Virus record (IMG/VR): IMGVR_UViG_2737471832_000006
Length of the DNA stretch: 5,899 nucleotides
Strand: one strand, 5' to 3'
Origin: a virus
Taxonomy: Duplodnaviria > Heunggongvirae > Uroviricota > Caudoviricetes
Positions within the stretch are counted from its first letter, which is position 1, and every line of letters begins with the position of its first letter. Of this stretch, positions 1 through 5,899 are shown piece after piece. The notes beneath the pieces are model-generated. The model was not told where the DNA came from. It searched no databases and worked only from the letters and a program-made list of their open reading frames with translations. The translations under genes and the position numbers were made by a program.

Positions 1-177
1 GGGTCGGCGAACTGCTCCCCTGGCGCGTAGCACTGCCGACTGAATAACACATCCCCGTCAATACGGTTCTTGCTGCACGCTTACTTATTGATGTGGGTGT
101 TAAATTGACAAGGTACCTGCGACAGGAGATTTCTTGTTTATTTGTAATGCCACTGTTCTTTATCAGGAAGGTGATTA

Positions 178-447
178 ATGGAAAATCTACTTTTTGTGAT
201 GTGTTGGATTAAAGATCATCATGTGATGTCATTAACTTTTGGCGTCTTATCTGCAATTTTATGGATTAAATCTGCTACAGCAAAAGTTGAGTTAGGCAAA
301 AAAATTGTCATGGTTACGTATGAAGATCCCGAACTTAACGTGAATCTCCATGATTTCTTCGCCACTGCGCGGCTTCAATCTAAGTACAATTCATTTGCAG
401 CATTGTCTGCAGCAGCAACCGCGCTATTCCAGATTATTGGTTTGTAA
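178..447 (+). CDS. Hypothetical small protein (89 aa), possibly membrane-associated; function unknown
   Basis: ATG at 178 is preceded by a strong Shine-Dalgarno-like AGGAAGGTG (about 165-173). The ORF ends at TAA 445-447 and has two hydrophobic stretches (LTFGVLSAILWI and FAALSAAATALFQIIGL). It sits in the AT-rich block and is convergent with the toxin-antitoxin operon. No family recognised. Confidence 0.4.
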   Translation: MENLLFVMCWIKDHHVMSLTFGVLSAILWIKSATAKVELGKKIVMVTYEDPELNVNLHDFFATARLQSKYNSFAALSAAATALFQIIGL

Positions 448-584
448 TGCTTACCAGCCCCAAATTAATCAATACCCAGTGGTATTAGCAATGTCCATTT
501 CAAGTACATACGTTCTTAAGACATTTGGGCACTGTCATGTCTGTCGGGGAGGAGGTTAAAATCCTCTCGTGCAAAATTTCTTAG

Positions 585-947
585 CTAGAGAATACAAAGA
601 ACATCATCTGGTGTTAACACAGAGTCTTCTACGTACTCAGGGTGGTTACGTAATACATCTCTCTGATGTCTCAAGATCTGCGCTGGAATTTCTTGCTCAT
701 CCACAATTTTGGCAGTATCCAGCAAAATACTGCCACACCTTATTTCCAGCGAAACAAAGCGATTCCACTCTGGACCATTAGAACACAAAAGGTCAAACAA
801 AACCTCACCTGTAGCCTGTGAATTGCCCAGTATAACAGAAAGCCTCTTCTCGATTTCGTGAACTGAAGTCAAGGGGTTCTCGTAGCCAGTCGCCATAACG
901 ACGGCAATGAGAGCCCCTGAGACGTTAACACCTGTTATTTCAAACAA
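585..947 (-). CDS. rnlB: Putative antitoxin of an RnlA/RnlB-like (LsoA/LsoB-like) type II toxin-antitoxin pair
   Basis: 120-codon ORF immediately downstream of the 356-aa HEPN toxin candidate. Its TTG start (945-947) overlaps the toxin stop (940-942), and AAGGA lies 8 nt upstream. An alternative ATG at 894-896 would give 103 aa. Size and position match RnlB (about 123 aa, encoded downstream of rnlA) from memory; the sequence itself is not independently recognised. Confidence 0.45.
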   Translation of the reverse strand: MFEITGVNVSGALIAVVMATGYENPLTSVHEIEKRLSVILGNSQATGEVLFDLLCSNGPEWNRFVSLEIRCGSILLDTAKIVDEQEIPAQILRHQRDVLRNHPEYVEDSVLTPDDVLCIL

Positions 948-2010
948 TATACAAATCCTTAATAATTCCCCATGCCTGTCTGGCCTTAGTCATCAGTCGT
1001 GCCATGTCAGAAACCATACGGCTTGTGTCGACAACTATCTCCATATGAAACAGGCCATGACGTTCTCTGTTAAAGAAAGTATAGGCATCATTAATGGTCT
1101 TAACCTTAGCTGACGATAAATTGCATCCAAATTGTTGTTTCAGAATAAATTCACTCCCAATTTTATCAAAATAACGCCCGAAACCATCCTGCGTGATTGG
1201 CATGCCATATCGGTACATTGTTGATTTAAGTACTCCCTCAACTGAACGTAATTCAGGATACAACAACATACAGTAATCAGGTAAATCGGGGGCGGCGAGT
1301 TTAACACACAGCCCAGAAACGAGCAATTTTTCAACATTCTTATGCAATAGTGGGTACGCATCCCCCATTTCACACTCTAGATGTGAGCGAGCAACTTCTT
1401 TCTGAACTATATACGCTTTGCCATCGTCCTGACGAATGAGAACTTTTTCCAGTCCTTGTAAATCGAGTAGCTCTGACAAGTTGAATATAAACACTCTATA
1501 ACATGACAATGGACGCCCTTGTATTTGTAGTGTTCCATTTCTGTGATGCAGACTAACTGTCAACTCATCCTGAAATTCTGGCGAATGAATTTTCCACACC
1601 GTTGTATGAGTGTTCCGTAAGTATTCGTAAAATTGTATATGTGGCTGCTCTGCTGAGAGCTGAAGTACAGATAAAACGTTCGCTTCAACGAACCCTTGTA
1701 ACACCATATTTACCTGTTCAAATTCTGCAGGATTGATGGTTTCATAGAGATCATCAGCCAACTCTTTTCCAAGATTATGATTAGCTCCTGTTTGATACTG
1801 GACTGTAGACGTCCCTCCGTTATTATAGAAAATGTTAACAGTTGCCAAAGCTTCTCCTGGTTTAGCAAACACAACCCGAAGTCCTGCTCTTGCACCAGGC
1901 ATTGGTCCAATTGAATGGACGGAATAGTTTTTATTTTCAATAAATGCCCTAGACGTAGCCTCAATAGTTGTCCGATCTAAATTTAAATTAGTGTAGTTCC
2001 TGACTGTCAT
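940..2010 (-). CDS. rnlA: RnlA/LsoA-like HEPN endoribonuclease toxin (356 aa)
   Basis: ATG at 2008-2010 (MTVRNYTNLNL...); the 37 codons upstream in the ORF track are read-through of the leader. Stop at 940-942. The 356-aa length matches RnlA (about 357 aa). A HEPN Rx4-6H signature (R-E-R-H-G-L-F-H, residues about 315-322) sits near the C-terminus, where the RnlA catalytic motif is located. A small overlapping gene follows, as for rnlA-rnlB. The local sequence is AT-rich, typical of acquired defence cargo. Confidence 0.6.
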   Translation of the reverse strand: MTVRNYTNLNLDRTTIEATSRAFIENKNYSVHSIGPMPGARAGLRVVFAKPGEALATVNIFYNNGGTSTVQYQTGANHNLGKELADDLYETINPAEFEQVNMVLQGFVEANVLSVLQLSAEQPHIQFYEYLRNTHTTVWKIHSPEFQDELTVSLHHRNGTLQIQGRPLSCYRVFIFNLSELLDLQGLEKVLIRQDDGKAYIVQKEVARSHLECEMGDAYPLLHKNVEKLLVSGLCVKLAAPDLPDYCMLLYPELRSVEGVLKSTMYRYGMPITQDGFGRYFDKIGSEFILKQQFGCNLSSAKVKTINDAYTFFNRERHGLFHMEIVVDTSRMVSDMARLMTKARQAWGIIKDLYIV

Positions 2011-2069
2011 TTGCTTAACCCTATAAAAAAATTTAGCAAACTCTACAATATAGCCCCTCTTTAGTCTAA

Positions 2070-2432
2070 TCAGGCGCTGTATCCTGAAATCGGGTACCGA
2101 TAATATCCCTCCTGCAGCCATGTGTTGGTGTTAACAAGATACTGTGTATCAATTGAATCCGTCAGATTGCAAAAGTTGATGCCTCTTTCGCGCAGTTCCT
2201 CCACCAGCACGACAAGATGCCGCATACTGCGCCTCAGTCGGTCCAGTTTCCAGACCACCAGCGTGTCACCTGCCGATAATGTCCTGAGCAGCTTTTTCAG
2301 TCCTGGTCTGTCGGACTTTGTACCGCTTATCTTGTCTTCAAAAATCAGCTCGCATCCTGCACAGTTCAACGCATTACGTTGTAGATCGGTGTTCTGGTCA
2401 TTTGTTGATACGCGAACATAGCCAATAAGCAT
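2070..2432 (-). pseudogene. pin: Serine DNA invertase (Pin/Gin/Hin/Cin family), 3'-truncated; only the N-terminal catalytic core is retained
   Basis: Translation from ATG 2430-2432 (SD AGGAGGAG just upstream) reads MLIGYVRVSTNDQNTDLQRNAL...GDTLVVWKLDRLRRSMRHLVVLVEELRERGINFCNLTDSIDT, the hallmark N-terminus of Pin/Gin/Hin invertases including the catalytic Ser in the RVST motif. After about residue 97 (near 2141) the frame runs into unrelated sequence (QYLVNTNTWLQEGYYRYPISGYSA) and stops at 2070-2072. The conserved SSPMGRFFFH continuation, E-helix and C-terminal HTH domain are absent. Confidence 0.8.
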
Positions 2433-2461
2433 GATAGCTCCTCCTGACAAAAACAGGAACG

Positions 2462-2935
2462 ATGCCATTTGCGCGCTATTTCTGCATTTTCATAAACGTT
2501 CAATTGGGAGAAGCGGCAAAACGTAATGTCGGAACCGGTAATAATCAACTCCCAGACATGTCCGCATTTGGTATGTCGCGAAACGGACAAACTGCCTGGG
2601 ATATTCTCCCAAATGGTATGATTCGACAGGTTGGTACTGTGACACTGACGCCTGTTGGTAATTTCAACGCAATTACTCTTGGTGGAGTGCTGTACTACAC
2701 CCATTACTACAGGGTTAATTTCCCCAGACAATTCCCAAATGCACAAATAGCAACGCTGGCAACACTAGCGAGTTACAGCTTTTCGACCCAGTCATCAATG
2801 GCTGGGAAATCACTGGCAACGCATCGCGATACTGATTCTGGCACTGACGTATCAAGAACGCGATTCACTGTGTCGTATACGACACCCAATCTCGGCGAAA
2901 TTCCGACTTTGCATTTTGAAGCAATAGGATACTAA
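2462..2935 (+). CDS. Alternative tail-fibre C-terminal cassette (S'v / StfE-like), promoterless; expressible only after inversion fuses it to the constant part of stf
   Basis: The ORF ends ...LGEIPTLHFEAIGY, paralleling the Stf C-terminus ...DCCFIALGY. Its N-terminal part contains QLGEAAK...LPDMSAFG, paralleling Stf GLGETINK...ISDVSAFRNALQLG just after the predicted crossover site. It is in opposite orientation to stf/tfa and adjacent to the invertase, as in Mu G and e14 P segments. The ATG at 2462 has no convincing RBS, so the true coding part probably begins at the crossover site near 2500. Confidence 0.55.
   Translation: MPFARYFCIFINVQLGEAAKRNVGTGNNQLPDMSAFGMSRNGQTAWDILPNGMIRQVGTVTLTPVGNFNAITLGGVLYYTHYYRVNFPRQFPNAQIATLATLASYSFSTQSSMAGKSLATHRDTDSGTDVSRTRFTVSYTTPNLGEIPTLHFEAIGY
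2487..2512. repeat. Candidate degenerate invertase crossover site (partner of the site at 4021-4046), invertase-proximal end of the invertible segment
   Basis: ttttcataaacgttcaattgggagaa matches the reverse complement of 4021-4046 at 17 of 26 positions and encodes the shared LGE junction. The AAACC-NN-GGTTT core is degraded, consistent with a frozen switch. Confidence 0.3.
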
Positions 2936-2937
2936 AT

Positions 2938-3171
2938 ATGGAGAATATGTATTTCAGCCCAACGACCGTTGGTTTTTATGTTTCTGAACAAGAGCGACCT
3001 GATGATGCGGTTGAAGTCTCGCCAGAGGTGGAGGCATTTTTGAGGGAGTGTGTTATCTGGGGAGCGGATACATTTAACGTAGAGCGAGATGCAGCAACGG
3101 TGACATATCCAACAGAACTGCTTGAATATGTCACCACCTACAACGCCCCCGTTAAATATCCTGCGGATTGA
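2938..3171 (+). CDS. Short ORF (77 aa) in the position of the alternative tail fibre assembly gene (U' / TfaE-like); possibly a truncated or divergent chaperone
   Basis: ATG at 2938 lies 2 nt after the stop of the S'v cassette, with AGGA about 9 nt upstream. It is convergent with tfa, and the two 3' ends overlap by 20 bp (3152-3171). It lacks the C-terminal KYRVLL-RVD motif seen in the Tfa on the other strand, so the assignment is positional only. Confidence 0.35.
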   Translation: MENMYFSPTTVGFYVSEQERPDDAVEVSPEVEAFLRECVIWGADTFNVERDAATVTYPTELLEYVTTYNAPVKYPAD

Positions 3172-3562
3172 CAGGCCATACGGGTTTTGCTGTATCAACG
3201 CGCATCAGCAAGACCCGGTATTTTTTCCATTCAGATAACGCGGCGGTTTCTTCTGCCGTCGCGATTTCCGCATCAAAAGCATCCTGTCTCCAGGCTATTT
3301 CCTTATCAGCCATAGAACGCAATACCGTTCTTTTCTGTTCAGCCTGAATAATCTGTTGTTCAGCGGAGAGTGGCGGGATATCAATCCACGCAGGATTACC
3401 ATTTTTATCAGCCCCCAGCGTTTTGCCTTGTGGCGCTACGCCTGTGTAAATTGCCATTGTTTCATCATCAACATCAACGCCATTTTCAGGCCATGAACCG
3501 GCGCTGATATATACCTCTTTTAGTGCTTTCGGATAGAAAGAGCCTTTATAAAATTTATTCAT
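3152..3562 (-). CDS. tfa: Tail fibre assembly protein (Tfa, lambda Tfa / Mu U family), 136 aa
   Basis: ATG at 3560-3562 (MNKFYKGSFYP...) lies 2 nt after the stf stop. The C-terminus ...EWKKYRVLLMRVDTAKPVWPVNP matches the conserved Tfa C-terminal motif (lambda Tfa ...WKKYRVLLNRVDT...). The ORF track's earlier start at 3592 is a TTG inside the end of stf. Confidence 0.8.
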   Translation of the reverse strand: MNKFYKGSFYPKALKEVYISAGSWPENGVDVDDETMAIYTGVAPQGKTLGADKNGNPAWIDIPPLSAEQQIIQAEQKRTVLRSMADKEIAWRQDAFDAEIATAEETAALSEWKKYRVLLMRVDTAKPVWPVNPQDI

Positions 3563-3564
3563 TC

Positions 3565-5899
3565 TTAATACCCCAGCGCGATAAAACAACAATCTTCGGT
3601 GCCCTCTCCGGATGGCGACCAGTTCTGAATACTGATATGCGTTCTGCTGGCAATACGCACATTCATCGCGGCATTGTAGCCAGATGTTCCACGGTTTCCG
3701 GTCGCAAATAAGCCTGCATAGGGAAAAGCAAATGGTAAGGCATATCCAGCATCAGCTCCCTTTTGTGTTGCCACCGTTCCCCACTGCAACATAAGTTTCA
3801 CCGGGTTTCCTGTCGTCGCAATGCATGGAATGTAGATGTAGCCATTCCCTGACATCATTGACCTGAAGCTGTCTAAACCCAGTAACTTCGAGGCATTATC
3901 TGCTCCAACATCTCGTGTTGCGGCGGTCCCTAACTGGAGCGCATTTCGGAAGGCTGATACATCAGAAATATCAGCTCCATTAGCCGATTTCTGCATAGCT
4001 CCGGAGGCTTTATTTATCGTTTCGCCCAAACCAAGGTATGCGAGAAGACCAGCTACATCCTTTCCACTCAAATTAGTCAGCGTATTGTCCAGCGGTTGTT
4101 TGCCCGCCAGTGCGCTCTGTACTTCGCTTTTGCTGTAGGCATCCAGATCTTTAGGCGTAAGCGTAATATCCTTCGTGCCGTCAAACGGAACGCCGTTGAT
4201 ATTCCGTGCAGTCTGTAGTTTTGTGGCAGTTGCAGCATTACCAGTGGTGTTCTGATTACCCGTAGTGTTTACACCTGGAAGGTTAATATTTGCAGAACCG
4301 TCGAAAACAACTCCACCGATAGATCTTGCCGTCTGCAATTTCGTGGCTGTACTTGCATTACCATTCAATGAACCAGTTAATCCACCTGTAACAGACAACG
4401 GACCTGAAACTGTTCCTCCGGTTGTTGGCAGTGCTCCAATATCTAACGGCGTCGGTTTCTGATGTGTGCTATACATCGTATAAACAACACCATAGGTAAC
4501 GCTGGAAGGCTTACTCGCTGAATATGTTGGCGAGGTATAAACAGAAACTGACGCATTTGCAGTACAATCCCAATGGATATTTACACTCGTCGCATAATTG
4601 CCAATCTCAACGTAAATATCATATGTATCGCCGGATGTGTTGATCCAGGCGAAATTCGTTAATCCGACGGCTGTACGCTTCCACAAAGCCCCGGTAATTC
4701 CTTTGGGGTTTCCATTGCCTGCTCGTAGAACCAGTTCTGAAATGCCTGCCTGATGTGGGGAACCGACGTTGTAACCAGCGCCACCAATCAATGCGATGTA
4801 AACGATGGAACTCGCCTGTGGCATGGTTACCGTTGCTAATTTGAACCAACCAGCACCACCGCTGAATGACATTGTTGTTGAGTTAAGCGTACCAATATCT
4901 TTCGGCGTCAGTGTTATATCCGCTGAAAGCGCCTTACCATTCACCTTACGGGCAGAAGGTACCCGACCATTCGCATTATCATTAGCTGCTTTCACTGCTT
5001 TCGGTGTCGCGGCAAGCGTTTCAGATGCGCTGTTGGTTGCACTACTGAGCTGGACAATTCCTTTTTGTGCTGTCGTAGCGTCCTGTGCGGTGTATTTCCC
5101 GTTAGCCAGGTCATACGCGGCCTTAACGGCTTTTGGCGTTGCCGCCTGTGACTCGGAAGTGCTGTTGGTCGCACTGCTGAGCTGTACTACCCCCTTTTTC
5201 GTCGTGCTCGCATCCTCAAGCGCCACAGCGGATGCAATATCCTCTGCCCGTTTTGCTGCTGTCTCGGCGCGCGTTGCCGCGGATTCCGCCGTACTTTTGC
5301 TCTGAGCTGCCGCCGTCGCACTGCCAGCTGCCTCTGTCGCCTTCGTGGATGCCGTCGTGGCGCTGCCCTTCGCTGCTGACGCTTGTCTGGTCGCCTCATC
5401 TTTTGAAGCAGACGCCGATGATGCCGATGACGCCGCCGAACTGGCGGACGATGCGGCAGCCGTTTTTGAGGATTCTGCACGGGTTTCCGACGCTTTCGCG
5501 TTCGTTTCGGATGTCTTCGCTGCGGAAGCTGACCTCGCTGCTGCGCTGGCCTGTTCAGTGGCTTCGCCAGCCTTCGTTGTGGCTGTTGAAGCAGACGATG
5601 CGGCACTTTCTGCCGACTTTCCGGCAGCGGTGGCACTGGCTGAGGCCTGCCCGGCACTTGTTGATGCGGCACTGGCAGATGATGCAGCCGCTGTTTTTGA
5701 GCCTGCCGCAGCTGAGGCACTCTGTCCCGCTGCCGTTTCAGAAGACCTGGCGTTCGTCTCGGACGTTTTTGCCGCCTTCGCGGAATTTCCTGCCGCCGTT
5801 GCCGAGGAAGCGGCACTACTGGCGCTTGATGATGCGTTCGTTTCTGATGATTTCGCTGCCTCTTTTGAGGCCGCCGCATCCCGGGCTGAGGTGGCAGCT
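3565..5899 (-). CDS. stf: Side tail fibre protein (Stf-like), 5'-partial; gene continues beyond the window end
   Basis: This minus-strand frame is open from the window edge to the stop at 3565-3567; I checked every codon from 5227 to 5899 and found no stop. The ORF track's start at 5226 is only an internal GTG. The translation of 5227-5899 is Ala/Ser/Thr/Lys/Glu-rich with ...AAKTSETNAKASE...-type repeats typical of the Stf N-terminal shaft. It is followed by the duplicated KG(V/I)VQLSSATNS-SE--AATPKAVKAA motif found in lambda Stf / Mu S / P2 H fibres, then a Gly/Thr/Asn-rich distal region ending ...IALGY. The 230-aa Arg-rich ORF (5187-5879) and the 166-aa plus-strand ORF (4805-5305) are alternative-frame artefacts of this gene. 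Confidence 0.9.
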   Translation of the reverse strand, partial: AATSARDAAASKEAAKSSETNASSSASSAASSATAAGNSAKAAKTSETNARSSETAAGQSASAAAGSKTAAASSASAASTSAGQASASATAAGKSAESAASSASTATTKAGEATEQASAAARSASAAKTSETNAKASETRAESSKTAAASSASSAASSASSASASKDEATRQASAAKGSATTASTKATEAAGSATAAAQSKSTAESAATRAETAAKRAEDIASAVALEDASTTKKGVVQLSSATNSTSESQAATPKAVKAAYDLANGKYTAQDATTAQKGIVQLSSATNSASETLAATPKAVKAANDNANGRVPSARKVNGKALSADITLTPKDIGTLNSTTMSFSGGAGWFKLATVTMPQASSIVYIALIGGAGYNVGSPHQAGISELVLRAGNGNPKGITGALWKRTAVGLTNFAWINTSGDTYDIYVEIGNYATSVNIHWDCTANASVSVYTSPTYSASKPSSVTYGVVYTMYSTHQKPTPLDIGALPTTGGTVSGPLSVTGGLTGSLNGNASTATKLQTARSIGGVVFDGSANINLPGVNTTGNQNTTGNAATATKLQTARNINGVPFDGTKDITLTPKDLDAYSKSEVQSALAGKQPLDNTLTNLSGKDVAGLLAYLGLGETINKASGAMQKSANGADISDVSAFRNALQLGTAATRDVGADNASKLLGLDSFRSMMSGNGYIYIPCIATTGNPVKLMLQWGTVATQKGADAGYALPFAFPYAGLFATGNRGTSGYNAAMNVRIASRTHISIQNWSPSGEGTEDCCFIALGY
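4021..4046. repeat. Invertase crossover site (hix/gix/pix-like 26-bp imperfect palindrome) inside stf at the constant/variable junction
   Basis: TTCGCCCAAACC-AA-GGTATGCGAGAA has the AAACC-NN-GGT(T/A)T core of Hin/Gin/Pin recombination sites (compare hix TTCTTGAAAACCAAGGTTTTTGATAA, recalled from memory). The two half-sites are 9 of 12 symmetric. On the coding strand it encodes LAYLGLGE, the point after which Stf and the S'v cassette diverge. Confidence 0.5.

Follow-up and report, generated by a model that had tools for sequence, protein, structure and literature searches.

The window analysed in this work is a 5,899-nucleotide stretch of DNA from a virus (IMGVR_UViG_2737471832_000006), and the feature under study is an open reading frame (ORF) located near its left end (178–447, plus strand), which starts with ATG and encodes 89 aa followed by a stop codon. 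The protein is listed in RefSeq for E. coli as WP_000429347.1, a 'hypothetical protein', and is a member of the family PHROG 14357. Reading of the sequence 5' of the ORF identified AGGAAGGTG at 165–173, within a Shine-Dalgarno region AGGAAGGTGAT (165–175, plus strand). Within this region AGGTGAT (169–175) agrees with the anti-Shine-Dalgarno complement over an uninterrupted run of seven bases, which pair with the 3' end of 16S rRNA, and the AGG core is positioned 6 nt 5' of the ATG. An earlier note, made from the sequence alone, had described an 89-aa ORF with a strong ribosome-binding site and two hydrophobic segments, convergent with a toxin-antitoxin operon. Each element of this description was found: the ORF and the seven-base match are present as given above, the hydrophobic segments correspond to residues 16–34 and 71–89, though these are moderately hydrophobic, and the stop codon of the ORF at 447 faces that of rnlB at 585 across 137 bp.

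The convergent operon consists of rnlB (585–947, minus strand) and rnlA (940–2010, minus strand). The product of rnlB matches the Pfam family RnlB_antitoxin and PDB entry 6y2p_C (E 4e-51), and that of rnlA matches the Pfam RnlA domains and PDB entry 4i8o (E 8e-167), both being close matches to the solved K-12 proteins. The pair is a true RnlA/RnlB homologue, forming an ordinary two-gene module. On the other side of the ORF, positions 1–84 of the window belong to one end of an ISEc22-like element of the IS66 family, which is inserted 93 bp 5' of the ATG. Window 1–90 matches ~4,600 sites whose annotation is that of an ISEc22 transposase end. In those complete E. coli genomes that were listed, similarity to window 1–700 begins at 85, and the junction between the IS and the DNA that carries the ORF is found in none of them.

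A length of 89 codons is not significant by itself, since clearly spurious ORFs of 99 and 126 aa also occur in the window, nested in real genes, and the ORF was judged to be real on the basis of its conservation. A word-indexed search of 5.8 billion proteins returned ~20 homologue clusters with 69–93% identity, the intact ones almost all exactly 89 aa in length, mostly from Enterobacterales hosts that include E. coli, Pantoea, Erwinia and Atlantibacter. Among eight close copies, Nei-Gojobori counts gave a dN/dS of 0.32 for one (L021) and values of 0.06–0.12 for the other seven. In the three most distant copies compared, pN was 0.11–0.21 and pS 0.79–0.95, so that synonymous sites are saturated, and despite this saturation the frame, the 89-codon length and the Shine-Dalgarno sequence are retained. 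Alignments of homologous loci revealed an AAGG-type Shine-Dalgarno motif 6–9 nt ahead of the start codon in every clade. ORF 178–447 is a real, conserved gene under strong purifying selection. A reading in which the ORF is spurious and its conservation is due to a non-coding element could draw on the consensus scans, which detected no promoter. It is contradicted by the low dN/dS, by the frame and 89 codons held at saturated synonymous sites, by the conserved Shine-Dalgarno sequence and by the confident AlphaFold2 (AF2) model described below, and is scarcely credible; for practical purposes the dN/dS analysis has already refuted it. The earlier note had suggested that a lack of conservation at related loci, together with a lack of transcription or translation signals in expression data, would point to a spurious ORF, and conservation was found at such loci.

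The conserved DNA extends beyond the coding sequence on both sides. When window 1–900 was compared by blastn with the fetched loci, positions 95–496 recurred at 84–89% identity with unrelated DNA beyond, the match being limited to 95–447 or 97–481 in some loci. This defines a mobile cassette of ~400 bp (95–496, plus strand), consisting of a ~83 bp 5' flank, the 270-bp ORF and a ~49 bp 3' flank, from which the IS element, rnlB and rnlA are all excluded. The cassette recurs as a single DNA unit in unrelated genomic contexts.

Alignment of the copies identified a conserved non-coding block in the 5' flank, AGGTACCTGCGACAGGAGATTTCTTGTTTATTTGTAATGCCAC (111–153, plus strand). The 5' flank is 55–60% identical to that of three prophage copies (L002, L005 and L016) whose synonymous sites are saturated, and the block may act as a leader, as an operator or as a promoter of non-canonical type. 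Inside it the alignments contain an imperfect dyad, ACAGGA-GATT-TCTTGT (122–137, plus strand), which is perfect in a Pantoea-type copy (L012, ACAAGA-GATT-TCTTGT) and for which an operator-like role can tentatively be read from the sequence. The 3' flank contains a short hairpin, AATACC-CAGT-GGTATT (471–486, plus strand), that is kept in Pantoea-type copies and is present in the minimum-free-energy fold. The hairpin is not a canonical terminator given that it lacks a U-run, and the terminator scan reported none at this site. Consensus scans for a sigma-70 promoter or intrinsic terminator adjoining the ORF found none in the window, L002, L005, L012 or L016, leaving a transcription of its own in the lysogen putative. 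A search of window 1–1000 against Rfam gave no match. RNAalifold predicted a weak structure for the 5' flank (–4.2 kcal/mol) with a compensatory change in one of 13 pairs, and for this reason no RNA element is claimed there; in the 3' intergenic region, the fold did not surpass those of shuffled sequences (z –0.72). The possibility that the upstream flank contains part of a tRNA or att site was also considered and was rejected on inspection.

Comparison with PHROGs assigned the window protein to phrog_14357 from end to end (E 4e-33), with residues 1–88 aligned to profile positions 1–89 of 90, and the same profile was matched by all 31 of the diverse relatives tested. When 1.84 billion cluster representatives were searched exhaustively with a profile, 33 representatives were returned at E ≤ 0.001, whose proteins are 75–113 aa long, leaving aside two repetitive proteins of ~1,700 aa and some truncated copies. 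Alignment of the close and distant clades with hhalign gave a probability of 98.7% (E 3e-16). PHROG 14357 is a Proteobacteria-wide family of small proteins, marked by the motifs G..SA.LW.(K/R)SA..(K/R)V and T...Q.KWN..AA..AA..A..Q. The family has no functional annotation in PHROGs and membership gives nothing on function. The window protein had no match in Pfam, NCBIfam, PADLOC or PDB, and neither it nor a 43%-identical relative matched any of 50,697 sequenced phage genomes by tblastn. Every naming source labels the family proteins 'hypothetical', save for one weak match labelled DUF849, and a literature search returned no paper that names the protein accession or PHROG 14357. The statement in the earlier note that no family could be recognised thus holds for Pfam, NCBIfam and PADLOC but not for PHROGs, and its description of the ORF as an orphan is apt for a stand-alone gene but not in the sense of lacking relatives.

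An AF2 model built from a 31-sequence alignment showed a helical hairpin with a pLDDT of 93 and a pTM of 0.75, consisting of a short helix (residues 2–13) and two longer helices (residues 16–34 and 57–88) with a short beta pair in the loop. Fold searches, of the type proposed in the earlier note, returned generic helical hairpins alone. The second helix (residues 16–34; 223–279, plus strand) is the predicted first transmembrane segment (TM1) and contains the motif G..SA.LW.(K/R)SA, in which W29 is invariant. The loop that follows (residues 35–70; 280–387, plus strand) is predicted to be cytoplasmic, has K/R-rich ends in addition to the short beta pair, and ends in the conserved motif T...Q.K(W/Y)N (T63, Q67 and N71). 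The second hydrophobic helix (residues 71–89; 388–444, plus strand), corresponding to TM2, extends to the C terminus and is rich in Ala and Ser with the pattern AA..AA..A..Q.

The Kyte-Doolittle means over 19 residues are 1.48 for residues 16–34 and 1.43 for residues 71–89, with family-wide means of 1.56 and 1.34 for the two hydrophobic segments. Given this moderate to marginal hydrophobicity, membrane insertion is predicted rather than certain. Across the family, Lys and Arg outnumber Asp and Glu by 72 to 13 directly after TM1 and by 55 to 5 directly before TM2, a very strong loop-side bias of 127 against 18 in total, and the termini are short and uncharged. The positive-inside rule is the basis for the prediction of membrane topology, and because of the bias towards Lys and Arg on the loop side, the loop is predicted to be cytoplasmic and the two ends periplasmic. 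The protein is therefore best modelled as a putative inner-membrane hairpin with both ends in the periplasm and a basic loop of ~35 aa in the cytoplasm. A lipoprotein or signal peptide was also considered and was rejected, given that the protein lacks a lipobox and has an acidic N terminus, and that Cys9 is poorly kept among the homologues, being a non-conserved position.

Within 5,426 complete E. coli genomes, the cassette was present in 74, as a single copy with at least 99% identity. In KSC64, the one genome annotated in full, it forms the last gene of a lambdoid prophage, with ssrA ~300 bp upstream, and is followed in order by rnlB–rnlA, a truncated invertase gene, and the genes for tail-fibre assembly, tail fibre, lom and J. 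Other E. coli matches likewise have rnlB and tail-fibre genes as neighbours, and at L001 and L033 the gene is at the ssrA-proximal end of the prophage, adjoining tail fibre genes. The GC content is 38–41% over window 85–2100, and 38% over the ORF itself, compared with 45–50% on the tail-fibre side. Carriers of the cassette include E. coli strains of clinical relevance, among them JJ1886 and JJ1887, as well as Erwiniaceae associated with plants.

The position of the gene next to rnlB had led the earlier note to suggest a partnership with RnlAB, with independent action as the alternative. As a third component or modulator of RnlA-RnlB, the protein could serve, for instance, as a second toxin, as an additional immunity factor or as a sensor in the membrane, and the occurrence of the cassette together with this rnlAB allele in the same ~73 E. 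coli genomes, as a contiguous low-GC block, is compatible with such a role. However, because the linkage consists of one block at an identity of at least 99%, it is explained by a single acquisition. The gene is convergent with the operon and outside it, and the cassette limits of 95–496 leave out rnlB. The synteny with rnlAB that the earlier note proposed to look for in other genomes was not conserved, with no RnlA/RnlB neighbours at the copies examined outside E. coli, across more than 12 independent contexts. Of the 436 rnlAB-bearing E. coli genomes, 363 carry the experimentally studied K-12 type (~73% nucleotide identity) and have the cassette nowhere in the genome. Eight genomes keep just the last 159 bp of the cassette, and at the one such stump inspected (L073) an IS1 abuts the remnant with rnlA and rnlB both annotated as intact; from this IS1-cut copy, the ORF appears to be dispensable. 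In comparison with RnlA-RnlB (RNase LS, of K-12 CP4-57), the likeness is one of physical proximity, both being at an ssrA-linked prophage, but the window ORF is outside the operon and absent from the K-type loci. RnlAB is a two-gene system that is not known to have a membrane partner. A role as an RnlAB component is highly improbable and, on the comparative data, largely refuted. These data favour independent action: the ORF is genetically independent of RnlAB and not part of that toxin-antitoxin system.

Outside E. coli, three prophages of Pantoea-like bacteria (L002, L005 and L016) carry the gene between the Rz/lysis genes and terminase on the opposite strand, and the same location and orientation were found for a distant member (L023). 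In phage lambda, the slot between Rz and terminase carries bor, a moron expressed in the lysogen. The distant members at L022 and L028 are in integrase-proximal early regions, and integrases, DNA methylases, NA37 and DUF2303 are among the neighbours at another 17 loci of metagenomic or viral origin. Three accessory positions can be distinguished, namely the att-proximal b-region (as in the window), the gap between the lysis cassette and terminase of lambdoid phages, and the integrase-proximal early region of the distant members. The strand of the gene is usually opposite to that of the flanking phage operons, including those of the window, L002, L005, L016 and L023. The ORF is a horizontally mobile accessory gene, found mainly in temperate phages, where it occupies accessory positions.

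Proximity to Rz, endolysin and holin genes in L002, L005, L016 and L023 might suggest that this small, predicted two-helix membrane protein is an accessory to lysis timing, acting in the manner of a holin or antiholin. In those phages, however, the gene is on the strand opposite to the late operon and each phage has its own holin. In addition, the C terminus is a hydrophobic helix that lacks a charged tail, the window copy is at the tail-fibre/att end far from the lysis genes, and the position between Rz and terminase equals that of bor in lambda, which is expressed in the lysogen. A function in lysis is given very little weight.

The lambdoid genes described under the moron concept, which include HK97 gp15 (PMC3594210), provide a parallel. 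Like the morons lambda bor and HK97 gp15, the window gene is a small stand-alone gene between phage modules, on the opposite strand and of low GC content, and its cassette has a patchy distribution, with some related prophages carrying it and others lacking it; the very Rz/terminase slot of bor is occupied by the family gene in four prophages. The gene resembles morons in position, polymorphism, orientation and composition. A promoter and terminator of its own, a defining trait of morons, were not detected by consensus scans in five copies. Neither bor, a lipoprotein, nor gp15 has sequence similarity to the window protein, which has no lipobox.

Solitary close copies of the gene are also present between housekeeping genes on the chromosomes of Pantoea, Erwinia, Enterobacter and Pseudescherichia, members of the Erwiniaceae and Enterobacteriaceae, and one solitary copy (L018) adjoins a truncated integrase. 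The solitary chromosomal copies are bracketed by palindromes resembling host REP elements, and the presence of these REP-like palindromes on both sides accounts for the apparent inverted repeats. A MITE-like element with terminal inverted repeats was rejected as an explanation given that the 23-nt repeat arms at L013 are each palindromic (GTCCGCT...AGCGGAC). Terminal inverted repeats were likewise rejected as a property of the cassette, given that the arms resemble host REP-type elements and do not occur at the copies in E. coli and in prophages.

Solitary remnants of this kind would be explained if the cassette were a type I-style addiction module, in which a small hydrophobic toxin is paired with an antisense RNA transcribed from the conserved flanks. 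The 5' and 3' non-coding flanks are indeed conserved and travel with the ORF, and solitary copies do exist, including the one beside a truncated integrase (L018). Type I toxins are usually shorter than 60 aa with one helix, and a protein of 89 aa with two long helices is outside this range. There was also no Rfam match, no antisense promoter by scan and no RNA structure supported by covariation, and the IS1-cut copy at L073 together with frameshifted or deletion variants (P0003, P0016 and P0020) indicates that the gene can be lost with no obvious penalty. An addiction module is very unlikely.

The same solitary copies bear on the possibility that the gene is a lysogenic-conversion factor unrelated to phages, one that modulates a transporter, a sensor or an envelope function of the host. 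AcrZ and MgtS are examples of small proteins that modulate host membrane functions. The persistence of solitary close copies among housekeeping genes under purifying selection in Pantoea, Erwinia, Enterobacter and Pseudescherichia would agree with such a function, as would the conserved polar residues at the membrane interface, which suit docking to a partner. However, there is no conserved host neighbour or partner gene across the contexts, and the family is found mostly in prophage accessory regions. A conversion factor of this type is considered unlikely, although a role in host physiology would explain the solitary chromosomal copies between housekeeping genes equally well.

Genes of defence type recur next to members of the family but differ each time, comprising PP2C, kinase and HicAB genes at L005, putAbiC at L028, Mrr_cat at L025 and RnlAB in the window. 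At a distant member (P0063), two TIR genes (TIR_2 and ThsB_TIR) are located directly downstream on the same strand in three contigs (L036–L038), and these TIR neighbours were identified as ThsB-like by PADLOC. This arrangement introduces a different reading of the membrane hairpin, namely that of a triggered effector or toxin of abortive infection that breaches the membrane, through a pore or depolarisation on activation, rather than blocking entry. Thoeris and CBASS systems often use small effectors with multiple transmembrane segments, for example DUF2270/ThsF and SLATT/ThsH (bioRxiv 10.64898/2025.12.03.692087). Support for an effector comes from the gene order at P0063, from another family member (L028) that comes after putAbiC, and from helix faces with small residues and Gln/Asn that suit oligomerisation. 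Nevertheless, the window copy and most relatives lack a signal-generating partner, with no TIR, CD-NTase or cyclase operon partner found in the window or at close homologues and TIR genes found solely in L036–L038. The window protein is predicted to be a two-helix membrane protein, a feature in common with SLATT/ThsH and DUF2270/ThsF, but it is much smaller, and a loop of ~35 aa would be very short for the sensing of a ligand. Searches of 31 members detected no similarity to SLATT, DUF4231 or DUF2270 (Pfam, E up to 10) or to the PADLOC effectors (E up to 1). A toxin with a strong Shine-Dalgarno sequence, constitutively translated with no antitoxin, would also be hard to maintain. A triggered effector is thus regarded as a possible but doubtful identity for the window protein.

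Small prophage membrane proteins that act as exclusion factors include P22 SieA and HK97 gp15 (PMC3594210, PMC10883804, PMC11436027). SieA, T4 Imm and gp15, which block DNA entry by other phages, share with the window protein, as predicted, a prophage-borne, small, helical and inner-membrane type, but there is no detectable homology and the resemblance is one of kind only. Superinfection exclusion, a toxin or immunity component and anti-defence, the roles put forward in the earlier note, are candidate functions. Among annotated PHROG and Pfam families there was no match to a characterised exclusion protein, the unannotated phrog_14357 alone being matched. The gene does not belong to SLATT, the holins, the type I toxins, RnlAB or any characterised exclusion family. 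It is of a familiar kind, small membrane-protein cargo of prophages, and represents an uncharacterised family.

From these considerations, the best explanation is that the ORF is an autonomous moron-type gene encoding an inner-membrane hairpin that is expressed in the lysogen and gives protection against other phages, and we assign a probability of about 0.5 to this explanation as a whole. In the proposed mechanism, the protein would be made in the lysogen, where the hairpin would insert in the inner membrane with its basic 35-aa loop in the cytoplasm. It would then probably oligomerise, or dock on a host membrane protein, through the Ala/Ser/Gly and Gln/Asn faces of its helices, with helix–helix contacts that may involve the conserved residues W29, Q67, N71 and Q85. 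The lysogen would be protected at the membrane against other phages, either by superinfection exclusion, in which DNA entry is blocked, or by a related membrane-acting defence.

Confidence in the structural and genetic core of this explanation is far higher than confidence in phage exclusion. Phage exclusion or defence at the inner membrane is the likeliest role by analogy with prophage proteins of the same kind. Counting against the explanation are the absence of function-linked homology (PADLOC, Pfam and NCBIfam being silent) and of any tblastn match in the 50,697 phage genomes, the negative promoter and terminator scans, the marginal hydrophobicity and the solitary chromosomal copies. In addition, defence genes are in any case frequent neighbours within accessory regions of prophages. 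A broader and decidedly tentative proposal, which we consider unlikely as it stands, is that PHROG 14357 is a minimal and hitherto unrecognised two-helix membrane module of phage–bacterium conflict: acting alone it would form a new class of exclusion or defence, in the TIR subclade it would serve as a new type of Thoeris-like membrane effector, and the copies would share a regulatory switch in the form of the conserved 5' block and its dyad.

If the inferred role in phage exclusion is true, a very small single-gene membrane factor would join the protections encoded by prophages. In annotation, the ORF should stay out of the RnlAB system. The cassette is only ~400 bp including its control region and would therefore be easy to clone and test, and the TIR-linked subclade offers a concrete route by which a membrane-effector role of the family may be tested.

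The serine invertase gene of the window (2070-2468, minus strand), of the Pin/Gin/Hin type, is truncated to an ORF of 132 aa that contains only the resolvase N-terminal domain, and the copies of this truncated gene in relatives are annotated as pseudogenes. The 3' part of the gene stops at about 2100, where the low-GC block carrying ORF89 and the rnlBA toxin-antitoxin operon starts, which suggests that the invertase was destroyed by insertion of this block, or else by an adjacent deletion. Remnants of an invertible tail-fibre segment occupy 2462-3592. A C-terminal, gp53-like tail-fibre piece (2462-2935) and a 77-aa ORF (2938-3171), both on the plus strand, oppose the active tail-fibre assembly gene (3152-3592) and the tail-fibre gene (from 3565), both on the minus strand. 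Because the invertase is truncated, host-range switching in the phage of the window is probably frozen.

Upstream of ORF89, window positions 1-84 correspond to the end of an ISEc22-like insertion sequence of the IS66 family, located 93 bp 5' of the ORF89 start and immediately beyond the conserved cassette. Among the listed complete genomes of E. coli, similarity to the window begins only at position 85. Insertion of this element could change transcription reading into ORF89.

Damaged copies of ORF89 were present elsewhere. In E. coli Res13-Lact-PEB01-20 (L073, 3248-4159), the first ~160 bp were lost to IS1, and the same 159-bp remainder is kept in seven other genomes. The ORF89-rnlBA-invertase remnant of this strain lies in a different, decayed prophage setting (yfdQ/R/T side), adjoining a retron-type reverse transcriptase and an integrase. 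A 97-aa E. coli variant of the ORF89 protein, P0003, was found on 13 contigs; beyond residue 75 its sequence becomes that of the C terminus of the overlapping +1-frame ORF at 350-559 (equivalent region in the window, ~400-559). A short deletion that took away the second hydrophobic helix would fit this pattern, and P0003 looks like a decaying copy.

In Pantoea-type genomes, solitary chromosomal copies of ORF89 are flanked on both sides by GTCCGCT...AGCGGAC palindromes (L013, 521-543 and 992-1014, with similar ones in L012, L008 and L009) that resemble host REP elements. At precisely these palindromes the sequences of neighbouring strains diverge (L008 versus L009; L013 versus L014), suggesting REP-associated rearrangement or insertion beside the cassette.

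A copy with 92% identity (L019, 4001-4270) resides on the 952-kb plasmid p1 of 'Pseudomonas silvicola' (CP093281.1). The clade is otherwise enterobacterial, and its presence on this Pseudomonas-assigned megaplasmid suggests that the gene was recently transferred horizontally or that the taxonomic label is wrong. In a Pantoea-like prophage (L005, 8343-9844 and 11360-12022), a family member adjoins a PP2C phosphatase and Ser/Thr kinase pair, with a HicA/HicB pair nearby; all lie within one accessory slot around the lysis genes, which is thus a dense cargo region. The distant 90-aa member P0063 lies immediately 5' of TIR_2 and ThsB_TIR genes that have the same orientation (L036, 6001-7303; L037, 5473-6775; L038, 1899-3201), in a larger cluster that also holds a sigma-54 activator and a SEC-C protein. 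P0063-TIR_2-ThsB_TIR may represent a Thoeris-like arrangement that has not yet been described, featuring a minimal 2TM protein.

Follow-up and report, generated by a model that had tools for sequence, protein, structure and literature searches.

An RnlA-RnlB family toxin-antitoxin gene pair in the accessory region of Escherichia coli prophages

Identity of the overlapping gene pair

A 5,899-nt stretch of DNA assigned to the Caudoviricetes (IMG/VR record IMGVR_UViG_2737471832_000006; the whole stretch is referred to here as the window, and coordinates are window positions) contains two overlapping genes on its minus strand, which raises the question of whether they encode an RnlA/RnlB-like RNase toxin and its antitoxin, carried as the cargo of a prophage, as a sequence-only reading had proposed. 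That reading described overlapping genes of 356 and about 120 aa, and both open reading frames are found where it placed them. The toxin gene (940-2010, minus strand, ATG start, 356 aa) was assigned to the rnlA family by homology, Pfam, and RefSeq, while the antitoxin gene (585-947, minus strand, TTG start, 120 aa) was assigned to the rnlB family by PF15933, the PDB sequence 6Y2P_C, and RefSeq; the stop of rnlA and the start of rnlB overlap by 8 nt (940-947). On the evidence set out below, the pair is very probably a functional allelic variant of the RnlA-RnlB type II toxin-antitoxin and anti-phage module, situated in the attachment-site-proximal accessory region of a temperate phage.

Comparison of the toxin with PDB sequences using phmmer revealed that its residues 1-356 match the crystal-structure sequences of E. 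coli K-12 RnlA (6Y2P_A/4I8O_A) with an E value of 7.9e-167, and BLASTP aligned the two proteins with 255 of 357 positions identical (71%) and one 1-residue gap. The Pfam models PF19417 (RnlA_toxin_N, residues 6-86), PF15935 (RnlA_toxin, residues 98-183), PF19034 (RnlA-toxin_DBD, residues 203-324), and PF18869 (HEPN_RnaseLS, residues 234-336) all scored above their curated cut-offs. The Pfam matches and the end-to-end alignment together place the full NTD/TBP1, NRD/TBP2, and DBD/HEPN layout in the toxin, with the K-12 domain boundaries corresponding to residues 1-90 (1741-2010), 91-197 (1420-1740), and 198-356 (943-1419), respectively, on the minus strand. The protein at an identical locus is named 'RnlA family toxin' by RefSeq (WP_001730411.1). 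An alternative in-frame start at ATG 2121, which would give a protein of 393 aa, was rejected, as the region homologous to K-12 RnlA starts precisely with the methionine at 2010 and RefSeq uses the same methionine. By every sequence-level criterion tested the toxin is thus a member of the RnlA family. Scans with NCBIfam and PADLOC v2.0.0 returned no match for toxin or antitoxin; as the Pfam and PDB matches are decisive, these null results reflect the content of the libraries and make no case against family membership.

The catalytic residues of the toxin can be read from the same alignment. Alanine substitution of R255, E258, R318, or H323 has shown each of them to be essential for the activity and toxicity of K-12 RnlA (PMC8266594), and all four are kept in the present toxin as R255 (1246-1248), E258 (1237-1239; the two codons spanning 1237-1248 on the minus strand), R317, and H322. 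The Rx4-6H HEPN motif that had been noticed near the toxin C-terminus aligns with the catalytic R318/H323 of K-12 RnlA. The string RERHGLFH does occupy residues 315-322 (1045-1068, minus strand) as described, but its first arginine does not belong to the motif: R315 corresponds to V316 in K-12, and the genuine Rx4H pair is R317/H322 within R317-H-G-L-F-H322 (1045-1062, minus strand). The dimer-switch residues V206 and D245, which were mutated in K-12 RnlA as V206R and D245R by Garcia-Rodriguez et al. (PMC8266594), are likewise conserved. An AlphaFold2 single-sequence model of the toxin was of too low a confidence to be used (mean pLDDT of 39.6, pTM of 0.27), and we infer a HEPN fold from the 71% identity, interrupted by one 1-residue gap, to proteins of solved structure.

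The antitoxin matched PF15933 (RnlB_antitoxin) with an E value of 3.5e-24, above the curated cut-off, and in the search of PDB sequences matched K-12 RnlB as it occurs in the RnlA:RnlB crystal structure (6Y2P_C) with an E value of 4.4e-51. Identity to K-12 RnlB is 82 of 116 residues (71%), and RefSeq lists the protein as 'RnlB family antitoxin' (WP_000461705.1). Given E values of 7.9e-167 for RnlA and 4.4e-51 for RnlB against PDB sequences, the identities of the two genes are not due to chance. Taking the 71% full-length identity of each protein and the passing of all Pfam RnlA and RnlB models together, the RnlA/RnlB-like identity originally proposed is upheld, and the BLASTP and profile comparisons with RnlA and with the Pfam HEPN and RnlA models were positive throughout. 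The antitoxin gene lies directly downstream of the toxin gene and overlaps it, the same toxin-first order as in K-12, and in view of the 8-nt overlap and the TTG start the two are taken to be translationally coupled. Placing the toxin before the antitoxin is the reverse of the usual order in toxin-antitoxin operons.

The start of rnlB had been considered ambiguous between TTG at 947 and ATG at 896. The K-12 gene likewise starts with TTG, within the sequence tat-att-gtt-tga and with the same 8-nt overlap with rnlA, and 15 of the 17 residues that precede Met18, the residue encoded by ATG 896, are identical to the N-terminus of the crystallised K-12 RnlB (6Y2P_C). As the TTG codon, the overlap, and this N-terminal identity are all common to K-12, we assign the start to TTG 947, which is also the start used by RefSeq and which is preceded by an AAGGA Shine-Dalgarno sequence, conserved with K-12, 8 nt upstream. 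The ATG 896 start was rejected, since it would discard 17 residues that are homologous to K-12 RnlB.

Comparison with K-12 RnlA-RnlB (RNase LS; cryptic prophage CP4-57; PDB 4I8O and 6Y2P) reveals the same three-domain toxin, of 356 aa here versus 357 aa in K-12, with R255, E258, the Rx4H motif, the antitoxin fold family, the toxin-first order, the 8-nt overlap, and the TTG start of rnlB all in common. The two loci also share about 60 nt of upstream sequence, and both reside on integrative or prophage-type elements. They differ by 29% of amino acids in both partners, with a nucleotide identity of 72.9%. The differences include the C-terminus of RnlB, which ends in DDVLCIL here (120 aa) versus DDVRQVLSMDF in K-12 (123 aa), and the RnlA loop that becomes ordered upon RnlB binding (K-12 T326-D336), in which 3 of 11 residues are substituted. 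The flanks differ as well, consisting of lambdoid tail-fibre and invertase genes here versus abpAB, yfjM, and yfjP in CP4-57. It had been suggested as a fallback that the pair might be a new HEPN toxin-antitoxin variant that is only distantly related to RnlAB. The 29% divergence of both proteins and the lack of relationship to CP4-57 of the flanks outside about 601-2070 could be read in this way, but the 71% identity extends over the full length of both K-12 partners and the domains, motif, gene order, and overlap are the same as those of K-12, which refutes the suggestion and leaves it with a negligible probability.

The sequence-only reading had also matched the pair to lsoA-lsoB. LsoA-LsoB from E. 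coli O157:H7 plasmid pOSAK1 (PDB 5HY3) belongs to the same RnlA/LsoA HEPN RNase family and has the same toxin-then-antitoxin layout, and LsoA also acts against T4 and is inhibited by Dmd (PMC8266594; PMC5308261). While the RnlAB half of this match stands at 71% for each protein, the LsoA half is much weaker: LsoA 5HY3 was matched with an E value of 7.5e-14 over toxin residues 65-333, and homologues on E. coli plasmids of 3.7-3.8 kb have about 21% identity to the toxin. LsoA-LsoB is moreover plasmid-borne, whereas all copies of the present allele in complete E. coli genomes (see below) are chromosomal. Membership of the LsoAB subgroup was rejected in view of the weak and partial 5HY3 match, the low identity of the plasmid homologues, and the chromosomal location. 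A further point of comparison is provided by type II HEPN-MNT systems such as Shewanella SO_3166/SO_3165, in which the toxin is likewise a HEPN RNase with an Rx4-6H motif and a canonical HEPN dimer. HEPN-MNT toxins are single-domain proteins whose nucleotidyltransferase antitoxin occupies the active-site groove, whereas the present toxin has three domains and its partner is of the RnlB fold, which in K-12 blocks access from the sides.

Upstream region, conservation, and spread among genomes

Homology to K-12 detected by blastn is confined to window positions 601-2057, which comprise the two open reading frames and about 50-60 nt upstream, and thus only the operon is shared with CP4-57. The upstream block homologous to K-12 (2011-2070, minus strand, about 60 nt) contains a 13-nt stretch, TATTGTAGAGTTT, at 2038-2050 that is identical in the aligned K-12 rnlA upstream region. 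A scan for consensus promoters and terminators returned 5 sites versus 5.6 expected by chance, none of them upstream of rnlA; as the scan gave no site there, the conserved block itself is taken to contain a candidate promoter/operator, which may be shared by the two alleles. The rnlA gene has a weaker Shine-Dalgarno sequence than its K-12 counterpart.

In comparison with K-12, and with synonymous sites near saturation, dN/dS was approximately 0.11 for rnlA (0.14, 0.05, and 0.13 by domain) and approximately 0.21 for rnlB. These low values indicate that both genes diverged under purifying selection. An allele at least 99% identical to that of the window was found in 73 of 5426 complete E. coli genomes (about 1.3%), with every copy on the chromosome. 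The carriers listed came from humans, pigs, chickens, and a platypus, as well as from soil and wastewater, while the K-12-type allele (72.9% nucleotide identity) was found in 363 genomes, many of which are laboratory K-12 derivatives. A search across species, with one genome representing each, yielded the K-12-type allele alone in E. coli and gave no evidence of the present allele outside E. coli. Two IMG/VR viral contigs carry the identical allele.

The toxin gene has been disrupted by insertion sequences or lost in 2 to 3 of the 73 carrier genomes. One carrier has ISVsa5 in the toxin gene, with a 9-bp target duplication at the position equivalent to window 1414-1422, and another has an IS2 insertion in this gene, with rnlB intact in both; in a further carrier, a remnant of rnlB alone is left. 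Such loss of the toxin, with the antitoxin gene retained, is how toxin-antitoxin loci usually decay. The pair in the window could itself have lost its function and be decaying as the relic of a defective prophage, a reading for which one may cite the adjoining invertase pseudogene and the insertion sequences in the vicinity, namely an IS66 end at 1-84 in the window and IS1, IS2, and ISVsa5 in other carriers. Against this, both open reading frames are intact and of full length with all catalytic residues, the dN/dS values are low, and conservation of at least 99% extends across the 73 genomes from varied hosts and countries, and we therefore consider a relic very unlikely. Observations that were counted against a functional module comprise the pseudogene state of the invertase neighbour and the occurrence of one carrier as a gutted prophage remnant, together with the weaker rnlA Shine-Dalgarno sequence, the lack of a promoter above the scan threshold, and the toxin losses among the 73 carriers.

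Prophage setting of the rnlAB segment

Upstream of rnlA lies a truncated Pin/Gin-type serine invertase pseudogene (2145-2432, minus strand; Pfam and RefSeq). Pfam detects only a Resolvase N-terminal domain in it (profile positions 2-106 of 145), such that the remnant keeps the catalytic N-terminal domain while the C-terminal DNA-binding domain is gone, and RefSeq describes it as a 'recombinase family protein, incomplete, missing C-terminus'. Likeness to intact invertases ends at about position 2140, and the remnant marks where the tail-fibre region of the phage meets the rnlAB segment. The tail-fibre region, upstream of rnlA, includes an invertible tail-fibre segment, a tail-fibre assembly gene, and a lambdoid side-tail-fibre gene that runs off the end of the window. 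Crossover sites for the invertase were not reported by a repeat search of the window and were located via the inversion breakpoints between the window and E. coli strain 5CRE51. On the other side of the pair, convergent with rnlB, is a hypothetical gene that we refer to as orf89 (178-447, plus strand, 89 aa; RefSeq WP_000429347.1). This gene is a full-length match to phrog_14357, a family of unknown function (E value 4e-33), and gave no Pfam, NCBIfam, or convincing PADLOC match.

Apart from an inversion, the window from position 85 onwards has 99.8% identity to strain 5CRE51. The prophage in this strain is a near-complete lambdoid element that starts at tRNA-Thr, which its integrase abuts, and extends to a directly repeated 48-bp copy of the tRNA 3' end (positions 17473-17520 of locus L001). 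The two att copies enclose the rnlAB genes (L001 20086-21511), which lie about 2.6 kb from the distal copy; in a circular phage genome this position corresponds to the accessory region adjoining attP, downstream of the tail-fibre and invertase genes. Other settings share, with at least 98.9% identity, a block (window about 85 to 2358-2513) made up of orf89, rnlB, and rnlA together with the invertase remnant. In strain A2 this block comes immediately after ssrA, where another lambdoid prophage ends, in locus L008 it is found in a thrW prophage remnant that has been stripped of every structural gene, and in two IMG/VR contigs it adjoins a Mu-like baseplate and tail-fibre module. The orf89 gene neighbours rnlB in 5CRE51 and A2 and travels with rnlAB in most of the contexts examined, with IS1 standing in its place in L008 and L009. 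The ssrA 3' end is also represented in 5CRE51 by a 28-nt copy, 235 nt past window position 85, which resembles the relic of an attP core and suggests that the segment was once part of an ssrA-integrating phage and then recombined into a thrW-integrating one. CP4-57 in K-12 also sits at ssrA, and the present segment carries or adjoins an att core derived from the ssrA 3' end.

With rnlAB inside an att-bounded lambdoid prophage in 5CRE51 and at a prophage end in A2, the claim that the pair is prophage cargo is borne out. The accessory location is supported for integrated prophages, which are what the evidence covers, as distinct from virion-forming phage. A tblastn search (E <= 1e-5) of 50,697 deposited phage genomes, which leaves unsequenced phages outside its reach, found no RnlA homologue, and the phage-side matches consisted of weak PHROG hits (E values of 3.6e-8 and 8.2e-7) and three IMG/VR contigs; for these reasons carriage by an actively packaging phage is no more than a possibility. 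According to a survey preprint (10.1101/2024.10.26.620412), RnlAB-type systems are commoner in phage than in cellular genomes, and the general idea of phage-borne RnlAB is thus not new.

Proposed mechanism, role, and partner specificity

The resting state of free RnlA in K-12 is a non-canonical dimer, and its activity requires a canonical HEPN dimer that pairs the Rx4H motifs, while RnlB binds the canonical dimer on both sides of the cleft and blocks access of the substrate (PMC8266594). RnlB is unstable, and upon host shut-off by T4 it disappears, leaving RnlA to degrade late T4 mRNAs unless T4 Dmd takes the place of RnlB as the RnlA inhibitor; RNase HI acts as a stimulator of RnlA, and RnlB in turn needs RNase HI in order to inhibit the toxin (PMC5308261; PMC11869752). 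As the structural determinants of this mechanism are all conserved in the proteins encoded by the window, the same mechanism is the best explanation for the present allele, for which toxicity, neutralisation, RnlB instability, and phage restriction are inferred by homology with K-12. According to this model, RnlB would be proteolytically labile (Lon/ClpXP) and would not be replenished once a lytic phage such as T4 shuts off host transcription. The freed RnlA, acting with RNase HI, would then cause decay of phage mRNA late in infection and abort phage growth, from which a phage might escape by means of a substitute antitoxin such as T4 Dmd. The instability of RnlB would also make the pair an addiction module that helps the DNA segment to persist.

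This last property allows a different emphasis, namely that the pair is a genuine RnlAB whose main role is selfish addiction, stabilising the end of the prophage, rather than useful defence. A cell that lost the segment would be left with stable RnlA no longer restrained by labile RnlB, and deletion would thereby be penalised; toxin-antitoxin systems have indeed been called addiction modules on account of their labile antitoxins (PMC5308261). Persistence of the module in the L008 remnant, from which the structural genes are missing, and the movement of the module and the dead invertase fragment as one unit between differing prophage backbones both fit such a role, as does the finding that K-12 RnlAB visibly restricts only T4 lacking dmd (PMC11869752), which makes defence against natural phages uncertain. 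Addiction is, however, compatible with defence, RnlAB is an experimentally established anti-phage system (PMC8266594; PMC5308261), and defence genes typically lie beside phage attachment sites with further defence cargo around them, as this pair does. The IS-disrupted toxin alleles described above, moreover, show that the locus can be inactivated without a lethal outcome. We therefore regard a mainly selfish role as possible but improbable, and favour a functional RnlA-RnlB toxin-antitoxin and anti-phage module.

Much about this pair is already known, as RefSeq names the identical proteins RnlA-family toxin and RnlB-family antitoxin, and since RnlAB is a textbook anti-phage toxin-antitoxin system with solved structures, the significance of the finding beyond correct annotation is small. 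What is added is descriptive: a second RnlAB allele, 71% identical to the first, is present in about 1.3% of complete E. coli genomes. In every case it is fused to one common invertase remnant and lies at the attachment-site end of its prophage, and these prophages vary in backbone and integration site. Two points are mildly interesting, namely whether the allele has a specificity class of its own, with respect to RnlB cross-talk and sensitivity to Dmd, and the hopping of the invertase-fused module from prophage to prophage. Partner specificity is not predictable, as both the RnlB-ordered RnlA loop (3 of 11 residues) and the RnlB C-terminus differ from K-12. More speculatively, the allele might represent a separate specificity class, in which both partners have co-diverged by 29%, RnlB gives no cross-protection against K-12 RnlA, and RnlA escapes Dmd, and which has spread between unrelated temperate phages by recombining within the conserved DNA of the invertase and crossover sites that is fused to it. 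We consider this combined proposal unlikely, somewhat more so than a mainly selfish role. If true, escape from Dmd would protect against wild-type T-even phages. The changes in the RnlA loop and in the RnlB C-terminus are what the specificity part of the proposal draws on, and the temperate phages envisaged in its second part are lambdoids that integrate at thrW or at ssrA and a phage whose tail is Mu-like. The allele is in any case a handy natural variant for the study of how RnlA-RnlB and RnlA-Dmd specificity evolve.

Probable exchange of the rnlAB-bearing end between phages

In E. coli 5CRE51, whose lambdoid prophage is integrated at tRNA-Thr, an exact 28-nt copy of the 3' end of ssrA (tmRNA) was found within the prophage but outside the window, at positions 19351-19378 of the 5CRE51 locus (L001) and 235 nt past the equivalent of window position 85. 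Homology between 5CRE51 and the ssrA-integrated prophage of E. coli A2, which carries the same module, starts exactly at this copy. The ssrA copy looks like a fossil attP core, and therefore phages of differing integration specificity have probably exchanged the end that bears rnlAB.

Two IMG/VR contigs (L004 and L005) place the module in another setting. Positions 1-7500 of these contigs hold a block of invertase remnant, rnlA and rnlB that corresponds to window 178-2513 at 98.9% and is preceded by a Mu-like tail module, with genes for a DNA-circularisation/baseplate hub protein, a baseplate wedge protein, a tail fibre and an assembly protein, whereas a lambdoid side tail fibre stands there in the window. 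Similarity between the window and the contigs stops at the invertase crossover site.

Invertase remnant and invertible tail-fibre segment

The remnant is a Pin-like serine invertase (2145-2432, minus strand, within an ORF at 2070-2468) that ends early, after about residue 96 (...TDSIDT), and is missing its C-terminal DNA-binding domain; DRLRRS and NFCNL are presumably substitutions relative to the Pin sequence. Its breakpoint at about 2140, where the rnlAB segment joins on, is unchanged in all carriers examined. Beside it, two 26-bp crossover sites of the Hin/Gin/Pin type, at 2487-2512 (TTCTCCCAATTG-AA-CGTTTATGAAAA, given as reverse complement) and 4021-4046 (TTCGCCCAAACC-AA-GGTATGCGAGAA), lie in inverted relative orientation and enclose an invertible cassette of about 2500-4033 comprising a tail-fibre C-terminus and an assembly gene. 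As oriented in the window, this cassette leaves the side-tail-fibre ORF unbroken from the window end to 3565. In 5CRE51 the segment has the opposite orientation. As the adjoining invertase is a pseudogene in both the window and 5CRE51, yet the orientations are opposed, the inversion either took place before the invertase was truncated or was catalysed in trans by the invertase of another prophage.

Sequences accompanying and flanking rnlAB

Upstream of rnlA (940-2010, minus strand), a 13-nt block, TATTGTAGAGTTT, is located at 2038-2050 on the same strand, 28-40 nt before the ATG, and is identical upstream of rnlA in the K-12 reference locus of cryptic prophage CP4-57, although the sequence around it has diverged. 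The block includes a weak -35-like TTGTAG, with a -10-like TATAGG at a distance of 16 nt, and may be a promoter or regulator site shared with K-12; a promoter here would imply a very short leader for rnlA.

Convergent with rnlB (585-947, minus strand), and travelling with the rnlAB module, is a plus-strand gene at 178-447 for an 89-aa hypothetical protein (WP_000429347.1) with hydrophobic stretches at its N- and C-terminal ends. This protein matched phage family phrog_14357 over its full length (E 4e-33), and profile searches returned no Pfam or NCBIfam match. The window opens (1-84) with 84-87 bases that agree at every position with the terminus of IS66-family elements; this stretch has ISEc22/tnpC matches in many E. 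coli, on plasmids as well as chromosomes. 5CRE51 is without the IS66 insertion, its match to the window beginning at 85, and none of the complete E. coli genomes in the collection searched covered at least 80% of the window.

Disrupted alleles and a tandem island

In strain CUPS TF 6/1_01, rnlA is split by ISVsa5, an IS4-family element flanked by a 9-bp duplication of its target (window-equivalent 1414-1422), and rnlB is intact; one other genome has IS2 within the rnlAB locus, and one keeps rnlB only. Left of the thrW att repeat, a second integrase-bearing island lies in tandem, at 11906-17311 of the 5CRE51 locus and at 1-6295 of L008, a thrW prophage remnant without structural genes. The L008 island is P4-satellite-like, with psu, ogr/delta and primase genes, and also encodes a reverse transcriptase. 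Unlike it, the 5CRE51 island carries an HsdM-type methyltransferase and an ORC/CDC6 AAA ATPase, apparently defence-type cargo.

Follow-up and report, generated by a model that had tools for sequence, protein, structure and literature searches.

A cargo block with a predicted RnlA/RnlB toxin–antitoxin pair in place of the 3′ half of the pin invertase gene in Escherichia coli prophages

The stretch of DNA analysed here (5,899 nt, hereafter the window; IMG/VR virus record IMGVR_UViG_2737471832_000006) belongs to a temperate E. coli prophage that carries a J-lom-stf tail module and is integrated at ssrA; it is the prophage end near the attachment site. The reading that explains it best, to which we give a probability of about 0.8, is that a block bearing RnlAB sits in a slot between the attachment site (att) and the invertase gene pin, that the 3′ end of pin was lost in one illegitimate event, and that the tail-fibre switch is kept in trans. 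The att-to-pin slot of this lineage carries a 2.1-kb block consisting of an 89-aa open reading frame (ORF), rnlB and rnlA. In the series of steps that we propose, a single illegitimate recombination would have cost pin its 88 C-terminal codons, which encode helix E and the DNA-binding domain, along with downstream cargo. The event would have been either an insertion with deletion or a deletion that joined pin to pre-existing cargo. Afterwards the junction block would have spread among prophage backbones by homologous recombination via the conserved sequences that flank it. The cis elements of the switch survive, namely both 26-bp crossover sites and, by position, a putative enhancer region in the 5′ end of pin, and the segment would still be inverted by an invertase provided from elsewhere in trans.

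This leaves current understanding unchanged, as the locus is an instance of known prophage mosaicism and of mosaic turnover at a cargo hotspot. It documents the turnover of defence cargo at a prophage end with both boundaries mapped, and the prophage-borne defence modules would gain a divergent RnlAB allele, which ~1.3% of complete E. coli genomes carry.

Layout of the window and the junction within pin

The layout of the window was defined by an ORF listing and Pfam scans. The features are given from left to right on the plus strand.

1-84, no strand: end of ISEc22 (IS66 family), terminal 84 bp, ending ...CGCTTAC; 100% match in 2109 E. coli genomes
85-584, plus: left part of the cargo block, the 89-aa ORF and its flanks (ORF list, phrog_14357)
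178-447, plus: 89-aa ORF (orf89); phrog_14357, E 4e-33, function unassigned
585-947, minus: rnlB-family antitoxin gene, 120 aa; PF15933, E 3.5e-24; PDB 6y2p chain C, E 4.4e-51
940-2010, minus: rnlA-family toxin gene, 356 aa; Pfam domains; 71% identity to K-12 RnlA; PDB 6y2p/4i8o
2011-2139, minus: rnlA leader; 2011-2057 homologous to the region upstream of K-12 rnlA (blastn against CP4-57)
2140-2146, no strand: recombination junction TACTG[T]G, from base-level comparison with the Sanji, LZSFT34, 5CRE51, ETEC4088 and IMG/VR loci
2145-2432, minus: remnant of the Pin invertase gene, codons 1-96, part of the catalytic domain only (tblastn; PF00239)
2462-2935, plus: alternative tail-fibre C-terminus
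2487-2512, minus: pin-proximal 26-bp crossover site TTCTCCCAATTGAACGTTTATGAAAA, central AA at 2499/2500; inverted partner of 4021-4046
2500-4033, no strand: invertible tail-fibre segment, ~1.53 kb; inverted relative to 5CRE51 and Sanji
2938-3171, plus: 77-aa ORF in the invertible segment
3152-3562, minus: tail-fibre assembly gene (Pfam hits in the segment: Gp53-like_C, Caudo_TAP)
3565-5899, minus: side tail-fibre gene (stf), N-terminal part beyond the window edge; Pfam Phage_fiber_2, Gp53-like_C
4021-4046, plus: distal 26-bp crossover site TTCGCCCAAACCAAGGTATGCGAGAA, inside the tail-fibre gene, central AA at 4033/4034

In relatives stf is preceded by lom and J. The genes of the window already have correct labels in RefSeq.

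Residues 1-96 of K-12 PinE align by tblastn to the minus strand of the window from 2432 to 2145 with 96% identity, and residues 97-184 (88 codons) give no significant match in any frame of the window. At the DNA level, homology to intact pin genes of E. coli chromosomes, phages and plasmids starts at 2140-2146. The closest intact alleles, those of Sanji and LZSFT34, read ...CATTGGGG TACTG - GTATCAATTG... at the junction, and the window reads ...AACAAGA TACTG T GTATCAATTG... on its plus strand. Moving out of pin, one thus meets a shared GTATCAATTG (2146-2155), a 1-nt indel at 2145, a shared TACTG (2140-2144) and then full divergence. On the basis of this base-level comparison with Sanji and LZSFT34, the breakpoint is at 2139/2140, or at 2145/2146 if TACTG is microhomology, and the boundary of the block within pin falls at codon 96/97. 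The earlier note on this DNA, made from the letters alone, had placed the end of invertase homology near 2141 and inside the invertase coding sequence; tblastn and the base-level alignment agree with it on the position, and codons 97-184 are found nowhere in the window. The same note had named, as a different outcome, a frameshift that restores the Pin C-terminus. A tblastn search for such a rescue at word size 2 and E values up to 100 returned nothing credible for residues 97-184, and this test is negative.

The remnant ORF continues beyond the junction through 24 unrelated codons to a stop at 2070. It matches PF00239 (Resolvase) over profile positions 2-106 of 145 only, and its RefSeq name is 'recombinase family protein, incomplete, missing C-terminus'. 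The motif MLIGYVRVST with the nucleophilic serine (GYVRVS) is present, and helix E and the C-terminal helix-turn-helix DNA-binding domain (residues ~100-184) are absent from every frame of the window. Because these two parts are missing, the remnant is dead and not a functional member of the Din family of serine invertases. Three changes specific to it, G67R, R88C and S89N, are found in all remnants and in none of four intact pin genes; G67R turns the conserved DRLGRS into DRLRRS. Together they indicate relaxed constraint after inactivation.

Base composition also changes at the junction. The G+C content is 40.0% in 2011-2145, 40.6% in the whole block (85-2145) and 48.8% in the pin remnant. 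The description of 2011-2145 as the AT-rich leader of the 356-aa gene was therefore right in part: the gene does start at 2010 and the step in composition is real but modest (40% against 48.8%), and the leader is no richer in AT than the rest of the cassette (40.6%).

The RnlA/RnlB cassette and its neighbours

The earlier note had regarded the cassette beside the remnant as a toxin–antitoxin system, and domain matches agree. The 356-aa protein matches PF19417, PF15935 and PF19034 (RnlA_toxin_N, the TBP-like RnlA_toxin and RnlA-toxin_DBD, respectively) and the overlapping HEPN_RnaseLS model PF18869, all above the curated cut-offs, and it matches PDB 6y2p/4i8o over its full length (E 8e-167). 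The residues essential in K-12 RnlA are R255, E258 and, in an RX4-6H motif, R318 and H323 (PMC8266594); at the aligned positions the 356-aa protein has R255, E258, R317 and H322. The 120-aa product of the neighbouring gene, a match to the RnlB model PF15933, is 69% identical to K-12 RnlB. The two genes are arranged with the toxin first, and 8 nt (940-947) are common to rnlB (585-947) and the end of rnlA. From these matches the pair is assigned to the RnlA/RnlB (RNase LS-type) family of type II toxin–antitoxin systems. Neither protein matched PADLOC 2.0.0 at E <= 0.01, nor did the orf89 product match that library, and there was no NCBIfam match for RnlA, RnlB or orf89, so the two libraries contributed no more than Pfam.

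RnlAB is an anti-phage system (PMC8266594), and by analogy with its K-12 representative the cassette probably serves in anti-phage defence. It would act both as a type II toxin–antitoxin system and in abortive infection: a labile RnlB would keep the HEPN RNase of RnlA inactive, and an infection that shuts off host expression would free RnlA to degrade mRNA.

The resemblance to the rnlAB locus of the K-12 prophage CP4-57 extends to the three-domain HEPN RNase toxin with its catalytic R, E, R and H, to the toxin-first order with an 8-nt overlap between the genes, and to DNA homology over 601-2057, which includes 47 bp upstream of the rnlA start. The allele is nevertheless a different one, with amino-acid identities of 71% (RnlA) and 69% (RnlB) and a DNA identity of 73%. 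Its place also differs. Here the genes lie at the att-proximal end of tail-bearing prophages beside a pin remnant, whereas K-12 rnlAB lies in the middle of CP4-57; and yfjM is not a neighbour here, an unrelated 89-aa ORF being found downstream of rnlB instead. LsoA of the LsoA-LsoB system of pOSAK1 is only distantly related (E 7.5e-14).

Upstream of rnlA, no homologue of 2058-2139 was found outside junction-bearing genomes among E. coli genomes, phages and plasmids. No promoter in 2011-2145 was scored by a scan for sigma-70 sites. A weak TTGTAG-17-TATAGG, on which we place no weight, can be seen by eye ~9 nt before the rnlA ATG, and it is possible that rnlA is transcribed by read-through from the pin promoter. 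In some records RefSeq annotates a 393-aa protein that starts at 2121, an N-terminal over-extension by comparison with K-12 RnlA. Searches for the context from which the cassette was donated gave matches to the pin part only in the phage collection and in PLSDB plasmids, and yielded only K-12-type rnlA among GTDB species representatives.

The region of orf89 is a module separate from rnlAB, because 97-489 occurs without rnlAB, at 84% identity, in CP093281.1 (labelled as a Pseudomonas silvicola plasmid). The orf89 product has hydrophobic stretches and, as in NCBIfam, found no match in Pfam. Upstream of orf89, a copy of ISEc22 interrupts the cargo block ~50 bp from its left end. This copy is missing from every other junction carrier examined, in which the sequence runs on as cargo block, and it therefore marks the source strain of the window. 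A TTTGTAATGC repeat around orf89 (141-150 and 441-450) coincides with no homology boundary.

The slot between att and pin

The position of the block relative to the prophage ends can be seen in ETEC4088. Starting from ssrA, the order there is a 156-bp copy of the ssrA downstream flank with its terminator, ~50 bp, orf89, rnlB, rnlA, the pin remnant, tail genes, head genes, regulatory genes, the integrase gene and a second copy of the flank, which is joined to ypjA. Identity to K-12 is 91.8% for the copy beside ssrA and 97% for the distal one. Because it is the more diverged of the two, the ssrA-side copy is taken as phage-borne, and the two copies as the att repeats; comparison with K-12 and with the far end ruled out the 156 bp after ssrA as chromosomal flank. 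Since the ssrA-flank repeat is present at both ends and int lies at the far end in ETEC4088, the block lies inside the prophage, at the end opposite int. Its location resembles that of the b region of lambda.

The left end of the block is thus a conserved att anchor, made up of the phage-borne 3′ end of ssrA and the terminator, ~50 bp to the left of window position 85. All loci share the terminator hairpin and diverge straight after its T-run, and homology to the window resumes at 2140. Alignment to prophages with an intact pin, which had been suggested for mapping the breakpoint, gave both boundaries from Sanji and LZSFT34: the 2105 bp found here (~50 bp plus 85-2139) correspond to 4254 bp in Sanji, which hold a restriction-modification (R-M) system, a GIY-YIG gene and the 3′ part of pin. 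As the relatives have the 3′ half of pin and other cargo in this place, the earlier description of a replaced 3′ half of the invertase gene holds, and 'replacement' is accurate for the comparison with intact-pin relatives. A search for direct repeats at the ends of the block, also suggested, was unproductive, its best pair (199-225 and 2120-2146, with a 9-nt exact core and 70% identity over 27 nt) being at chance level.

The same interval holds other genes in other prophages. In Sanji (locus L026, cargo at 3825-7677) the anchor is followed by genes for a type II restriction endonuclease and a cytosine methyltransferase, a GIY-YIG pseudogene and an intact pinE; in LZSFT34 (locus L022, 7171-11953) it is followed by BRO-N, HTH/ImmA, IS3 and GIY-YIG genes and again an intact pinE. 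In both, a LEM-3-like GIY-YIG gene stands immediately downstream of pinE. The slot of O18 contains the anchor, hypothetical genes, a GIY-YIG gene, a DinI-like pseudogene, a DUF262 gene and a truncated pin, and that of e14 has mcrA after an intact pinE, as the earlier note had stated. With the ssrA-terminator copy as one anchor, pin or a crossover site as the other, and four different cargo sets between them, the att-to-pin interval appears to be a variable prophage cargo slot. The view that a cargo hotspot lies beyond the invertible tail-fibre region is thereby supported. Having housed an R-M system, a DUF262 gene, McrA and RnlAB in different prophages, the slot could yield more defence genes if searched.

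Disruption of the invertase by cargo, which had been called unusual, has parallels. In O18 (locus L023, NZ_CP007275.1, 10785-12898) pin is cut at ~codon 41 and adjoins the 629-aa DUF262 gene, which on sequence comparison is an independent breakpoint, and in ST167-type genomes (NDM6) pin is cut at the equivalent of window position 2297 by IS903B. The arrangement in e14 shares with the window the invertible segment, pin, a defence gene and the prophage end, but there pinE is intact and its stop codon precedes the gene for the type IV restriction enzyme McrA, whereas here the boundary is inside pin. The defence hotspots of P2-like phages and P4-like satellites (Rousset et al. 2022, PMC9122126) likewise combine conserved anchors with highly variable defence cargo; here, the phage group and the slot are different, and the pin anchor is eroded in at least two independent lineages. 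We suggest, tentatively, that the att-pin interval of ssrA-integrating e14-like and lambdoid prophages might be a recurrent defence hotspot that erodes the invertase gene, leaving orphan switches that rely on the invertases of co-resident prophages or plasmids. A pin and invertible-segment module, 95% identical, also occurs in a P2-like prophage of SCPM-O-B-12142 (locus L006, 4697-6942) between tail-fibre and tail-sheath genes, the module being common to P2-like, e14-like and lambdoid tails.

The identical junction is present in 72 of 5426 complete E. coli genomes (~1.3%), including JJ1886/JJ1887. The rnlA allele of the window occurs in exactly those 72 of 5426, always with the junction, and the other 363 genomes with any rnlA match have the 73%-identical K-12 type. 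An IMG/VR search gave two contigs with an identical junction. Given that the junction sequence does not vary among the carriers examined and that G67R, R88C and S89N are common to all remnants, the junction probably goes back to a single, old illegitimate recombination event and not to a frameshift. It is joined to at least three phage backbones. The window, L013 and 5CRE51 represent a lambdoid prophage with the invertible segment. Most carriers, such as ETEC4088, have a lambdoid backbone with a fixed fibre, in which pin codons ~26-96 are left and homology ends at 2358, the 5′ end of pin and the invertible segment being absent. The third backbone, in the two IMG/VR contigs, is an e14-like baseplate-type phage. 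As the same junction is joined to different backbones, the block evidently moved among them by homologous recombination through its conserved flanks. In a fourth context the prophage has been deleted, and the pin remnant, rnlAB and orf89 stay beside ssrA. In AHM8C212RI (locus L014, CP104613.1, 5655-7926), an internal pin fragment, rnlA, rnlB and orf89 are found beside ssrA, with an IS3-family transposase gene and csiD-lhgO-gabD upstream; here the toxin–antitoxin cassette has outlived its phage.

Three other origins of the junction were weighed against a single illegitimate event that brought in, or exposed, the RnlAB block. The 1-nt indel at 2145 relative to intact alleles might be taken for a frameshift, or for a sequencing or assembly error, in an otherwise intact pin; yet merely 5 bases of homology lie past the indel, no frame encodes Pin 97-184, and the same junction is present in 72 independent complete genomes as well as in IMG/VR contigs, so that this account has practically no credence left. 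Truncation by a mobile element, as a deletion mediated by ISEc22, or by aberrant Pin recombination at a pseudo-crossover site is very improbable. The ISEc22 end at 1-84 and the IS-mediated truncation of pin in ST167-type copies speak for an element, but none of the other junction carriers has this ISEc22, which is 2 kb away from the junction. Nor is Pin recombination favoured, as no crossover-like site near 2140 exceeds the shuffled expectation: the best matches 15 of 26 positions, and shuffled sequence gives ~16 such hits.

A simple deletion is a possibility to be taken seriously, although we hold it to be the less probable account. According to it, pin was still intact when orf89-rnlB-rnlA lay downstream of it, and its 3′ half was lost afterwards in a deletion that also took the intervening DNA; the acquisition of defence and the loss of the invertase would then be separate events. 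Prophage ends decay by deletion, ETEC4088-type copies have also lost the 5′ end of pin and the invertible segment, and the pin of NDM6 is cut by IS903B; moreover, 2058-2139, with its lack of homologues, could be a leftover of the intervening segment. The allele does not, however, occur beside an intact pin in the 5426 complete genomes (0 found) or in the 10 contexts listed for the exact RnlA protein, which is weak evidence.

Inversion of the tail-fibre segment

The earlier note had concluded that loss of the invertase entailed a loss of host-range switching, and here the data point the other way. The two crossover sites (2487-2512, minus strand; 4021-4046, plus strand) are intact and in inverted orientation, AA is the central dinucleotide of each, and no further site of this kind in the window exceeds chance level. 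By coordinate arithmetic, each orientation of the segment fuses the constant part of the fibre in frame to a C-terminus, the one currently expressed being carried within the invertible segment (2500-4033). In 5CRE51 the segment has the opposite orientation, and an in-silico exchange at the central dinucleotide matches that locus at 650 of 650 positions. The exact product of the exchange is seen both in 5CRE51 and in the L013/L001 pair of loci.

The comparison of two carriers dates the inversion. L013 (GCA_026615615.1) is colinear with the window (99.97% match), and it is identical to 5CRE51 at 7561 of 7561 positions up to the crossover site, a stretch that comprises the adjacent island, the cassette and the remnant. 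There is 1 mismatch in the 1539 bp of the inverted segment, and there are 5 in the 3993 bp beyond. Because these near-identical, junction-bearing loci differ by an exact inversion, a precise site-specific inversion of 2500-4033 appears to have occurred after pin was truncated. An annotation of a truncated recombinase should accordingly not be read as a frozen switch.

A different explanation for the two orientations is that the junction block recombined into prophages of either orientation and that the switch is really frozen. The evident movement of the block between backbones by homologous recombination would provide for this, and in the five complete genomes that have the invertible-segment form, the segment always lies as in 5CRE51 and never as in the window. 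L013 and 5CRE51 nevertheless have the same chromosomal context with opposite orientations, are identical over the 7561 bp to the left and differ at 6 of 5532 positions across the inverted segment and the right-hand DNA, and an import by recombination would need to have been traceless. We therefore consider a frozen switch improbable, and return to inversion in trans.

Since the remnant has neither helix E nor the DNA-binding domain, inversion after truncation implies that an invertase was supplied in trans. In four of the five complete carriers of the invertible-segment form, megablast gave a single match to the 5′ half of pin, so any trans-acting enzyme would be more distant, plasmid-borne or since lost. 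Pin-family precedent exists in PinQ of the Qin prophage, which inverts the P segment of e14 in trans (PMC12529663). There too the invertase that acts on a tail-fibre segment is encoded by another element than the one that carries the segment; K-12 e14, however, keeps its own pinE, whereas here the resident gene is dead and inversion would rely wholly on another element. If so, the receptor specificity of the prophage, or an StfE2-like adsorption block, would hinge on a different mobile element of the same cell. The Hin enhancer lies ~100 bp from a hix site (PMC3798978), and by analogy with that position we infer a candidate Fis-dependent enhancer at ~2345-2410, within the retained 5′ part of pin.

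Two further observations concern the tail-fibre genes themselves. The region that encodes the N-terminal part of stf at 5200-5899 has 60-65% G+C and contains degenerate repeats (families D1-D5) whose start-to-start spacings are multiples of 21 nt (42, 84, 105, 147 and 231); another minus-strand frame at 5200-5899 contains an arginine-rich ORF of 230 aa that is probably spurious. Only the first ~31 residues of the 77-aa ORF at 2938-3171, which belongs to the alternative orientation, match tail-fibre assembly proteins (phrog_188, E 8e-5). As its length of 77 aa is also kept in Sanji and in one P2-like prophage, this ORF may encode a genuine short chaperone and not be a truncation.

Follow-up and report, generated by a model that had tools for sequence, protein, structure and literature searches.

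In the window analysed here – the whole stretch of 5,899 nucleotides, belonging to an Escherichia coli lambdoid prophage – the side tail-fibre gene stf ends, at its 3' side, in an ordinary Pin/e14-type invertible host-range cassette (e14 P-type, Din-family). The reading that we favour, with a probability of about 0.8, is that of an orphan: the cassette has lost its own invertase and yet, far from being frozen, is flipped by one that another locus encodes. The mechanism is not new, and the system is of a known kind. An earlier note, made from the sequence alone, had described a host-range inversion switch of the Mu G, P1 C or e14 P type; it identified this type of system correctly, and the open reading frames (ORFs) are as it gave them.

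The ORF listing and translations place the constant part of stf, the cassette Sv and tfa on the minus strand, and the cassette S'v and a 77-aa ORF on the plus strand (Table 1). The arrangement is convergent, and the constant 5' part of stf joins in-frame to either of the two 3' cassettes, as can be read across the core of the crossover site. In the orientation of the window (orientation A), stf runs into Sv, stops at 3565 on the minus strand and is followed by tfa; in orientation B, it runs into S'v – forming an intact product of 999 aa, as in the flipped relative L001 – and the 77-aa ORF comes next. Near-identical copies of the window locus in other genomes occur in the opposite orientation. 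The full stf of relatives encodes 999–1008 aa, is annotated as ‘prophage tail fiber N-terminal domain-containing protein’ and lies downstream of gpJ and lom; in its flipped form, RefSeq lists it as a pseudogene ‘missing C-terminus’ despite the intact 999-aa ORF.

Table 1. Features of the locus, in window coordinates.
Feature	Position	Strand	Remarks
rnlB	585-947	-	RnlB Pfam domain, annotation
rnlA	940-2010	-	RnlA Pfam domain, annotation
pin remnant, PinE-type serine invertase	2141..2432 (ORF 2070-2432)	-	97 native N-terminal codons, then junk to the stop at 2070
Predicted Fis-dependent recombinational enhancer	2335..2411		inside the 5' end of the pin remnant; placed by position only
Proximal crossover site L, pix-like, 26 bp	2487-2512	+	TTTTCATAAACG TT CAATTGGGAGAA; core TT 2499-2500 (opposite strand AA)
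S'v cassette, alternative C-terminal tip	2501..2935 (ORF 2462-2935)	+	Gp53-like_C; ends ...EAIGY
77-aa ORF downstream of S'v, in the position of U'	2938-3171	+	residues 1-31 match phrog_188 (Tfa), E 8e-5
tfa, assembly chaperone for Sv, 136 aa	3152-3562	-	Caudo_TAP E 3e-31; phrog_188 E 4e-42; WP_001032316.1
Sv cassette, C-terminal receptor-binding tip now fused to stf	3565..4032	-	Gp53-like_C; ends ...FIALGY
Distal crossover site R, pix-like, 26 bp	4021-4046	+	TTCGCCCAAACC AA GGTATGCGAGAA; core AA 4033-4034; within the stf frame (LLAYLGLGE)
stf constant part (Sc), side tail-fibre gene	4047..5899	-	Phage_fiber_2 repeats; ORF enters from beyond 5899 and crosses R

Sequence comparison found nothing in common between Sv and S'v beyond a short motif, a divergence consistent with recognition of different receptors. 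In flipped relatives, Sv becomes a ‘silent’ ORF of 168 aa. S'v, silent as a fibre tip in the window orientation, can be read from an ATG at 2462, which gives an ORF of 157 aa whose fixed leader of 13 aa is homologous to that of K-12 e14 StfE. The 77-aa ORF, which may act as a chaperone, judging by its position, gave no match in a Pfam search and no similarity to tfa by BLASTP; it differs by 0–1 aa in loci with intact invertases (L003 and L004). Its pairing with S'v also sits beside full-length invertases, and both ORFs are undamaged and match the expressed copies exactly, so that a decaying silent cassette, as suspected in the earlier note, is not what we find.

The invertase gene itself has fared differently. 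Residues 1–97 of its remnant match the DNA invertases of phrog_125, and the only Pfam match of the ORF is to the Resolvase N-terminal domain, that is, the catalytic part. Alignment to an intact 184-aa pinE (L003) shows that native sequence ends at about 2141 (...TDSIDT), followed by a 1-nt insertion and unrelated sequence; at the DNA level, the remnant is 90% identical to K-12 pinE and 97% to another pinE allele. Within the remnant, the DRLGR motif carries a G66R substitution, and RefSeq lists an identical remnant as a pseudogene (‘recombinase family protein, missing C-terminus’). Alignment and Pfam thus agree with the initial description of an invertase cut to about 97 codons without its DNA-binding domain. 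As a complete serine invertase has both a catalytic and a C-terminal helix-turn-helix domain, the adjacent gene is incomplete, which makes the locus an orphan substrate rather than a self-sufficient system. The 3' part of pin is replaced by an rnlA/rnlB type II toxin–antitoxin (anti-phage) module, to which the remnant is fused at about 2140. This module (585..2010) is context, outside the switch proper; together with the pin' junction, it also adjoins ssrA in other genomes.

The crossover sites show the Din-family trait of two inverted sites of about 26 bp, in which imperfect 12-bp half-sites flank an identical 2-bp core. Aligned in inverted orientation, L and R match at 17 of 26 positions, which reproduces the earlier count, with the partner site at 4021–4046 rather than 4015–4050. 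The description of L as degenerate with a degraded core does not hold up: both sites share the central AA dinucleotide, each in its own orientation; the outer half-site of L (CGTTTATGAAAA) is identical to that of the functional K-12 e14 pixL; and this outer half, together with 270 nt at the 5' end of pin, matches a locus with intact pinE at 100% identity. Over its full length, L has three mismatches to K-12 e14 pixL, and R has three to the K-12 pixR 25-mer, none of 200 shuffles being equally close in either case. The inner half-site of L reads CAATTG beside the core, where K-12 has GGTTTG, and three core-proximal bases differ; CAATTG also serves loci whose invertases are intact, and it occurs at either position.

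The main evidence for inversion comes from relatives in which pin is truncated as well. In a first lineage, defined by the same rnlAB–pin' junction as the window, the segment is inverted in five complete E. coli genomes. When L001 is flipped in silico at the core, it differs from the window by 2 mismatches in 5815 nt, whereas a metagenome contig (JACXXQ010001757.1) shares junction and outer flank with L001 but is oriented like the window. The junctions, of two types (TTTTCATAAACGTTCAATTGGG and TTTTCATAAACGTTGGTTTGGG), are exact reciprocal half-site exchanges: the breakpoints map to L and R and are confined to the 2-bp core, the only bases common at the switch point, both in L001 and in the second lineage. 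The genomes are from human-associated E. coli; several strain names include the label NDM or CRE, or else 410 or 167, numbers that perhaps stand for sequence types.

In the second, independent lineage, which is truncated more severely, about 45 codons of pin are left (cut at 2297), beside a DUF262 gene. Here, L010 (orientation A) and L009 (orientation B) have a common flank and an IS3 inside the segment, and inversion is their sole difference: once it is allowed for, there are no mismatches in 9702 nt. All 18 genomes with an IS903B 37 nt past the remnant of this lineage are in orientation A (B in 0 of 18), and these are probably clonal. Both orientations thus stand in otherwise identical loci of two lineages, a pattern – evolutionary rather than population-level – that points to inversion with strand exchange at the 2-bp core. 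Since assemblies give one orientation per genome, what they prove is inversion after truncation, as distinct from its present rate.

These comparisons bear directly on the conclusion of the earlier note that the switch is probably frozen, that is, that with the invertase gone and the proximal site weak the segment no longer inverts here and the S'v arm is a silent relic. Such a fate would fit the missing DNA-binding domain, the G66R substitution and the three core-proximal departures of L from K-12 pix. There are also truly locked relatives (L007 and L008), which retain the rnlAB–pin' junction while the L site and the segment are absent, and a pinE deletion in K-12 has been reported to lock the P segment despite a chromosomal pinQ (PMC12529663), so that flipping in trans at native expression may be rare. 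Set against this are the two truncated lineages found in both orientations with core-exact breakpoints, the use of the CAATTG half-site beside intact invertases, and the intactness of S'v and the 77-aa ORF, and we consider a frozen switch unlikely.

Two further explanations would account for the two orientations by other means. Homologous recombination with a prophage bearing an intact invertase could have exchanged the tail-fibre end for an oppositely oriented copy; tail-fibre genes are recombination hot spots, and donors exist, as the module is common to lambdoid, e14-like and P2-like prophages, among which it is 89–99% identical. However, the identity between L009 and L010 extends over 9.7 kb and takes in the IS3 within the segment, so any donor would have to be of the same truncated lineage, and the two differences between the window and L001 in 5.8 kb leave no block of divergence at the segment; an imported orientation is therefore very improbable. 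Scarcely credible is that the alternative orientations arose through faulty assembly at the inverted repeats. Mixed cultures do sometimes yield arbitrarily assembled invertible segments, but a mixed culture would in itself mean active inversion; moreover, the repeats are identical over only about 9–14 bp, too short to confuse assemblers, and at least 10 independent complete genomes are in orientation B with identical junctions.

We return, then, to the orphan cassette flipped from elsewhere. With the resident gene dead, action in trans is the only route, and an experimental precedent exists: PinQ, the invertase of another prophage, inverts the e14 tail-fibre segment in trans (PMC12529663). The pin flank alone has a single match in the flipped genomes of the first lineage, while the part of pinE coding for the C-terminal, DNA-binding domain has exactly one further matching locus in five out of five of them, and one further match also in L009, L010 and all five lineage-2 genomes in orientation B; these candidate second pin-like loci are DNA matches to 255 nt only. 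The proviso of the earlier note, that an invertase elsewhere in the genome might still act in trans, is thus the reading favoured by the comparisons of both orientations and the candidate second loci.

On this basis, we propose that the rnlAB module replaced everything past codon 97 of pin, destroying the cassette's own invertase gene, and that the cis-acting parts survived: the two 26-bp sites with identical AA cores and a putative enhancer for Fis, within the initial ~170 bp of pin. Both sites would then be bound by a Pin-family serine invertase from another locus, which would, together with the Fis-bound enhancer, make 2-bp staggered cuts at the cores, rotate the half-sites by 180 degrees and religate them, thereby flipping 2501–4032.

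In known systems, the enhancer has two cis-acting Fis sites within the invertase gene, about 100–165 bp from the proximal site, and in Mu G and P1 C it lies in the 5' part of that gene. The position predicted here is taken from Hin, whose enhancer, likewise within the 5' part of the invertase gene, spans 65 bp and lies 99–100 bp from hixL (PMC3798978). A motif scan that is not discriminating gave candidate 15-mers of the form G-N13-C with centres at 2404 (95.5 bp from the core of L) and 2355 (144.5 bp); the stretch 2335–2411 matches a locus with intact pinE at 100% identity and is kept in the lineage cut at 2297 too.

Among known systems, Mu G (gin, S/U, S'/U') and P1 C (cin) likewise have an invertible segment that offers alternative C-termini for the tail fibre, each with its own assembly gene; the segment lies between 26-bp sites having a 2-bp core, next to a Din-family serine invertase. 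Here the likeness is one of architecture; Mu and P1 are myoviruses with intact invertases, whereas the present locus needs an enzyme from elsewhere. The e14 P segment of K-12 (pinE, stfP/tfaP, stfE/tfaE, pixL/pixR) has the same gene order as the window: invertase, proximal site, silent cassette with chaperone, convergent chaperone and expressed cassette, and distal site inside stf. Besides the identical outer half-site and the AA core, the two have in common a fixed short leader ahead of the silent cassette (MPFARYFCIFINV versus MMPFACYFFIFINV). They differ in that the window invertase is truncated at codon 97 by rnlAB, the L inner half-site is CAATTG rather than GGTTTG, the element is a lambdoid prophage (with gpJ, lom and a 1000-aa stf), and the cassettes are other alleles, the partner of S'v being the 77-aa ORF and not a Caudo_TAP protein.

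The action of PinQ/PinR (Qin/Rac) on the e14 P segment (Kirigo et al., NAR 2025, PMC12529663) resembles our proposal in that the invertase of one prophage flips the tail-fibre segment of another, and in that a small leader-plus-tip ORF by the invertase gene gains a new C-terminus on inversion; in K-12, however, the resident pinE is intact, whereas here it is dead. In Escherichia phage phi458 (OP434518.1), the same invertible segment (99.7% identity) follows gpJ and lom and stands in orientation B; there, too, the invertase is truncated, but it is another allele with another truncation point, an IS1 lies in the segment, and no rnlAB adjoins the remnant.

A more far-reaching reading, which we regard as doubtful when taken as a whole, is that of a maintained ‘orphan’ switch with expression of a free tip. 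Independent events, two or more, would have removed the invertase at this pinE-type locus, with the sites and the enhancer-bearing 5' pin stub kept and flipping continued, and another prophage's invertase would control the choice of tail fibre. From the fixed leader of 13 aa, the locus would express a free StfE/StfE2-like receptor-binding tip in either orientation, and this tip, next to the RnlAB defence module, might block the adsorption of other phages.

For annotation, a truncated invertase beside an invertible segment does not imply a dead switch. With this locus there is a further case from nature of tail-fibre variation controlled across prophages, of relevance to prophage host range and, possibly, to adsorption blocking of the StfE2 type.

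The layout of the window, established from an ORF listing and domain searches and set out in the table, is that of a G/C/P-type invertible tail-fibre switch, in agreement with the earlier note in both classification and gene order. In related complete genomes gpJ and lom precede stf, which identifies the element as an E. coli lambdoid prophage. The ISEc22 end at positions 1-84 occurs in thousands of E. coli records, and the closest relatives (E. coli 5CRE51 and locus L005) have unrelated sequence at the equivalent place; a copy of ISEc22 therefore abuts position 85 in the window's genome, a junction (84/85) matched by no complete genome in the collection. The pin-plus-two-cassette module itself is found, at 89-99% DNA identity, on three tail architectures – an e14-like baseplate (locus L003), a P2-like contractile tail (locus L004) and the lambdoid gpJ/lom/stf tail of the window – a spread that illustrates how the whole switch is exchanged as a module among types of prophage.

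Features of the window, with the K-12 e14 crossover sites (taken from NC_000913.3) for comparison
Feature	Position	Strand	Description
ISEc22 end	1-84		IS66-family; 100% identical stretch
89-aa ORF	between rnlB and ISEc22 end		function unassigned
rnlB	585-947	-	toxin-antitoxin type II pair with rnlA
rnlA	940-2010	-	toxin-antitoxin type II pair with rnlB
pin remnant ORF	2070-2432	-	serine recombinase match, N-terminal catalytic domain only
157-aa ORF	2462-2935	+	Gp53-like_C; converges on stf/tfa
L site (pin-proximal)	2487-2512		TTTTCATAAACG TT CAATTGGGAGAA
77-aa ORF	2938-3171	+	converges on stf/tfa
tfa, tail-fibre assembly gene	3152-3562	-	Caudo_TAP, E 3e-31
stf, side tail-fibre gene	enters from beyond 5899, stops at 3565	-	Phage_fiber_2 repeats and Gp53-like C-terminal tip
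R site (distal)	4021-4046		TTCGCCCAAACC AA GGTATGCGAGAA
K-12 e14 pixL			TTCTCCCAAACC AA CGTTTATGAAAA
K-12 e14 pixR			TTCTCCCAAACC AA GGTTTTCGAGAG

That the invertase is cut to about 97 N-terminal codons and has lost its DNA-binding domain, as first proposed, is borne out by alignment with the intact 184-aa pinE of strain CRE1493, carried by L003: 97 native codons are left, ending in ...NLTDSIDT where the intact protein has ...SLTDSIDT, and from about 2140 a 1-nt insertion is followed by sequence unrelated to pinE. As the end of the E-helix and the helix-turn-helix domain are both absent, the remnant cannot be an active invertase. Its 10 differences from the CRE1493 gene (nine substitutions and one 1-nt insertion) all lie at the distal end, at about 2146-2234, and two of them lead to the replacements G66R, within the DRLGR motif, and RS>CN; from about 2230/2235 to the core of L, the window and the intact-pinE locus agree at every base (100% identity). 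To judge from sequence, this clustering may reflect either relaxed selection on the protein with the enhancer-proximal DNA conserved, or a recombination boundary.

A sequencing error as the source of the truncation was rejected, since the same junction is counted in about 70-72 complete genomes – those carrying the rnlAB module at ≥99% identity, among which, outside the switch-bearing set, the junction was examined in two, L007 and L008 – and in a metagenome contig; it is identical in that contig and in the five complete genomes that have the entire switch. A version of the module 60-80% identical is carried by 363 genomes. Both L007 and L008 (6001-8269) have the same rnlA/rnlB-pin' junction (window 585-2140) directly beside ssrA (tmRNA), a site occupied in K-12 by CP4-57, which has an rnlAB of its own. 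Their homology to the window ends at 2355, both lack an L site, and a pix-like site was looked for in the fibre region of L008 and not found: these are truly locked relatives that keep the rnlAB-pin' junction.

The crossover sites of the window tell against the degeneracy that the earlier note ascribed to L. Its count of 17 matches in 26 positions between L and R in inverted orientation stands, but the supposedly degraded core does not: it is AA in both sites, each read in its own orientation. L lies ≤3 mismatches from K-12 pixL and R ≤3 mismatches from the pixR 25-mer, matches obtained in 0 of 200 shuffles. Because L has the same outer (pin-proximal) half as pixL, and the same flank as intact-pinE loci, the low identity between L and R is normal site asymmetry, and decay of the proximal site is rejected.

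The frozen state that had been thought probable is not supported either, for truncated loci occur in both orientations in two lineages, with a core-confined crossover. In a whole-window search no complete genome was collinear, the best matches having 73% coverage in two pieces. Pairwise comparison with 5CRE51 (locus L001) showed 85-2500 to be identical, 4018-5899 collinear and 2499-4037 inverted, and its junctions, TTTTCATAAACG TT GGTTTGGGCGAA and TTCTCCCAATTG AA GGTATGCGAGAA, are exact reciprocal half-site exchanges of the window's L and R. Ordinary homologous recombination is ruled out as the cause: L and R have different bases on either side of the core, so the crossover was confined to the 2-bp core, which is the signature of serine-invertase strand exchange. 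When L001 is flipped in silico between the cores, it differs from the window at 2 of 5815 positions.

The two isomers differ in their junctions (TTTTCATAAACGTT joined to CAATTGGGAGAA versus TTTTCATAAACGTT joined to GGTTTGGGCGAA, with the partners TTCGCCCAAACCAA joined to GGTATGCG and TTCTCCCAATTGAA joined to GGTATGCG). A junction-spanning query found five complete genomes with the rnlAB-truncated pin – 5CRE51, CM151356, N1193, '410' (CM132960) and CM151362 – all five in the flipped orientation, B, and no complete genome that combines this truncation with the window's orientation, A. In this lineage the window itself is in orientation A, and so is JACXXQ010001757.1, the single contig found in the metagenome scan; its outer flank is that of L001, and one position separates it from the window. 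Viral contigs scanned for the rnlA-pin' junction together with one or other of the L junctions gave no match. As one truncation event cannot arise in both orientations, the locus must have inverted at least once after its invertase was lost.

In a second, independent lineage the same prophage module has its pin cut at window position 2297, with about 45 codons left, beside a DUF262 gene; it occurs in many genomes, several of them named 'strain 167'. Its two isomers are seen in strain 164 (L010, orientation A) and strain WCHEC005784 (L009, orientation B), which agree in flank and pin stub and carry the same IS3 insertion within S'v; once one of them is flipped at the core, 0 mismatches remain in 9702 nt. 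Given this common IS3 marker, it is very unlikely that a pre-inverted copy was acquired from another prophage. Orientation B was found in five genomes of this lineage. An IS903B copy 37 nt beyond the stub marks 18 genomes, 18/18 in orientation A and 0 in B, which are probably clonal and carry little weight either way. Escherichia phage phi458 (OP434518.1, 6001-8747; recorded host E. coli MC1061) has the same segment in orientation B, with IS1 inserted at the window equivalent of about 3614-3622; its invertase is a different allele, also truncated, to about 66 native codons, so that invertase truncation beside this module appears recurrent.

The silent cassette, suspected earlier of decaying, completes an intact reading frame when inverted. 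The frame is kept across the core (...TAC C/TT/CAA TTG GGA GAA..., core between slashes), and stf in L001 is an uninterrupted 999-aa ORF with the S'v tip at its end. RefSeq/PGAP labels the orientation-B tail-fibre gene 'incomplete; missing C-terminus' in L001 (10195-12507, NZ_CP021175.1) and L009 (8319-10643); given the intact 999 aa, the call in L001 is an annotation artefact of inversion, while the L009 gene is genuinely broken by IS3. Decay is seen in some relatives, with IS3 in S'v of L009 and L010 and IS1 in phi458. The 77-aa ORF is identical in L001 and differs by one residue each in L003 and L004, which carry an intact pinE and an intact 197-aa invertase respectively; its shortness is therefore a property of the cassette type. 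Its residues 1-31 match Tfa family phrog_188, the sole support for a Tfa-like N-terminus, and it belongs to no Pfam family and does not resemble the adjacent tfa by BLASTP; its position suggests a putative chaperone role. Sv and S'v have only a short N-terminal motif in common, as would be expected of alternative receptor-binding tips.

A fixed leader of 13 codons, MPFARYFCIFINV (2462-2500), is not part of the invertible segment and runs on into the cassette that is 'silent' at the time, giving a 157-aa ORF in orientation A and a 168-aa ORF in B (L001 8378-8884). It is homologous to the K-12 e14 StfE leader, MMPFACYFFIFINV; K-12 StfE becomes StfE2 after inversion, and StfE2 is reported to block adsorption of phage T2 (PMC12529663). 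A simple scan for sigma-70 promoters gave no promoter-like site in 2000-4200 and is uninformative on expression of the leader ORF.

The Hin enhancer, 65 bp long and ending on both sides in a Fis site, lies 99-100 bp from hixL (PMC3798978). By analogy, its counterpart would fall at about 2335-2411, within the retained 5' part of pin, a stretch that neither truncated lineage has lost and that matches the intact-pinE locus exactly. A crude scan for Fis motifs in the 5' part of pin picked out several G-N13-C 15-mers, all equally weak and none standing out.

The invertases Gin, Cin, Pin and Hin can each stand in for the others. A chimeric probe, made of the unique flank 85-2139 and the 255-nt C-terminal part of pinE absent from the window, matched two places in each of the five lineage-1 orientation-B genomes, and the flank alone exactly one place in every genome; to judge from these place counts with and without the 255-nt part, each chromosome thus has one other locus with pin DNA-binding-domain sequence, a candidate source of the trans enzyme. 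The analogous lineage-2 probe matched twice in L009, in L010 and in each of the five orientation-B genomes, and once in some orientation-A genomes. From probe counts, pin C-terminal-like sequence is present in 56-64% of 5426 complete E. coli genomes. A study of 2025 showed that PinQ of the Qin prophage inverts the e14 P segment in trans, and reported that deletion of pinE locks that segment at native pinQ expression (PMC12529663). The locking is, by analogy, a caution on how fast trans flipping may proceed here, and could also be explained by loss of the enhancer inside the gene.

The evidence favours regarding the locus as an orphan but competent substrate, flipped in trans. As such it adds one more example to a familiar class of systems, and its importance is modest.
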